From assembly GCA_963777505.1 (NCBI GenBank), contig CAVZQN010000011.1:128001-192000 (forward strand): a stretch of 64,000 nt of DNA, given 5' to 3'. The translations under genes were made by a program, and so were the position numbers. Positions within the stretch are counted from its first letter, which is position 1; each line of letters starts with the position of its first letter. The notes below the pieces were generated by a model that saw only the letters and a program-made list of their open reading frames with translations, did no database searches and was not told the origin of the DNA. The stretch comes from an uncultured bacterium. Lineage in GTDB: Bacteria; Acidobacteriota; HRBIN11; JAKEFK01. Positions 1 to 64,000 of the stretch are shown one piece after another.

Positions 1-293
1 AAAATCGGATTGCTAATTTTGGCCGCGTCAAGAATTTCTGGCAGGATCGTTAGTGCTTCATCATGCATGAAGCGAACTGGCCGTGGAAGGCTAATAGGAT
101 CGGAAAGACCGTATCCATATCTGCTGTAAACGAATGCTTTGCAGCCGGTGGCTTCAGCGATTCTGGCTGGAAAATCTCGCCATAATGAAAGACAGCCGAT
201 TCCATCATGAAGGAAGACAAGTGTGGCGTCAGTCTGGTTTTCGCCAAACCATGCATACTCAATCTTGCCATGCGTTAAATTCAAATGAGGCAT
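1..293 (-). CDS. alpha/beta hydrolase, N-terminal part (runs off window start)
   Basis: Manual translation from ATG 293: MPHLNLTHGKIEYAWFGENQTDATLVFLHDGIGCLSLWRDFPARIAEATGCKAFVYSRYGYGLSD... with the typical LVFLHxG and YSRxGYGxS motifs. Not in the ORF track because it has no stop in the window. Confidence 0.85.
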   Translation of the reverse strand, partial: MPHLNLTHGKIEYAWFGENQTDATLVFLHDGIGCLSLWRDFPARIAEATGCKAFVYSRYGYGLSDPISLPRPVRFMHDEALTILPEILDAAKISNPI

Positions 294-329
294 AGCAATA
301 GTGTATGCTCACTTGCCGTGTTTTAGGTT

Positions 330-935
330 CTAAGAGTTTTTGAGGCAAATAGGGAAGTTGACCTGCAACCCTGATTTTGAATTACCAGACACCGGGCGAA
401 CTAAACTCGCGTCTGTAATGATTGGATCTTTCTCAAAAGTCTTTTGCGGATTCCCTTGAAAGAATGGATCCGAATCGAAATAGAGTTGTGTGATCAAGCT
501 TTGATTGGAAGGCGAACTAATTTTGTAGTGGATGTGTTGGGCACGACCGCCATAATTTCCCGGCAAGAATGTTTCGAAAGTATATTGGCCATCGCTATTC
601 GCCCGAATGCTAGCGCGATATAGATAGCCATCCATATCGTAATCGCCTGAAGGATCGGTATGCCAGACTTCAACGATTGCATCCTTGATTGCTTTTCCTC
701 CAATGTCTGTAACTTTGCCTGAAACAACCAGTGGTATGCCTTTCTGTGATTGCTCGCGCAGCAATTCGCGGAAAGGAGCGCCTTGTTTGTAAAAAGGACC
801 CGCGGTAGCGGCAGGCGTTGGACAAGATTCTGCCCATGCGATTACATTAAACAACGGAGAGACTGCAACAACCGAAACTAGATTGGCACTCTGTTTTATA
901 AATTCACGACGCGTTTTCATTTGATAAACATTCAC
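330..935 (-). CDS. intradiol ring-cleavage dioxygenase-like protein, probably Tat-exported
   Basis: GPFY, VEVWHTDxxGxY, PGNY and RxxHIHY motifs; N-terminal TRREFIK twin-arginine signal. Confidence 0.85.
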   Translation of the reverse strand: MNVYQMKTRREFIKQSANLVSVVAVSPLFNVIAWAESCPTPAATAGPFYKQGAPFRELLREQSQKGIPLVVSGKVTDIGGKAIKDAIVEVWHTDPSGDYDMDGYLYRASIRANSDGQYTFETFLPGNYGGRAQHIHYKISSPSNQSLITQLYFDSDPFFQGNPQKTFEKDPIITDASLVRPVSGNSKSGLQVNFPICLKNS

Positions 936-1059
936 CTAAGTGTGTAGTTAATTCTACTACAACTGTAGGAAATTGTCAAAATCCAGAACGGAAATCTGCT
1001 TCACAATTTGAATGCTATATGTTTTTAATAATAGTCGAAATAGAAAAGGAGTGTAACTC

Positions 1060-1614
1060 TTGGAAATTTTGCATCAGCCCTTGCCCTGGTATGTGGGAGG
1101 TATTTTGATTGGCCTCATGGTTCCGGCGCTTCTTATTTTTGGGAACAAACAATTCGGAATTTCATCTTCCATGCGGCATCTATGCGCTGCGACCATTCCG
1201 GGAAACATCAAGTATTTCAAATACGATTGGAAAAAGGAATCCTGGAACTTATTTCTGGTATTGGGATTGGTGATCGGAGGTTTTATTGCAGCAACGTTCA
1301 TGTCCAATCCAAACGATATTGCGATTTCAGAAGCGACTAAAGCCGATTTAATGAAATTAGGTCTGACAGATTTTTCTTCTTACATCCCCCGCGAAGTTTT
1401 TGCATGGAAGCAACTAATGACACTGCCCGGGTTTCTCTTGATCATAGTTGGCGGTTTCTTGGTCGGTTTCGGAACAAGATATGCGAACGGATGCACTTCC
1501 GGTCATTGCATTATGGGCACATCACTGCTGAATGCCGGTTCACTCGTGTCCACCGTATGTTTCTTCATCGGTGGGCTTGTGATGACCTGGTTAATATATC
1601 CGCTGATTTTTTAA
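1060..1614 (+). CDS. YeeE/YedE family sulfur-compound transporter subunit
   Basis: Hydrophobic, GISSS and GFGTRYANGCTSGH motifs; AAGGAG RBS before TTG. Confidence 0.9.
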   Translation: MEILHQPLPWYVGGILIGLMVPALLIFGNKQFGISSSMRHLCAATIPGNIKYFKYDWKKESWNLFLVLGLVIGGFIAATFMSNPNDIAISEATKADLMKLGLTDFSSYIPREVFAWKQLMTLPGFLLIIVGGFLVGFGTRYANGCTSGHCIMGTSLLNAGSLVSTVCFFIGGLVMTWLIYPLIF

Positions 1615-1623
1615 AGCAGAAGA

Positions 1624-2034
1624 ATGAAAAACTTATTGTTTCTTTTTTTCGGAATCTATTTCGGAATCGTTCTGGTGAAAAGCGAGGCAGCTTCGTGGTT
1701 TCGCATTCAGGAGATGTTCCGTTTTCAATCGATTCACATGTATGGAATCATGGGAATCGCAGTTGCAATCGGTGCACTTTCGGTTTTCTTAATCAGAAGA
1801 CTGAAAATAAGATCAATAAATAATGAAATCATCAACCTTACAGGTAAGCCTTTCACCAAAGGGAATGTTATTGGCGGAATCATTTTTGGCCTTGGTTGGG
1901 CCATGACCGGTACATGTCCCGGACCGCTTTATACTCTTGTGGGGGGCGGCTATTTAATCATCATTCCCGTATTATTAAGCGCAATTTTTGGCGCCTATGT
2001 TTACGGGCTGCTCCGCGAGAAGTTGCCGCACTGA
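1624..2034 (+). CDS. YeeE/YedE family transporter second subunit (DUF6691-like)
   Basis: SWFRIQEMFRF and FGLGWAMTGTCPGP motifs; the usual split-gene partner of the preceding ORF. Confidence 0.9.
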   Translation: MKNLLFLFFGIYFGIVLVKSEAASWFRIQEMFRFQSIHMYGIMGIAVAIGALSVFLIRRLKIRSINNEIINLTGKPFTKGNVIGGIIFGLGWAMTGTCPGPLYTLVGGGYLIIIPVLLSAIFGAYVYGLLREKLPH

Positions 2035-2095
2035 GTCAGTGTTGCAAAAATTCAAGACAAAGGCTTACAATACTGGTTCTCTTTCTGCTCCAAAA

Positions 2096-2181
2096 GCCGG
2101 AGTGGCGGAACTGGCAGACGCACCGGACTCAAAATCCGGCGCTCAGTGATGAGCGTATCGGTTCGACTCCGATCTCCGGCA
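2096..2181 (+). tRNA. tRNA-Leu (CAA), long variable arm, CCA not encoded
   Basis: GCCGGAG...CTCCGGC-A acceptor stem; D-loop TGGCAGAC; anticodon arm CCGGA-CTCAAAA-TCCGG; variable arm GCTCA-GTGA-TGAGC; GGTTCGACTCC T-arm. Confidence 0.97.
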
Positions 2182-2248
2182 CAACACTGCCTTACAAGCT
2201 GCAGCCACGATTCAGAAACCCGTTTTCTTGGTGTGAATGCCAGATAAA

Positions 2249-2653
2249 TTAATAGAACAATTTATTGTCCGCATTCTTCCCGCCGGAAAAACATTTTTCT
2301 ACAGCTTTAATGAGGTGTGCATCTTCAAATGGTTTTGACAGAAACAGGCAAGGTTCTTTAAGTAAGACCCTTCTAATCTCTTGTTCTTGCTTATTGGATA
2401 GAAAAATAACTTCCGTAGTTGGACTGATAGCCAAAATAGTATTAGCAACATTCACGCCTTGCATTTCCCACTGTATGTGAGGCTCAATCAGTAATATCTG
2501 TGGCGGTGTACTTACGGCAATTTCAACTGCTTCTGTCGATGTGAGGGCTAAATCTACGAAGTAACCTTCTTTAATCAAGGTAATTGTTATGGCATCTGCA
2601 AGAGTGAAGTCTGGTTCTACAATTAAAATGCGCAGAATACTTTTAATTGGCAT
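2249..2653 (-). CDS. single-domain response regulator receiver, atypical (Glu at phosphoacceptor position)
   Basis: RILIVE, LLIEP where D is expected, IFLS, SKPF; GAGGG RBS; paralog of 6364..6774. Confidence 0.85.
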   Translation of the reverse strand: MPIKSILRILIVEPDFTLADAITITLIKEGYFVDLALTSTEAVEIAVSTPPQILLIEPHIQWEMQGVNVANTILAISPTTEVIFLSNKQEQEIRRVLLKEPCLFLSKPFEDAHLIKAVEKCFSGGKNADNKLFY

Positions 2654-2700
2654 TGTATCCCTCTTCGGCGAAGGATTAACTTAGTACACCAGCAAATTTT

Positions 2701-2882
2701 TTAGCCCAAATCACCCCTAGTCTTTCTTAGTTCTTCCCCAACGAACTCTTTTCCGCAGCACACGCAATAAAAAAAGATACTGATTCTCTACCAGATTGAA
2801 TCGTTCCTTTAAGACGCGTTTGACCACCACAACCTGGACATATCCGGTGGTCGCCCATTTCAATGGCATGTTTATGCCTCAT
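2701..2882 (-). CDS. small zinc-ribbon protein (CPGC...CVCC) with 1-nt frameshift in a T7 run
   Basis: CPGCGGQTRLKGTIQSGRESVS, then in the -1 frame YCVCCGKEFVGEELRKTRGDLG*. Collinear with paralog 6147..6335. Start codon uncertain. Confidence 0.7.
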
Positions 2883-3144
2883 CGTCCCCTGATTGGCGCT
2901 CGTTACTATCAGGAAATTGCTTCTAAAGTTGCAATGGATCGCGTTGAAATGCAGAGTGATAGTCATTCCTTAAAACTCCTGCTGGAGACCTTAGTAATTG
3001 TTTGAAAACCGAGGAAACTACACCTCTGGAACCCGGTGTAAAAGAATTCAAAATCTATGCGAAAGGAAGTGGCATAATCCAGGATGGATCTCTACTACTA
3101 ACAAAATACGGACGCGTTACTCTAAAAAAGCTGTACAAGGATTG

Positions 3145-5910
3145 ATGTTAAACATGCTTTCGCGGATTTCCATTCGCCCAGGTCTCTTCTTTTATATATT
3201 CATTGGAATCCTCTCTACGTCAATCTGGTTTGCGACTGATGCCTTCGGGCAAAGTCGAACAACCAGTGGCCTCACCGGAATTGTGGAAGATGAGAGCAGC
3301 GATGCAGCGGTTCCAGGCGCGATCGTTAAGATCGAAAGCCCTGACCTGATTGGAGGTGCTCGAACCGCAACCACAGATGAGAATGGGCGATTTAGATTCT
3401 TGGAATTACCACCAGGCATCTACAAGATCACCGTTACCCTGAACGGATACAAAACCGTACAAATCGAAGGCGTGAGACTTTCGGCTGGCATGACAGCAGA
3501 CATTCCAATCGATACGACACTCTACGTAGGTGAAGAGACGGTGATCGTTGAAGCCGGACCGAAAGAAATAGATCCGACGTCTTCCTCTCAGCAAACAGTG
3601 TTTCAGGAGGAATATCTCAAAAACATTCCTAACGACAGAGACACTTCCCACATTATGGATCTTGCACCCGGAATCAATATTGAGTCAGCGTTTGGTGGTG
3701 CTGAAGAATCCGGGATTGCATATCAAATGGATGGTGTGGACATTTCAGATCCTCAAGACGGATCACCATGGTCTTTTTTCAATTATAGTCTGATTGACGA
3801 AGTCGAATTAATCGCCCTTGGTGCACCTGCCGAGTATGGAGAATTCACCGGAGTCGTTTTTAACACAATTACCAAGTCCGGAGGAAATCAGTTCTCTGGT
3901 TCCGCAGAATTTTATTACAGCGACAAGAACCTTACTGCAAAGAATTCCGAATTTCTGGGTCTATTCCCGACAATCGAAAAGCATCAAGAAGAAAACGTTC
4001 AGCTGGGTGGTCCCATCAAGAAAGACAAGCTATGGTATTTCGTTTCAGCGCAATACGTAAAGGATTTATCAAGTGAAGGCGGGCCGATCGAAACACAGAA
4101 AGATCCGAGAGTCTTTCTAAAGCTGACATTTCAAGCTGACACTAAAAATACAATTGAAGGCTGGCTGGAATGGGATCATACGAAAGTCATTGGCAGGGAT
4201 GCAGACGCTTTTACTCCATTAGAAGCAACAACGGGAGAAGACAATCCGGAATTAGTCGGCAATTTTAGATGGAAATCTCAATTGTCGAATGATTCTGTTT
4301 TTACTCTTGCATGGGGTGGTTATTCCGGACATCGTCATTTTGATCCACACGGTGGCTTTTCAACTCCAGGTCATGAGGATGCACAAACAGGAAGAGCGTC
4401 TGTAAATGCGCGCCAGTTCGGCATCGTTGAAAGAAATCGTAATCAAATTAACGCCTTTCTTTCGCAAAACGTAAGTAACCTGATCACTGGCTATCACTCT
4501 TTTAAATTCGGAACCGAGATTGAGCGCTCGGTCGTCCACGATCGTTATGGCTTCCCAGGTGACGCGTTTTTTGTAGACAATGAGGGACCTGAGGAAGATC
4601 CAAGTACGGAAGAAGATGACTTCTTTACGCTAGCCTTTTTGGGAAATGGTTATGATGCCAATGGAACGAACCAACGCGTGTCTTTATATGCCCAAGATTC
4701 ATGGCAAATTACTCCAAGTTTTACGCTCAACCCCGGAATTCGATTAGATATAAACCGTGGCAAAGTTTCTGGAGGAGATACAGTTTTTAAAACATCTGGG
4801 TTAGCGCCGCGTATTGGATTCGCCTGGGATCTTGGGGATGACGGAGAGTCAATACTCAAAGCTCATTACGGACGATACTATGAAGCTCTTTATGCTGGCT
4901 ACTACTACTACATGGATCCCGGTGCATTCCATCCGCTTACTGTTAATAGAACCTTTAACGCAAGCGGATTCACCGAAACAATACTTTCAAATCCGGGCCA
5001 GAAGTACGCAATGGACCCGAATATCAAACATCCTTATTTGGATCAGTATATTTTTGGACTCGAGCAACAAATTCCATACGGGATCGTTCTTAGCGGCACC
5101 CTTGTATACAGGAAAAACAAGAATTTCATTGAGACAGTTAGCCGTGATGGTGTGTTCGTTCCTGTACCCGGAGTGATTCCTGACACAGGGCAACAGGTTA
5201 CACTCTTCGACCATCTGAATCCCAACTCGGATGTTCTGATTTACACAAATCCGCAGGGATTGCACCGCAAATATCGTGCAGTCATTCTTACAGCCAACAA
5301 AAGATTTCGAGACAACTGGCAACTCCTGGCATCCTATGTTTATTCAAAAACCCGCGGCAATATCGATAATTTGGGTTTCGATGAATTCGGAACCGGCGGG
5401 AATGTTCCGTTCTTCGATGGTCACTTTCTTGACACTCCTAACTCTTTTGTGAATGCCCAGGGAACATTAACTCACGATCAAACCCAGCAATTGAAATTTC
5501 AAGGAACCTACGTATTTCCTTCAACTAATTTATCGCTTTCGGCTAATTACACATACTACTCAGGCGATACATGGACACCACGCAACGACTGTTTATTGAC
5601 CGACGATGGGAACGGAATACTCGGAGATGGAATATTGGACTGTCATGAATTTCCACAAGGACCAGTTACATATTTATCGGAGCCTCGTGGCAACCGGCGG
5701 CTTCCGGCACGAAATGAAATTGATCTGCGTATTGCGTGGGAACCTGATTTTGGAAAACAGTATCAGCTAGGTCTGTATCTCGATATTTTCAATCTCACAA
5801 ATCAAACGCGGCCAACTGAAGTTGAACCTCAGGTTGGTGAGGAATTCGGAGAGCCCGTAAATCTTAATTTTCCGCGTAATGCTCGGCTAGGCCTGAGCTT
5901 CTCCTGGTAA
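3145..5910 (+). CDS. TonB-dependent receptor, Oar-like, with N-terminal carboxypeptidase-regulatory-like domain
   Basis: Signal peptide; TDENGRFRF..LPPGIYKITV domain; plug PAEYGEFTG..NTITKSGGN; LYAQDSWQI..TLNPGIR; C-terminal RLGLSFSW. Start 3145 or 3154 is more likely than 2998. Confidence 0.92.
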   Translation: MLNMLSRISIRPGLFFYIFIGILSTSIWFATDAFGQSRTTSGLTGIVEDESSDAAVPGAIVKIESPDLIGGARTATTDENGRFRFLELPPGIYKITVTLNGYKTVQIEGVRLSAGMTADIPIDTTLYVGEETVIVEAGPKEIDPTSSSQQTVFQEEYLKNIPNDRDTSHIMDLAPGINIESAFGGAEESGIAYQMDGVDISDPQDGSPWSFFNYSLIDEVELIALGAPAEYGEFTGVVFNTITKSGGNQFSGSAEFYYSDKNLTAKNSEFLGLFPTIEKHQEENVQLGGPIKKDKLWYFVSAQYVKDLSSEGGPIETQKDPRVFLKLTFQADTKNTIEGWLEWDHTKVIGRDADAFTPLEATTGEDNPELVGNFRWKSQLSNDSVFTLAWGGYSGHRHFDPHGGFSTPGHEDAQTGRASVNARQFGIVERNRNQINAFLSQNVSNLITGYHSFKFGTEIERSVVHDRYGFPGDAFFVDNEGPEEDPSTEEDDFFTLAFLGNGYDANGTNQRVSLYAQDSWQITPSFTLNPGIRLDINRGKVSGGDTVFKTSGLAPRIGFAWDLGDDGESILKAHYGRYYEALYAGYYYYMDPGAFHPLTVNRTFNASGFTETILSNPGQKYAMDPNIKHPYLDQYIFGLEQQIPYGIVLSGTLVYRKNKNFIETVSRDGVFVPVPGVIPDTGQQVTLFDHLNPNSDVLIYTNPQGLHRKYRAVILTANKRFRDNWQLLASYVYSKTRGNIDNLGFDEFGTGGNVPFFDGHFLDTPNSFVNAQGTLTHDQTQQLKFQGTYVFPSTNLSLSANYTYYSGDTWTPRNDCLLTDDGNGILGDGILDCHEFPQGPVTYLSEPRGNRRLPARNEIDLRIAWEPDFGKQYQLGLYLDIFNLTNQTRPTEVEPQVGEEFGEPVNLNFPRNARLGLSFSW

Positions 5911-5954
5911 TCACCTTCATTCTAAAACTGTCTCCGTCACACACCGATGCAAAT

Positions 5955-6019
5955 TTTTCAACACGAAGGCGCCAAGGTCTTTCGTGCTTATTTGTGCCTT
6001 CGTGACTTCGTGTTGAAAA
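5955..6019. repeat. intergenic palindromic repeat (AACACGAAG-type arms)
   Basis: TTTTCAACACGAAG ... CTTCGTGTTGAAAA, 14-bp inverted repeat. Confidence 0.75.
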
Positions 6020-6146
6020 GAGCTACAGCCTTAAGGCTTCCAACTTATGACGACATCCAAATTACGACATGCAGTACAAATCGTCGTTGTTCGTGCATAG
6101 ATTCAAAGTGAGTATCAGTGAGGGATAAAACGACCGTGAGGTGTAA

Positions 6147-6335
6147 GTGTCAGATGATTCCAAGCCATCAAAAGACTCTCGATCTTCATCAACTAAAGCT
6201 CAGTGTCCCCACTGCGGTGATTCCGTTTACCCGCTAGGAACAATTAAGACTGGTAGAGAATCGGTGAGCATCTATCGATGTAATGGTTGCAAGAAAGAAT
6301 TTGTGGGTGAGGAACTGAGAAAGAAATCAAAGTAA
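6147..6335 (+). CDS. small zinc-ribbon protein (CPHC...CNGC)
   Basis: Two CxxC motifs; GAGGTG RBS before GTG; shared motifs differ from paralog 2701..2882 largely at synonymous positions. Confidence 0.8.
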   Translation: MSDDSKPSKDSRSSSTKAQCPHCGDSVYPLGTIKTGRESVSIYRCNGCKKEFVGEELRKKSK

Positions 6336-6363
6336 GTATCTTTCTCAACATGAGAGGAAAACA

Positions 6364-6774
6364 CTGCCAATTAAAAGTAGCGCTCGCATTTTAATTGTAG
6401 AATCTGATTTCGCTATTGCGCAATCTCTTACAGTATTACTCTTAAAGCATGGCTTCTATATCGAACATGCCGACACGCCTACAGAAGCAGTGAACATGGC
6501 GATAAATAGTAGACCAAACTTGTTGATCATCGACCCTCATCTAGCCGGCGAGATGCAAGGAGTCGATGTAGCGAATACCATTCTGTCCTTGAGTCCAACA
6601 ACCGAAATCATATTTCTATCCACATGGAAGTCAGAAGAAGTAAAAAAAGTCATCATTAAAAAGCCATGTGAATTTTTTTCAAAACCATATGATGATGGAG
6701 AAATGATTGAAGCGGTAAACAAGTGTCTTGCGACCACTCACTCGAAGAGCTCCAATCAGGAATTGTTCTATTAG
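6364..6774 (+). CDS. single-domain response regulator receiver, probable CTG start
   Basis: GAGAGG-AAAACA-CTG CCA ATT AAA AGT aligns with ATG CCA ATT AAA AGT of 2249..2653. Extends the ORF-track call (6490) by 42 codons containing RILIVESD. LIIDP, FLS, SKP motifs. Confidence 0.85.
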   Translation: MPIKSSARILIVESDFAIAQSLTVLLLKHGFYIEHADTPTEAVNMAINSRPNLLIIDPHLAGEMQGVDVANTILSLSPTTEIIFLSTWKSEEVKKVIIKKPCEFFSKPYDDGEMIEAVNKCLATTHSKSSNQELFY

Positions 6775-6790
6775 AAAGAGACTTAAACGA

Positions 6791-7081
6791 CTACTCGCCA
6801 GCAGCCGCTTTGATTTTGCAGGAACAATGAGGAACGCACGATCCGCATTCTGTGCAGATTCCATGGTCACGTTCGCAAAGACAATTTAACGCATCTTCAC
6901 GATAGCCACAGCACCAACAATGGTCACTGATTACTGTAGCTTTGCCGCATTCACAATCGGCAGGATGACCCACATATCGAACACCGTTAAAGTAAGCGTG
7001 TCCAATTGTATCAATCCGAGCTTCGCCTTCTGCATCGCGCAGTGCAGTATGAAGGTCTTTCAAATAAAGATCATCTTTCAT
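6791..7081 (-). CDS. cysteine-rich small protein (12 Cys in C-terminal half), putative metal-binding
   Basis: CECG..HCWCCG..CLC..CTECGSC..HCSC; 30 bp downstream of the YHS gene on the same strand. Confidence 0.65.
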   Translation of the reverse strand: MKDDLYLKDLHTALRDAEGEARIDTIGHAYFNGVRYVGHPADCECGKATVISDHCWCCGYREDALNCLCERDHGICTECGSCVPHCSCKIKAAAGE

Positions 7082-7111
7082 CTACAGCCATACTACATTA
7101 ATTCCGTGTGA

Positions 7112-7291
7112 TTAGTTTCTTGGGGCTACTGAAATTGCATACTTTGCGGGATCCAAATCAAATTGGTCTTTACATACGATGGAACAGAAATAATATGTAG
7201 CTCCTTGATATCCGCTGTTGCCGGCCGCATTCTCTTCAGTGACTTCCATTCCACAAATCGGATCAACGTGAACATTGTCGTTATCAGCCAT
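7112..7291 (-). CDS. YHS domain protein (59 aa)
   Basis: Manual translation MADNDNVHVDPICGMEVTEENAAGNSGYQGATYYFCSIVCKDQFDLDPAKY...; DPxCGM and YYFCSxxCxxxF motifs; GGAGG RBS; below the ORF-track cutoff. Confidence 0.92.
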   Translation of the reverse strand: MADNDNVHVDPICGMEVTEENAAGNSGYQGATYYFCSIVCKDQFDLDPAKYAISVAPRN

Positions 7292-7407
7292 TGCAGCACC
7301 TCCAGGAAATGTGCTGCATCAAAGGTAATCTTGAATCAATGAATTTCAATGCGTGACATCGATTTGACATTAATAATTCTGATCCGAAATTTTAAGCAGA
7401 AGAAACT

Positions 7408-9717
7408 ATGGACCGAATCAAACATAATCTGATACGACTTCGACCTCGTCCGGATACGCTCTATGTCAGCCAGAATCGCACCGTTCTGGCAACTGAAAGG
7501 GATGGTTTTATCGATGAGGGCAGAGAACAGGGATTGTTTGTTCATCAAACGCGACTTCTTTCTCGCTACCGTATTCTCATCAATGGCAAAAGGCCAGTAC
7601 CCGTTGCACTTTCAAACGTAGAACAACATTCGTGGCTTGGCTATTACATTCTTCTTCCTCCCGATCTGAAAGCAGGAAAGCCTGATGAAGGAAGTGGTTT
7701 GCTTGAAGAAATGACTCAAAACGCGCTTGAGATGAGAATCTCAAGATTTGTGAGCGACGGTATTCATGAAGACATCGATCTGACAAATTTCACTCAACAA
7801 CCAACTTCATTCCAACTGACATTAGAAGTCGATGCTGATTTTGCAGATGTTGCCGAAACGAGAGGGCATCGCAAACAATTTGGAGAAATAACCAAACGTT
7901 GGATCCAGGGAAGTGATCATAAATGGCAGCTTGAACTGGACTACATTGCTAGAAACGAAAAAAGCAATGAAGGATTTGTAGAGATTCACAGAGGTTTAAC
8001 TTTCCAAATTGATCGATCTGACTCGCCTCCAATTTATGATATTGATTCGATCACTTTTTCAGTTGAACTCAATCCGCATCAAACATGGCATGCCTGCATC
8101 GATATGATTCCATACATAGATGGTGAACAATTCACAAAACCTCATAACTGCGGTTCCTTAAAGCTCACACACGAATATGATGTACGCCGTCTCATGTTCT
8201 TTTCTGAAGCTACACGCTTTTCAACATTGGAAAGTCAAACACTTTCGTCAGTTGTCATCGGTGCATTGGAGCAGGCAAAAAAGGATCTTGTTGCACTTCG
8301 TCTTTATGATCTCGATTTGCATGATCATGCCTGGATCACAGCCGCCGGGTTGCCGATTTATGTTGCATTATTTGGCCGCGATACGTTGACTGCTTCAATG
8401 CAAAGCGCTCTTGCAAGCACTTCTATGATGCGAGGCACACTCCGCGTCATTGCTGATTTGCAGGGCAAGGAAGTGAATGATTGGCGAGATGAACAGCCTG
8501 GTCGCATGTTACACGAAGCGCATACCGGGCCGCTGGCAATGTTGAATTACAACCCTAGAAGAAGATATTACGGATCGGTAACAACGTCAGGTTTTTATCC
8601 TGTCATCGTTTCCGAATTGTGGCATTGGACGGGTGACAAAGATTTAGTTGCCCCGCTCCTGAAGCCAGCAATGGATGCTTTGAAATGGTTAGATCAATAT
8701 GCGGACATCGATGGTGATGGTTTTTATGAATATCAAACGCATTCTATTCAAGGCGTAAAAAATCAGGGGTGGAAAGATTCTGGAGACGCAATCGTTTATG
8801 AAGATGGAAGTCAGGTCAATCCTCCAATTGCTACCTGCGAAGAACAAGCATTCGCTTTTTTAGCAAAGCTTCATCTTTCGGAAGTGTTGTGGTGGTTTGA
8901 TGAAAGAGAACTGGCAAGGCGCCTTTATCACGAAGCACAAGAATTGAAGAAACGTTTCAATGATTCATTTTGGATGGAAGAGGAAGGTTTTTTCGCGATG
9001 GCGCTCGATCCTGATAAACGGCAAGTAAAATCGATCGGATCCAACGCAGGCCATTGTCTTGCAGCGGGCATTGTGCATGAAGATTTTGTAGCACGAACCG
9101 CTCAGCGATTCGTTGCAGAGGACTTATTTACAGGCTGGGGTATCCGCACACTCTCTTCCCAGCATCCTGCGTATAACCCATACAGTTACCACAGAGGATC
9201 AGTTTGGCCAGTCGAACACGGCACTTTCGCAGTCGGCTTCGCGCGTTATGGATTACATGATTCGCTTCATCTGATTTGTAATGCCCAATTCAATGCAGCG
9301 TCTCTGTTTGATTTTTATCGCTTGCCGGAATTATTCAGCGGACATCAACTGGATGAAGATCATCCTTTTCCTGCAATGTATCCACAAGCCAACTCTCCGC
9401 AAGCATGGTCCGCTTCTACGATCTTTTATTTTGTTCAAGCGATGCTTGGACTCTATCCTTATGCTCCTTTGAAAATTCTGCTTGTTGATCCCTATCTTCC
9501 ATCATGGCTTCCTGAAATAACGCTGCATGACCTTCAGGTGGGAAATGCAAAGGTTTCAATCCGATTCTTTAGGAAAGAAAAAGGGAAGAGCGACTATGAG
9601 ATTCTGCAAAAAAAGGGAACGCTTCATGTTTTCAGGCAACCAAGTCCATGGTCATTGACAGCAAGGTTTGCTGAAAGATTGAAGGATGCTTTAACAAGTT
9701 TGCTTCCAGGAAAATAA
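7408..9717 (+). CDS. amylo-alpha-1,6-glucosidase / glycogen debranching family protein
   Basis: AGLPxYxALFGRD, EQPGRMLHE, NQGWKDSGD, SYHRGSVWP, RLPELF, PQAWS motifs. Confidence 0.9.
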   Translation: MDRIKHNLIRLRPRPDTLYVSQNRTVLATERDGFIDEGREQGLFVHQTRLLSRYRILINGKRPVPVALSNVEQHSWLGYYILLPPDLKAGKPDEGSGLLEEMTQNALEMRISRFVSDGIHEDIDLTNFTQQPTSFQLTLEVDADFADVAETRGHRKQFGEITKRWIQGSDHKWQLELDYIARNEKSNEGFVEIHRGLTFQIDRSDSPPIYDIDSITFSVELNPHQTWHACIDMIPYIDGEQFTKPHNCGSLKLTHEYDVRRLMFFSEATRFSTLESQTLSSVVIGALEQAKKDLVALRLYDLDLHDHAWITAAGLPIYVALFGRDTLTASMQSALASTSMMRGTLRVIADLQGKEVNDWRDEQPGRMLHEAHTGPLAMLNYNPRRRYYGSVTTSGFYPVIVSELWHWTGDKDLVAPLLKPAMDALKWLDQYADIDGDGFYEYQTHSIQGVKNQGWKDSGDAIVYEDGSQVNPPIATCEEQAFAFLAKLHLSEVLWWFDERELARRLYHEAQELKKRFNDSFWMEEEGFFAMALDPDKRQVKSIGSNAGHCLAAGIVHEDFVARTAQRFVAEDLFTGWGIRTLSSQHPAYNPYSYHRGSVWPVEHGTFAVGFARYGLHDSLHLICNAQFNAASLFDFYRLPELFSGHQLDEDHPFPAMYPQANSPQAWSASTIFYFVQAMLGLYPYAPLKILLVDPYLPSWLPEITLHDLQVGNAKVSIRFFRKEKGKSDYEILQKKGTLHVFRQPSPWSLTARFAERLKDALTSLLPGK

Positions 9718-9730
9718 AGGAGAATGCAAA

Positions 9731-9766
9731 ACCGCAGAGTCACGGAGAACTCTGTGACTCTGCGGT
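9731..9766. repeat. palindromic repeat between convergent genes (ACCGCAGAG-type), may also act as terminator
   Basis: ACCGCAGAGTCAC ... GTGACTCTGCGGT. Confidence 0.75.
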
Positions 9767-9770
9767 GAGC

Positions 9771-11492
9771 CTAGTACTTCCAGCTTTTTAGATCGGCTCC
9801 GGCGGGCGCAGATTGCTCGATGCGCTTCAAAATTTTGGGCAGATACATTGTGTTGTAACGGAGCCGTGAAATGTAATTCGGATTTTCGTGATCTCCATTC
9901 CAGCAATGTTCTGCGCGATCTCCATAATCCACTTCACCTGCATAATATGGATCTTTCGTTTTCTCCAGGAAGTCTTCCATCAGATAAACTGCATTATTCA
10001 AATAATAGTTATCCATGTCGCCGCAGTAGATGAAAAGTTTCCCCGTCAATTTCGGACCGAGTGTTTTCCAATCTCGCTCCAAAATGTAGCGCAGGTCATA
10101 CTTTTCTTGCCAGTATTTTGCGACATCAGGATCGATTTCGCCGGTGAGTTTATTGAAAATCGGCTTCGGATACCCGTCTTTGCCTTGTGGTGAATAAACG
10201 GCTTCCCAAATATCAAATTGCTGTCCGGATCTGCTTTTTGTTCCAAGGGCGAGTTCGCGATGATTCATTTGCTCTACGGTTGCATCAAGCTGACCAAGAT
10301 AATTACGATGCCCCGGCCGCATCAGTGTTTTGAATTGACTATCATAGCGGTACGCATTTTTGTTTTTGTAGATATCGATTGTTGTATAGGCGCGAAAGTC
10401 GATAGGATCGGGACACGCAACGAATGCTCCATTGTATTCGTCTGGATAAAACATCTGAACTGCGAGAGCTTCCCAGCCACCAGTTGAGCCACCATATACA
10501 AAACGTGCCCAGGGTTGTCCGATTGCACGAAATGTTTTTTCAATATGTGGAATCAATTCATAGGTGATTGCATCTCCATACGGACCAATGTTTGCAGAGT
10601 TCACAGCATAGGAATCATCGTAGTAAGGATTTGCATGTTGAATCTCCAACACAAGATAGCGCGGATGATCCTTGCTAATCCATTGTTTGTAAAAGTTGTG
10701 AGCCTCCTCTTGCTGAATCTTGTTGTAACCATGAAGATTGAAGCGTTCACTGAAATCTGGTTTTAGATTGGGATCAGGAGGTTCTGTGCGAAATCCGCCA
10801 ATATCCGCCGGGAAGTGGCCATGAAAAATCATGAGCGGGTAACGTGCTTCTGGATGTTCATCAAAACCTTCCGGTACCAACACGTGAGCTCCAAGGTAAA
10901 CGGGACGCCCCCAGAACTCTGATAGTTTCTCGCTCTTGATTTTCAGATGCCTTATATATTTCGTATCCTTCGGTTCTTCAATCGGTGGAATTTTTTGATC
11001 CATCACAATTCTGATGCTTTCTGTCTTGCCGGGATCGATCCGGATTTTCACGGGCTTACTATGAAAATTGCCAGGTTTTGTGTTCCATTGCTGACCTTCT
11101 CCCATTTCGGGCGGGAGCTTTACTGAATGTCCTGACTTTAAATTGAATGTCTCATAACGGTTGATGAGGGCTTGTACAAAATATTCTCCGGCCGGAACAT
11201 TTTTTAAACTTTGAATAGGATATCCAAAAGCAGTTGAATCGATTATTTTGTCTGCTCCTGGTTGCATCCCATCGACATCGATTCCGTACACAAGCTGAGT
11301 ATCAAGAGCGTCCGTAATTTGCATTCGTGGTTCTTCGGAGGCATCTACGGAAAGCATTAAAAGCAGTCTCCCATCCAAAGGTTTGTCGCTCAATTCCTTA
11401 GAAAAAGAAACAGCGAATTGCAGTTGAGATTCAGCTTGAAGGTTGACGCAAATCGCAAATAGAAATACTAAGCATGTACAGGTCAGCTTCAT
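9771..11492 (-). CDS. secreted alpha/beta-hydrolase-fold esterase-like protein
   Basis: Signal peptide; YPLMIFHGHF; nucleophile elbow GGSTGGW; GDMDNYYL; EHCW; AAGGAG RBS. Confidence 0.8.
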   Translation of the reverse strand: MKLTCTCLVFLFAICVNLQAESQLQFAVSFSKELSDKPLDGRLLLMLSVDASEEPRMQITDALDTQLVYGIDVDGMQPGADKIIDSTAFGYPIQSLKNVPAGEYFVQALINRYETFNLKSGHSVKLPPEMGEGQQWNTKPGNFHSKPVKIRIDPGKTESIRIVMDQKIPPIEEPKDTKYIRHLKIKSEKLSEFWGRPVYLGAHVLVPEGFDEHPEARYPLMIFHGHFPADIGGFRTEPPDPNLKPDFSERFNLHGYNKIQQEEAHNFYKQWISKDHPRYLVLEIQHANPYYDDSYAVNSANIGPYGDAITYELIPHIEKTFRAIGQPWARFVYGGSTGGWEALAVQMFYPDEYNGAFVACPDPIDFRAYTTIDIYKNKNAYRYDSQFKTLMRPGHRNYLGQLDATVEQMNHRELALGTKSRSGQQFDIWEAVYSPQGKDGYPKPIFNKLTGEIDPDVAKYWQEKYDLRYILERDWKTLGPKLTGKLFIYCGDMDNYYLNNAVYLMEDFLEKTKDPYYAGEVDYGDRAEHCWNGDHENPNYISRLRYNTMYLPKILKRIEQSAPAGADLKSWKY

Positions 11493-11514
11493 GGATGCTC
11501 CTTCGTAATTTCTG

Positions 11515-11587
11515 GTAGGGGCGGGCTTTATGCCCGCCCGTCAAGATACTAACGGAAGCGAAGGGCGGCCACAAGGGCCGCCCCTAC
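11515..11587. repeat. GTAG-type REP doublet
   Basis: GTAGGGGCGGGCTTTATGCCCGCCC ... GGGCGGCCACAAGGGCCGCCCCTAC. Confidence 0.85.
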
Positions 11588-11603
11588 AGAGTTCCTTATC
11601 TAT

Positions 11604-12104
11604 TTATGGTGTTACGGTTCCGTTTGAGTTTACGCTAAAGGAAAGTCCTGGTTCAGTTCCGTTTCCAGGAGTGCCAACAACATTTGTGAGACGTACAGCA
11701 TTTGCAAAAATATTCGTAGTAACTGCACCATTAGGATCCGAATCGCATTCATTTGGATCGTTGACTCGGAAAGATAAAACCTGATCAACAGGAACATCAG
11801 AATATGAAAATTCCCAACGATCGGCGCCCTGCGCATTTAAGTTAGATGCGGCAAAGCCTCGCCAGCTTGCATGAATGTGTGTATTGCCAACAGCGCGTAC
11901 ACAAACTGGGAATCGATCGGCTACAGATTGATCCAAAGCAGTTGGCGCTTGATATACGATTGTGACATTTACCATTGTTGGTTGATTAGATGTGGAGTCT
12001 TCGCGGCAACTGAATAGGCCTAATGCAAGAATTAAATAAAGCCTTTTGTTATTGAGCTTTCCCCAGAGTGTCCTTGATTTCTTGAAGAATTGAATCAACG
12101 GCAA
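11604..12104 (-). CDS. hypothetical lipoprotein
   Basis: [14 protein letters not shown] lipobox-like signal; start uncertain because the given TTG overlaps the proS 3' end. Confidence 0.65.
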
Positions 12105-13758
12105 CCTCTTTTGTCTGCCGATCTTTGCGTGAAAATAATTCTACGCGTCCTTCTTTCAATTTATTTCCTATTGTAACTCTATATGGAATGCCGATTAGAT
12201 CAGCATCCTTAAACTTTACTCCTGGACGTTCTTCGCGGTCATCAAGCAGGACATCGAATCCCGCCGAAAGAAGTTGTTCAAACAAATTGAGTGCCGTTGT
12301 TTTTTGGGCTTCATCATTGAGATTCGCCGGTGTCACAATAATCTGGAAAGGGGCTATTGAAAGCGGCCATTTGATTCCAACTTCATCATTAAATAGTTCA
12401 ACAGCAGCTGCCAAAATTCTTCCAAGTCCAATACCATAACTTCCCATGATGATTGGCACTTCTTTTCCTTCTGCATTCAGGACCTTCGCTCCAAGTGCTT
12501 CGCTGTATCGAGTCCCTAGTTTGAAGATGTGACCAATTTCGATTGCGCGATCAACGCGCAAGATCCCATCACAGTTGGGACATCCTTCGCCAGAAGCGAC
12601 AGTTCTCAGATCTATCCATTTTGCTGCTGCGATGTCACGTTCCATTGAGACACCGCGAAGATGGAAGTCATCCTTGTTTGCGCCGGTTGTCATATTGGTT
12701 CGGCCGCGAAGCGAATGATCTGCGTAAATCGGGACATGCTTCAAACCGACCGCACCTAACGAACCAGGAAGCGCTCCAAGTAATTCACGAATTTCTTCAG
12801 GACGCGCAGCGCGTACTTCAACTGCTCCTGCTGCAGCTGCGAGTTTTGTTTCATTTAAAGGATGATCACCGCGCAATAGCGCAAGCACAATTTGTCCATC
12901 CGCAACGTAAACGAGTGTCTTAATCTGACGGTTAGCGGCAGCACCGCCTTTAAAAACTGTGAGATCTTCAATGGTTCGTACACCAGGCGTTGGAAATTCT
13001 TCAGGACTATCGGGACCATTTTCATCAACAATTTCAGGCAGACGCGAAGTTGCCTTTTCAGTATTTGCCGCATATTTACACTTCGGACACGTTGCAATCC
13101 AATCTTCACCTGCATCGGAATAAACCATGAATTCTGTTGATTGACTTCCTCCCATTGCTCCAGAGGAAGCTTCCACCATCACATATTCAAGGCCGCATCG
13201 ATCATAGATTCTGCAATAGGCATCACGATGCGATTCAAAGGAGCGATCCAGACCTTCTTGTGTTGCATCAAATGAATAAGAATCCTTCATGATAAATTCG
13301 CGTACCCGCAAAATTCCTGACTTCGGACGAGCTTCATCACGAAACTTTGTTTGAATTTGATACCAGATTTGAGGTAATTGTTTGTAGGATCGCACTTCAT
13401 CGCGGGCAATTTGAGTAAATACTTCTTCATGCGTCATACCCAAACATAGATCCGATCCTTTTCGGTCTTTTAACCGGAACATGTTTTCACCCATGATTTC
13501 CCAGCGTCCTGATTCTTTCCATAATTCTGCAGGATTTAATGCAGGAAGAAGGAATTCCTGTGCGCCAATTTCATTCATACCATTGCGCACAATCTGTGTG
13601 ATTTTCAAAAGGACACGATGAGCAAGGGGCAAATAGGAATAAACACCCGCTGTTAGCTGACGCACATATCCGGCACGCAGCAAAAGTCTATGGCTCACAG
13701 CTTCAGCTGCAACAGGGTCTTCTCTCAGGGTAGGGATGAATAATTGTGTCCAACGCAT
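12049..13758 (-). CDS. proS: proline--tRNA ligase (with INS editing domain)
   Basis: [67 protein letters not shown]. Confidence 0.98.
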
Positions 13759-13841
13759 AACCAAGGAATGATGAATTGCAGCAGTCGTATTGTCAAGTTA
13801 GCGTTTTGTACAGCCGGCATCTTGCCGGCTCCTAAAAAACA

Positions 13842-14096
13842 AACCGCAGAGGCGCAAAGTGCCTATTCCTTGTCTTTTTCTTCCTTTTCTTTTTTAATGG
13901 TTTCTGCGTCGACAGATTTTTTCTCATGTGACGGTTCAGCAGGCCATTTTCCTCCTTGTTTTGCAACTTCGCGTTCCTTAATCAACTCAGATGATTCTTT
14001 CACTATACCCGCCGACGTAACCTTTCGATCTTTTTCAGACATTTGTACTCCTTGTGCAGTCTTCAAATATATATTCTCTATTGCGTCTTTGCGGTT
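13842..14096. repeat. pair of inverted repeat arms bracketing a small gene
   Basis: AACCGCAGAGGCGCAA (13842-13857) and TTGCGTCTTTGCGGTT (14081-14096), 14 of 16 complementary. Confidence 0.6.
13863..14042 (-). CDS. small highly charged hypothetical protein (59 aa)
   Basis: AAGGAG-TACAA-ATG start at 14042; K/E-rich. Confidence 0.6.
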   Translation of the reverse strand: MSEKDRKVTSAGIVKESSELIKEREVAKQGGKWPAEPSHEKKSVDAETIKKEKEEKDKE

Positions 14097-15313
14097 GAGC
14101 TAAAGATTAATTTACCCCCACGCACAGTATGCCGTACATCTGCAAAAGCCTTCACATTTTTCGCTGGATCTTGAGCGAGAACAACAACATCAGCATCCAT
14201 GCCTGGAGCAATTTTCCCGCGTTGGTTTGATTCATTGAAACGTGCAGCTGGTTCTGTTGTTAGTGATGCCAGAATTTGATTCCAGGTTAACCCGGCCGCT
14301 GACATAAATTCATATTCCTGGGCCGGATTGTAATCCGGCATATATCCGACATCAGTTCCGAAAAGGATTTGACCTCCAGCTGCAGAAAAATCGCCCACTT
14401 CTTTTAAAATGAATTTGAAGTATTCCGGTCCGCTGAAAAGTTTTAACGTTGGTATCATCGACATATTGTTTTCTTTCATTCGTTTTGCATGTTCAAGAGT
14501 CCATCCGCGATCATCATCCAGTGCGTGAGCGATTACATCCACTTTAGCGGCAAGTGCAACTTCAAGTCCGGCAACATTTGAAGCGTGAGCAAAAACAAGT
14601 TTTCCCTGATCATGTGCTTTTTTCGCAGCGGCTGTGGCACTATCAATCTGCATGGGTAAAACTTCACCCCGTTTGACCCAGGAACCTGTAAATAGTTTGA
14701 TGATGTCTGCGCCTGCCTTGATACGCTGATCGGCTAATTCAGATGCTTCGGCTGGAGTTGCCGGTGTGGAAAGCTGCGCAAGAATCTGCGGTGGAAGATC
14801 TTTCAAATAATATGGAATGCCATTCAATGGATAAAAGGCACCTCCCGCTGTCAGAATTCGCGGCCCTGAGATTTCGTTTGATTGAATCCGTTTTCGGAGA
14901 GCGTTCGTGTTTTCTAACGCAGATGCTGTATCCACAACCGTAGTGAAGCCATATCGCGTCAACATTTCTTGCAATTGTTGATTCAATTTTCCCGCCGGTT
15001 GCTTTGCTGCATCCGCCCACTTGTCTTCAGTAAAGTGAACATGACTGTTTTGAAACCCAGCCGTAATGAACATTCCGGTGCAATCAATGGATGTTGCACC
15101 TTCCGGCAATTTGATTTGATCTTTTGAACCGACCGATAAGATTTTCCCTCCTTCAATGACAATTACAGCGTTTGAAATCGGTTTATCAGTTGGAGATGGA
15201 TAGATCGTTCCGCCACTGAGTACAAGTGTGTTTGAAGGATTGGAATTAATGTTGTATGCGAATAATAGCAATAGAAACGTGTAAAACTTAATGCTTTTTA
15301 ACCGCAAAGACAC
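14078..15313 (-). CDS. amidohydrolase family protein, probably exported
   Basis: GFQNSHVH metal motif, GADIIKLF, FAHA, IAHA, ILFGTD, GKIAPGMDAD; start uncertain (lies inside a repeat arm). Confidence 0.88.
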   Translation of the reverse strand: MSLRLKSIKFYTFLLLLFAYNINSNPSNTLVLSGGTIYPSPTDKPISNAVIVIEGGKILSVGSKDQIKLPEGATSIDCTGMFITAGFQNSHVHFTEDKWADAAKQPAGKLNQQLQEMLTRYGFTTVVDTASALENTNALRKRIQSNEISGPRILTAGGAFYPLNGIPYYLKDLPPQILAQLSTPATPAEASELADQRIKAGADIIKLFTGSWVKRGEVLPMQIDSATAAAKKAHDQGKLVFAHASNVAGLEVALAAKVDVIAHALDDDRGWTLEHAKRMKENNMSMIPTLKLFSGPEYFKFILKEVGDFSAAGGQILFGTDVGYMPDYNPAQEYEFMSAAGLTWNQILASLTTEPAARFNESNQRGKIAPGMDADVVVLAQDPAKNVKAFADVRHTVRGGKLIFSSTAKTQ

Positions 15314-15322
15314 AAAGCCATC

Positions 15323-18253
15323 CTAACGCGAAGGGATTGTAACTATCAGTTCTGTACCCTTTTCTTGACTGCTATTTATTTCAAAAATTCCATTAAGTTG
15401 CGATACGCGTTCGCGCATTCCAAGCAATCCGAAATGACCACTTGGTGCAGGAGAACTTACATCAAATCCAACTCCATCATCTTTAATCTTGATCCGAACT
15501 TCATTCGCACCATAGACCAATTCGACAAATACTGATTTAGCCTTGCTGTGTTTGACGCAATTCGAAATTGCTTCCTGCCCGATTCGAAGTAAATTTTCTT
15601 CTAACCCATCTGCCAATTTGCGCGGCGTTCCGGAAATTTTTACATCAGCAGTTAGGGGTGAGTTTGATGTAATTTTTTTCACTTCTTCTGACAGCGCTGC
15701 TGGCAGGGCGGAACTTTCTAATGCTTGAGGTCTCAGCGCCCAAACTGTTCGCCGAGCTTCATTCAAACTTTCCTTCGCTAAAGTTTGCACTCGTTTCAAG
15801 TGTTGATTTGATTGCATAGGGATTCCTGCTTCTTCTGCTGCCTCCAATTGCAACAAAATTCCTGTGAATCCCTGAGCAAGTGTGTCATGAATCTCGCGTG
15901 CCATTCGCGAACGCTCAGCAAGCACCGCTGAAAATTCAGCGCGCACTTTTCTTAATCGCATCCTGTACAAAGCCCACGCGAGAGCCATCGCTGCGGCAAC
16001 GCATAGTGCAAAAAACCAACCAGTTTGGTAAAAGAATGGCTTCAACTTAAATGGAAGGACAGCGCCAGATTCATTCCAGATTCCATCGTTATTGGAGGCT
16101 ACGACTTTAAAACGATAATTACCAGGCGGAATATTCGTGTAATATGCCACACGCCTGTTCATCGCGGTTACCCATGAACGGTCAAAACCTTCCAGCATGT
16201 ATTTAAATTGCACTTTATCAGGAACGACATAGCTCAGTGCAGCATAATGAAATTCAAATTTTTCCTGACCCGGTGGAAGAACGGTTAAATTCTTGACACG
16301 ATCTGTAGCTTCTTTTCCATCTGCAATCATTTTTTCAATATACGTTGGAGGTGGAACTTTATTTCGCTTCATACTTGAAGGATCTACCACTGCAGCACCA
16401 CGGATTGTTGGAAACCAGAGTTTACCATCCGCCGATTTCCATGCACCAGGTTGATACCCACCATTGCATTCGCTATTTCTGATTCCATCAGAGGTACCAT
16501 AGGATCGATACGGAATTGCAGAAATTTTGTTCGCAGTAAAATCGTTCAGGTCGCTTTTGCTAACGCTGAACAGACCTCGATTGCTCGACATCCATAAATT
16601 TCCATTGTCGTCATCCAGAATCTGGTGAATCAAATCGTCAAACAATCCGTTCTGACGTTTGTAATATGCAAATTTTCCATTCTGGAAACGATTGAGTCCA
16701 CCGCCGCGAGTGCCGATCCACAAAACTCCATCACGATCCATGTACATTGATAAAATTTGATCGTGAGATAAACCTTGCTTTGTTGTGTATGCGGTGAATT
16801 TTCCATCTTTGAAATGATTCAATCCACTCCCTTCAGTTGCGATCCATAAGCTTCCATCTTTGTCTTGCAAAATCGCATGAATTAGTCTGCTTGATGTTGT
16901 ATCGCCGATTGGATAAAGCTTGAACTCGCCATCTTTGAAATAGGTTAAGCCCGATCCTTCAACTCCCAGCCAAATACCGCCATCACGATCTTCTAAAATC
17001 GACCAGATATAGTTTGAACCGAGTCCATCCTTGTCCGTATACGTTTTGCATTTGCCATCTTTGCATTGATTCAATCCGTATCCGCCTGTTCCTGCCCAGA
17101 GATTCCCTTTGCTGTCTTCAAAAACACACCAGACGTTGTCACTTGAAAGGCCGTTTTTTGTTGTGATACTCAGAAATTTTCCATCTCGTTGTCTTTTGAT
17201 GACTCCGCCTTCAGTGCCAAACCAGATATCTTGATTTTGGTTTCCATAGATGGACCAAATTTTATCGTGCGCCATTCCTTCTTCAATTCCATACGTAACA
17301 AAATTTCCGTCATTCAGTCTGTTGATACCGCCACCTGTTGTTCCAACCCAAAGACTTCCTTCCGGATCTTCATGTAAGGCCCAGATAAAATCGCTTGAAA
17401 GTCCTTGCTGTTTTGTAAACGCTGAAAACTTTCCTTGATCGTAGCGATACAACCCAACCCCGTTTGTTCCGATCCATAAATTTCCATCCCGGTCTTCCAG
17501 CATTGCTGGAACAGCGTGATCTGCCAAACCTTTATGTACGGCCTTGCCATTTTCCAGCAAATACACGCCGTTGATTGTGCCTATCCAAATATTTTTCTGG
17601 CTATCTTCTAAGAGGGAGAGTATTCCGCGCAATTCTGTATGTGCTGTCAGCTTCTCGTCTTTGAAGCGATTCAAGCCCCTCATGGTTCCGAACCAGAGAT
17701 CGCCACTGTCATCCATCAGAATTGAGGAAACTGCGTTGTTTAGAAGTCCGTTGTCGGTGTTGAAATGTTGAATGTTTCCATTTTTGGAGCTTTGGATTCG
17801 ATATAATCCTCCGCCATAAGTGCCGATCCAAAAGTCGCCTTTTTTGTCCCGAATCATTGGCCAAATGTTTCCATCCATTTTGTTTTGTTCAAACGGCTGA
17901 AATTTACCGTTCTTATAATGGATAATTCCACCGCCATACGTTCCGATCCAGAGTGTGCCTTCCGGATCTTCCATCAGACTTTGAACATAATTTTGTTGAA
18001 AAGCCGGTGTGTTGTATTTGTCGAAAATTGTAAATTTTATACCGTCAAAACGAACCAATCCTTCTTCTGTTCCAAACCACAAATACCCATCCCTGGTCTG
18101 TTCGATGCTCACTGCTGAACTTTGAGGCAAACCATCTTCGACTTGCCAGGTGTCACGAACGTATTGTGAAATTGCTTTGTTTGGATTAAGAGCAAAAGAA
18201 CTGTTGGCTAGCATCAAGATCCCTGCGCTTATGACGAGCAAATGGTATCTCAT
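15323..18253 (-). CDS. sensor histidine kinase: beta-propeller (Reg_prop) repeats, Y_Y_Y domain, HisKA_3 and HATPase
   Basis: Repeated EDxxGxLWIGT units; YYTNIPPGNYRF; TM helix; ERSRMAREIHDTLAQ; QEAISNCVKH; DDGVGF; FGLLGMRER. Confidence 0.93.
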   Translation of the reverse strand: MRYHLLVISAGILMLANSSFALNPNKAISQYVRDTWQVEDGLPQSSAVSIEQTRDGYLWFGTEEGLVRFDGIKFTIFDKYNTPAFQQNYVQSLMEDPEGTLWIGTYGGGIIHYKNGKFQPFEQNKMDGNIWPMIRDKKGDFWIGTYGGGLYRIQSSKNGNIQHFNTDNGLLNNAVSSILMDDSGDLWFGTMRGLNRFKDEKLTAHTELRGILSLLEDSQKNIWIGTINGVYLLENGKAVHKGLADHAVPAMLEDRDGNLWIGTNGVGLYRYDQGKFSAFTKQQGLSSDFIWALHEDPEGSLWVGTTGGGINRLNDGNFVTYGIEEGMAHDKIWSIYGNQNQDIWFGTEGGVIKRQRDGKFLSITTKNGLSSDNVWCVFEDSKGNLWAGTGGYGLNQCKDGKCKTYTDKDGLGSNYIWSILEDRDGGIWLGVEGSGLTYFKDGEFKLYPIGDTTSSRLIHAILQDKDGSLWIATEGSGLNHFKDGKFTAYTTKQGLSHDQILSMYMDRDGVLWIGTRGGGLNRFQNGKFAYYKRQNGLFDDLIHQILDDDNGNLWMSSNRGLFSVSKSDLNDFTANKISAIPYRSYGTSDGIRNSECNGGYQPGAWKSADGKLWFPTIRGAAVVDPSSMKRNKVPPPTYIEKMIADGKEATDRVKNLTVLPPGQEKFEFHYAALSYVVPDKVQFKYMLEGFDRSWVTAMNRRVAYYTNIPPGNYRFKVVASNNDGIWNESGAVLPFKLKPFFYQTGWFFALCVAAAMALAWALYRMRLRKVRAEFSAVLAERSRMAREIHDTLAQGFTGILLQLEAAEEAGIPMQSNQHLKRVQTLAKESLNEARRTVWALRPQALESSALPAALSEEVKKITSNSPLTADVKISGTPRKLADGLEENLLRIGQEAISNCVKHSKAKSVFVELVYGANEVRIKIKDDGVGFDVSSPAPSGHFGLLGMRERVSQLNGIFEINSSQEKGTELIVTIPSR

Positions 18254-18315
18254 GACTCAGTATCTCTGTGGTGAAGAATATATGATGTTAAAATATTGGA
18301 AAAGGGGGGCACTTT

Positions 18316-18888
18316 ATGTTACCAGCCAATCAGCATCACTTCGAATTCAGGAAAAAGTTTTGGAAACTCGTTGGCGGTTCTTTTCGAGTTCTGGATGCAA
18401 CGGGCAATCTTTTATTTTACAGCGAACAAAAGGCGTTCAAGCTGCGTGAAGACATCCGCGTCTATGCCGATGAATCTAAGACTAACGAAGTGTTATCCAT
18501 CAAAACACAACAAATCATCGATATTTCACCCACGTTTGATGTCGTGGATTCGAGAGATGGAAAAATTGGATCATTGCAACGCAAAGGTTTGAAGTCAATT
18601 ATTCGTGATCAATGGGATTTCATCGATGTTAACGGAACGATTATTGGAAAGCTGGAAGAAGATTCAACGCTCAATGCGATCTTGCGCAGATTCCTTACAA
18701 ATTTAATTCCTCAGCGGTACGACCTGTTTTTAGGTGGAGAGAAAGTAGGTGAATTCAGACAGCAGTTCAATCCATTTATCTACCGGGCAAATATGGATCT
18801 AAGCCCTGATTCAAGTGGCAAATTGGATCGCAGGCTTGCTGTTGCAGCCGGAATTCTGCTGCTGGCTGTTGAGGGAAGGCAAAACTAA
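18316..18888 (+). CDS. LURP-one/scramblase-like (Tubby C-terminal-like) protein
   Basis: QKAFKLREDIRVYADE, RKGLKSIIRDQW, LDRRLAVA motifs. Confidence 0.75.
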   Translation: MLPANQHHFEFRKKFWKLVGGSFRVLDATGNLLFYSEQKAFKLREDIRVYADESKTNEVLSIKTQQIIDISPTFDVVDSRDGKIGSLQRKGLKSIIRDQWDFIDVNGTIIGKLEEDSTLNAILRRFLTNLIPQRYDLFLGGEKVGEFRQQFNPFIYRANMDLSPDSSGKLDRRLAVAAGILLLAVEGRQN

Positions 18889-18959
18889 TATCGTCGAGCT
18901 AACGTTTGTTAGCATTGACAGATCGGCATTCCGGATCAAATTTCTCTTTAGCAATGCTC

Positions 18960-20000
18960 ATGGCGAAAAAGACGTTCACCGAAAATTTATCCGAAAGCTG
19001 GACTCAACAGCGCGAAGATTTACTCAAGCGTAAGTTTGCTGAATTCGGCCTCAAGCTTGAAGGTACCCACGTCCAGCAACTTGTGGAGCAACTTTATCAG
19101 GAGCTTGAATCCAGGGGGATACATTTTCGCCCGTCTGTCTATTTAGCAGACGAATGGGGTTGTCCTGAAGCCATTCCAATTATCGGTATCCCGTTCTATT
19201 TGGTAGATGAAAGACTGCTGCGGCTTGAAGATGAAATCATGGAAGGGATCGAAGCTGAATCTGATAAAGATATTTCAAGCTATCTACGTCATGAAGCCGG
19301 ACATACTTTTAACTACGCATACAAATTGTACGAGACAGAAGAATGGCATCATCTTTTTGGTCCATATTCGCGTCCTTATCGCGAAAATTACAAACCCAAT
19401 CCATTTTCGCGCAATTATGTGAGACATCTTCCAGGATGGTATGCGCAGAAACATCCGGATGAAGATTTTGCTGAGACATTTGCAGTTTGGCTAAATCCTC
19501 ATTCGCATTGGCAGGAGGTTTACAAAGACTGGGGTGCTTATAAAAAGCTGGAATATGTCGATCGTATGGCAGCAAAATGGGGTTCTCAACCGCCACTTGT
19601 TACTTCGGAAGATTACGATGTTGAAGAAGATTTAAGTGGATCTGTTGCTGAACATTACGAAGAATTCAAACCAGACTTCGTGGAAATGCCGGCTTATTTT
19701 GATGGCGATCTGAAGGATATTTTCGAACGCACCGAAACGCCTGGGAAAGAAAATCAATCAATACCGGCCCATCTTTTTCTGGCTGAACACAGCAGACAAA
19801 TTGTTGCGAATATTAATTATTGGACTGGACTCAATGACAGTTTAGTGCGTTCCTTAATGCGTCACTTTATTGAACGCTGCAGAGATCTCAACCTTTGGGC
19901 TGATCCAGATAGAAAATTGAAAACACTCACTGAAATTACTGCGTATGCAACGACTCTTTGCATGAATAAGTTATACAAAGGGGATTTCATTATTAAATGA
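18960..20000 (+). CDS. putative zinc-binding metallopeptidase
   Basis: LRHEAGH (HExxH), YAQKHPDEDFAETFAVWL, IGIPFYL; start 18954 or 18960. Confidence 0.85.
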   Translation: MAKKTFTENLSESWTQQREDLLKRKFAEFGLKLEGTHVQQLVEQLYQELESRGIHFRPSVYLADEWGCPEAIPIIGIPFYLVDERLLRLEDEIMEGIEAESDKDISSYLRHEAGHTFNYAYKLYETEEWHHLFGPYSRPYRENYKPNPFSRNYVRHLPGWYAQKHPDEDFAETFAVWLNPHSHWQEVYKDWGAYKKLEYVDRMAAKWGSQPPLVTSEDYDVEEDLSGSVAEHYEEFKPDFVEMPAYFDGDLKDIFERTETPGKENQSIPAHLFLAEHSRQIVANINYWTGLNDSLVRSLMRHFIERCRDLNLWADPDRKLKTLTEITAYATTLCMNKLYKGDFIIK

Positions 20001-20015
20001 CACCTAGGAGAGGAC

Positions 20016-21041
20016 TTGAGGAAATTAAAAATTACGATTCTATTTGATGCCACCGAACAAGACGACAAAATTGAAGCAGAAGCAGAAGGCGAGAAGGTTA
20101 CTTTAGTCAGTGAACAGGTCAGAAAGATTTTGTTGTCATTCGGACATGAAGTCCGATTTCTCGCAGCGCGTACAGATATCCGCGAACTTGCAGGCCATCT
20201 CACAAAGGATGATAGCGATCTCATCTTCAACCTGTGCGAATCACTGGGCGGAATCAGTCAACACGAACAACATGTCGCTGCACTTATGGAAGTTTTGGGC
20301 AAACGATTTACAGGTGCAGGTGCATTCGGACTGGCGTTAGCTCAAGATAAAGGTTTAAGCAAAAAACTGTTTCATTTTCACGGCTTACCATATCCGAAAT
20401 TTTCAACCATGGATGCAGGCCAGGTAGAGTGGTCAGACGATCTAAGTTTTCCGTTGTTTGTAAAACCTCTCAACGAAGATGCCTCCATCGGTATTGACAG
20501 CAATGCAGTTGTTCAGAATGTGAAGGAATTGATGGAGCGAATTTCCTACATTCAGACTGAATTCAAGGCTCCTGCGCTCATTGAGGAATATATAGAAGGG
20601 CGCGAAATTTATATCGGTATTTTAGGGAACGAAAAGCCCGAACCTCTTCCAATCCTGGAATGGGATTTCTCCAAAGTACCGAAAGGCGTTCCAAGGATTG
20701 CTTCAAGTGAAGCAAAGTGGGATGAAGATCCTGATTTTAAGGATGCTCCGCAAATTTTCCCAACGGATCTTCCCGAAGCAGTGGCTAAAGAACTTCAAGA
20801 GGCTGCCGTCAATGCCTTTAAGATTCTAAAATTAAGGGATTATGGAAGAATCGATATGCGAATCAGGCGCAGCTCAAAAAAAGAAAGTAAGGCGATTGAA
20901 GGCTGGGAATATTTCATCATTGAAGCAAATCCGAATCCATATCTGGATCAGAAATCAGAATTCGCTATGGCCGCTGCAAAATATGACCTCAAATATCCAC
21001 AGTTGATCGAAAGAATCATCGAACTTGCAATGGAACGGTAA
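20016..21041 (+). CDS. D-Ala-D-Ala-ligase-like ATP-grasp ligase
   Basis: FNLCES, QDKGLSK, FVKPxxEDASIGI, IEEYIEGRE, YGRIDMR, IEANPNP; lacks the GGxSxEH N-terminus of canonical Ddl. Confidence 0.85.
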   Translation: MRKLKITILFDATEQDDKIEAEAEGEKVTLVSEQVRKILLSFGHEVRFLAARTDIRELAGHLTKDDSDLIFNLCESLGGISQHEQHVAALMEVLGKRFTGAGAFGLALAQDKGLSKKLFHFHGLPYPKFSTMDAGQVEWSDDLSFPLFVKPLNEDASIGIDSNAVVQNVKELMERISYIQTEFKAPALIEEYIEGREIYIGILGNEKPEPLPILEWDFSKVPKGVPRIASSEAKWDEDPDFKDAPQIFPTDLPEAVAKELQEAAVNAFKILKLRDYGRIDMRIRRSSKKESKAIEGWEYFIIEANPNPYLDQKSEFAMAAAKYDLKYPQLIERIIELAMER

Positions 21042-21053
21042 CTTCGTAAATTC

Positions 21054-21325
21054 TTAACCACGAAGTGACATGTGATCGCGAAGCTGTCAAACAGAAATTT
21101 ATGAAATAGCCCCCAGCGTAAGCTGGGGGGCAATTGCGATGTTCAATGATTTAGCCCGCCGAAGGCGGGCGTAAGAGTCTTGATGCTAACTGGTCTTTCG
21201 CCCGCTCAAAGCGAGCTGGTTCTTTTCCGATCTTTTTACCCCCGGCTGACGCCGGGGGCTATGATTTTCAAAGCATTTCACAAAGAATTACGGAGTAATA
21301 ATTTAAGAATACCCTTCGTGGTTAA
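21054..21325. repeat. nested composite palindromic element
   Basis: Outer arms TTAACCACGAAG / CTTCGTGGTTAA. Inner ATAGCCCCC..GGGGGCTAT (21106-21262) encloses hairpins CCCCAGC-GTAA-GCTGGGG, GCCCGCC-GAA-GGCGGGC and CCCCGGC-TGAC-GCCGGGG. Confidence 0.8.
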
Positions 21326-21328
21326 AAA

Positions 21329-22408
21329 TTAATTTGTCGCTGAAACAACTTCTGGAGCGGGTTTCGCTGGCTCTTTCAAGTGACGCGGAACGATTTGGAT
21401 CAGTGTTATTGCTAATACAGTCGTAATTGGACCAAAAAACAGACCAGAAGGCCCAAAGGCCAATAACCCACCGAGAACACTTATTAAACCAAGCAGGGGA
21501 TGAAGTTCGGTTTTTCCTTTTAACACCCACGGTTTAACAACATTGTCCGATAATCCTGCGAGTACAAATGCCACAGTCATTCCGATGGCTGAGCCGATCT
21601 TTCCGTTTGCAAGCAAATACAGAATTCCACCGATGCTTGTTGGTGCGCATCCTACAAGAGGTATGAATGAAAAGATTGCAGTTAAAAAACCGAAGAGGTG
21701 TGGCCTTGGTATTCCAAAGATCCAGTATGCAAGTCCAATGATTGTTCCTTGAACAATTCCTGCAATTAGAGTACCAAGCACCACCGCTTTGGAAATTTTT
21801 TCAACGTTGTTAAAAATTGTTTTTGTGTCTAAGGATGAAAACGGAAGATTTGCTCGCAAAAAGGCAACAAATCGAGGTCCATCTACAAGTCCGAAATAAA
21901 ACGCAATTAAGAAAAAAACAACGGCCAGAACTTTTCGCGGTACAGATGCAGCAAGCGATGTGAGGAATTTCGTAGCTGAAGTTGCAAACTGAAAAACGAA
22001 AAATTTAGTACGTTCAATAAATTCTTTTTCAGTTGTTGGCCGAACCCGATTGATAGCCTGATATACATTCGAAAATACAGGGATATCTAAAATTCCTGAA
22101 GATTTATCTTCATGCTTCGAAATTTGATTTAAAGTTGTTACGAGATGCGATGCATCTTTATATACAAAAATTCCAAGAAGAATGAGAGGCAATAAAACGC
22201 AGATCAGAACGATAAAGGTTGAGAGTGCAGCAGGGAGATGGCTACTATTATTCGATTTTTTTCTAAGCCAGAGATATGCAGGTCGGAATACAAGGGAAAT
22301 GATCAGGCCGAGTGTAACTGGAATGAGAAATCTGTGAATTACAAATCCGAATAAAACTAAGACGATTCCTAGAATTACGAGCTGTCCAATAGATCTGTAT
22401 TGTTTCAT
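21329..22408 (-). CDS. AI-2E family transporter
   Basis: Multi-TM; SFIPLVG, DNVVKP, HPLLGLISVLGG..FGPSGLFFGP. Confidence 0.9.
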   Translation of the reverse strand: MKQYRSIGQLVILGIVLVLFGFVIHRFLIPVTLGLIISLVFRPAYLWLRKKSNNSSHLPAALSTFIVLICVLLPLILLGIFVYKDASHLVTTLNQISKHEDKSSGILDIPVFSNVYQAINRVRPTTEKEFIERTKFFVFQFATSATKFLTSLAASVPRKVLAVVFFLIAFYFGLVDGPRFVAFLRANLPFSSLDTKTIFNNVEKISKAVVLGTLIAGIVQGTIIGLAYWIFGIPRPHLFGFLTAIFSFIPLVGCAPTSIGGILYLLANGKIGSAIGMTVAFVLAGLSDNVVKPWVLKGKTELHPLLGLISVLGGLLAFGPSGLFFGPITTVLAITLIQIVPRHLKEPAKPAPEVVSATN

Positions 22409-22429
22409 TTTTCAATGACGCTTAGCGCT

Positions 22430-22507
22430 GTAGGGGCGACCCTTGTGGTCGCCACGGGCCCTGCAGCAAAATATCTGCTTTGGGCGGCCACAAGGACCGC
22501 CCCCTAC
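22430..22507. repeat. GTAG-type REP doublet
   Basis: GTAGGGGCGACCCTTGTGGTCGCC ... GGGCGGCCACAAGGACCGCCCCCTAC. Confidence 0.85.
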
Positions 22508-22590
22508 CAGGTTTTCCCTCTCGTCTAATCTATGATCATTGCACAAAGAACAAGCGACCTATTTTAGCTAACAAAGGAAAAGGTATAGGG

Positions 22591-23868
22591 ATGCCACTTA
22601 AGAAAGGAACCAAAATATTCTTAGCTCTTCTGGGATTGGCAATTGTCGTAGTGATTCTTTTCTACGATTTTGCCTCCGACAAGGCTCTTGAAAAGGAAAT
22701 CATATGCAGCTATGGCGTCAATGATCCGGAATTTGTGCATGTGATGAACTACTTCTTGGGGCCCAGTATTCAGGATGGTGGAAAAGTTGAAACTCTTTTG
22801 AATGGAGATGAAGTTTTTCCTGCGATGCTTAAAGCCATCGACGAAGCAAAGAAATCAATAACTTTCGAAACCTACATATATTGGTCTGGCAAAGTTGGCC
22901 GTCAATTTACAGATGCACTCTGTAGAAAAGCAAAAGAAGGCTTGAAAGTTCATGTGCTTTTGGATTGGGTAGGCAGCGGAAAAATGGACAAAGAGTTACT
23001 GCAGAAAATGGAATCTTCAGGCATTCAAGTTGGCCGTTATCATGAAGTGAGCTGGTATTCATTACAAAAACTCAACAATCGGACCCATCGAAAAATAATG
23101 ATTGTTGATGGCAAGATCGGATTTACGGGTGGTCTTGGGGTCGCAGATCATTGGCTTGGAAATGCCAGTTCAAAGGAAGAATGGAGGGATACTCATTATC
23201 GTTTTGAAGGGCCTTCAGTATCTCAAATGCAATCAGTATTCAATGAAAACTGGATTGAACTTCGTGGAGAACTTTTGCATGGTCCCGATTACTTTCCACC
23301 AGTTGAAAATGCCGGAGAGCAGAAGACTCAGGTGTTCAAAAGCTCGCCAGAGGATGGCAGCGAAAGTGCACGTCTGATGTATCTTCTTTCGATTGCTGCG
23401 GCCCGAAAAAATATTCTAATGAGTAATGCCTATTTCGTTCCTGATGATCTTTCGGTCAAACACCTGATCTCTGCTGCAAAGCGTGGAGTTAAAATTCAGA
23501 TTATTGCTCCGGGTGAAGTAACGGATACAAAGCTTGTGCGACACGCTTCACGTTCAAGATGGGGGGACCTATTGAAAGCGGGTGTTGAGTTTTATGAGTA
23601 TCAGCCCACAATGTTTCATTGCAAAGTAATGACTGTTGATGATATTTGGTCTACTGTTGGCTCAACAAATTTCGATAACCGATCATTTCGATTAAATGAT
23701 GAAGTAAATCTTAATGTGTATGATTCAGATTTTGCGATGGAGCAAAACAGAATTTTCAAAGAGGATCTTTCGAAATCGCGCAAAGTTACATATGAACAAT
23801 GGAAGAACCGTCCATTCATGGAGAAGTTTAAAGAATGGGCCGCAGGTTTGCTCCGCCACCAGCTCTAA
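22591..23868 (+). CDS. cls: cardiolipin synthase (phospholipase D family)
   Basis: Two HKD motifs, RTHRKIMIVDG and FHCKVMTVDD; GSTNFDNRS. The ORF-track start at 22480 lies inside a REP. Confidence 0.9.
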   Translation: MPLKKGTKIFLALLGLAIVVVILFYDFASDKALEKEIICSYGVNDPEFVHVMNYFLGPSIQDGGKVETLLNGDEVFPAMLKAIDEAKKSITFETYIYWSGKVGRQFTDALCRKAKEGLKVHVLLDWVGSGKMDKELLQKMESSGIQVGRYHEVSWYSLQKLNNRTHRKIMIVDGKIGFTGGLGVADHWLGNASSKEEWRDTHYRFEGPSVSQMQSVFNENWIELRGELLHGPDYFPPVENAGEQKTQVFKSSPEDGSESARLMYLLSIAAARKNILMSNAYFVPDDLSVKHLISAAKRGVKIQIIAPGEVTDTKLVRHASRSRWGDLLKAGVEFYEYQPTMFHCKVMTVDDIWSTVGSTNFDNRSFRLNDEVNLNVYDSDFAMEQNRIFKEDLSKSRKVTYEQWKNRPFMEKFKEWAAGLLRHQL

Positions 23869-23883
23869 CCTCTCTGCGTCTAA

Positions 23884-23957
23884 GTAGGGGCGGTCTAAGA
23901 CCCGCCCGCCGAGAATTTCGCACAAGTAAAACGGGCGGGTCTAAGACCCGCCCCTAC
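23884..23957. repeat. GTAG-type REP doublet
   Basis: GTAGGGGCGGTCTAAGACCCGCCC ... GGGCGGGTCTAAGACCCGCCCCTAC. Confidence 0.85.
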
Positions 23958-26900
23958 AGATCTAACAGTTTTCCTGAACGCAGCAGAGCACAATCGTGAA
24001 GCATGACTCATATTCAATGCTTTCCCGTAAAGTTCCATCTGCTTTGCGTATGTTTGAAGCGATTCAGGCTCTACATCGTTAACTGTTTTATAATCCACTA
24101 AATAATGTTTCCCTGATTTGTCTTTTGCTAACAGATCGATCGTTCCTGTAAGCACTTTGTTTTGATCCTGATCAAAAACGCATAGAGGCACTTCGCGGCC
24201 AAGAATCTCAAGGGACGCAATCCATTTCGCTGCATCGGAACGGAAGAATTTTTCCAGAATTTTTTCAGCTTCTTCTTCAGCGACTTCTAGATCGAATGCC
24301 GAATGTGCATCACTCAATTTCGATTTTTCTATCTCCAACAGGAAACGGAAATTGTTCGATGATTGAAAATCGATCCGTTCAAGAACGCCATGACAGAGAA
24401 GTCCGACTATGCGAGCATGCATGGAAACGTATTCAAATTCGGTTTCAGCTTCTTCCTCAGATTCTGAGGCCCGGCCTTCGATCCCTGCATCCGCAAGGCC
24501 GGGCCTCAAGGCTTCAGTTGTAATTGAATTAAGAAGTGGCAGAGTGAAACGAGTCCGAATGGATTCAATTTCCTCCCAGCCTTTCACAATCGGTTTTAAG
24601 TTCATTTTCTCACGTTGAGGATTCAGCAAACTGGAAGGCAGCCACGGTTCTCCTTTTTGCAGTGTGATATCCACATCGGGATGGATTATTTCTAAAAAGG
24701 CCATGATGTTTTTGCCGCCGGTATTTTTGGGATCATCTCCTGCGATCGTAAAACAAAGTTCATGTTTCGCGCGAGTTGCGGCTACATAAAGCACTCGTTT
24801 TTCTTCGTCACCCAATTCAAGGTCAACGTCACCAATTTTCGATTTTTGTTTCCGCTTGACTGTGGAACGATTTGAATATTGGTCTCGTAAATAATTGGCT
24901 TCTGTAAACCCGCCGATTTTTAGAGATGCACTATCGGTTCTCCAATTTTGTTTAATGTCCGTTCTGTCCACATAGTTTCCGCCGCCATAATCAGTTAGCG
25001 CAACATATGTAATTGGAAAGTCGAGTCCTTTTGCTCTGTGAATACTGAGAATACGAACAGCATCCACACCTTCATCAGCGACTGCTTCCTGTCCGAGATC
25101 TTTCAATTCACGCGAATAACGTTCGAGTTGTTTTACAAAACTATAAGTGCTGATTAACGGATCCAGATCGGCTTCGAGAGCTTGTTTGTGGATCTTCAGT
25201 ATATTGAGCGGCGAAATATCCCTGCGGTGCGCTCCATATGAAATCGCTGCAAGTGAAAGGATTGGAAAGCGAGTCAGGACTTCATCGACGAGTTTTCCCG
25301 GATTTAGTTCGGGCATTTTCTGCCTGATTTCGTAGATCGAATTCAGGAAGCTTAAAACTGTTTGAAGCCGGCCTTCGGGTGCATCTTTAAGAGTGGTGGA
25401 AAGTGCTGATTGAATTGTTGGAAATTGTTCTTCTGGTTTTGTTTTCGTTTTTAATGTTGAAAAGAAGAGTGCAAGTTCAAGATCAGAAAAACCGAATAAA
25501 GGAGATCGCAGCGTTGCAGCCATTGCAATTGAATCCATGTCATCCACAATCCACTTCAGTAAATTCACAAAATCAATGACTTCTTGCGATTGGAAGAAGA
25601 ATTTTTCTCCTTCAATGACTACAGGAATACCTCGCGCACTGAGTGCATCGACATAAAGGTGAGCATTTGGCAGTCTTCGTAGGAGGATTGCGGTGCCGCG
25701 ATACCGATCTCCTTCGGCCGCATCGTCCGCGCGTTGCTTAATTTCATTGGCTAACCAGTTAGCCTCGCTTAATATTCGCAGATGAAGCGCATCATTTTCG
25801 TCGGTTTCGATTTTTACCAGACGCACACAATCATTGATGTCATGGCCTTCACAATGATCATTCATTGTTGTTGATGATTCAGGATCGAGTGACGGAAATA
25901 ATCGTTCCGCAAGTGCGTTTGTAAACTCAACAAGATTTTTGCACGATCTCCAGTTGCCAGTAAGAGCTGTAACTTCGACTGCTTCTTCGCCAAGGATGGC
26001 TTTGATTGTGCTGTAGGCGCCAGGATCGGCATTTCGAAATCCGTAAATGGATTGTTTAGGATCCCCGACCACAAATAACTTTCTTGGCTGCAACTTTAAA
26101 TGAAACGTGCCTGCAGCAAGATCATGTAACCGGAAATCAGATTCAACGTTATCCTGCTCGCACAAATATAAAAATATTTCGTACTGGACCGGATCTGTAT
26201 CTTGCATCTCATCCACAAGCACGATTTTGTATCGTTCTTTCAATCTCCGGCGCACATCCGTATGATCTCGAAGCAAGTTTCGCGTATCAAGAATCAGATC
26301 GTCGTATCTTAAATAACCAAGGGTTTTATATTCATCCAGTAAATTGATAACAAAATCGCGCGTTAAAGAATGAATGGCTTCATAGACATCATCATTCCTG
26401 TAATTCAAAGCGTCTTTAATTGCATTTTTCCATGATGTGTCTTTCACCGTGGATGGGACTGAAAGCATTAAATTTAGAGTCCGCCGGTTCAAAGGTACAT
26501 CTTTCAACGCACTTAAAAATGCAGATTCCCAATTGCGGTTTTGATTGATTTCCCATGCAAGTGGAGTTTGAATCAGCTCAAACAACCAATCCGTGGAATC
26601 ATCATCAGGTTTTTGAAAAGTGAACCTTCGGCTGGTCAAATGTTCGGCAAGCAATTTTAGATTTTGTATCCCAAAGACTTCGATCAGTCTTGGATAGGGT
26701 TCACGTTGCCCACGAAGAACGCCTGATAGAAAACGATCCCAATGTGCTTCAAACAGTTCATCAAAATGGGATTGGTCGGCATCCACTTCAAAAAGAGGAG
26801 TCAAGCCGATGCGGCTTCCATAGCGTTTTAATATTTGAGTGCAAAATGCATGAATGGTTCCAATGAATCCTTGATTTACTTCTTCGAAGCGTTTGGCATC

Positions 26901-27098
26901 CATTTGGCCGCTGGCTACAAGTTCCGCCATGCGTGTACGCAACCGTTCGACCATTTCAGTTGCGGCTTTTTCAGTAAAAGTAACTGCGCAAATATTTTTC
27001 AAAGCCACTCCATCAGAAACTTGCTTCAGGATGTGGCTTGTCAGTTCAAATGTCTTGCCCGTGCCGGCATTTGCTTCAATAAATGTCGCAATACTCAT
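23895..27098 (-). CDS. addA: AddA/RecB-like UvrD helicase with PD-(D/E)XK nuclease
   Basis: EANAGTGKT, TFTEKAA, TIHAF, VDEMQD, VGDPKQSIYGFR, SIHRAKGL, YVAATRA, GTIDLL..VDYKT. True stop is probably near 23954. Confidence 0.9.
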   Translation of the reverse strand: MSIATFIEANAGTGKTFELTSHILKQVSDGVALKNICAVTFTEKAATEMVERLRTRMAELVASGQMDAKRFEEVNQGFIGTIHAFCTQILKRYGSRIGLTPLFEVDADQSHFDELFEAHWDRFLSGVLRGQREPYPRLIEVFGIQNLKLLAEHLTSRRFTFQKPDDDSTDWLFELIQTPLAWEINQNRNWESAFLSALKDVPLNRRTLNLMLSVPSTVKDTSWKNAIKDALNYRNDDVYEAIHSLTRDFVINLLDEYKTLGYLRYDDLILDTRNLLRDHTDVRRRLKERYKIVLVDEMQDTDPVQYEIFLYLCEQDNVESDFRLHDLAAGTFHLKLQPRKLFVVGDPKQSIYGFRNADPGAYSTIKAILGEEAVEVTALTGNWRSCKNLVEFTNALAERLFPSLDPESSTTMNDHCEGHDINDCVRLVKIETDENDALHLRILSEANWLANEIKQRADDAAEGDRYRGTAILLRRLPNAHLYVDALSARGIPVVIEGEKFFFQSQEVIDFVNLLKWIVDDMDSIAMAATLRSPLFGFSDLELALFFSTLKTKTKPEEQFPTIQSALSTTLKDAPEGRLQTVLSFLNSIYEIRQKMPELNPGKLVDEVLTRFPILSLAAISYGAHRRDISPLNILKIHKQALEADLDPLISTYSFVKQLERYSRELKDLGQEAVADEGVDAVRILSIHRAKGLDFPITYVALTDYGGGNYVDRTDIKQNWRTDSASLKIGGFTEANYLRDQYSNRSTVKRKQKSKIGDVDLELGDEEKRVLYVAATRAKHELCFTIAGDDPKNTGGKNIMAFLEIIHPDVDITLQKGEPWLPSSLLNPQREKMNLKPIVKGWEEIESIRTRFTLPLLNSITTEALRPGLADAGIEGRASESEEEAETEFEYVSMHARIVGLLCHGVLERIDFQSSNNFRFLLEIEKSKLSDAHSAFDLEVAEEEAEKILEKFFRSDAAKWIASLEILGREVPLCVFDQDQNKVLTGTIDLLAKDKSGKHYLVDYKTVNDVEPESLQTYAKQMELYGKALNMSHASRLCSAAFRKTVRSVGAGLRPARFTCAKFSAGGS

Positions 27099-30000
27099 TG
27101 TTCTTCCACAGAAGCCATTCTTCGCCGTAGTAATGTTGCTGCATGGGTTCTACGGCAGAGTTGTGTATATGAACAGTACTTGCAATCAGAAAAAGGTCCG
27201 CTTGGATCTTTTAAAATTCGAAATTGTCCTTTGAGTAATTCAATTCCGCAATTTTGCGTTTTCAGGAATTGATTTTCCTTTGTATATGTCTCTGCCGGTG
27301 TGGATTTTCCCCCAAAAACGCGAAGCGCTTTCTCCATACTTTCGGAAGGAAGATTCAGCCTGATTAGTTCACGCTCCGTATTTCGTGGATCACCAAATTG
27401 CTCGAACATATTTAAGCGGAAATAACGGAATGGAAGGAATTCTCCTGAAGTGACTTCATGCATTGCAGGATACAAACAAAATTGGAGTTCGCCATTGCTA
27501 TGCATCATATTTTCAGTGTTTGCTGTCCGGCTGCTTCCCCATTTCAGATCTGAAATCAATCCATTCTGCTTGCCTGTTTTGTAAGTAATCAGATCGAGAA
27601 TGCCTGAAATGATCACTGGAAAGCCATATGAGTTTGTTTTAGCTCCAACGAGTTCAACAGTCTCTTTATTATCAAGCCCTGGAGTCAGCGCAAGTTTCAG
27701 ATCAAATCCTTCCGCCTGTAAATATTTCAAAAGATTCTCAGCACCTCTTTGAAATTTCTTGACATATAAATTCAGAATTAATGGTGGAAATATGTCACTG
27801 TACTTTTGCCGTAAATCCTCAGCAGCTTTACGCACAGCTTCTTCGATAGAAATTGTGGATTTCTTCAGTTCCTTGATCGATTCTTTTACAACCGTTTCAG
27901 CCAAAATTCCTTTTGTTAACGGATCCAGATCCTGTTCTTCGTTATCTATTTCCTTGGGACTTTCTTCAAGTCCGAGAACAGCGGTTCCAAAGAATTGAAA
28001 CGGACAAATCATAAAGGTCTTTAATTTTGAGTAGCTTAAACGGAGATGGTCGGCATTCCGTTGCTGCAATAAAGAACGCCAGACATCTTCCTGTTTTTCG
28101 AGGCATCCATCTACATTTAAAGCTTCATTCAAATCGTATGAATTCATTCTGCGAGCAAACTGAAGTGTTTGTTTTGCAAATTCTGCAGGCAGCTGATGCG
28201 TATGAAGTAAGACTTCTTCAGGCGCAAACCATTCAGCAAGTGCGGAACATTCTGCGAATGTCGGTAATACTTCGGGACGGGCTATCTTTTTCTCAAAGAG
28301 TTTTGCTTCGAGCTGTTTTGGTATAACACGGACCGCTGGATTGTTTTCCGATGTTTTACCTGTAAGTAGACGCAGCGATTCGTCCAGATACGCTGAGCAT
28401 GTTTGTTTTCGGCCTTGAGCATCCGCGCGTTGGTATGACAGAAATAAATGCTGCTTCGCGGATCGTAATGCGATTGAATAAAGAAGCAGCTCTTCTTCGC
28501 CGCCTTCTTTTAGAGGAAATAAGCGTGAATTAGGGGATCGTTGGATTCTAACCGGTGAAGGCCCTACACCGGTTATATCACGAAGAACTTCGCGGGCCTT
28601 ATCCGGAAGAAATGGATCTTCAAACTGCCGTCGCGGAAAAATTTCACGATTCAAGTGCAGCAAGAATACATAATCCGCATTCAGGCCGCGGACCTGCATG
28701 ATGTCACCAATTTGTACGCCTTGAGTTTGATGCTGATTTGTATCAATCGTAGTTTGTTTTAAATAAAGTTCGAGTACATGTGAAAATTCTGAAATTGTAA
28801 TTTCAAGCGAATCAAGAAGAGAATATTCTGACAACTTGTTAAGCAAATCTAAAACGGGCTGGAATGCAGGGTTCACTGATGCGACGTTTTCCTTCTGCAT
28901 TCGCACAGCTTCTGTTTCTTCAAATAGAAGCGCGAGTTGACCTGCTTTCTTTTTCTTTTTAATGGGATGTTGGACTGCAGGAATTTGGGGTGGTTCATTC
29001 CGGTTTTGAACAGAAAGTGAATTCAACGCCGTTATTAATGACTTCGCAAAAGCAGGCAAAGACGCCTTCTCAGGAATTTGACTGAGAAGCTGCCTCAAGC
29101 TCATCAGTGATCGTGCAGTGTTATGCCATGCGAGGCGTTTATCTTCATTCTCCTGAACTTCTTCTTCAAGCAAAGACGGCAGAGGTTGATCATTTAAAAG
29201 TGGTTTTAAGCGGTCCCAATCATCCCAGTTCCTTATGTACAGCCGTTCCATCAAATCTTTTACGTTGCGGATATCTTTGTAACCGGTCCGCATAACGAAA
29301 GGTGAAGAAAGAAATTCAAAAAGTGTTGCTGCATTGAGTCGTGATTGACGCGCTCGAAGAACCAGTGAAGAAAATCTTGCATAAGGATCATGCGCAAGTG
29401 TTGTTCCACGAACGAGGTTTGAAGGAATCTGATTTTCTTCAAAAACGCGGATAAGTGGAAGCGGATCTTCGAGAGCTCGAGTCATTACAAGAATCTGATC
29501 GAATGAAGCTCCATGATTCCTGACAAGATCAAGAATCTTTTTGGCTACGGCCCATGCTTCATCATACGGCCCGGCAGCGCTGAAAAAATCAACGCGTGCG
29601 AGTTCTTTATGCTTCAGAGTTCCATCCTGAAACAAAGCAGAATCAAGATCAACGCTTGCCAGCGGCACGCGCTTTTCGTGGCAAAGAATTTCGCCCCCGA
29701 AGCGTGACGTAAGTGAGTAGAGCCGGTCAAAGAAAGGCTGAGCGTACTGAGCCGGATGTTCGACAGTGGTGTCTTGTACCTGAAAAGGAAAAAAGATCCG
29801 AGCGCGGTTGTTGTTTTCAACTGTACCTCGAATGATTTCTTCTAAAACATCGGACTGTGTTTGCGTTGCGTCATAAAATCCATAAACAAAAACAGAGGAA
29901 ATCCTTTTTGATTTCGCCCATGCTGCTGCGGCTGAATGTGCATTGGCGGCAGATGTCTGAAGGTTTAGAATTCGATGTTCTTGTAGAAACGTTTCAAAGC

Positions 30001-30502
30001 GCGAATAGATTCGCTGAAGAGCTCCGAGTTCTTGAAAATCAAGATGGATTGCAATTGATGGATCCTGCCTCGCTTCTTCGAGGGCTTCTCGTAAAAGTTC
30101 AGCATTCAATCCGCCATCGATCAAATCGCGGATTGACTGGTAGAGCGCCTGACAAATACGAAAGGAACGGAATGGCTCTAGCTTGTGATTTACCGCAATG
30201 CTGTAGAGAGCAAAAGGGAAAAAGATAGAATCAGATACGAGAGCCTTTTGTGACTGCATCGTATCGAGCACAATTTTGATTGCAAGATGATTGATTGACA
30301 TCAAATTCAAACCGTAAAAACCGGTTGAATTTTCCGTAGCATACGCTCGTAAAAGCGCTGCTCGCATCGCACGAGTCGGAACGATCACCAGAACCTGATC
30401 ACGAACTGGATCGCTCCTCTTTTCGAGCGCCTCTCGAATCTGCTTAATCACCCGATCTTGCAATGTGGGATAAAGCTCACCACACTCCAGTGAAACACCC
30501 AT
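27095..30502 (-). CDS. addB: AddB-like subunit with Fe-S-staple nuclease domain
   Basis: LSYSKL..ICPFQFF and C-terminal CKYCSYTQLC cysteines; GILD..SDLK..LQFCLY nuclease; 4-bp overlap with addA. Confidence 0.88.
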   Translation of the reverse strand: MGVSLECGELYPTLQDRVIKQIREALEKRSDPVRDQVLVIVPTRAMRAALLRAYATENSTGFYGLNLMSINHLAIKIVLDTMQSQKALVSDSIFFPFALYSIAVNHKLEPFRSFRICQALYQSIRDLIDGGLNAELLREALEEARQDPSIAIHLDFQELGALQRIYSRFETFLQEHRILNLQTSAANAHSAAAAWAKSKRISSVFVYGFYDATQTQSDVLEEIIRGTVENNNRARIFFPFQVQDTTVEHPAQYAQPFFDRLYSLTSRFGGEILCHEKRVPLASVDLDSALFQDGTLKHKELARVDFFSAAGPYDEAWAVAKKILDLVRNHGASFDQILVMTRALEDPLPLIRVFEENQIPSNLVRGTTLAHDPYARFSSLVLRARQSRLNAATLFEFLSSPFVMRTGYKDIRNVKDLMERLYIRNWDDWDRLKPLLNDQPLPSLLEEEVQENEDKRLAWHNTARSLMSLRQLLSQIPEKASLPAFAKSLITALNSLSVQNRNEPPQIPAVQHPIKKKKKAGQLALLFEETEAVRMQKENVASVNPAFQPVLDLLNKLSEYSLLDSLEITISEFSHVLELYLKQTTIDTNQHQTQGVQIGDIMQVRGLNADYVFLLHLNREIFPRRQFEDPFLPDKAREVLRDITGVGPSPVRIQRSPNSRLFPLKEGGEEELLLYSIALRSAKQHLFLSYQRADAQGRKQTCSAYLDESLRLLTGKTSENNPAVRVIPKQLEAKLFEKKIARPEVLPTFAECSALAEWFAPEEVLLHTHQLPAEFAKQTLQFARRMNSYDLNEALNVDGCLEKQEDVWRSLLQQRNADHLRLSYSKLKTFMICPFQFFGTAVLGLEESPKEIDNEEQDLDPLTKGILAETVVKESIKELKKSTISIEEAVRKAAEDLRQKYSDIFPPLILNLYVKKFQRGAENLLKYLQAEGFDLKLALTPGLDNKETVELVGAKTNSYGFPVIISGILDLITYKTGKQNGLISDLKWGSSRTANTENMMHSNGELQFCLYPAMHEVTSGEFLPFRYFRLNMFEQFGDPRNTERELIRLNLPSESMEKALRVFGGKSTPAETYTKENQFLKTQNCGIELLKGQFRILKDPSGPFSDCKYCSYTQLCRRTHAATLLRRRMASVEEQ

Positions 30503-30552
30503 ATCTTATGTTTATTATACGTGATAGGGGCGGTGGATTAGTGAAAAAACAA

Positions 30553-30709
30553 TTGTGGCTGTACGCAAAGGAAAGGGAGCAGGGGTGCAGGGGAGAAAGG
30601 GAGAATTGAAAGGAAGAGTATTTGTAGCTGCGCAATACGCATCGCATAGCTACAATGACTTCTGTTCTGCACTCACCCCTGCTCCCCAGCTCCCTTTCTC
30701 CCTTTCCTT
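30553..30709. repeat. MITE-like palindromic element, degenerate copy of 35308..35474
   Basis: TTGTGGCTGTACGCAAAGGAAAGGGAGCAGGGG left end; CCCCTGCTCCCC..CTCCCTTTCCTT right end; internal TTGTAGCT..AGCTACAA hairpin. Confidence 0.7.
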
Positions 30710-30757
30710 ATCCAAAACCATCGAGCTAAAATCAAGTTAAGCATGAAGGAGTGAACA

Positions 30758-31324
30758 ATGAACGAACGCCCGTTATTTATTCCTGTGATTCTAGGAACGC
30801 CTCGGCAGGGAAGGCAGAGTGAACATGTCGCGCGGTTCATTCATTCGGAGGTTCAAAAGCGTAAAGGAGTTGAATCGGAACTCATCGACATACGTGAAAT
30901 GAACTTAACTACGCGTGATGCAGGAGAAGCGATTAAAGATCCAAAGTTTTCTGAATCAATGACGCGAGCTGATGGAATCGTTATTGTGACGCCCGAATAC
31001 AATCATGGTTATCCGGGCATGTTAAAACATGTACTTGATAGTTGTTTGAAGGAATATGTCCACAAAGCGGTAGCTATTTGTGGAGTTTCGGCTGGAGGCT
31101 TCGGTGGAACGCGTGTCGTTGAAAATATGCTTCCAGTGATGCGTGAACTGGGCCTTGTCACGATTTTTTGGGATGGAAATTTTTCATCAGTTCAAAATGT
31201 TTTTGATGACAAGGGGAATCTCAAAGATGAATCATATATAAAAAGAGCCGGTAAATTCCTGAAAGAGTTAATCTGGATGTCCACAGTACTTAGATATGGC
31301 CGCGAAAATATAACGATAGAATAG
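30758..31324 (+). CDS. NADPH-dependent FMN reductase
   Basis: LGTPRQGRQS, VTPEYNHGYPGMLKHVLD, SAGGFGG; AAGGAG RBS. Confidence 0.93.
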   Translation: MNERPLFIPVILGTPRQGRQSEHVARFIHSEVQKRKGVESELIDIREMNLTTRDAGEAIKDPKFSESMTRADGIVIVTPEYNHGYPGMLKHVLDSCLKEYVHKAVAICGVSAGGFGGTRVVENMLPVMRELGLVTIFWDGNFSSVQNVFDDKGNLKDESYIKRAGKFLKELIWMSTVLRYGRENITIE

Positions 31325-31336
31325 GAGCGAAGAAAA

Positions 31337-31489
31337 ATGGCAGCCCCAAATCCTTTAATGTGTAAAAAATGCAACATTCCGATGAATCATCATGCAGAAA
31401 AACAAGATCAAAGCACCGGTGAGGTTTTGGAAATTCATACATGTCCTGGGTGCGGGTCAATCGATAGCCGCGTTCAGAAGCCGGAGTAA
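31337..31489 (+). CDS. 50-aa CPxCG-type zinc-finger microprotein
   Basis: Manual translation MAAPNPLMCKKCNIPMNHHAEKQDQSTGEVLEIHTCPGCGSIDSRVQKPE; AGGAG RBS; fills the gap between two co-oriented genes. Confidence 0.75.
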   Translation: MAAPNPLMCKKCNIPMNHHAEKQDQSTGEVLEIHTCPGCGSIDSRVQKPE

Positions 31490-31497
31490 CACCGTCT

Positions 31498-32242
31498 TTG
31501 TTAAAATTATCGAAATCAGACCAGGCGTATCTTCAGAAGTTTTACAAGATCTTTGCTACAGCCGAGCAAGCAGAAACCTATTTGAAAGATTGTTCAGGCA
31601 GGGTTCAGGTGGTAATGTCATGGCTCAAGGAACTTCAACCACAAATAAAGTCATTGCTTGAACTTGGATCCAATCCATATTTCCAGACTTTGCTGATTCA
31701 AAAGTACTTCTCATTCGATCTCCATCTTGCAAATTATTTTGGAGATTCCTCTCGTAATGGCTTGCAAGTCGATTCTGTTAATGTCGATGGAAAGATTCAT
31801 GAATTCAAATATCAGCATTTTAATATTGAATGCGAACGGTTTCCTTATCCGGATTCAACATTTGATGCTGTTCTTTTTTGCGAGATTATTGAACACTTGC
31901 TGCTGAGTGCAGATGCTCCGATCGCTGAAATTGGCCGCATTTTAAAGCCTGGAGGATACCATGATTATTTCGACTCCAAATGTGGTGAGGCTTGCTAATT
32001 TTGCGTTGTTGGTTCGCGGCCGCAATATTTATGCTCCGTATTCACCGAATGGAGCTTACGGAAGACACAACCGGGAATTTTCGCTTCCCGAACTTGAAAT
32101 GCTTTTGCGAAAACATGGATTCGAAGTTGTAAAAACATTGGTAACAAATATTTATCCTCATTCGTTACAAGCCAAACTTCTTCAGTCACTTCGGCCCCGT
32201 ACGTGGAAAGAACACTTGTTTGTCATGGGCCGAAAAATCTAG
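31498..32242 (+). CDS. class I SAM-dependent methyltransferase, split by a +1 indel at about 31960
   Basis: LLELGS, FPYPDSTFDAVLFCEIIEHL, RILKPGGY, then MIISTPN..HNREFS in the next frame; removing one C joins them. Confidence 0.85.
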
Positions 32243-32390
32243 CACACCGATTTCCACGGATTAAACGGATCTTCGTAGATTTATTAACCACAGATGAACA
32301 CGGATGAACACGGATACTGTTGCCTGCGCGTCCGCTTTCAGCGGACGCGTAGGCAACAGGAGCTTGAGTTCTTGGCGTCTTGGCGGTTGA
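32243..32390. repeat. cluster of short repeat arms and a hairpin
   Basis: AACCACAGATGAACACGGATGAACACGGAT; CTGTTGCCT-GCGCGTCCGC-TTTCA-GCGGACGCGT-AGGCAACAG; CTTGGCGTCTTGGCGGTT. Confidence 0.7.
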
Positions 32391-32432
32391 GCTATATAAC
32401 TTGACCGAAAATGTGGTATACAAAAGAGGTAC

Positions 32433-35300
32433 ATGCCCCAAACTCGAGGGAAGGGAGAGATCGTAAGGCTCAGTCAATTCCTGTCTATCGTCATCGAGCA
32501 TGCAAATATGTGGTTGGTTGCATTCGATGAGACGATGGAAGTCATCATATGGAATGACGCTGCTGCTCGAATGAGCGGCTACAGCGCCGAGGAGATGATT
32601 GGCCAAAACCGCTTCTTTGATATTCTTTTTCCCGACGAAACCTACCGCCGACAGATTGAAGAAAAAGCCGCATCTGTTATCCAGGGAGGCCGCGCTGACG
32701 ATTTTGAAACCGTAATCACCGCAAAAGACGGAAGACAGCGAACTATTTCATGGTACGGGAGAGGTCTTACCGATCCTTCGGGCGAGCAAGTTGGTGCCGT
32801 GGGATTAGGCATCGACATAACGGATCGTAAAGAAGCAGAACAAGAACTCGAAAACTCCTTATCACTTCTTCGTGCAACTCTTGAAGCTGCTGCGGACGGA
32901 ATTTTTGCGGTAGATCCCAGCGGGAAAATTACTGCATTTAATGAGCGTGTCAAAGATATGTGGGGCATTCCTGATCTATTGCTAGCTCAAGGGAATGCCC
33001 GGAAAATTGCGGAATGCATACTTCCTCTTGTAAGGGAGCCACAAAAGTTTCTAAGCCGTGTTTTAGAAATGCATTCAAATCCTGACAAAGAATACCGCGA
33101 CACACTTGAACTGGTTGATGGCAGAACCATTGAACGTTATTCGCGTCCGCAGTGGATCGGTGGGCGAAGTCTTGGACGTGTTGTCACGTTTCACGATATT
33201 AGCGATCTGCGGCGTGCTGATGAAATTTTGCGGCAACAGCAAAAAGAATACAGAATGATTTTTGATTCTGTCCCCGCATTAATCTGGTACAAAGATACTG
33301 AAAATCGTATCCTCCGCTTAAATGAATCTGCAGCTCGTTATCTTGGAATGAGAGTAAAAGATGTGGAAGGGAAATCTGCATATGATTTATATCCCGAGTT
33401 TGCTGCAAAGTATCACGAAGACGATCTGGAAGTAATTCACAGCGGTCAACCAAAACTTGGAATCATTGAACAGCTAGAAACAGCAGGGAAAAAACGGTGG
33501 GTTCATACGGATAAATTTCCATATCTAAATGAGCGTGGAGAAATCGTCGGTGTTCTTGTTTTTGCAATGGATGTTACTGAACGGAAACACGCAGAAGAAG
33601 CTCTGCTAGAAACGGCGGAACGGTATGCGCTCGCTGCGTTAGGTGCGAATGATGGACTCTGGGATTGGGATCTTAAATCAAATGAGATTTATTTTTCACC
33701 CCGTTGGAAATCGATGCTTGGGTATCAGGATGAAATCGGTAATCGGCCCGAAGACTGGTTTGAGCGGATCCATCCTGATGATCGAGGCCGCTTTGACACC
33801 GCATTGGAATCTCATTTACAAGGTCAGACTCCGCATTTTGAAGTTGAACATCGCGTTCAACATCGCGATGGTACCTATTGCTGGATGTTGACGCGCGGAA
33901 TTGCTGTTCCAAATGAAAAAGGTGAACCCCTGCGGATGGCTGGATCACAAACAGATGTTACTCCGCGAAAAATGGCAGAACAACGATTGCAGCATGAGGC
34001 GATTCATGATGTTTTGACCGATCTGCCAAACCGTGCGCTATTTATGGATTTGCTTGCACGATCATTAGCTCGTGCGCAACGTCGCGCTGACTATTTGTTT
34101 GCCGTGCTATTTCTTGATTTGGACCGCTTCAAGATGATCAATGACAGCTTAGGTCATATGATCGGCGATCAGCTTTTGATTGCAATGGCACGCAGGTTAG
34201 AACGTTGTTTGCGTCCTGGTGATGTGGTTGCCCGTCTTGGCGGAGATGAATTCACAATCTTGCTCGATGATATTCACGATGTGAATGACGCCATCCGAAT
34301 TGCTGATCGGATTCAGAATGAATTAAAACAGCCCTTCCAGCTTGGCCACCAGGAGGTATTTACAACAGCAAGTATTGGTATTGCTTTAAGTGCATCGGGC
34401 TACCAAAACCCTGAAGATTTATTACGCGATTCCGATACTGCGATGTATAGGGCTAAAGCTCTAGGCAGAGCCTGTCATCAGATTTTTGATGCGGCAATGC
34501 ATTCGCGGGCTGTAGCTTTGCTTCGTTTGGAAACTGATTTAAGACGCGCGATCGAACGGAATGAATTTTTGCTCTATTACCAACCGACTGTTTGTTTGCG
34601 ATCAGGGCGCATTCATGGTGTTGAAGCTTTGATCCGCTGGCAGCATCCTGAACGCGGTCTCGTAATGCCTGATGATTTCATTCCGCACGCTGAAGAAAAT
34701 GGATTAATCATCCCGATAGGAAAATGGGTGCTTGATGAGGCCACACGCCAATTGCGCATATGGCAGCGGGAGTTTCCTCATTTAACGATCAGTGTGAATT
34801 TATCGGGCAAACAATTTATGCAATCTCAACTCACACTGCAGATTCAGAATTCTTTGTATGAATCAGGACTGAATCCAAACTATCTGATGCTTGAAATCAC
34901 TGAAAGTATGCTGATGGAAAATCCTGAAGCCACTGCTGCAACGATTGAGCAATTAAGAAATATCGACGTAAAGATTCACATCGACGATTTCGGAACGGGA
35001 TATTCATCACTCAGCTATTTACATCGATTCAGGATCGATACACTAAAAATTGATCGTTCTTTTGTAAGCCGAATGTCTGCTGTGAATGAAAACCTGGAAA
35101 TTGTGCGAACCATTGTCACGCTTGCGCACAACCTTGGAATGGATGTTATTGCGGAAGGAGTCGAAACTGCAGAACAACTAGCTCAACTTCGTGCGCTGAA
35201 ATGTGAGCGAGCACAAGGATTTTATTTTTCAGAACCTGTCAGCGCCGAAAAAATCTACCGCCTTTTCGGCGGAATCCCACCATGGGTGGGCAGGCTGTAG
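32433..35300 (+). CDS. multi-PAS diguanylate cyclase/phosphodiesterase (GGDEF-EAL)
   Basis: Four PAS/PAC-like repeats; ARLGGDEF; VEALIRW; IDDFGTGYSSLSYL; AEGVET. Confidence 0.95.
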   Translation: MPQTRGKGEIVRLSQFLSIVIEHANMWLVAFDETMEVIIWNDAAARMSGYSAEEMIGQNRFFDILFPDETYRRQIEEKAASVIQGGRADDFETVITAKDGRQRTISWYGRGLTDPSGEQVGAVGLGIDITDRKEAEQELENSLSLLRATLEAAADGIFAVDPSGKITAFNERVKDMWGIPDLLLAQGNARKIAECILPLVREPQKFLSRVLEMHSNPDKEYRDTLELVDGRTIERYSRPQWIGGRSLGRVVTFHDISDLRRADEILRQQQKEYRMIFDSVPALIWYKDTENRILRLNESAARYLGMRVKDVEGKSAYDLYPEFAAKYHEDDLEVIHSGQPKLGIIEQLETAGKKRWVHTDKFPYLNERGEIVGVLVFAMDVTERKHAEEALLETAERYALAALGANDGLWDWDLKSNEIYFSPRWKSMLGYQDEIGNRPEDWFERIHPDDRGRFDTALESHLQGQTPHFEVEHRVQHRDGTYCWMLTRGIAVPNEKGEPLRMAGSQTDVTPRKMAEQRLQHEAIHDVLTDLPNRALFMDLLARSLARAQRRADYLFAVLFLDLDRFKMINDSLGHMIGDQLLIAMARRLERCLRPGDVVARLGGDEFTILLDDIHDVNDAIRIADRIQNELKQPFQLGHQEVFTTASIGIALSASGYQNPEDLLRDSDTAMYRAKALGRACHQIFDAAMHSRAVALLRLETDLRRAIERNEFLLYYQPTVCLRSGRIHGVEALIRWQHPERGLVMPDDFIPHAEENGLIIPIGKWVLDEATRQLRIWQREFPHLTISVNLSGKQFMQSQLTLQIQNSLYESGLNPNYLMLEITESMLMENPEATAATIEQLRNIDVKIHIDDFGTGYSSLSYLHRFRIDTLKIDRSFVSRMSAVNENLEIVRTIVTLAHNLGMDVIAEGVETAEQLAQLRALKCERAQGFYFSEPVSAEKIYRLFGGIPPWVGRL

Positions 35301-35307
35301 ATTCAAG

Positions 35308-35474
35308 TTATTTTGTAGCTACGCGCAAATGAAAGGGAGCAGGGGAGAGTGCAGGATGAAATTGGTTGTAGCTTCGCGATGGGTAGTGCGTAGCTTCAAA
35401 GATCTTGCGTACGCCGATCTCCCTTTCACCCCTGCTCCCCTGCTCCCTTTCATTTGCGCGTAGCTACAAAATAA
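35308..35474. mobile_element. MITE-like element with 40-bp perfect terminal inverted repeat
   Basis: TTATTTTGTAGCTACGCGCAAATGAAAGGGAGCAGGGGAG and its exact reverse complement at the right end; non-coding; between convergent genes. Confidence 0.7.
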
Positions 35475-35476
35475 TT

Positions 35477-35959
35477 TCAATCTTCGTTCAGGTATTTCAC
35501 GTAAATCAGTTTGTCATCGTTGCTTTTGTAGAAATCTCGGATTCTAGTGTTGAGTTCGTAGCCGCTTTTCTGATAGAAATTCGTAGTGCGGAAATAACTT
35601 TCTTGAGAAGAAGTTTCAAGAACCAGCAGTTTTCCGCCCCTTGCGCGGATATCATCTTCTACAAACTTGATTAATTCACGGCCAAACCCTTTTCCCTGGA
35701 CTTCCGGATGTACAGCCATCCAATAAAAATCATAGGTTGAATCAGTTAATGGAGTTTGACCATAACACCCGAATGCCTGTACCTGACCAAGCTCATCTTC
35801 GAGTACGCAGGAAATATAATCACCACTGGAAAAATCGGAAATTGAATCATCAACAAGCTCAATGGCTACGGTAACTTCTCTTTCGTTGAAGTTTCCGACT
35901 GCTTGAATGATTTCACAAACTCTATTGCGATCTTTAGCTTCAATCGGTCTAATGCGCAT
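35477..35959 (-). CDS. GNAT family N-acetyltransferase
   Basis: YWMAVHPEVQGKGFG acetyl-CoA motif, LETSS, FYQKSGY, IRDFY. Confidence 0.92.
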   Translation of the reverse strand: MRIRPIEAKDRNRVCEIIQAVGNFNEREVTVAIELVDDSISDFSSGDYISCVLEDELGQVQAFGCYGQTPLTDSTYDFYWMAVHPEVQGKGFGRELIKFVEDDIRARGGKLLVLETSSQESYFRTTNFYQKSGYELNTRIRDFYKSNDDKLIYVKYLNED

Positions 35960-35967
35960 AATTAATT

Positions 35968-36015
35968 TCACCACAAAGCCACCCAGACCTCAAAACACTT
36001 TGTGACTTTGCGGTT
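35968..36015. repeat. palindromic repeat (ACCACAAAG-type) in divergent promoter region
   Basis: CACCACAAAGCCAC ... GTGACTTTGCGGTT. Confidence 0.65.
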
Positions 36016-36026
36016 ACAATGTTGTG

Positions 36027-38381
36027 ATGGTCGGAAAGACGATTGCGCATTATCGCATCTTGCAGGTACTTGGATCAGGTGGAATGGGCGATGTTTATCT
36101 TGCATTGGATGAGAAATTAGACCGCAGCGTAGCACTCAAGATTCTGCCGTCAGATGTAGCCGCCGATCCGGATCGTATGCGGCGTTTTGTTCAGGAAGCG
36201 CGTGCGGCTTCGGCGCTGAATCACCCCAATGTTGCGCAGATTTATGAAATTGGCGAAGCAGACGGGGTTCATTTCATTGCGATGCAATACGTAGAAGGAA
36301 TCACCCTGAACAGCCGTCTCAATGAAAAACCGTTGCCTGTAGATGAAGTGGTGAGTATTGCGCTGCAGGTTGCGGATGCATTGACCGAAGCGCACGCACG
36401 CGGGGTTATTCATCGCGACATTAAGCCTGCTAACATCATGATCAGCAATCGCGGACACGTAAAAGTCGTTGATTTTGGACTTGCAAAATTCTATCCCCAA
36501 TCCACCCCTGAATCGACCACGGCCAAAATTTCTCAAGATCCGCCGACACGAACCGGAGTCATTATAGGAACAATTCACTATTTGAGTCCTGAACAAGCCA
36601 TGGGCAAACAAGTGGATGGACGCTCCGATCTGTTTTCGCTTGGCGTTGTCTTGTATCAAATGGCAACTGGAAAATTGCCATTCGGCGGCGAAACGGCAAT
36701 GGAGATGCTGCATAACATTTTGCGGACCGATCCCGATCTGCCGGGACGCTTGAATAAAAGAATCAGCCCTGAATTAGAACGGATCATCACAAAAAGCATG
36801 GAAAAGGATCCCGAACGGCGTTATTCAAGTGCAAATGAAATGCTCGAAGATCTTCAAAAGCTAAAGCGTCAAATTGATTCAGGTGTTAGCGATCAAATCC
36901 GGCCGCTTGCATATTTTCCACGCAAAGCATCCAGGTCAATCCTTCTAGTCTTGACTCTCGCAGCCGCAGCCACCGGAGTTTATATTTGGAAAGGTCAACA
37001 AAAACCGATCGATTCCATTGCCATTCTTCCTTTTGTAAACGTCAATGGGAATAACGAAACGGAATATTTAAGCGATGGAATTACGGAAGGTGTCATAAAC
37101 AGTCTTTCGCAAATTCCACAGTTACGAGTTATGGCACGCAGCACAGTATTCGCATACAAAGGTAAGCAATCAAATCCGCGGAAGATTGGTCAAGACCTTC
37201 GCGTAGGAGCGGTGTTAACAGGAACTGTCTCCCAACGAAGCGAAAATCTCAACGTTCAAGCAGAACTTGTTGATGTTAAAGATGGTGCACAAATGTGGGG
37301 CAATCAATATACCACTGCTTTCGCAAATATTTTGCAAACACAAGAAGATATCACCCGGGAAATTTCAAATAGCCTAAGGCTCAGGCTGACCGGCGAACAG
37401 GAAAGGAGACTTACAAAACAATATACGAAAAATACTGAGGCTTACGATCTTTATTTGAAAGGAAGATATTACTGGAACAAAAGAACTGCAGACGGATTTC
37501 AAAAGGCTATCGATCAATTTAATCTCGCTATAAGAAAAGATCCGGAATATGCACTCGCGTATACCGGACTTGCTGATTGTTACACATTGTTACCCGCATG
37601 GGCTTTCATGAAGCCGAATGAAGCTCATCCTAAGGCGACCAAAGCCGCAGCACATGCGCTCGAAATCGATGAGTCGCTTGCTGAGGCGCATACAGCATTG
37701 GGACACACACTTCACAATTATGAATGGCATTGGACAGCTGCGGAGCGGGAGTATCAAAGAGCAATTCAACTCAATCCAAACTATGCGGTAGCACATCACT
37801 GGTATTCAAATTTGCTTTCCGATCTTGGACGCGGTCAGGAAGCGATTGATGAGAAGCGCCAAGCGCTTCGACTCGATCCTTTGTCCCTTGTGATTAATGC
37901 CGATTTTGGAAACATCCTTTATCATCAAAGAAAATATGATGAGGCAGTCCTTCAACTTCAAAAAACATTGGAATTGGATTCAAACTTTCCACTTGCTTAT
38001 CAATTTCTTGGATATGTCTACGAAGTTCGAAAACGCTATGATGAAGAAGTAGGGTCATTTAAGAAAGGACTTCAGAAATCTCCGAATGATCCGGAACTAA
38101 AAGCAGACCTCGCGCGCGCGCTTGCTCTTTCAGGCGATAAAGATCAAGCCCGGCAAATTCTTAACGAACTGCTCGCGCTTTCTCGCGAACGATATATTGT
38201 GGCATATGAAATAGCGATGATTTACGACGGTCTTGGTGAGAAATTTGAAACTTTTGAGTGGTTAGAAAAGGCTGTACAGGAGCGTTCCTATCAAGTTTCA
38301 AGTATGGCAGTTGATCCGCGTTTAGATCCTCTCCGTTCAGATCCACGATTTAAGAAGTTGTTGGAACGATTGCATCTCTAA
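36027..38381 (+). CDS. Hanks-type Ser/Thr kinase with TM, TolB-like domain and TPR repeats
   Basis: LGSGGMG, VALK, HRDIKPAN, DFGLAK, YLSPEQ; SIAILPF..YLSDGITE; TPRs; DPLRSDPRF end. Confidence 0.95.
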   Translation: MVGKTIAHYRILQVLGSGGMGDVYLALDEKLDRSVALKILPSDVAADPDRMRRFVQEARAASALNHPNVAQIYEIGEADGVHFIAMQYVEGITLNSRLNEKPLPVDEVVSIALQVADALTEAHARGVIHRDIKPANIMISNRGHVKVVDFGLAKFYPQSTPESTTAKISQDPPTRTGVIIGTIHYLSPEQAMGKQVDGRSDLFSLGVVLYQMATGKLPFGGETAMEMLHNILRTDPDLPGRLNKRISPELERIITKSMEKDPERRYSSANEMLEDLQKLKRQIDSGVSDQIRPLAYFPRKASRSILLVLTLAAAATGVYIWKGQQKPIDSIAILPFVNVNGNNETEYLSDGITEGVINSLSQIPQLRVMARSTVFAYKGKQSNPRKIGQDLRVGAVLTGTVSQRSENLNVQAELVDVKDGAQMWGNQYTTAFANILQTQEDITREISNSLRLRLTGEQERRLTKQYTKNTEAYDLYLKGRYYWNKRTADGFQKAIDQFNLAIRKDPEYALAYTGLADCYTLLPAWAFMKPNEAHPKATKAAAHALEIDESLAEAHTALGHTLHNYEWHWTAAEREYQRAIQLNPNYAVAHHWYSNLLSDLGRGQEAIDEKRQALRLDPLSLVINADFGNILYHQRKYDEAVLQLQKTLELDSNFPLAYQFLGYVYEVRKRYDEEVGSFKKGLQKSPNDPELKADLARALALSGDKDQARQILNELLALSRERYIVAYEIAMIYDGLGEKFETFEWLEKAVQERSYQVSSMAVDPRLDPLRSDPRFKKLLERLHL

Positions 38382-38432
38382 GCTTCAAACATAATTTAGT
38401 CGCTGAAGATACGTGTTCTAGTTATACCTATT

Positions 38433-39224
38433 ATGAATGTTTCTCGAATTATTGAAGCAACTGGTTTGGTTGTACTCAATGCGTTTGGATGGATCGGTGC
38501 GCTCTCTGCGTTTGGATTTCGGGCGATCAAGGAAGCATTTCGTCCGCCTTTTGAATTCACCGAGATTGCGCGTCAGCTTTACGAAATCGGTTGGCGATCG
38601 ATCCCATTAATTGCAGCATCGGGTTTTGCAGTAGGAACAGTCCTTTCGCTTCATACGCGTTCATCATTGGAACGTTTTGGTGCAGAATCGATGATTCCAG
38701 CCGGTCTTGCAATTGCTCTTGTAAAAGAAACCGGACCTTTAACCGCAGGCTTGTTATTGGCGGGCAGGGTAGGTGCTGGCATCGGTGCAGAAGTTGGCGG
38801 TATGAAAGTTACAGAACAAATTGATGCCCTGGAATCACTGGCTGTTGATCCATTTAAATTTCTAGTTGTTACACGAGTCATTGCCTGTCTTCTTGCATTT
38901 CCACTACTCACAACCATTATGAACTTCACAGGGATCCTTGGAGGATATTTATCGGAAAAATTTGTGTCCGGTATGTCGCTTCATCTGTATTACAATCACG
39001 CATTTTCAATCATCGAATTTAATGATTACATTCCTTCAACATTAAAGACTTCTGTTTTTGGATTCATTATTGCTTCGGTTTCCACCTTTCTGGGCTTCAA
39101 TGCTTCCGGCGGGAGTGAAGGCGTTGGACGCGCTTCAACTCAAAGTGTCGTCTACTCTTCAATTTTATTGATCCTCATCAATGTGATTCTTGTTAAAGCC
39201 ATCAGTTTCTTTTTGCCTCAATGA
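38433..39224 (+). CDS. mlaE: MlaE family ABC transporter permease
   Basis: ETGP..AGRVGAGIGAEVGGMKVTEQIDAL; GVGRASTQSVV. Confidence 0.93.
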   Translation: MNVSRIIEATGLVVLNAFGWIGALSAFGFRAIKEAFRPPFEFTEIARQLYEIGWRSIPLIAASGFAVGTVLSLHTRSSLERFGAESMIPAGLAIALVKETGPLTAGLLLAGRVGAGIGAEVGGMKVTEQIDALESLAVDPFKFLVVTRVIACLLAFPLLTTIMNFTGILGGYLSEKFVSGMSLHLYYNHAFSIIEFNDYIPSTLKTSVFGFIIASVSTFLGFNASGGSEGVGRASTQSVVYSSILLILINVILVKAISFFLPQ

Positions 39225-39964
39225 CGCCTGACGCTGTAAGGCTTGAACACGTTTCTAAATCCTTCAAAGGGAAGGTGGTTCTTGCTGATATCTCCTTTGA
39301 AGTTCGCAAAGAAACTGCGTTCTGTATTTTAGGCAGAAGCGGATCAGGCAAGAGTGTAACTCTAAAACATATCGAAGGGCTCGTAAAACCCGATGAAGGC
39401 CGTATCTTTGTGGAAGAAGAAGAAATTACAAATATGACAATTCAAGAACTAAATCGTGTTCGGAGAAAGATGGGCTTTCTTTTTCAAGCATCAGCACTTT
39501 TTGATTCGTTGACCGTTGGTGAAAATGTTGCTTTTCCTTTGCGTAGACACACAAAAATGTCTGAAGATGAAATTCAAAAAGCAGTGAGGGAAAAGCTTGT
39601 CAGTGTGGGGTTGGAAAAAGATGCCGGCAAAATGCCATCTGAAATTTCAGGTGGCATGAAGAAACGAGCAGGTCTGGCCCGCGCCCTTGCAATGGAACCT
39701 TCGATCTTACTTGTCGATGAACCGAGCGCAGGATTGGATCCGATTACTGCAGCAGAAATCGATGAATTGATTCATAAGCTTAAAACAGAACGAGGTGTAA
39801 CTGTTATTCTTGTTACCCACAATATACCAAGCGCAAGGCGTCTGGCTGATGAACTGGTCTTTCTTCATGATGCAAAAATCATTGCACGAGGTACAGTTCA
39901 GGATTTGGAACAGCATGATGATCCTTTAGTGCGATCTTTCATGTCTTCTAAGAATGCAGGGTAA
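39221..39964 (+). CDS. mlaF: MlaF family ABC transporter ATP-binding protein
   Basis: GRSGSGKS, FQASALFDSLTV, ISGGMKKR, DEPSAGLDP, VTH. Confidence 0.93.
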   Translation: MTPDAVRLEHVSKSFKGKVVLADISFEVRKETAFCILGRSGSGKSVTLKHIEGLVKPDEGRIFVEEEEITNMTIQELNRVRRKMGFLFQASALFDSLTVGENVAFPLRRHTKMSEDEIQKAVREKLVSVGLEKDAGKMPSEISGGMKKRAGLARALAMEPSILLVDEPSAGLDPITAAEIDELIHKLKTERGVTVILVTHNIPSARRLADELVFLHDAKIIARGTVQDLEQHDDPLVRSFMSSKNAG

Positions 39965-39971
39965 GAGGGTT

Positions 39972-41316
39972 ATGCGTGATAACGAAAAGAATCGATATGT
40001 AGGTTTAGGAATTTTTGTATTCCTGGGTCTTATGCTTTTTGCTTTGGGATTATTTCTGATCGGAAATCGTCGCATGTTATTTGAAGACAGTTTCGAAGTC
40101 TGGACAGAATTTTCTAAAATCACAGGTCTTCAAAGCGGTGCGATCGTACGCGTTTCGGGAAAAGATTCGGGAGAAGTCAAAGAAATACGGGTGCCGCGCA
40201 GCCCTGCTGAAAAATTCCGGATCAGGATGCGCATCGTTGAAGAGGTGCATGGGCTTGTCCGTAAGGACTCCATAGCCACTATTCAAACTGATGGACTTGT
40301 CGGAAATAAATTTTTGAGTGTCGATGTAGGTTCAGTTGAAGCGCCAATCGCTCCGGCGGGAAGCACAATTCCCAGGCCGCGAACCCTTTGAGTTCTCCGA
40401 CTTGCTTCAAGAAGCGAGCGAGACGATGCATGTCGCAAGCGAAACAGTAAAATATTTGCGTGACGATATAGAAAAAACATTAAAAGTTGCCAGCCGCACA
40501 ATTGAAGAAGTGCAGCTGATCGTGAAGCAAACAGGTGGAGATTTAAAAGGGATTACAAGTTCCGGTGACAAAATCGCAAAAGACTTGAGTGAAATTGTTT
40601 CAGGTGTGAAAGAGGGAAGAGGCACGATCGGAAGAGTCATGACAGATGATTCAATTTATGAAAGCGTCGATGCAATGGCGAAAGATGCCGCACTGACAGC
40701 TCAGAACATTCGTGAAGCTTCCGAAAAGGCACATAAAATTATTGCAGATTTTCAGCAAAAATCTGCAAAAGGATTTACTGAAGAAGCGCAGGGGACGATC
40801 AGGAATCTCAATGAAGTTCTTACCGACATGGCAGACAATGCTGAAGCACTGAAACGAAATTTCTTCTTTAAAGGCTTTTTCAAAAATCGTGGTTATTATG
40901 ACCTGGATAATTTATCCGTTTCTGACTACAAGTCCGGAACGCTGTTCAGGAATCATTATGAAAAAACATTTTGGTTGGCGGCCAACGAACTTTTTGAAAG
41001 CAAAGGAACTGAGGAAATACTATCGGAACAGGGCAAACGGCTTGTTGTTAATACAATGAAAGAACTTTTACGCTATCAAGCGAACCCCGTCTTTTTCGCA
41101 GAAGGTTATGCATCGGAGGGTACTCCTGGGGATCAATATTTGCGTTCACGCCAGCGGGCAGTGCTGGTCAGAAATTACATACTTTCTCAATTTCCTCTTC
41201 CTTCGGAAGCATTCGGAGTGATGCCGTTGGGCTTGAAGATAAATCAATTGACCAATGAAACATGGGATGGTGTCTCACTGGTTGTTTATTATGAACCTTC
41301 TGAGGGTTTGAAATAA
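39972..41316 (+). CDS. mlaD: MlaD/MCE protein with coiled coil and C-terminal OmpA-like domain, split by a +1 indel at about 40371
   Basis: TM; GLQSGAIVRVSG; IQTDGLVGNKF MCE domain; continues PGREPFEF in the next frame; SRQRAVLVRNY OmpA-like motif. Confidence 0.85.
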
Positions 41317-41317
41317 G

Positions 41318-42490
41318 ATGCATTTCTGGCAAAAGTCTAGAGACGAAACACCCGGCTGCAAAAATGTTCTGCATTTCAACAATGCTGGAGCATCTTTAAT
41401 GCCACTTCCAGTTTTTGATGCAATTGAACAGCATCTAAAACTTGAACTTGAAATTGGCGGCTACGAAGCTCATGCGCAAAATCTTGAAAAGATTGAGCAA
41501 ATTTATGATGCCGCTGCAAGGATGTTGAACTGCGATCGGGATGAGATTGCATTCATTGAAAATGCTACACGCGCCTGGGATATGGCTTTTTATTCGATTC
41601 CGTTTCGACCGGGCGACCGTATTCTTACTGCTGAGTCTGAATATGCAAGTAATTACATCGCTTTCCTTCAAGTTGCCAGGAAAACAGGTGCGGTAATTGA
41701 TGTGGTTCCTTCGGATGATTCGGGTCAAATTTCACTGGATGCGCTTCGCGGCCGAATCGATGACCGGGTAAAATTGATTGCACTCACGCATGTTCCTACG
41801 AATGGTGGGCTTGTAAGTCCAGCTGCAGAAGTTGGCAAGATTGCGCGTGATGCTGGCATTTTGTTTTTGCTCGATGCTTGCCAATCCGCCGGGCAAATGC
41901 CGCTTGATGTAAGAAAACTCGGATGCAATTTTTTGTCGGCAACCGGCAGAAAATTCTTGCGCGGACCGCGCGGGACCGGTTTTCTTTATGTTGACAAAAA
42001 TTTTATTGAAAAACTGGAACCTCCATTTCTAGATTTGCATGCTGCAACTTGGACATCCCAGGAGAGTTACGAAATCAGATCTGATTCGCTGCGTTTTGAA
42101 AATTGGGAACAAAACTTCGCAGGTAAAATCGGATTGGCTACGGCTATCGAGTATGCAATGCAATGGGGACTCGATGCGATCTATGAACGAGTTCAACATC
42201 TCGCTGAATTGCTAAGAAAGAATCTGCTGGAAATCCCAGGCGCCCAGGTTCACGACCTCGGCAAGGAACGATGTGGCATTGTTACGTTTACGATCGCTGG
42301 GCTAGATCCGGATGAGATAAAACGAGAACTGACAAAGCGGAAAATCAATGTCACTACCACCACAACCTCTTCGACTCTTCTTGATATGGAATCGCGTAAT
42401 CTGGAGAAACTTGTCCGCGCTTCGGTTCATTATTTCAACACCGAAGAAGAAGTAAGTTCCTTTTGCAGCGTTCTCCATGAAATCCTTTAG
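41318..42490 (+). CDS. class V PLP-dependent aminotransferase-fold enzyme (SufS/EgtE-like)
   Basis: HFNNAGASL, LDACQSAGQ, SATGRKFLRGPRGTG (PLP lysine), VRASVHYFN. Confidence 0.9.
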   Translation: MHFWQKSRDETPGCKNVLHFNNAGASLMPLPVFDAIEQHLKLELEIGGYEAHAQNLEKIEQIYDAAARMLNCDRDEIAFIENATRAWDMAFYSIPFRPGDRILTAESEYASNYIAFLQVARKTGAVIDVVPSDDSGQISLDALRGRIDDRVKLIALTHVPTNGGLVSPAAEVGKIARDAGILFLLDACQSAGQMPLDVRKLGCNFLSATGRKFLRGPRGTGFLYVDKNFIEKLEPPFLDLHAATWTSQESYEIRSDSLRFENWEQNFAGKIGLATAIEYAMQWGLDAIYERVQHLAELLRKNLLEIPGAQVHDLGKERCGIVTFTIAGLDPDEIKRELTKRKINVTTTTTSSTLLDMESRNLEKLVRASVHYFNTEEEVSSFCSVLHEIL

Positions 42491-42628
42491 CCTTGTAGCT
42501 AAACTACGCTCCGCCTTATAGCAAAAAAAATCAATTTGTGTCGTTTCGATCAAAGCAATTGCTTCTCGAAATGTTCACACTATATTGAACGTCGTGAGTG
42601 CTAACGCAACTTCCTTAAGGAGAAAAAA

Positions 42629-43225
42629 ATGAAAAACGAAAAAGTGACCCAACATTTGCTTGAAGCGTTGGAAACCGAACTCGGGGGAGTTGAGGTATAC
42701 ACAACAGCGCTTCGCTGCGTGGTGAATAAAGACCTGAAAGAAGAGTGGGAAAAGTATTTAGAAGAAACTCAAAATCATGTTCAAAAAGTCCAGACTTTGT
42801 GTGAAGAGCTAGGAATTGACCCGGAAACAGAGACACCTGGACGGGAGATTGTTCGACATATCGGTGAATCTCTGGTTCAAGCTATGGAAATGGCACTGAG
42901 GGCCGGCGAACCAGAAGCTGCAGAAATTGTGGCCGCTGAATGTGTCGTTCATGCCGAAACTAAAGATCATTTGAATTGGGAACTCATAGGCCAAATTGCT
43001 GAAAAGGCTAAAGGTGACGAGAGAAAAGCTTTAAAAGCAGCCTATGAAGAGATTGAGGATCAGGAAGACGAACACCTCTACCATACAAAAGGATGGGTAC
43101 GAGAACTTCATATTCAGGCTTTAGGTATGCCTGCAGTTCTGCCCCCTCCGGAAGAGGAAAAAGACGTCAAAACAGCGATTGGAGCCGCACGAGCGGAACA
43201 ATCCCGAAAAGAAATGCTTAAATAG
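42629..43225 (+). CDS. ferritin-like DUF892 family stress protein
   Basis: ALETELGG, EETQNH, AETKDHLNW, QEDEHLYH di-metal motifs; AAGGAG RBS. Confidence 0.88.
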   Translation: MKNEKVTQHLLEALETELGGVEVYTTALRCVVNKDLKEEWEKYLEETQNHVQKVQTLCEELGIDPETETPGREIVRHIGESLVQAMEMALRAGEPEAAEIVAAECVVHAETKDHLNWELIGQIAEKAKGDERKALKAAYEEIEDQEDEHLYHTKGWVRELHIQALGMPAVLPPPEEEKDVKTAIGAARAEQSRKEMLK

Positions 43226-43235
43226 GATTCCCGAC

Positions 43236-43259
43236 GGGGTGTCGTGTCAAAGACACCCC
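43236..43259 (+). terminator. hairpin downstream of DUF892 gene
   Basis: GGGGTGTC ... GACACCCC; no U-tract. Confidence 0.4.
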
Positions 43260-43304
43260 ATAATCCCCCATTTCACTTACCTTACTAGATCCTTCGAATG
43301 CCTC

Positions 43305-43333
43305 TTGATTTGATTTTGTGATTGCGCTAGTAT
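43305..43333 (+). promoter_or_regulatory. sigma70-like promoter
   Basis: TTGATT-17 bp-TAGTAT. Confidence 0.5.
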
Positions 43334-43363
43334 TTCAAATACCTCAAAAAATCATCTCCAGTG

Positions 43364-43396
43364 AGGCAAGTCTACACCCGGACTTGCCTTTTTTTT
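43364..43396 (+). terminator. intrinsic terminator
   Basis: AGGCAAGTC ... GACTTGCCT followed by a T run. Confidence 0.8.
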
Positions 43397-43449
43397 ATGT
43401 ACTGAAGAGTTACCACTAACACTCAGAGACTCTGCGGTAGAATCTTCCG

Positions 43450-44673
43450 ATGAATGTTCGATCGGTTCTTTTTTCGCGCAGCTTTTTGCTCGTCTTTTCT
43501 TCATTCTTTTTTCTTTGGATCAGTTTTGATTTTTTCATCTTGTTTCCATTGTTCATTTTGGAACGCGGTGGAAATTCAGTCGATGTTGGAATTCAGACTG
43601 CCATCTTTTTCTTTCCATCTGTAATTTTGCGTCCTCTTGCAGGATGGTTAACCGATCATACCGGGAGACTCAAAACACTCTGGGCTGGAATTGTTTTCAT
43701 GATTCTTACTTCTTTCGCATTTCTTGCTCTTCCAGGGTCATATCAGGATTTCAAGATTTGGTGCGCCTTGAATTTGTTTTTGCGAGGCCTGGGATTTTCC
43801 GCATTCTATACAGCCTTCTTTACATATACAACGGATCTTGCACCAGTAGAGATTCGCGCACGCATCATTGGTTTGTTTGGCGTATCAGGACTCATAGCAC
43901 ATGGTCTGGCGCCAAGGATTGCGGAAATCGTTTTGAGTCAATGGAAATTCACAGGCTATTTTGTTGCCAGTGGAATACTAGCTACCCTGAGTTTGTTCAT
44001 TGCTTTGTTTCTGCGAGAACAACCTCATGCAAAATCAAAAGGAGAAACTGCACTTCGTTCCCTGCGAAAAGTGACATTCAGCATACGGAATTTCATTGTA
44101 TTGCCAGGAGCGTTTACTTTTGGATTTGCAGTAGCAAGTTTTAATACATTTGGTGCTCCATACTTTCGGAATATTCCTGGAACCAGTGTTGGCTATTTTT
44201 TTCTTGTATATGGATTGATGGCCGGTTTTATCCGCGTTTTGTTTGGAGGCATTGCTGACCGTTACCCAAGATGGAAACTTGTTGCGATCTTTTTCGCCCT
44301 GCAAGGGGTAGGGCTGTTCCTAATTATCTGGGAGCCAATAAAGACGCATTATTTGATTGCTGCATTAATCAGTGGCGCTGCCCATGGAATCCTTTTCCCT
44401 ACCATGGCTGCAATGGCAGTTGATGCCCATCCACCAGAGAATCGGGGCTTGATTACAAGCGTTTTTACGGGAATGCTAGAGCTTGGCTTCTCTATCGGAT
44501 CATACCTATTCGGACTGGCGGTTTCTGGTTTCGGATATCAAGGGATGTTCTCAATCGCGGCTGGCTTTGCAATCCTATTTGCAGGCTATACAGTCGTCGC
44601 GGGGATATTGAGGCCAAAAATAGCCTTAAATACTCCTTATGAAACCGCATTTGACATTGTTGATCCTAAATAA
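43450..44673 (+). CDS. MFS transporter
   Basis: About 12 TM; RPLAGWLTDHTGR motif A; GGIADRYPR; PPENRG. Confidence 0.92.
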   Translation: MNVRSVLFSRSFLLVFSSFFFLWISFDFFILFPLFILERGGNSVDVGIQTAIFFFPSVILRPLAGWLTDHTGRLKTLWAGIVFMILTSFAFLALPGSYQDFKIWCALNLFLRGLGFSAFYTAFFTYTTDLAPVEIRARIIGLFGVSGLIAHGLAPRIAEIVLSQWKFTGYFVASGILATLSLFIALFLREQPHAKSKGETALRSLRKVTFSIRNFIVLPGAFTFGFAVASFNTFGAPYFRNIPGTSVGYFFLVYGLMAGFIRVLFGGIADRYPRWKLVAIFFALQGVGLFLIIWEPIKTHYLIAALISGAAHGILFPTMAAMAVDAHPPENRGLITSVFTGMLELGFSIGSYLFGLAVSGFGYQGMFSIAAGFAILFAGYTVVAGILRPKIALNTPYETAFDIVDPK

Positions 44674-44747
44674 TTAACATATAGGGGTCCGGAAAATATC
44701 TTCCGGCCAATCCCTTTTTGTCTAGGTCCTTCGTCAGGAGGTCTCTC

Positions 44748-44999
44748 ATGGACCAAATGTTTGAATGGAAATCTTCCTTAGGAGATTTCGACATCACGCC
44801 TGATCCGGATTGCATGATGGTATATGTTCAAAGCCATCGTAATTCGGACGTCCCTAAAATGCAGCCGCGCGAAATCCCTTCCTGGTTTTTTGAACCCGAT
44901 ACCATATGGTTCCACTTCGGTGCATCGGATGCCGAAGACAAAGTGACAGCAGGCTCGCGTATAAAAAAACAACTGCTTCAGGAACTTGGTAGGGCTTGA
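44748..44999 (+). CDS. hypothetical protein (83 aa)
   Basis: AGGAGG RBS before ATG 44748; hairpin after the stop. Confidence 0.6.
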   Translation: MDQMFEWKSSLGDFDITPDPDCMMVYVQSHRNSDVPKMQPREIPSWFFEPDTIWFHFGASDAEDKVTAGSRIKKQLLQELGRA

Positions 45000-45007
45000 A
45001 CTTATAA

Positions 45008-45040
45008 GCATCGGGAAGGCTTAATAAGTCTTCCCGATGC
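45008..45040 (+). terminator. hairpin after small ORF
   Basis: GCATCGGGAAG ... CTTCCCGATGC. Confidence 0.55.
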
Positions 45041-45053
45041 CCGCTGCAATTTC

Positions 45054-45100
45054 TTTTTACCACAAAGTCGCAAAGATGCTCTGTGTCTTTGCGGTTAAAA
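45054..45100. repeat. palindromic repeat (ACCACAAAG-type)
   Basis: TTTTACCACAAAG ... CTTTGCGGTTAAAA. Confidence 0.65.
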
Positions 45101-45110
45101 AATGCGGGTG

Positions 45111-45152
45111 AAAAAGACATCGGCGCCCTGCCGGGAGCAGCGGGACGCCGAT
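45111..45152 (-). terminator. intrinsic terminator downstream of receiver gene
   Basis: Minus strand ATCGGCGTCC ... GGGCGCCGAT-GTCTTTTT. Confidence 0.65.
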
Positions 45153-45217
45153 TTTCCAAGGGAAGTGGAGGGGGACCTACTTGCCTGGTTAGTTGTCCAT
45201 ATAAATCCGAAATATCC

Positions 45218-45673
45218 TCAAAATGTTGTCTCGCTTTTTAAAAGAACTGCTTTTTCCATAGACTCTGTAAAGTCCTGATCCGAGAAGGGTTTCTTGAGAT
45301 ATATATATTTTTCAAGTGCCTCAAGCAGTGGAAACTCCTTTTCTGCCTGGGAAGACATGAATATTACTGGTAGAGGAGCCGAAAAGTATCCTTGTAGAAT
45401 TACAGCTGTTTCAGCACCATTGATATCAGCTTGTCTTGCATCTGGATCTACCAAAAGAATGTCAGGTCGATTTTGTTTCGCTAAATCGATTGCAGTTCGG
45501 GCTGATTCAGTTATTTCAACATCGAAGCCCATATGTTCTAAACGAAGTCGTAAGTCTTCAGCGATAATGGCTTCATCTTCAACAATCAAAACTCGAATGA
45601 ATTTTCCATTGCCATTACCAGAAATTGATTTTGCTATTGAGTTACCATTGTTTGGACCATCAGGGCGGATCAT
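45218..45673 (-). CDS. single-domain response regulator receiver
   Basis: RVLIVEDE, PDILLVD, VIFMS, LKKPF; AAGGAGG RBS before ATG 45673. Confidence 0.88.
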   Translation of the reverse strand: MIRPDGPNNGNSIAKSISGNGNGKFIRVLIVEDEAIIAEDLRLRLEHMGFDVEITESARTAIDLAKQNRPDILLVDPDARQADINGAETAVILQGYFSAPLPVIFMSSQAEKEFPLLEALEKYIYLKKPFSDQDFTESMEKAVLLKSETTF

Positions 45674-45857
45674 TGAACGTTTGCCTCCTTTTTGTAATTC
45701 AAACTGGTGCAATAGACGTTTTGCCGCGTATGTAAAGAAAAATGGAGAGAGTGACAACAACCTCCAACAAGCTTCTTACACTGCCTCTGGCCTCTTAAAT
45801 AGCAATGCTAAAGCTCTGCCAGGATATTGTGAGATGTAGTGCCTTCGGTAGTGTCCT

Positions 45858-46154
45858 TCAGCGGTAGGGTCGCCCGTATTGCACGATTTTTCTGATGAGT
45901 TGGACTTTGAGACGGGCGGTCATTTGTGGGCCTAATTCAAGCTCATCAATCTTACTTTCGATGCGCTTGGTAAATGCGGTTCTTGATGAATGATTCATAA
46001 ATTCGCGTTCTCGAATGCTTCCTAAATACTTTATGATCCGCTGTCTCGGTTTCCCTTTAAGCCTGAAACTTTCCACAAGTACGCAATGGACTGAATATCG
46101 CGTAATCTGCGTTTGACTATCCGCAAGTTTTACGCGTTTAAATCGGATAAACAT
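45858..46154 (-). CDS. basic hypothetical protein resembling the IS1634-family transposase N-terminus
   Basis: MFIR...LVESFRLKGKPRQRIIKYLG pattern; no DDE domain follows. Confidence 0.6.
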   Translation of the reverse strand: MFIRFKRVKLADSQTQITRYSVHCVLVESFRLKGKPRQRIIKYLGSIREREFMNHSSRTAFTKRIESKIDELELGPQMTARLKVQLIRKIVQYGRPYR

Positions 46155-46224
46155 TCTGTTTTCAATCGCTCACTCAAGTGCCTTTAGGTGAAAAGCGTAT
46201 AATAAAGTCGTTCCAAGTAAAGTC

Positions 46225-49200
46225 ATGCCCATCAAAAATAAGAAAACAAAAAAAAAGTCTGACGTCAGAATAAACAGTAAACCACAGGAAGGCAAAGAAC
46301 CAAAAAGTAATAGGTTTCCGATTGTTGGTGTCGGAGCTTCTGCCGGTGGTCTTGAGGCATTTTCTCAATTTCTAAAAGGGCTTCCAGCCGATACCGATAT
46401 GGCATTTGTGTTTGTACAGCATCAGGACCCGAAACATGAAAGCGCGTTGCCGCATCTTTTGAAAAAAGTCTCAAAACTTCCTGTTGACGAAGCTGAAAAT
46501 GGGATGATCGTTGAGCGAAACCGTGTTTATGTTATTCCTCCAAATACAAATATGACGATTGAACGAGGTTATCTTCGTTTGAATCGGCGGGATGCACTAA
46601 GGCCGCATCTACCGATTGATTCCTTTTTTCATTCGTTAGCTGAATATTCAAAGGAGAAAGCGATTGGAGTTATTTTATCCGGTACAGCTTCGGATGGGAC
46701 TCTTGGTTTAAAAGCAATCAAAGATGCTAACGGAATTACATTCGTTCAAGATGAAATAACTGCGAAATATGACGGCATGCCCAGAAGTGCAATTACTGCA
46801 GGTGTTGTAGATTTTGTTCTTCCCCCAGATCAAATAGCCAAGGAAATTGCAAGAATTGGCACGCATCCTTTTGTAAAAACCGAACTGGATGAAGCACTTG
46901 CCAAAGGGCCTGACCATCTGAATGCTATTTTACAACTTGTCCGAAAATCCACAGGCGTGGATTTCAGTCAATATAAGCAGACCACAGTGATGCGGCGAAT
47001 TACGCGGCGTATGCTGCTTCAAAAGATGGATGATATGAAATCGTATTCGGATCATTTAAGACTGAATCCACAGGAAATTGGGGCTCTCTATGAAGATATC
47101 CTCATCAATGTCACAAGTTTTTTCAGGGACCCTGATACGTTTGAAATTTTGAAGACTGAGATTTTTCCGAAAATGTTCAAAAAAACAGGCCCTCGATCTA
47201 TCCGAATTTGGGTTCCTGGATGCTCAACAGGAGAGGAACCTTATTCAATCGCAATTGCTCTGATTGAATACCTTGGAGAACAATCTCCCGGCGCAGAGGT
47301 CCAAATTTTTGCAACAGATATTAGTGAGGCTGCAATTGAAAAAGCTCGCACGGGTATTTTCTCGTATGACATTATCAACGATGTCCGTACGGATCGGTTA
47401 AGGCGATTTTTTGCGAAAACCGAGCACGGTTATCAGGTCCATAAAATGATCCGTGATATGTGCGTTTTTGCCAAACACAATATTGCAAAAGATCCGCCAT
47501 TTTCCAAATTGGATTTAATTAGTTGTAGAAATCTTTTGATTTATTTTGGACCTCATCTTCAGAAAAGGATCATTCCTGTTTTCCATTATGCGCTCAATGG
47601 TAACGGTTATTTGCTGCTGGGTGATACAGAATCGATCGGCGGATTTGGAGATTATTTTTATCCCGGAGATAAGAGATTCAAGATCTTTCTCAAAAAACCG
47701 GTTCCAACAAGAATCCACTATGATACCGACCATTTTTCAAGAGCTCCTGCAATGGCTGAAGCTACAATAAAACATTTACATGAGCCTCCAACAGAGAAGG
47801 ATGTCCTCAAAGAAGGCGATCGTCTCATTCTGTCAAGATTCGCGCCCGCTTCCGTACTCGTGAATGAAGATCTTCAGATTTTACAATTTAGAGGCCGGAC
47901 AGGCCCTTATCTGGAACCGACCCCAGGCACGGCCAGTTTGAATTTACTCAAAATGGCAAAAGAAGGGATCGTGATGGAAGTTCGCTCCGTATTTCTTCAG
48001 GCTAAGAAGGAAAATATTCCGGTTCAGAGAAGAAATGTTTCGTATCAAGTGGATGGTGAACGGCGCATTGTAAATCTAGAAGTTATTCCTTTTCAACCGG
48101 GACATTCCTCGGATCGCTTTTTTCTGATTCTGTTTGATCCCGTTGTACTCAATAAAAACGCGACGAAAGAACCTGAAAGGAAAAAGACTATAAAACAAAA
48201 ATCTTCAGGTGAAGCCGAATTATTGAGAAGTGAACTTGCGGCAACAAAAGATTATTTGCAATCGATTATCGAAGAACAAGAAGCGACAAATGAAGAATTA
48301 AGAGCAGCAAATGAAGAAATCCTTTCGAGCAACGAAGAGTTGCAGAGTACCAATGAAGAAATGGAAACAGCAAAGGAGGAACTTCAATCTTCGAATGAAG
48401 AATTGACTACGGTTAATGAAGAACTCCAGATCCGGAATACTGAGTTGAACATGGCCAATAATGATGTCAGCAATTTGATTTCCTCGACTCAAATTCCGAT
48501 TGTAATGGTCGGCTCCGACATGCGTATTCGTCGATTTACACCTCCTGCAGAAAAAATTATGAAGTTGATCGTATCAGATGTGGGCCGAATGATCACAGAT
48601 ATAAGTTTAGAAATAACTCCGGCAAAACTGGAAGAATGGATCACCGATGTGATTGATAATATTCGGATCAAGGAAGTTGAAGTCCAGGATCGATCTGGCC
48701 GTTGGTACGAACTGGTGATTCGGCCTTATAAGACTTCAGACAATAAGATTGAGGGAGCCGTGCTTGCGATGATCGACATTGATGCTCTCAAAAGGGATGT
48801 GAACGAATTTCAAAAATATCAGCACTATTGCGAAGCTATCGTGAATTTCCTGGATGCGCCTATCGTTTTGTTAAATGATCAACTAAAAGTAAAAATGGTA
48901 AATCGAAGTTTTTATGAACAGTTTAAGGCTTCACCGGACGAAACGATCAATCGAGATTTTTATGCTCTCGGCAACGGGCAATGGAATATTAAAGATCTTC
49001 GTCAATTACTCCACCAAATCCTTCCGAAAAAAGCGGTGATTGAGAATTATCCTATAGAACATACTTTCGATCACATTGGAAAAAAGCGCTTTTATATTAG
49101 TGCGCGGAGAATTGATTTAAGCGAAATCAACGAACATTTGATTTTGATCGAAATTACAACCCAGCCTTCTGAAAGAAAATCAAAACGGAAACACTCGTAA
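46225..49200 (+). CDS. CheB-CheR fusion with coiled coil and PAS domains
   Basis: GASAGGLEA, VQH, LSGTASDG (CheB); INVTSFFRD, GCSTGEE, FATDI, DLISCRNLLIY (CheR); NEELQSTNEE repeats; PAS. Confidence 0.95.
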   Translation: MPIKNKKTKKKSDVRINSKPQEGKEPKSNRFPIVGVGASAGGLEAFSQFLKGLPADTDMAFVFVQHQDPKHESALPHLLKKVSKLPVDEAENGMIVERNRVYVIPPNTNMTIERGYLRLNRRDALRPHLPIDSFFHSLAEYSKEKAIGVILSGTASDGTLGLKAIKDANGITFVQDEITAKYDGMPRSAITAGVVDFVLPPDQIAKEIARIGTHPFVKTELDEALAKGPDHLNAILQLVRKSTGVDFSQYKQTTVMRRITRRMLLQKMDDMKSYSDHLRLNPQEIGALYEDILINVTSFFRDPDTFEILKTEIFPKMFKKTGPRSIRIWVPGCSTGEEPYSIAIALIEYLGEQSPGAEVQIFATDISEAAIEKARTGIFSYDIINDVRTDRLRRFFAKTEHGYQVHKMIRDMCVFAKHNIAKDPPFSKLDLISCRNLLIYFGPHLQKRIIPVFHYALNGNGYLLLGDTESIGGFGDYFYPGDKRFKIFLKKPVPTRIHYDTDHFSRAPAMAEATIKHLHEPPTEKDVLKEGDRLILSRFAPASVLVNEDLQILQFRGRTGPYLEPTPGTASLNLLKMAKEGIVMEVRSVFLQAKKENIPVQRRNVSYQVDGERRIVNLEVIPFQPGHSSDRFFLILFDPVVLNKNATKEPERKKTIKQKSSGEAELLRSELAATKDYLQSIIEEQEATNEELRAANEEILSSNEELQSTNEEMETAKEELQSSNEELTTVNEELQIRNTELNMANNDVSNLISSTQIPIVMVGSDMRIRRFTPPAEKIMKLIVSDVGRMITDISLEITPAKLEEWITDVIDNIRIKEVEVQDRSGRWYELVIRPYKTSDNKIEGAVLAMIDIDALKRDVNEFQKYQHYCEAIVNFLDAPIVLLNDQLKVKMVNRSFYEQFKASPDETINRDFYALGNGQWNIKDLRQLLHQILPKKAVIENYPIEHTFDHIGKKRFYISARRIDLSEINEHLILIEITTQPSERKSKRKHS

Positions 49201-49270
49201 TAGCCTTCGGACTTTCACTCGTATAGCAGACCTCATCAAACAGCCATATATTCCCAGAAGAGGATTTTAG

Positions 49271-50440
49271 ATGGCAAATCGCGATATCGTGGTCATTGGA
49301 GCTTCAGCAGGAGGGGTGGATGCATTGCGAAAGTTGGTAGCTCAACTTCCAAAAGACGTTCGAGCGTCTATCTTTGTGGTTTTACACGTATCTGCACATT
49401 TGCCAAGTCACCTTCCACAGATTCTGCGGAATTCAGCTAAAATTCCCGCTGAACATGCTAAAGATGGTGTCAAAAATAGAACCCGGTAGAATTTATATTG
49501 CGCCGCCCGATCATCATATGTTTTTGCAGGAGGAAGGTGTCAGGGTTGTTCGTGGTCCGAAAGAAAATCGGCACCGTCCGGCTATAGATCCGCTATTCCG
49601 TTCTGCGGCATACGCATACGGTCCCAGAGTAATTGGAATTCTCTTGTCTGGAAATTTAGATGATGGTACTGCGGGCTTTATCGCTATAAAACAAGCTGGC
49701 GGAATTTTGATGGTCCAATCCCCGGAAGATGCAGCTTATCCTGAGATGCCTATGAATGCTGCAAGAACTGTTGGTGTGGATCATATCCTTCCTCTATCAG
49801 AACTTGTTGAGCAGCTCCTAAAAATTATTAATCAAGACCTGCCCGATTCCTCCTTAAAACCTTCAGCCGGTGCAAAAGAAGAACTTGAAGAAAAAAAGAG
49901 TGAATTCGATCTTGAAGCCATTTCCAGGGATGAAGGTTGGGGGTGCCATCGGTTTATGCTTGTCCGGACTGTAAAGGTGTTCTTTTTGAAATCAAGGAAG
50001 AAGAATTTGTTCGCTTTCGATGCCGGGTAGGACATGCATACTCACCCGAAAGTTTGGCGATTCAGCAAGGAGAAGTGATTGAGGAGGCATTGTGGACGGC
50101 ATTAACAACTCTTGAAGAGCGTGCAAGTTTTTTGCGAAAAATGACGTCAGGATTACACACCAAGAAATATCCAACAACCTTAAGTATCCATGAAAAAAGA
50201 TTGAAAGATGTTGAAGAAGCAGCGGCAATTCGAAAAATTCTATTAGATTCTGAGCATTATTCCGGTTTAAGACCCACCGAAAAAGAATTAGACTCGAAAA
50301 CAAGTTACGTCCAGCGTGACAATTGCCTTTCAGAAAGTGACATCAGATTTGCGAAAATCTCGATAGTACACTTAGCCAAATACGATCAAACTGGAATAGA
50401 ACAATTACTTGAGGTGAACAATGAAATCTACATGCTCTGA
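49271..50440 (+). CDS. cheB: stand-alone CheB methylesterase with C-terminal CxxC..CxxxH domain, split by two indels (about 49472 and 49933)
   Basis: GASAGG, VLH; next frame IYIAPPDHH, HRPAIDPLF, LSGNLDDG; third frame YACPDCKG..FRCRVGH..ALWTAL. C-terminal end uncertain. Confidence 0.85.
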
Positions 50441-50852
50441 AATTATGACCAGTGAAGTCGTAGTCGTTTCTTCAACCGATACAGTTCAAAAAGCTGCAGA
50501 ACTGATGAAGCAGCATGACATTGGACCGCTGCCTGTTGTTGAAGATGAAGCATCAAGAAAGCTGATCGGAATCATTACAGATAGAGATATTGTGATAAAC
50601 GTTTTAGCGCAGAAAAAGGATGCATCAAAAACGCGAGTATCGGAAGCCATGACTTCGAGTCTTGTAACCTGCCGTGAATCGGAATCTTTAAACGAAGCCC
50701 TGGAGAAAATGAGCAGTTATCAAGTGCGCCGGATTCCAGTTGTTGATGAAAACAATCGGATCGTTGGAATTATTGCTCAGGCTGATATTGCAACCAGAAT
50801 TGAGAATCCGGAAGTTGCGGGCGAAGTCGTCCAGGAAGTTTCGAAGGAATAA
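50421..50852 (+). CDS. CBS domain pair protein
   Basis: DIGPLPVV, GIITDRDI, QVRRIPVV, GIIAQAD; GAGGTG RBS. Confidence 0.93.
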   Translation: MKSTCSEIMTSEVVVVSSTDTVQKAAELMKQHDIGPLPVVEDEASRKLIGIITDRDIVINVLAQKKDASKTRVSEAMTSSLVTCRESESLNEALEKMSSYQVRRIPVVDENNRIVGIIAQADIATRIENPEVAGEVVQEVSKE

Positions 50853-50868
50853 TCTGGCGTTTTTGCGG

Positions 50869-51828
50869 TTAAACAATTCCGCTCAAATCAACACGTTTTT
50901 TGCCGAGTACTGGTTTCCAGAGATCGCCGACTTTTTTTAAACGTGCAGGAACGGTGTCAATGCGAAAAGCTTCCATATCGACGCCCGCTTCAATTTCTTC
51001 CCATGTTACGGGTGTTGATACTGTTGCGCGGGGAGTGGGGCGGATTGAGTAAATCGAAGAAAGTGTGCTGCCCCATCTGTTTTGATTGTAATCAACAAGT
51101 ACATGTTTTGGTGGACGCTTTTCCTTACGATACTCTGCCGTGAGCAATTTCGGATGCAAATCTGCAAGAATTTGCGCCATTGTTTTAGCCACAGTCCAAA
51201 CATCCTTTTGAATCGGTCCTCGCTCGATTGGAACATATATATGAATTCCGCGTGAACCGGTGGTCTTTGCAAAATTTGGAAGCTTGTATGAACTCAATAA
51301 TTCGTGAACAGCTAATGCTGCATCACGCATATGCGAAAATTCTGCGCCCGGCGTTGGATCTAAATCAAAGTGTAAAAAATCGGGACGATTATAATCATCC
51401 TGTCGCGCATACCAGGGATTTAAATCAATGCAGCCCAGGTTAATCAACCACATCAGTGAAGCCAAATCTTGAATGACAGGGAAGTCAATAATATTTCCTG
51501 ATCCATGAACGATTTCGCATGTTTCAATCCAATCAGGACGCGGCACTGGAGCGCGCTTCATGTAAAAAAAGTCAGCTTCAGCTCCGTTCGGATAGCGTTT
51601 CATTACCATCGGGCGATCTTGAATGTGTGGCAAAAGATATTTTGAAACGTCTGCATAATACTGAAGCAGATCCCCCTTCGTAATATGAAGTTTTTTCCAG
51701 AAAATTTTGTTCAGATTCGTAACTCGAACGCTTCTTCCATTGACGAGTAATTCGGTATTTTCCGAGTCTCTTGGAATGACCAATTGTCGCGATGCCTTTC
51801 CCTTGGATAATGACCGTTTTGCTGGCAT
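50869..51828 (-). CDS. LigD-type primase-polymerase domain protein (stand-alone)
   Basis: TKGDLLQYY, KRYPNG, FDLDP, KTTGSRGIH, DYNQN, YSIRP, VSTPVTWEE. Confidence 0.92.
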   Translation of the reverse strand: MPAKRSLSKGKASRQLVIPRDSENTELLVNGRSVRVTNLNKIFWKKLHITKGDLLQYYADVSKYLLPHIQDRPMVMKRYPNGAEADFFYMKRAPVPRPDWIETCEIVHGSGNIIDFPVIQDLASLMWLINLGCIDLNPWYARQDDYNRPDFLHFDLDPTPGAEFSHMRDAALAVHELLSSYKLPNFAKTTGSRGIHIYVPIERGPIQKDVWTVAKTMAQILADLHPKLLTAEYRKEKRPPKHVLVDYNQNRWGSTLSSIYSIRPTPRATVSTPVTWEEIEAGVDMEAFRIDTVPARLKKVGDLWKPVLGKKRVDLSGIV

Positions 51829-51846
51829 GTATTAAACTTAGAGTGT

Positions 51847-52569
51847 ATGGAACAACGCCGCAAAAGGAAAGTTAGAGATCCTGAAGTCGATCGTGTCATT
51901 TTGTCCTTATGGAATGTCATTGATGATCTTGAGCGGCTATTGCCATCTCAGTCCCGTTGGTATCGGGTTACTATTTTTGGAAGCAGCCGGATTGCGCGGG
52001 GTGATGCACTTTTTGAGACTGCAAAAGATATTGCGTTTCAGTTAACTCATCTTGGTTGCGATATTGTGACAGGCGGTGGTCCGGGCTTGATGGAAGCAGC
52101 CAATGAAGGAGCCCAGGCTGGAGATTTAGCCGGCAAAACAATGTCATATGGTTTGCATATTGAATTGCCCTATGAATACGAGCCGAACAAGTATCTGGAT
52201 ACAGTGGCTACTCATAGAACATTTTTTTCGCGATTGCATCATTTTGTCCGTCTTTCTCACGCGTACATAGTCTTACCTGGAGGGATCGGAACATCGCTTG
52301 AAACCTTTATGATCTGGCAGCTACTTCAAGTCGGATATTTGCAGGATCGCCCTCTTATTTTGCTGGGTGAAATGTGGCATGGTTTAGTTGAATGGATGCG
52401 TAAGGAGATGATTTCTCGTGGGGTTCTGAATCTGGATGAACTGGCTATTCCCACGGTTGTTGAAAGCGTGGAAGAGGCGGTTCAGATCATAAAGGCCCAT
52501 AAGGCAAAATGGGATCAAACGATGCAGACCGCTGCCGGTGCAACTTCTAAAAAATTAGGTGTACAATAG
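51847..52569 (+). CDS. LOG family (TIGR00730-like) nucleotide-binding protein
   Basis: VTIFGSSR, TGGGPGLMEAAN, PGGIGTSLE. Confidence 0.9.
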   Translation: MEQRRKRKVRDPEVDRVILSLWNVIDDLERLLPSQSRWYRVTIFGSSRIARGDALFETAKDIAFQLTHLGCDIVTGGGPGLMEAANEGAQAGDLAGKTMSYGLHIELPYEYEPNKYLDTVATHRTFFSRLHHFVRLSHAYIVLPGGIGTSLETFMIWQLLQVGYLQDRPLILLGEMWHGLVEWMRKEMISRGVLNLDELAIPTVVESVEEAVQIIKAHKAKWDQTMQTAAGATSKKLGVQ

Positions 52570-52663
52570 AGTCGGGTGAACGTTTGTCGTACTATGAATC
52601 TCGCAAAGACGCAAATACGATAAAGCGCGGCGAGAGATTTTTGATACTGGAGGTTTTTTGGGG

Positions 52664-53419
52664 ATGCGTGATTATGAAGAAAAGAGCTATTACGAAATTC
52701 AGCTCGATAACAAACAATTAATTCTTGTCTTTCTAGCGGGTGTTACTGTTTGCGTTCTGGTTTTTGTCCTGGGCATGATGGTAGGAAAGGGCAGGAAAGA
52801 AGCTGAAATCGCTTCAGTTGGTAAAACCAATGAAACACCTGCAGCAACCAGACCTGAACCTGATTTAGAACCTCCACAAGAGATTCAATCAGTTACTCCT
52901 TCTAAGGAAAGTGCAAAGAAGAAAAAAGAGGCTCCACCAAATATAGAAGAGGCCGATAACGACGAATATACGTATCTTGAAAATACAGACACCGAACGAC
53001 CTATGGTGAAAGAGCCATCTAAGGCGAAAAAAGAAGAAACGAAATCGAAAAAAGAAGAAACAAAAGTAGCAGCGAAGAAAGAAGAGCCTAAAACTGAAGC
53101 AAAAATTACTGAGAAGAAACCGGAACCAGAAGTGATCCAACCTGCTGTTGATCAAGCTAAACCTGAGACTGTATTAAGCGCAAACGGACGGTACACTGTT
53201 CAAGTTATGGCGACATCCTCAAAACCGAAAGCGGAAGCACAGTTGGCTTCACTTCAATCGAAAGGGTATACGGCTTTTATGAATGAAGAGAAAGCTGCTG
53301 GGAGCGCTGTCTTTAAAGTACGTGTCGGGAAGTTCACTGATCCAGATACTGCGAAGAAAACTGCGGTAAGGTTAAAACAGGAACTGCAACTTGAGACGTG
53401 GGTGGCAGTTCTCGATTAG
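52664..53419 (+). CDS. SPOR domain membrane protein (DedD/FtsN-like)
   Basis: N-terminal TM; K/E/P-rich linker; YTVQVMA..FKVRVG SPOR domain. Confidence 0.88.
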   Translation: MRDYEEKSYYEIQLDNKQLILVFLAGVTVCVLVFVLGMMVGKGRKEAEIASVGKTNETPAATRPEPDLEPPQEIQSVTPSKESAKKKKEAPPNIEEADNDEYTYLENTDTERPMVKEPSKAKKEETKSKKEETKVAAKKEEPKTEAKITEKKPEPEVIQPAVDQAKPETVLSANGRYTVQVMATSSKPKAEAQLASLQSKGYTAFMNEEKAAGSAVFKVRVGKFTDPDTAKKTAVRLKQELQLETWVAVLD

Positions 53420-53421
53420 AT

Positions 53422-55107
53422 ATGGTTTCTCCCACCAAGAACCGGAAACTGTTGGGTGAAGTTCTTGTTGAAGCCGGTTTAATTGATAAAGAGCAGCTCA
53501 AGGCAGCTCTAATCGCGCAGAAAGAAACCGGCGGACGACTCGGATTCAATCTTGTCCGGCTTGGATATCTATCCTCCGATAAACTCACTTCATTTTTCCA
53601 GAATTTCTTTGGAGTTGGTGTTGTTAGTGAGCCTCTTTCAGAACGTCAAAAAGCTTCTGATGCAATTCCCAGACATCTGGCACTGTACTACAAAATTGCT
53701 CCAATCAAGATTGATGGGAATATCCTGACAATCGCTATCGCCGCGATTGAACACCCGAATCTCATGCAGGCTCTGGAAGAAATCACCGGCTACAAAATCG
53801 ATGCGCTTATTTTTCCCGAATCCGAAATACGAAGTTTGTTGGATACTTCGTATCAAATTCCATCGGATCGCGGTGTGGAATTGCTTACCTTCAGCGATAA
53901 TGTTTTTGCGGTTGTAGATTCCCAACGGAAAATAAAACCTCTTGCACCAGTCCAACTTAAAAATGAAAAGGATATTGGTGAATGGCTTCGAAGTATCGTT
54001 GCCGAAGCGATTCGGGAAAAATCGCGGGAGATTTTAGTTAAGCCCGAAGCCGAAGGCGCTTCGATTTCGTATCGAAAGGATACTTTTATTCCTTCCGGGG
54101 TTCTTATTCCTTCTGACTTGCATGATCATCTGACATTTTTATTGTTTCGTCTCGCAAGATTAAATCCATTACAGCAGCAAAAACCTCAACATGGGAGATT
54201 TCTTGTCAAAATTAACGATCGAAAAATCCTGATGGTCGTTAGTGCGTATCCTACAATTTATGGAATCCGTTTCATGCTTGAAATGTTTGACGAAAAATTG
54301 TTGCGTCATTCTTTTGAAGACATGATGCGGCCTTATCCGGATTTAAAATTGTTGCTAGAAGATTTTGTAATGCGGGCGCGGAAGGGAATGATTGTAATTA
54401 CCGGACCAGAAGGCGCGGGACGTGCTTCGCTTTTATATAGCTTTCTAAGCCGTTGTAAGGAAGAATTCCGGCAGATTATTACGCTAGAGAATTCAGTCAG
54501 ATATCCGATCAGTGGGATCAGTCAAACGCAGGTCAATGAAAAAGACATGGAAATGGCGCTTGATAACGTGCTGAAACAGCGTCCTGAACTCGTTGCCGTT
54601 CATACCATTCGCACGGTTCGCGCTGCTGAGCTGTCTTTCCTATTGACCGCACGGCTTCCGCTTGTTGTAGTGCTGAATTCCTATGATTCGTATATGGCCT
54701 TAGAATGGTTTTGCCGGCATAATCTGAAGTCAGCAATTAAAGCCGGCCTTGTGCACGCAGTTATTTCCCCACGATTGATTCCGCGAATTTGTCCAAACTG
54801 TGCTGTCCCATTCAGGCTTTCAACGGAACAAACGAGGGATTTGGGTGTGCCACCTGGTTCGCAATTGAAAATGAATCAGGGCTGCGATTTTTGCAGAAAT
54901 CCGGATAATCATCTTTCCGATCTAATTCTGGAATCTATACGTCCAGATTTTGAAATGGCAGCATGGATGGAAGAGGATTTTCATGCAACCAGTCTTCGGC
55001 AAAAAGCACGCAAAGCCGGACGCAGAACTCTGTTTGACATCGCTTTGCAAAGTGCTTTCCGGGGCGGATTGGATATGCAATCGGTACTGAAATTACAATC
55101 GGTTTGA
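53422..55107 (+). CDS. GspE/PilB-like protein with MshEN domain and degenerate ATPase motifs
   Basis: LLGEVLVEAGLI..QLKAAL..Q..RLG MshEN; Walker A GPEGAGRAS; CPNC..CDFC zinc motif. Confidence 0.85.
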   Translation: MVSPTKNRKLLGEVLVEAGLIDKEQLKAALIAQKETGGRLGFNLVRLGYLSSDKLTSFFQNFFGVGVVSEPLSERQKASDAIPRHLALYYKIAPIKIDGNILTIAIAAIEHPNLMQALEEITGYKIDALIFPESEIRSLLDTSYQIPSDRGVELLTFSDNVFAVVDSQRKIKPLAPVQLKNEKDIGEWLRSIVAEAIREKSREILVKPEAEGASISYRKDTFIPSGVLIPSDLHDHLTFLLFRLARLNPLQQQKPQHGRFLVKINDRKILMVVSAYPTIYGIRFMLEMFDEKLLRHSFEDMMRPYPDLKLLLEDFVMRARKGMIVITGPEGAGRASLLYSFLSRCKEEFRQIITLENSVRYPISGISQTQVNEKDMEMALDNVLKQRPELVAVHTIRTVRAAELSFLLTARLPLVVVLNSYDSYMALEWFCRHNLKSAIKAGLVHAVISPRLIPRICPNCAVPFRLSTEQTRDLGVPPGSQLKMNQGCDFCRNPDNHLSDLILESIRPDFEMAAWMEEDFHATSLRQKARKAGRRTLFDIALQSAFRGGLDMQSVLKLQSV

Positions 55108-56639
55108 CTCACCGCAAGGACTCAAAGATCAAAAATATGTTGTTAGCAATCCTGGCCGGCTTATTAAACATTGCTATTTTTCCACGAATTGATCAGGGCT
55201 GGATCACGTTGTTTTGTTTTGTCCCTTTGTTTTGGCTCACACGCACTCACACTCCAGGAAAGTTATTTCTATACTTCTGGCTTGCAGGCGTCGTATTCCG
55301 TTTGGGCAACCTGTACTGGATCATTCATGTTATCCAGCATTATTCGCAGCTGATGCCGGTTGTTGCAGGCGGAATCGTTCTGTTGCTTTGCCTTTTTATG
55401 GGTGCGTTATGGGGACTTACAGGTTTGTTACTTGGATGGATCCGGAACAGGCTTGGATTTGGCTCGGCAATGCTTGCAGCGCCTTTTCTCTGGGTTGGCT
55501 TCGAAGCACTTGTGAATGTCCTGCAGTTCCCCTGGGATCTAACGGGCTACAGCCTTTACAAATACTTACCTGTTGCGCAGCTTGCAAGCATTACTGGAGT
55601 GTATGGCCTTACATGGCTCATCGTTGCCTGGAATGCGGCGTTGACCGATTGGCTTGAGCGAAAAGAATGGCACTATATTAGTAGTATTACAGTCATAATA
55701 CTATTAACGGCAGGCTGGGGTTACTGGCGGATCTCGCAGCCGATTAAGGGTCTCGAGCTAAAGGTGGGTATTGTTCAAGGAAATATTCCGCAGGACGTGA
55801 AGATCAACTATGAGTTTGCGGAGGAGGTCAATGAAAAACACGTAACGATGACGCGATCCCTGGCCCGCGCTGCTCGTCCGGACATCATTTTCTGGTCGGA
55901 AGCTTCTACATTATTTCCTCTGCTACAAGGCGGAAATTGGTCGGCTCAGATTACGGATCTTGCCAAACAAGAAAGCATTCCGCTTTTTGTTGGCAGTGAT
56001 GCCTACATTGGTGATCGTGTGTATAACAGCGCATTCTTGATCGATGTAAAAGGCAATATCCTTCCACTTCGCTACAGCAAAATGTATCTTGTCCCATTCG
56101 GCGAATATGTGCCTTTCGAAAAGCTGCTATTTTTCGCAGGTAAGGTAGTGCCAGAGATTTCCGATTTTACAGCCGGCGAAAATCATACGTTATTCCCATT
56201 AAAAGGCAGAGAGTTCGGAGTGAATATTTGTTTCGAAGTTGTATTTCCGCAATTGTCCCGCACATTTGTCCAAAAAGGCGCTTCGTTGCTGACAACCATT
56301 ACAAATGATGCATGGTTCGGAAAATCTTGCGCTCCCTATCAGCATTTTGCGATGGCTTCGATGAGGGCAATTGAAAACAGGCGCTATCTTGTACGCGCGG
56401 CGAATACCGGTATCAGCGGAATTGTTGACCCATACGGCCGCGTCCTTCAAAAAACCGATATCTTCGTTCCTGCCGTACTCTCAGGCCGAGTTCAGTGGAT
56501 TGATGGACAAACGGTTTATACAAAACTAGGCGACGCAATTGTCTATCTTTCACTCGCTATGGGGGGCATTGTCCTGCTCTTTGCGCTATTGAGCGGTGAT
56601 ACGAATTCCGAGCCGGATGTCGAAGAAGATTCGACGTGA
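55104..56639 (+). CDS. lnt: apolipoprotein N-acyltransferase
   Basis: FPW, VQGNIPQ, WSEA, YSKMYLVPFGEYVP, ICFE, TNDAWFG, QHF, RAIENRR, RAANTGIS. Confidence 0.96.
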   Translation: MTHRKDSKIKNMLLAILAGLLNIAIFPRIDQGWITLFCFVPLFWLTRTHTPGKLFLYFWLAGVVFRLGNLYWIIHVIQHYSQLMPVVAGGIVLLLCLFMGALWGLTGLLLGWIRNRLGFGSAMLAAPFLWVGFEALVNVLQFPWDLTGYSLYKYLPVAQLASITGVYGLTWLIVAWNAALTDWLERKEWHYISSITVIILLTAGWGYWRISQPIKGLELKVGIVQGNIPQDVKINYEFAEEVNEKHVTMTRSLARAARPDIIFWSEASTLFPLLQGGNWSAQITDLAKQESIPLFVGSDAYIGDRVYNSAFLIDVKGNILPLRYSKMYLVPFGEYVPFEKLLFFAGKVVPEISDFTAGENHTLFPLKGREFGVNICFEVVFPQLSRTFVQKGASLLTTITNDAWFGKSCAPYQHFAMASMRAIENRRYLVRAANTGISGIVDPYGRVLQKTDIFVPAVLSGRVQWIDGQTVYTKLGDAIVYLSLAMGGIVLLFALLSGDTNSEPDVEEDST

Positions 56640-58940
56640 TTCCCGAGCATCATGAATGAGGAAGATGTTTTCGTTGAATCAACGCTGGCTAACCCTTTAC
56701 ACCAAAGTGTACTTTTCCGGAAAAGTGACTTGAAAACTCGTTCCCCGATGACGATCTACTTTTAATGAACCGTCCAATTGCTTAACTAGTGAACTTATGA
56801 TCTTTAAGCCGAGTTTGTCAGCACTGTCCGGTGCAATTGATGATGGAAGGCCCTGGCCGTCATCGTTGACCGAAAATATGATTGAAGTTGGTTGTTTCTT
56901 CTTTCTAGCCTTAACGCGCTTTATACTTACTGTGATTTTACCCTTATTACCCTCAGGAAACGCGTGCTTGAGTGAGTTTGACAATAGCTCGTTAATAATC
57001 AATCCACAAGGTATGGCCTGATCCATTTCCAAGTAGATATCTTCAACTTCCAATCGCAACTGGATTACTTTTGGATTGGCATTGTAAAACGTGAATAGAA
57101 CATTTGCCAGATCTGTGATGTATTCATTGAAATGCATTTTCCCCACTCGTTCAGACTCGTACAATTTCTCATGAATCAGAGCCATCGATCTGACACGATT
57201 CGCGCTTTCTTTGAAGGCCTCAACTGCGGAATCGGAATTATGAAGGAATCGAGATTGCAGACTCAACAAACTTGTTATGACCTGAAGATTATTCTTGACT
57301 CGGTGGTGGATATCTTTCATCAGGGTGGAGGAAGCTTCCTCCAAACGTTTGCTATCCGTGATGTCCTCAATTGCCAACAGGATAAACTGTTCCCGCGTCT
57401 TGCCTTGTTCAATCTTCCTCGCGTTTAATAACAGAATCCTGTGGCCTATTTTCGGGAAATCGTGCTCGATAGAAAACTTTATCAACTCCATTTCGCTTTG
57501 AAAAGCGTCCTCTAGCCTTTTCCTTAAATCAGGCACAGCCCAACTTTTCTCATCGATATCTAAAAAATATATGCCCTGGATTTTTTCCGAAGAGAGTTGA
57601 AACTTCTCGTAGAATGCGGGATTAGCATTGTAAACCCTGAGATTCTGATCCAGGATAATGAGAGGCTCACGAACGGTCTCTATGACCGCCCGCGCAAAAT
57701 CCCGTGTTTCTTGAACTTCAGTGACGGTCTGATCCAGTTCCAGGTTGCGGGTCTGGAGTTCTTCATTGAGCGTTACAAGTTCTTCATTGCTCGATTCAAG
57801 CTGTTCCTTGGTCGATTCGTATTCTTCATTCGTACTTTGTAGTTCTTCATTCGCTGATTGCAACTCCTCATTTGCAGAAGTCATTTGCTCATTCAGGTGC
57901 CCCAGTTCCTCAATATTTGTCCGCATGTCTTCTTTCATATCAGCAAGCTGCTGCTGCAGTTGTGAAATAATTCGATCCTTAGTATTTGACCCCTTTTTTT
58001 TTCTTAAAGCCGGTTGGAGATTTTTGTCAGCACCGTTGTCTTCCAACATAATTAAAAACACGCTCTGGTTGGAAGAGGAATCTTGAAGCGGAACTTCTTC
58101 AATGCTGATACTCTTCGTGTGTCCATCGATCCGAACAGCGACCCTTTCTTTTCGCGATGGTGACATCTTTCTTTTGACACTCTGATGGAGCATGCGCAGA
58201 TCCATTCGCAAATCTTTACGCACCATCTTTGTAAGTTCTAAACTGGCTTCACCTCTGGAGGGCTCTAGAAACTGGGCTACTGCGCCCCGAAAAGCAAGAA
58301 TGTTCATATTTGAATCGACCAGAAAACCTGAGTGTCTATACTTGTCCAAAACAAAGCGATCCGCTTCCCTTTCCCAGTCGATAGTTGGATAAGCCTTCTC
58401 CTTATTGGAGGGTTCCCAGCCTGTTTTGGCATGATGACTCGTTGTGAAAGGAACGCGAAGACGTGGCGCCACCACACGCTTTGAATAAATTCGATGGGTC
58501 TTGTCTACAGTTTGAAAAAGCTGCGGGACGCTGTTTGTTGACTCCGCTTTTCCCAGAAGAAGAAAGCCGGACCGTTTTAAACTGTAATGAAAAGTAGTTA
58601 GAACTCTCTTTTGAGCCGGCTTCGCAAGATAAATTAAGACATTGTTGCAGCTGATTAAGTCCATTTGGGAAAATGGCGGTTCTCCGATTAGATCATGTTT
58701 TGCAAAGACACATATTTCTCGAATCATTTTGACAATTTGATAGCTGTTTTCACGCTTCGTAAAGTAGTTTTTAAGACGTTCCGCGGAGACTTTCTTTTTG
58801 ATGCTTATTGGATAGACCCCTGCGCGAGCTTTTTTAATTTCTGATTCGCTGATATCAGTAGCAAAGATTCTGAGATCGTGCGAATCGCTTTAGAAACCGC
58901 CTGATGCAACCTCTGGTCCTGATGTCGAAGAAGATTCGAC
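56616..58940. repeat. 20-bp direct repeat GATGTCGAAGAAGATTCGAC at 56616-56635 and 58921-58940
   Basis: Identical 20-mers; the first is the lnt 3' end. Confidence 0.9.
56697..58889 (-). pseudogene. 5'-truncated CheR-PAS-histidine kinase (HisKA_2) fusion
   Basis: Open frame begins mid-CheR (LRIFATDISESEIKKARAG) directly after a TAA at 58890-58892 and lacks CheB and the GCSTGEE motif. DIHHRVKNNLQ, NELLSNSLKHAF and DDGQGL are intact. Confidence 0.85.
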
Positions 58941-59040
58941 TTTAACTTCTTAGAGTTACTACAAACAATTCATTGCTAAACTGACAGCATAAAACTACGC
59001 CTGAAATATCTTTCGATTGACCATGAATCAGAGGTGGAAA

Positions 59041-59283
59041 ATGAATATCGAAGATAGTAGAAAGGCAGTTCTGTTGTGGAGCATCGCTTACGGACATGAA
59101 GAAATTACCGACCGTTTATTGGATGCTGGGGTTAAAGTTCCAGATGTTTCCGATGTCTTTTATATCACTATAAACGGCGTTCCTGCCTGCCGGGCGGATC
59201 TTGCGCTTCTGGGTCAGTTTTCAGGATCGGCATGTCAGCACATGTCTTTACGCCGTAGCATTGAGCTTCGAAATCAACTATAA
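59041..59283 (+). CDS. short protein with one ankyrin-like repeat, possibly a remnant
   Basis: LLWSIAYGHEEITDRLLDAGV; GAGGTG RBS. Confidence 0.45.
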   Translation: MNIEDSRKAVLLWSIAYGHEEITDRLLDAGVKVPDVSDVFYITINGVPACRADLALLGQFSGSACQHMSLRRSIELRNQL

Positions 59284-59406
59284 AGCAATCTATAACGCAG
59301 CAGTCGTTGCTGTCGTTGCTGGATCATGTCCTACCAAGGTGTCCTTCCTTCAAGCTGCATAAATCGTTAAGATATCTCTTTACATCTTTGCGATTTAGGA
59401 GGAATG

Positions 59407-60505
59407 ATGGATCAGGATCCCAAGCAGTTATTCGAAGAAATCAAAGGTAAAGTTTCCCACCTTCGAGGTTATCTTTGAAATCGAATCAAAACAAAAAGAA
59501 TTAGCCTCACTGGAAGAAGTAGTCAGCGCTGAAGAGTTCTGGAAAGATCAACAGAAAGCACAAGAAACGCTTCAAAAGCGAGCTCGACTCAGCGAAGTCA
59601 TCGAACAATTTCAAAAATACCAAAAGCATCTGGACGATCTGCAGGTGTGGTTTGAGCTTTCTGAAGAAGGTGAATCTGTTGAATCAGAAATTTCAAATGG
59701 GCTTCAATCGCTCCAAAAGGAAGTTGATGGTGCCGAGATTAAAGCCCTTCTTTCAGGTGAAAATGATCATTGCAACGCCATTTTGACTATTCATCCGGGT
59801 GCAGGCGGAACCGAATCGCAAGATTGGGCTTCCATGCTGCTGCGAATGTATCTGAGGTGGGCCGATCGCGATGGATATCAAGTACAAGTCATTGATTCAA
59901 ATCCTGGAGAAGAAGCAGGCATTAGCCGTGCAACAATCGCTATAAATGGAACCAATGCGTACGGCTATCTTACGGCTGAAGCGGGTGTGCATAGACTGGT
60001 TCGAATTTCTCCATTTGATGCAAACAAGCGGCGTCACACTTCTTTTGCCAGCGTATTTGTGTACCCGGATATCGATGACAATATCGAAGTCAAAATTGAA
60101 GATAAGGATCTGAAGATCGATACATATCGGGCTGGAGGTCCAGGCGGACAACACGTCAACGTTACAGATTCCGCGGTACGGATCACCCATTTGCCAACTG
60201 GAATTGTTGTTCAATGTCAGAATGAACGTTCGCAATTTAGAAATCGTGAAGTTGCAATGAAAGTTCTCCGAGCGCGTCTTTATGAACATCATAAAGAACA
60301 ACAAATGGAGAAACTTCAGGCAATCGAAGACACAAAAATGGAAATTGGTTTTGGCAGCCAGATCCGTTCGTATGTTTTGGCTCCTTATCGCATGGTAAAA
60401 GACCATCGCACCAAACATGAAACCGGCGATGTAGATCGTGTACTTGATGGCGATCTTGATGACTTCATCAAGTCGTATCTTTTAACTAAAAAAGAGAAGA
60501 AGTAA
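59407..60505 (+). CDS. prfB: peptide chain release factor 2 with programmed +1 frameshift at 59473-59478
   Basis: AGGAGG RBS; GAGGT-TAT-CTT-TGA-A slip site; GAGGTES, ISPFD, GPGGQ, SQIRSY. Confidence 0.97.
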
Positions 60506-60885
60506 TGATCCTTGGAATTGGAACTGATGTAATTGAGGTCGCCCGGATCAAGCAAGCGATCGATAAGTATGGTGAGCGTTTTATGCGCCGGTTGTTTACT
60601 GCAACGGAAATTGAGTATTGTACTGCCCGAAAAAATGCATCCCTTCATTATGCCGGTCGATTTGCAGCGAAAGAAGCTGCGTTTAAAGCAATGCAGCGCG
60701 GTTGGGGTGGCGAAATCAGCTGGAAAGATGTAGAAATCACAAATCTATCTTCCGGGGCTCCCCAAATTGCGTTTCATGGGAAAGCTCTTGAAGTTGTCAC
60801 GGAAAAGAAAATGACGCGAGCGTTCGTTTCTATCTCACATGTGGAGGAAATTGCCACTGCGATAGTGATACTCGAAGCAGAATAG
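60505..60885 (+). CDS. acpS: holo-[acyl-carrier-protein] synthase
   Basis: GIGTD, AGRFAAKEA, VSISH. Confidence 0.96.
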   Translation: MILGIGTDVIEVARIKQAIDKYGERFMRRLFTATEIEYCTARKNASLHYAGRFAAKEAAFKAMQRGWGGEISWKDVEITNLSSGAPQIAFHGKALEVVTEKKMTRAFVSISHVEEIATAIVILEAE

Positions 60886-60890
60886 GTTTC

Positions 60891-60948
60891 TTAACGCCGA
60901 GTACGCCGAGAAAATATTTAATTAAAAACTCGGCGTCCTCTGCGTTAA
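60891..60948. repeat. palindromic repeat (AACGCCGAG-type)
   Basis: TTAACGCCGAGTACGCCGAG ... CTCGGCGTCCTCTGCGTTAA. Confidence 0.75.
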
Positions 60949-60962
60949 AAAAAAGTTGAGGA

Positions 60963-60991
60963 TTGCCACAGGGTGAAAATTCCTGTACGAT
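60963..60991 (+). promoter_or_regulatory. sigma70-like promoter of sulfatase-like gene
   Basis: TTGCCA-17 bp-TACGAT. Confidence 0.5.
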
Positions 60992-61010
60992 TTACGGTTT
61001 TTTGGTTCCT

Positions 61011-62732
61011 ATGAAAAAAGCTTTACTGTTCCTTTTGATTTTAGCCGGCATTTTAGCGGGCATTCATTCGTTTTATTCGTACCGGAAGTACAACGTAATC
61101 CTGATAACGATTGATACACTTCGTGCGGATTACTTGAGCTGCTACAACCAGGCAGCACCCAAAACTCCATACATCGACAAAATTGCAAGTGAAGGTGTGC
61201 TCTTTAATCGTGCGCATACTCAGATTTCGATTACTTTGCCGGCTCACGCATCCATGTTGACTTCACATCATCCACACGACTTGCGTCTGTTTAATAATGG
61301 CGACGTCTTTAACGGCAAAGAAGACATGATTACCGATGTCTTGAGAAAAAGGGGTTATCACTCTGCGGCTTTTGTATCTCTCGGAGTTTTGAAGAGTTCG
61401 TTTGGGCTAGGTCGAGCATTTAAGGAATATGAAGACAATTTTGACAAACTGAATGGCCGATATTACAAACTGGCTTCTGAAATGAATGATCTTGCGTTGC
61501 CATGGCTGGAGAAAAATAAAGATGGACGCTTCTTCGCATGGATTCATTACTCGGATCCGCATGAACCGTACATCACAGTGGACGCGCCGCCGGACACTGA
61601 AATTTTTGCGAATGGGGAATCGGTTGGTAAATATGTTCTGGCTAAGAAAGAAAAGATTGCTGTAAATTTCACCGCAAAACCTGGAGAAAACAAGATTGAG
61701 CTTTTGGGATTAGTTCCGCGAGGACCGAAAAAAGTTCAGATTGCCGAATCGATGCGTTTCGTAGAGCCGGAAATATTCGTCAATCCTTCTGATGGCTTTC
61801 AACTTGAATTTGGCCCTGAGTTTAAAGATGTAAAACTTTCAACCGGTGCAGATGCGCGTTATTTTGCCCAACATGCAACGATGAAATTGAACAACAATTC
61901 AGGACGTGAACAATCTGTTCAGCTGCGTTTTGCGGGAGGAGTTTATCAACAACGCACTGATATAGTGCGCAAAAATTATGCTGCGGAAGTTCAATACGTT
62001 GATAAATACATCGGTGAACTTTGGGGACGTCTCGAAAAACTTGGTCTGTTGAAGAACTCAATTGTAATTCTTACGGCTGATCACGGGGAAGGCTTGAAGA
62101 CTCATGGAAACCTTGGTCATGTTGAACGTCTTTATCAGGAAACGATTCGAGTGCCTCTTATTGTTTATTATCCAAATTTAGGAAAGCGCGCGGAGGTCGC
62201 AACTCCGATCGTGAATCACCTTGATATCATGCCCACTGTTCTGGATCTACTGCATGTGAAGCACAAAGGAACAATGCACGGATTGAGTTTGAAGCGTTAC
62301 ATCAGTTGGTCGCCGATCGATTGGCTTACGTCGCGTGAAATTAATCGCCCACGAACTTATACCGCGACTTATGCTCCGGAAGCGCGTGTGAATTCGTTTT
62401 CGATGGTGGAAGGCAATATGAAGTTGATCCATACGCCGAACAAATCGAAATGGCAGTGGGAAGCTTATGATCTCAAGCAGGATGCAACTGAGCGAAACAA
62501 TCTTGCCGCAAAGGATGTAAAACGTTTTACTAGCACTGAAATTTGCCGTCTTCGTCGAACACTGGAAGATTTTCGGCATGATGCTGAAGCCGCCCACGGC
62601 AAACGTGCGAATCCAAAACTTGATACCGAACAGCAAAAAATGTTAAGGGATTTAGGATATATAGGTGGGTACGAGAACGCTCCTAAAGTAAAACCGAACA
62701 CACAAGAGAATCCTTTGAAAGATTGCAATTAG
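61011..62732 (+). CDS. membrane-anchored sulfatase-like (alkaline phosphatase superfamily) protein
   Basis: ITIDTLRAD, TLPAH, HYSDPHEPY, TADHGE, LRDLGY. Confidence 0.88.
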   Translation: MKKALLFLLILAGILAGIHSFYSYRKYNVILITIDTLRADYLSCYNQAAPKTPYIDKIASEGVLFNRAHTQISITLPAHASMLTSHHPHDLRLFNNGDVFNGKEDMITDVLRKRGYHSAAFVSLGVLKSSFGLGRAFKEYEDNFDKLNGRYYKLASEMNDLALPWLEKNKDGRFFAWIHYSDPHEPYITVDAPPDTEIFANGESVGKYVLAKKEKIAVNFTAKPGENKIELLGLVPRGPKKVQIAESMRFVEPEIFVNPSDGFQLEFGPEFKDVKLSTGADARYFAQHATMKLNNNSGREQSVQLRFAGGVYQQRTDIVRKNYAAEVQYVDKYIGELWGRLEKLGLLKNSIVILTADHGEGLKTHGNLGHVERLYQETIRVPLIVYYPNLGKRAEVATPIVNHLDIMPTVLDLLHVKHKGTMHGLSLKRYISWSPIDWLTSREINRPRTYTATYAPEARVNSFSMVEGNMKLIHTPNKSKWQWEAYDLKQDATERNNLAAKDVKRFTSTEICRLRRTLEDFRHDAEAAHGKRANPKLDTEQQKMLRDLGYIGGYENAPKVKPNTQENPLKDCN

Positions 62733-62956
62733 CTTTGCGTCTTAATCTCCCACTCCACTCATCCAAACTTCATTTTGATGTCGCCGAAGACTACTACAAC
62801 AATAAAAACTTCTTACGATGGTAGGGCGTTGTTCTCTGACTAAATTTGCTAACACACGAATATTGGTTTTCAAAACGAAAATTCGTAGTGCCAAAAAAAT
62901 AAACTTCAGAGTGCGCAGGAAAGTTGTGCCCTGAGAAGACAAAAGGAGTTCCATAA

Positions 62957-63697
62957 ATGAAGAACGAAAAAGACGAAAAAAATAGAGGACTTGATCCCAC
63001 ACCAGACAGTAATCCTGATCCGATCACAGGCGAAAAAGGTGCGCATCCCGTGGGTGTAGCAGCCGGTGGAGCCGGTGGTGCGGCAGCAGGAGCGGCAATC
63101 GGTGCGGCAGTAGGCGGACCGGTTGGAGCAGTCGTTGGCGGAGCTGTAGGAGCAGTTGCTGGTGGTTTAGCTGGAAAAGGTGCTGCAGAAGCGGTGAATC
63201 CCACTGTTGAAGAAGCATATTGGAAAAGCGAATTCCAAAATCGTCCGTATTACAAAGGTGGAACAGAATATGACACGTATCAGCCTTACTACAAATACGG
63301 ATATGAATCTGCTGGCCGTCCGGAGTTTCGTGGACGTAAGTACGAAGAAGTAGAACGTCAGCTCGAATCAGAATGGCCGACTAATCGCGGTGAATTCAAT
63401 GAATACAAAGGTGCAACCCGTGATGCTTACGAACGAGCTTCGTCCTCTCTAGAACGAGCCGGCAGTGAAACTGCTGATAAGTCTGACGCCATTTGGGACC
63501 AAGTAAAAGGAAATTGGAAACAGGCAAAGGGCGCCATAAAAGAAAAATGGAACAGACTAACGGATGACGATCTAGAAGCAATGGAAGGCAGACGCGAAAG
63601 GATCATCGGAAAAATTCAAGAAAAATACGGTGAAGCAAAATATACTGCAGCCGATATCGAACATGAATTGAACGATGTCTATTTGACGAGAAAATAA
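62957..63697 (+). CDS. glycine-zipper stress protein with C-terminal CsbD domain
   Basis: NPDPITG..HPVG, G/A zipper, EEAYWK, GNWKQAKGAIKEKW..LTDDDL..IQEKYG; AAGGAG RBS. Confidence 0.88.
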   Translation: MKNEKDEKNRGLDPTPDSNPDPITGEKGAHPVGVAAGGAGGAAAGAAIGAAVGGPVGAVVGGAVGAVAGGLAGKGAAEAVNPTVEEAYWKSEFQNRPYYKGGTEYDTYQPYYKYGYESAGRPEFRGRKYEEVERQLESEWPTNRGEFNEYKGATRDAYERASSSLERAGSETADKSDAIWDQVKGNWKQAKGAIKEKWNRLTDDDLEAMEGRRERIIGKIQEKYGEAKYTAADIEHELNDVYLTRK

Positions 63698-63706
63698 GAA
63701 TTTGTT

Positions 63707-63740
63707 GAAGTGACGGATCCAGGTATCCGTCACTTCTTTC
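63707..63740 (+). terminator. intrinsic terminator
   Basis: GAAGTGACGGAT ... ATCCGTCACTTC-TTTC. Confidence 0.75.
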
Positions 63741-63847
63741 TCTTATCAGTTCTCATCATTTGAATCGACGGTTATCCCGCCATAATATCTATTAAATTGA
63801 CAAAAAGCCCAGATCCGCGTGAACCCCATAAAAATGTTTATGGGAAA

Positions 63848-64000
63848 TTGCGAGGCATACTATTTACCTTCTTCAATGCCTTGGGCTGGAAAGAGGATGA
63901 TGTAAAACCAGCCCTTTCTGGCGCGACGCTTTTGTTCTCAATTGTCGCCGCTTTTGTTGTTCTAAAAACAATTCGAGACGCCACGTTCCTGAGTTCCTAT
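63848..64000 (+). CDS. Npt1/Npt2 (TLC) nucleotide-transporter-like membrane protein, N-terminal fragment
   Basis: Manual translation ...ATLLFSIVAAFVVLKTIRDATFLSSY, with the KxxRDAxFL motif; runs off the window. Confidence 0.55.
   Translation, partial: MRGILFTFFNALGWKEDDVKPALSGATLLFSIVAAFVVLKTIRDATFLSSY

Follow-up and report, generated by a model that had tools for sequence, protein, structure and literature searches.

An orphan, partly decayed cassette of zinc-ribbon and pseudo-receiver genes in inverted copies around a TonB-dependent receptor gene of an uncultured acidobacterium

Introduction

Receiver domains lacking one or more of their five catalytic residues are classed as pseudo-receivers, with the aspartate-less receivers as a subset, in a 2025 review, where glutamate is given as the commonest replacement for the phosphorylatable aspartate and the switching of these domains on and off is called a mystery (PMC12632262). 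The locus analysed here lies in a window of 64,000 nucleotides from an uncultured member of the Acidobacteriota and encodes two proteins, REC-L and REC-R, that resemble the bacterial receivers treated in that review in having the full Pfam receiver fold, in missing catalytic residues and in being encoded in a unit without a kinase gene. They differ from them in carrying no output domain of any kind (134 and 136 aa), in forming a subfamily of their own with an EPH..EMQGV.VANTIL motif and a C-terminal LFY, and in being preceded by a gene for a zinc-ribbon microprotein.

For both receivers the best NCBIfam model is that of the PhyR-family anti-anti-sigma factors (NF006623; E 3e-8 and 4e-13), with the likeness confined to its receiver part. 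Neither protein belongs to that family: they score 33.7 and 49.7 bits where the cut-off is 240, only model positions 136-256 are aligned, and there is no sigma-like N-terminal domain. PDB entries 9cb6, the second-best solved-structure match to the receiver, and 9by5 are receiver proteins of like size that match at residues 142-258, and we read both as PhyR-like. The partner microprotein of PhyR is a NepR-like helix; in the cassette this place is taken by a zinc ribbon.

The microproteins, ZnR-L and ZnR-R, have one of their nearest counterparts in the N-terminal zinc ribbon of IS1/IS1595 transposases, with which they share the pattern CP.CG ... C..C..(K/R)(E/K)F and the length. The same pattern and length recur in ECs_2282 CxxC proteins, the PaaD ribbon and Lar, and ZnR-R and its relatives P0004 and P0008 give consistent weak matches to these ribbons. 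All of these named families stay below their cut-offs (ECs_2282_CxxC 22.7 against 37 bits, Zn_ribbon_PaaD 23.4 against 27, IS1_IS1595_Zn 20.6 against 28, Lar 20.5 against 39.6), and in contrast to the transposases the cassette ribbon stands alone, at 58-91 aa, has a conserved EFVGEEL tail and lacks a transposase body. At the level of fold, the three-stranded ribbons of NrdR, RPB9/TFIIS and RNA polymerase subunit C11 are alike. RPB9 (1qyp) was the top Foldseek match to the ZnR model, and NrdR (9gex) aligned over 40 columns with a TM score of 0.51 and an rmsd of 1.8 A. None of these fold matches reached E<=0.001, identities were 18-25%, the fold is generic, and the cassette ribbon has neither an ATP-cone nor a polymerase context. 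The view that the gene pair is not a described system agrees with our searches, in which the generic receiver domain was the only curated family above cut-off for any cassette protein; a literature search found no report of a stand-alone receiver with a zinc-ribbon microprotein as its partner, which is not proof of absence.

Results

Two paralogous units, each consisting of a zinc-ribbon gene and a receiver gene 28-47 nt downstream of it, point outward from a gene for a TonB-dependent receptor (TBDR), as the original prediction had it. A tRNA-Leu(CAA) gene at 2096-2182 on the forward strand (ARAGORN) lies at the left border of a stretch in which this genome and that of a member of the same genus (G001) diverge. 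The left unit, on the reverse strand, ends in REC-L (2249-2653, ATG start). On the forward strand, the right unit comprises ZnR-R (6147-6335; GTG start, GAGGTG upstream), an intact basic microprotein of 62 aa with four cysteines, and REC-R, a receiver frame of 136 codons opening at CTG (6364-6774). Between the TBDR stop and ZnR-R, a repeat search and folding revealed a long hairpin with 23-nt arms (5955-6019), present once in the genome and without a T tract on its 3' side. Two reverse-strand genes follow the right unit within the same variable stretch, namely a 96-aa ORF (6791-7081) with 12 Cys and 6 His that matches no family, and a 59-aa YHS-domain protein (7112-7291, YHS 60.1 bits); this region has no DNA-level match in G001, and both genes are neighbours of the cassette and at most possible members of it.

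The receivers are 51% identical to each other (E 1.5e-43), and other receivers of the genome reach at most 29% identity to REC-L. Each spans positions 1-111 of the 111 positions of Pfam Response_reg (PF00072), at 43.4 bits for REC-L and 54.7 for REC-R against a cut-off of 30.2, and this is the only Pfam domain in either protein, bearing out the claim that the unit holds no kinase or output domain. The motifs PIKS, RILIVE, PH, EMQGV.VANTIL, SPTTE, FLS, SKP and C-terminal LFY, which had been listed as shared, are all invariant columns, but in REC-R the PIKS..RILIVE part lies 5' of every ATG, GTG or TTG. An ortholog of REC-R in the protein collection, P0015, is 88% identical to it and begins MPIKSS.

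Aligning REC-R with 3cu5, and the three receivers with one another, placed the first acidic residue at E13, the hydroxyl residue at S86 and the lysine at K107. The second acidic residue is absent from all three, its position being P14 in REC-L and P0015 and S14 in REC-R, and the phospho-aspartate position holds E57 in REC-L and P0015 and D57 in REC-R. Thus none of the three has the full catalytic set (DD, D, T/S, K) of a canonical phosphorylatable receiver, and REC-L and P0015, with Glu, are aspartate-less, which REC-R, with Asp, is not. Since the second acidic residue is missing throughout and Glu occupies the phosphorylation site in two of three, we regard REC-L, REC-R and P0015 as pseudo-receivers, which would be unable to use normal phosphotransfer; judged from the alignment, the Asp of REC-R is apparently the derived state.

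Differences between the units fall mostly at third codon positions, as had been noted: 53/22/70 by position between the receivers, and 13/12/24 over 40 aligned codons between the ribbons. For the receivers pN is 0.289 and pS 0.615, giving a dN/dS of about 0.28, not near 1; for the ribbons pN is 0.287 and synonymous sites are saturated. The proposal of a duplicated signalling module therefore holds insofar as a duplicated unit has been under purifying selection. It fails insofar as the module is not intact, ZnR-L being frameshifted and REC-R lacking a canonical start.

The zinc-ribbon gene occurs in the genome in these two copies only. Four cysteines (C20, C23, C45, C48) are invariant in all six sequences of the family, forming two Cys knuckles that bracket a hairpin/sheet, as defines a zinc ribbon, and an AF2 model of ZnR-R has three strands (26-35, 38-45, 51-53) and a short helix with a core pLDDT of about 90. 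The ribbons are basic (pI 9.0-9.4, with 9.2 for ZnR-R and 7.8 for the C-terminal part of P0008) and the receivers acidic (pI 5.0-5.5). Having exactly four Cys, and no conserved spare Cys or His in the family alignment, the ribbon fits a structural zinc site. A prediction of a complex between the REC-R alignment and residues 14-62 of ZnR-R scored 0.00, which gives no answer either way.

The shared zinc-ribbon motif is encoded in both halves at ZnR-L, but the halves lie in different frames, separated by a shift of 1 nt. Frame 0 (2727-2882) encodes the CP.CG knuckle with GTI.SGRESVS and the beta-hairpin (residues 4-39, corresponding to P0008 residues 95-131), then runs into an out-of-frame tail ending in SVSFFIACAAEKSSLGKN and a stop. 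The second knuckle and tail, C..C.KEFVGEELRK (2701-2781, P0008 residues 129-150), lie in the -1 frame, which ends in FFYCVCCGKEFVGEELRKTRGDLG and a stop. P0008, an intact relative, is continuous across both frames. The shift falls at or near a run of seven T (2769-2775), the likely site of the lost nucleotide. An assembly error could account for this indel; 2769-2775 is not covered by the one public sequencing run with related DNA. A second lesion lies at the other end of the gene, where the ATG at 2882 is antisense inside the remnant of a neighbouring gene that begins at 2865, so that the native 5' end is lost regardless of the length of the T run.

In REC-R no canonical start precedes 6490 in a stop-to-stop frame of 6319-6774, and the codon opposite the ATG of REC-L and the first Met of P0015 is CTG 6364. 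When REC-L is taken as the outgroup, 7 changes are private to REC-R, among them M1L, P14S and E57D, and 1 is private to P0015, an asymmetry based on 8 sites. CTG can weakly initiate translation, and with a Shine-Dalgarno-like GAGAGG at the right distance the cell may still produce REC-R. Neither receiver frame is interrupted over its 134-136 codons, a poor fit to long-standing pseudogenes. As read from the sequence, one intact zinc-ribbon gene (ZnR-R, right) and one intact receiver gene (REC-L, left) remain.

These observations bear on the possibility that both units are fully functional, their lesions harmless products of an assembly error or slippage at the T7 run and of a weak CTG start, and that they work as a pair of duplicated regulators with no relation to the TBDR. 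In its favour, the 10-codon tail after the shift in ZnR-L differs from ZnR-R by 6 synonymous changes and no non-synonymous one, a slippery heptamer T TTT TTT lies in frame 0, the Shine-Dalgarno-like sequence is properly spaced before the CTG, a stretch of 67 nt spanning the receiver starts agrees at 81% as against about 63% overall, and both receiver frames are open. However, the start of ZnR-L still lies antisense in the remnant, a homopolymer error cannot yield a CTG, and in REC-R the otherwise invariant P14 and E57 positions have changed as well. A programmed -1 frameshift was considered and rejected, the heptamer being its only mark: no stimulatory structure follows the T7 run, the downstream 79 nt being less stably folded than any of 200 shuffled sequences (z +2.38), and P0008 has IYN where ZnR-L has FFY, so the Phe-Phe site is unconserved at the protein level. 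The 46 long ORFs of the window showed no other evident split gene. We consider full function of both units unlikely.

The TBDR itself (3145-5910, forward strand) is intact and carries an N-terminal CarboxypepD_reg domain. ATG 3145 is its likely start, the longest ORF opening at TTG 2998. Pfam matches are OMP_b-brl_4 (132.7 bits), CarboxypepD_reg (59.8) and TonB_dep_Rec_b-barrel (42.5), with the barrel models above cut-off and the plug domain at 15.8 bits against 23.9. In a sister genus, two genomes carry an ortholog of 68-69% identity, G002 (66% over 922 residues) and G004, and in both of them the preceding gene encodes a secreted protein of 246/258 aa, which we call p246. In the present genome p246 survives as a remnant (2865-3145, forward strand; ORF 2963-3145) of its C-terminal third, residues 158-240, in two frames (2865-2975 and 2969-3112) that are 68% and 79% identical to the 246-aa protein of G002 (tblastn, E 1e-29). 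Its stop overlaps the TBDR ATG, and at its other end it is cut off exactly at the start of the left unit, abutting ZnR-L. G001 retains the dioxygenase and tRNA-Leu genes on one side and a gene for a 769-aa GDE-like protein on the other, with different genes between them, including an RND efflux cluster. The presence of different genes at the same site beside tRNA-Leu makes the linkage to the TBDR look like a product of rearrangement, and the position of the cassette copies, precisely at the break on either side of a displaced p246-TBDR fragment in a variable stretch, suggests that the association is secondary. Based on these two genomes of one sister genus, the link between the TBDR and the zinc-ribbon/receiver units looks like a rearrangement accident.

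The original prediction had tied the units to expression of the receptor, and the sister-genus contexts speak against this: both orthologs lie behind a p246-like gene with the cassette absent, and queries with the ribbons and receivers found no zinc-ribbon or REC-L-like gene in either genome. A duplicated metal- or redox-sensing module of microprotein and receiver that controls the flanked TBDR would account for the symmetry of the units around it and for the adjoining YHS-domain and Cys-rich genes. A heavy-metal-type two-component system lies farther upstream of the TBDR ortholog in G002, making a metal theme plausible for the TBDR itself; the position of the matching response regulator/histidine kinase pair in the present genome, 12 kb upstream, speaks for rearrangement. 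Against control of the TBDR by the units stand the missing cassette in the ortholog genomes, the destruction of the TBDR's conserved upstream partner at the left-unit junction, a ribbon with no Cys beyond the four of a structural site, and one damaged gene in each unit. Together these make it improbable.

Relatives of the cassette are rare. A search of 1.84 billion representatives with the ribbon family gave 13 matches at E<=1e-3, of which 5 were judged true relatives; on reading the sequences, LIM-domain and C2H2-repeat proteins proved to match in cysteine pattern only. The proposed HMM search, run on 400 other Acidobacteriota genomes, produced no convincing ribbon relative, but only 5 weak matches in ORFs of 43-464 aa; the best one outside the present genome (G000), in G010 and the only one of the five inspected, falls on the ribbon part of an IS1595-like transposase. 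P0015 was the sole receiver ortholog from two word-based searches of 5.8 billion proteins, a lossy method from which no absence can be deduced, as the search with REC-L returned REC-L alone and missed P0015. With ZnR-R the word-based search returned nothing, not even ZnR-R itself, indicating that the gene was never called in that collection. Scans of metagenome contigs gave 25 pattern matches with the ribbon alignment and 320 with the receiver alignment, and a viral contig scan 30, with no relative confirmed among them. Among 16 pattern matches in genome contigs, two apparent relatives came from ammonia-oxidising archaea and were Nob1-like proteins with PIN and zinc-ribbon parts, in which CKKEFVGEE is a chance match. 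PADLOC and PHROGs yielded weak generic matches only, and look-alikes in the ESM Atlas were generic small hypothetical proteins with at most 141 of 256 features in common.

The only public run with related DNA is X1, a soil metagenome (share 0.10), in which the TBDR is covered at about 96% identity; no RNA run was listed among the public runs holding such DNA. Two contigs of X1 touch the units, one of 213 nt on 2779-2853 and one of 310 nt that connects 2724 (reverse) with 6368 (forward), with the T7 run and the CTG outside coverage. Because the latter contig has a receiver start following a zinc-ribbon tail, the cassette is retained in at least one close relative.

Discussion

We propose, with a probability of about 0.6, that the locus records an old inverted duplication of a ribbon and pseudo-receiver cassette that is eroding, is restricted to one lineage and is only secondarily linked to the TBDR. 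The ancestral unit would have consisted of a gene for a basic four-cysteine zinc-ribbon microprotein followed by one for an acidic, output-less pseudo-receiver. Two inverted copies would then have come to lie at the break on either side of a displaced fragment, made up of the truncated p246 gene and the TBDR gene, beside tRNA-Leu(CAA). In the present genome, erosion would have removed the 5' end proper to ZnR-L and shifted its frame by 1 nt, and would have changed the ATG of REC-R to CTG together with active-site positions. What had been observed at first is partly confirmed, and its interpretation partly supported.

That the inverted units are instead arms of a composite mobile element which captured the p246-TBDR fragment, with the ribbon a relic of an IS1/IS1595-type transposase N terminus, is very improbable: inverted copies do lie exactly at both break points and near a tRNA gene, sub-threshold IS1/IS1595 ribbon matches are consistent (Pfam 20.8 against 25.4 bits, besides the NCBIfam score given above), and the best HMM match elsewhere in the phylum is such a ribbon, but the islet has no transposase, integrase or recombinase domain, its second gene is a genuine receiver, its arms share no more than 51% of their protein and about 63% of their DNA positions, with a best inverted stretch of 67 nt at 81%, active IS copies being far closer, a repeat search at the locus found no terminal repeats or target duplications, and tblastn searches of plasmid and phage collections found no match to the cassette.

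As to what an eroding, duplicated cassette might do, our suggestion is tentative. The receiver may act as a phosphorylation-independent protein-interaction switch, and the basic ribbon, which resembles those of IS1/IS1595 and NrdR, may serve as its nucleic-acid-binding or partner-binding output. More speculatively still, and with low probability, the pair could be a split atypical response regulator, in which a Glu-type stand-alone pseudo-receiver gates a separate DNA- or RNA-binding ribbon, and in which reciprocal decay after duplication has left ZnR-R and REC-L as a trans-acting pair.

Given that the TBDR link is likely a rearrangement accident and that each copy has one damaged gene, we see here a rare orphan gene pair and no demonstrated new signalling system; the locus is an orphan, partly decayed cassette. 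The mirror symmetry around the TBDR would be a rearrangement scar rather than regulatory logic, and the frameshift was hidden by motifs that match across frames. Present support comes from one lineage with damaged copies. If the proposed relationship is true, a stand-alone Glu-type pseudo-receiver always found behind one microprotein would offer a tractable minimal case.

Results

The genes on either side of the TonB-dependent receptor (TBDR) gene are present as the original prediction laid them out, each unit forming a cassette of a zinc-ribbon microprotein gene and a stand-alone receiver gene. On the left, ZnR-L (from ATG 2882, minus strand) lies upstream of the receiver REC-L (2249-2653, minus strand); on the right, ZnR-R (6147-6335, plus strand) is accompanied by REC-R, whose frame ends at 6774. 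The TBDR gene between them has a longest plus-strand ORF of 2998-5910 and a likely start at ATG 3145. Pfam Response_reg covers both receivers end to end (REC-L 43.4 bits, REC-R 54.7 bits; cut-off 30.2), and Pfam finds no second domain in either. The genome has two copies of the zinc-ribbon gene, ZnR-L and ZnR-R, and no more. The receivers are 51% identical (E 1.5e-43), the next-best receiver of this genome reaching 29% identity to REC-L, and every receiver motif previously noted as shared is an invariant alignment column. The units are paralogous, with a likeness that sequence comparison places far above chance. Two further features were observed nearby. A long hairpin with 23-nt arms (5955-6019) lies 45 nt past the TBDR stop and lacks a T tract. 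The genome has one copy of it, and in a same-genus genome, G001, two short sites of 29-36 nt match its 3′ arm. At 6791-7291 (minus strand), a 96-aa ORF that encodes 12 Cys and 6 His residues and matches no Pfam or NCBIfam family adjoins a 59-aa YHS-domain protein; the two may form a small metal-handling pair, and neither region has a DNA match in G001.

By Nei-Gojobori counts, the receivers, compared over 134 codons, give pN 0.289 and pS 0.615 (dN/dS ~0.28, not near 1), and the ribbons, over 40 aligned codons, give pN 0.287 with synonymous sites saturated. Ten tail codons past the ZnR-L frameshift hold six synonymous and no non-synonymous differences. Purifying selection has therefore acted on both the receiver and the ribbon genes during most of the period after they were duplicated, and the frameshift in ZnR-L is either recent or artefactual.

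Both copies nevertheless carry lesions. Frame 0 of ZnR-L encodes the first knuckle and hairpin and is thereafter out of frame up to its stop, the second knuckle and KEFVGEELRK tail lie in the -1 frame, and the DNA alignment requires a 1-nt gap beside a T7 run at 2769-2775. The motif predicted for this protein is thus present in its parts, but in two frames of a frameshifted gene. P0008, an uninterrupted relative (ENA, 56-kb contig), matches frame 0 over residues 95-131 and the -1 frame over 129-150. There is no indication of programmed frameshifting, since the 79 nt downstream of the run fold worse than 200/200 shuffles (z +2.38). Indels are not widespread in the assembly, because 46 ORFs of at least 110 aa cover 88.7% of the window and none of the three overlapping same-strand ORF pairs checked there consists of split halves of one family; an assembly error at this particular run, which public reads do not cover, is possible. 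In REC-R, no ATG, GTG or TTG occurs in frame ahead of 6490, and the position of the REC-L ATG is occupied by a CTG (6364). Its ortholog P0015 (ENA, 5.6-kb contig; 88% identity) has the N-terminus MPIKSS and shares P14 and E57 with REC-L, the window REC-R having S14 and D57; with REC-L as outgroup, REC-R has seven private changes versus one in P0015. A less likely alternative is that these lesions are harmless and both units work, and a Shine-Dalgarno-like GAGAGG does precede the CTG; set against it are the private changes and the loss of the native ZnR-L 5′ end described below.

The zinc-ribbon family is very sparse. No ZnR-R relatives were found in 40 related genomes, which gave weak matches only, within 464-467-aa ORFs of one genus, and no REC-L relatives at E<=1e-12. 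Across another 400 genomes from the phylum, a family HMM found no convincing ribbon; of its five weak matches, the one opened was an IS1595-like transposase. When 1.84 billion representatives were searched exhaustively with the ribbon, there were 13 matches at E<=1e-3, five of which were accepted on reading (P0004, P0005, P0007, P0008 and P0009; 46-54% identity, 58-151 aa), the remainder being LIM, C2H2 or other cysteine-pattern matches. P0015 is the one REC-R ortholog that word-based searching of a 5.8-billion protein collection returned. In a soil metagenome run, X1, the tail of a ribbon gene and the start of a receiver gene are linked on one 310-nt contig, which shows no more than that a close relative has kept the pair. 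The same sample yields short contigs ~96% identical to the TBDR gene (3137-5615), and a close relative of the organism therefore lives there. Nob1-like PIN and zinc-ribbon proteins of ammonia-oxidising archaea (L028 5617-6126; L029 5617-6096) carry the same CKKEFVGEE as the ribbon tail; we judge this to be a chance match in a different ribbon.

Aligned to solved receivers, the receivers keep the Ser (T position) and Lys and have E-P or E-S at the acidic pair; the phospho-site residue of REC-L and P0015 is Glu. By the definitions in PMC12632262, REC-L, REC-R and P0015 are all pseudo-receivers and two of the three are aspartate-less receivers; that review gives Glu as the commonest phospho-site replacement. 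Among named families they come closest, far under cut-off, to PhyR-type proteins, matching the receiver portion of these and lacking their sigma-like domain. The ribbon model is a confident one (core pLDDT ~90), in which three strands form a zinc ribbon followed by a short helix at the C-terminus, and its four cysteines are invariant in the family. Five of six family sequences computed have a pI of 9.0-9.4 (7.8 for the C-terminal part of P0008); the receivers are acidic (5.0-5.5). Scores of the ribbon against the ECs_2282, PaaD, IS1/IS1595 and Lar ribbons all stay under threshold, and the fold-level resemblance of the model to the ribbons of NrdR and RPB9 is generic.

On the plus strand, two frames of 2865-3112 encode residues 158-240 of p246 (68% and 79% identity, E 1e-29), a 246-aa protein whose gene, in the sister-genus genome G002, immediately precedes the TBDR ortholog; a 258-aa homolog occupies the same place in G004, of the same genus. 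Because the ZnR-L ATG (2882) lies antisense within this remnant, the native 5′ end of ZnR-L was lost at the junction. The orthologs in G002 and G004 (68-69% identity) follow the p246-like gene, and that in G002 also follows genes for an OmpR-type regulator and a HAMP kinase; the families that these two match best, slightly under cut-off, are heavy-metal types. In the window's own genome the matching regulator and kinase genes (77% and 51% identity) lie 12 kb upstream of the window, together with a p246 paralog (G000:C11:115812-118622; L047 3773-6637; 47% identity to G002 p246). An ancestral regulator-kinase-p246-TBDR block thus seems to have been split by ~12 kb. From the remnant, the ortholog contexts and these upstream genes, we place the two cassette copies at the two break points that bound a displaced fragment carrying p246 and the TBDR. 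In the same comparison locus, ~77 nt (L047 10572-10650) match dozens of G002 sites on both strands at 75-100% identity and behave like a dispersed repeat with palindromic symmetry, of the REP or MITE kind. G001 keeps the dioxygenase, tRNA-Leu and GDE-like gene, with other genes in between, including an RND efflux cluster, and its best TBDR match is just 36% identical. The end of its GDE-like gene is unlike that of the 769-aa gene in the window, and one RND transporter gene is in two ORFs of 691 and 354 aa (L027, G001:C4:86000-101000, sites 1883-3988 and 8422-11572), possibly frameshifts or pseudogenes in that assembly.

Discussion

We propose, with a probability of roughly 0.6-0.7 for the structural and evolutionary account as a whole, that the cassette underwent an inverted duplication, partly decayed, and was joined to the TBDR through rearrangement. 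A very unlikely alternative is that the two units are arms of a composite element, as their position at both break points would allow. The proposal that the module controls the receptor draws on their adjacency and is unlikely, given the receptor's non-conserved context, a p246-like gene and no ribbon or REC-L-like match in G002 or G004 (completeness 84% and 93%); unrelated surroundings of the receptor in sister genomes are an outcome that the original prediction itself named as refuting.

Under the duplication account, each copy would have been losing one gene, leaving ZnR-R and REC-L. How receiver and ribbon act is a doubtful step: the receiver may be a protein-interaction module that has no need of phosphotransfer, and its output might be the basic ribbon, binding nucleic acid or a partner. 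The sequences point to a cassette, orphan and lineage-restricted, in which a rare zinc-ribbon microprotein goes with a stand-alone pseudo-receiver of the Glu type, a finding that is real yet ordinary in scale.
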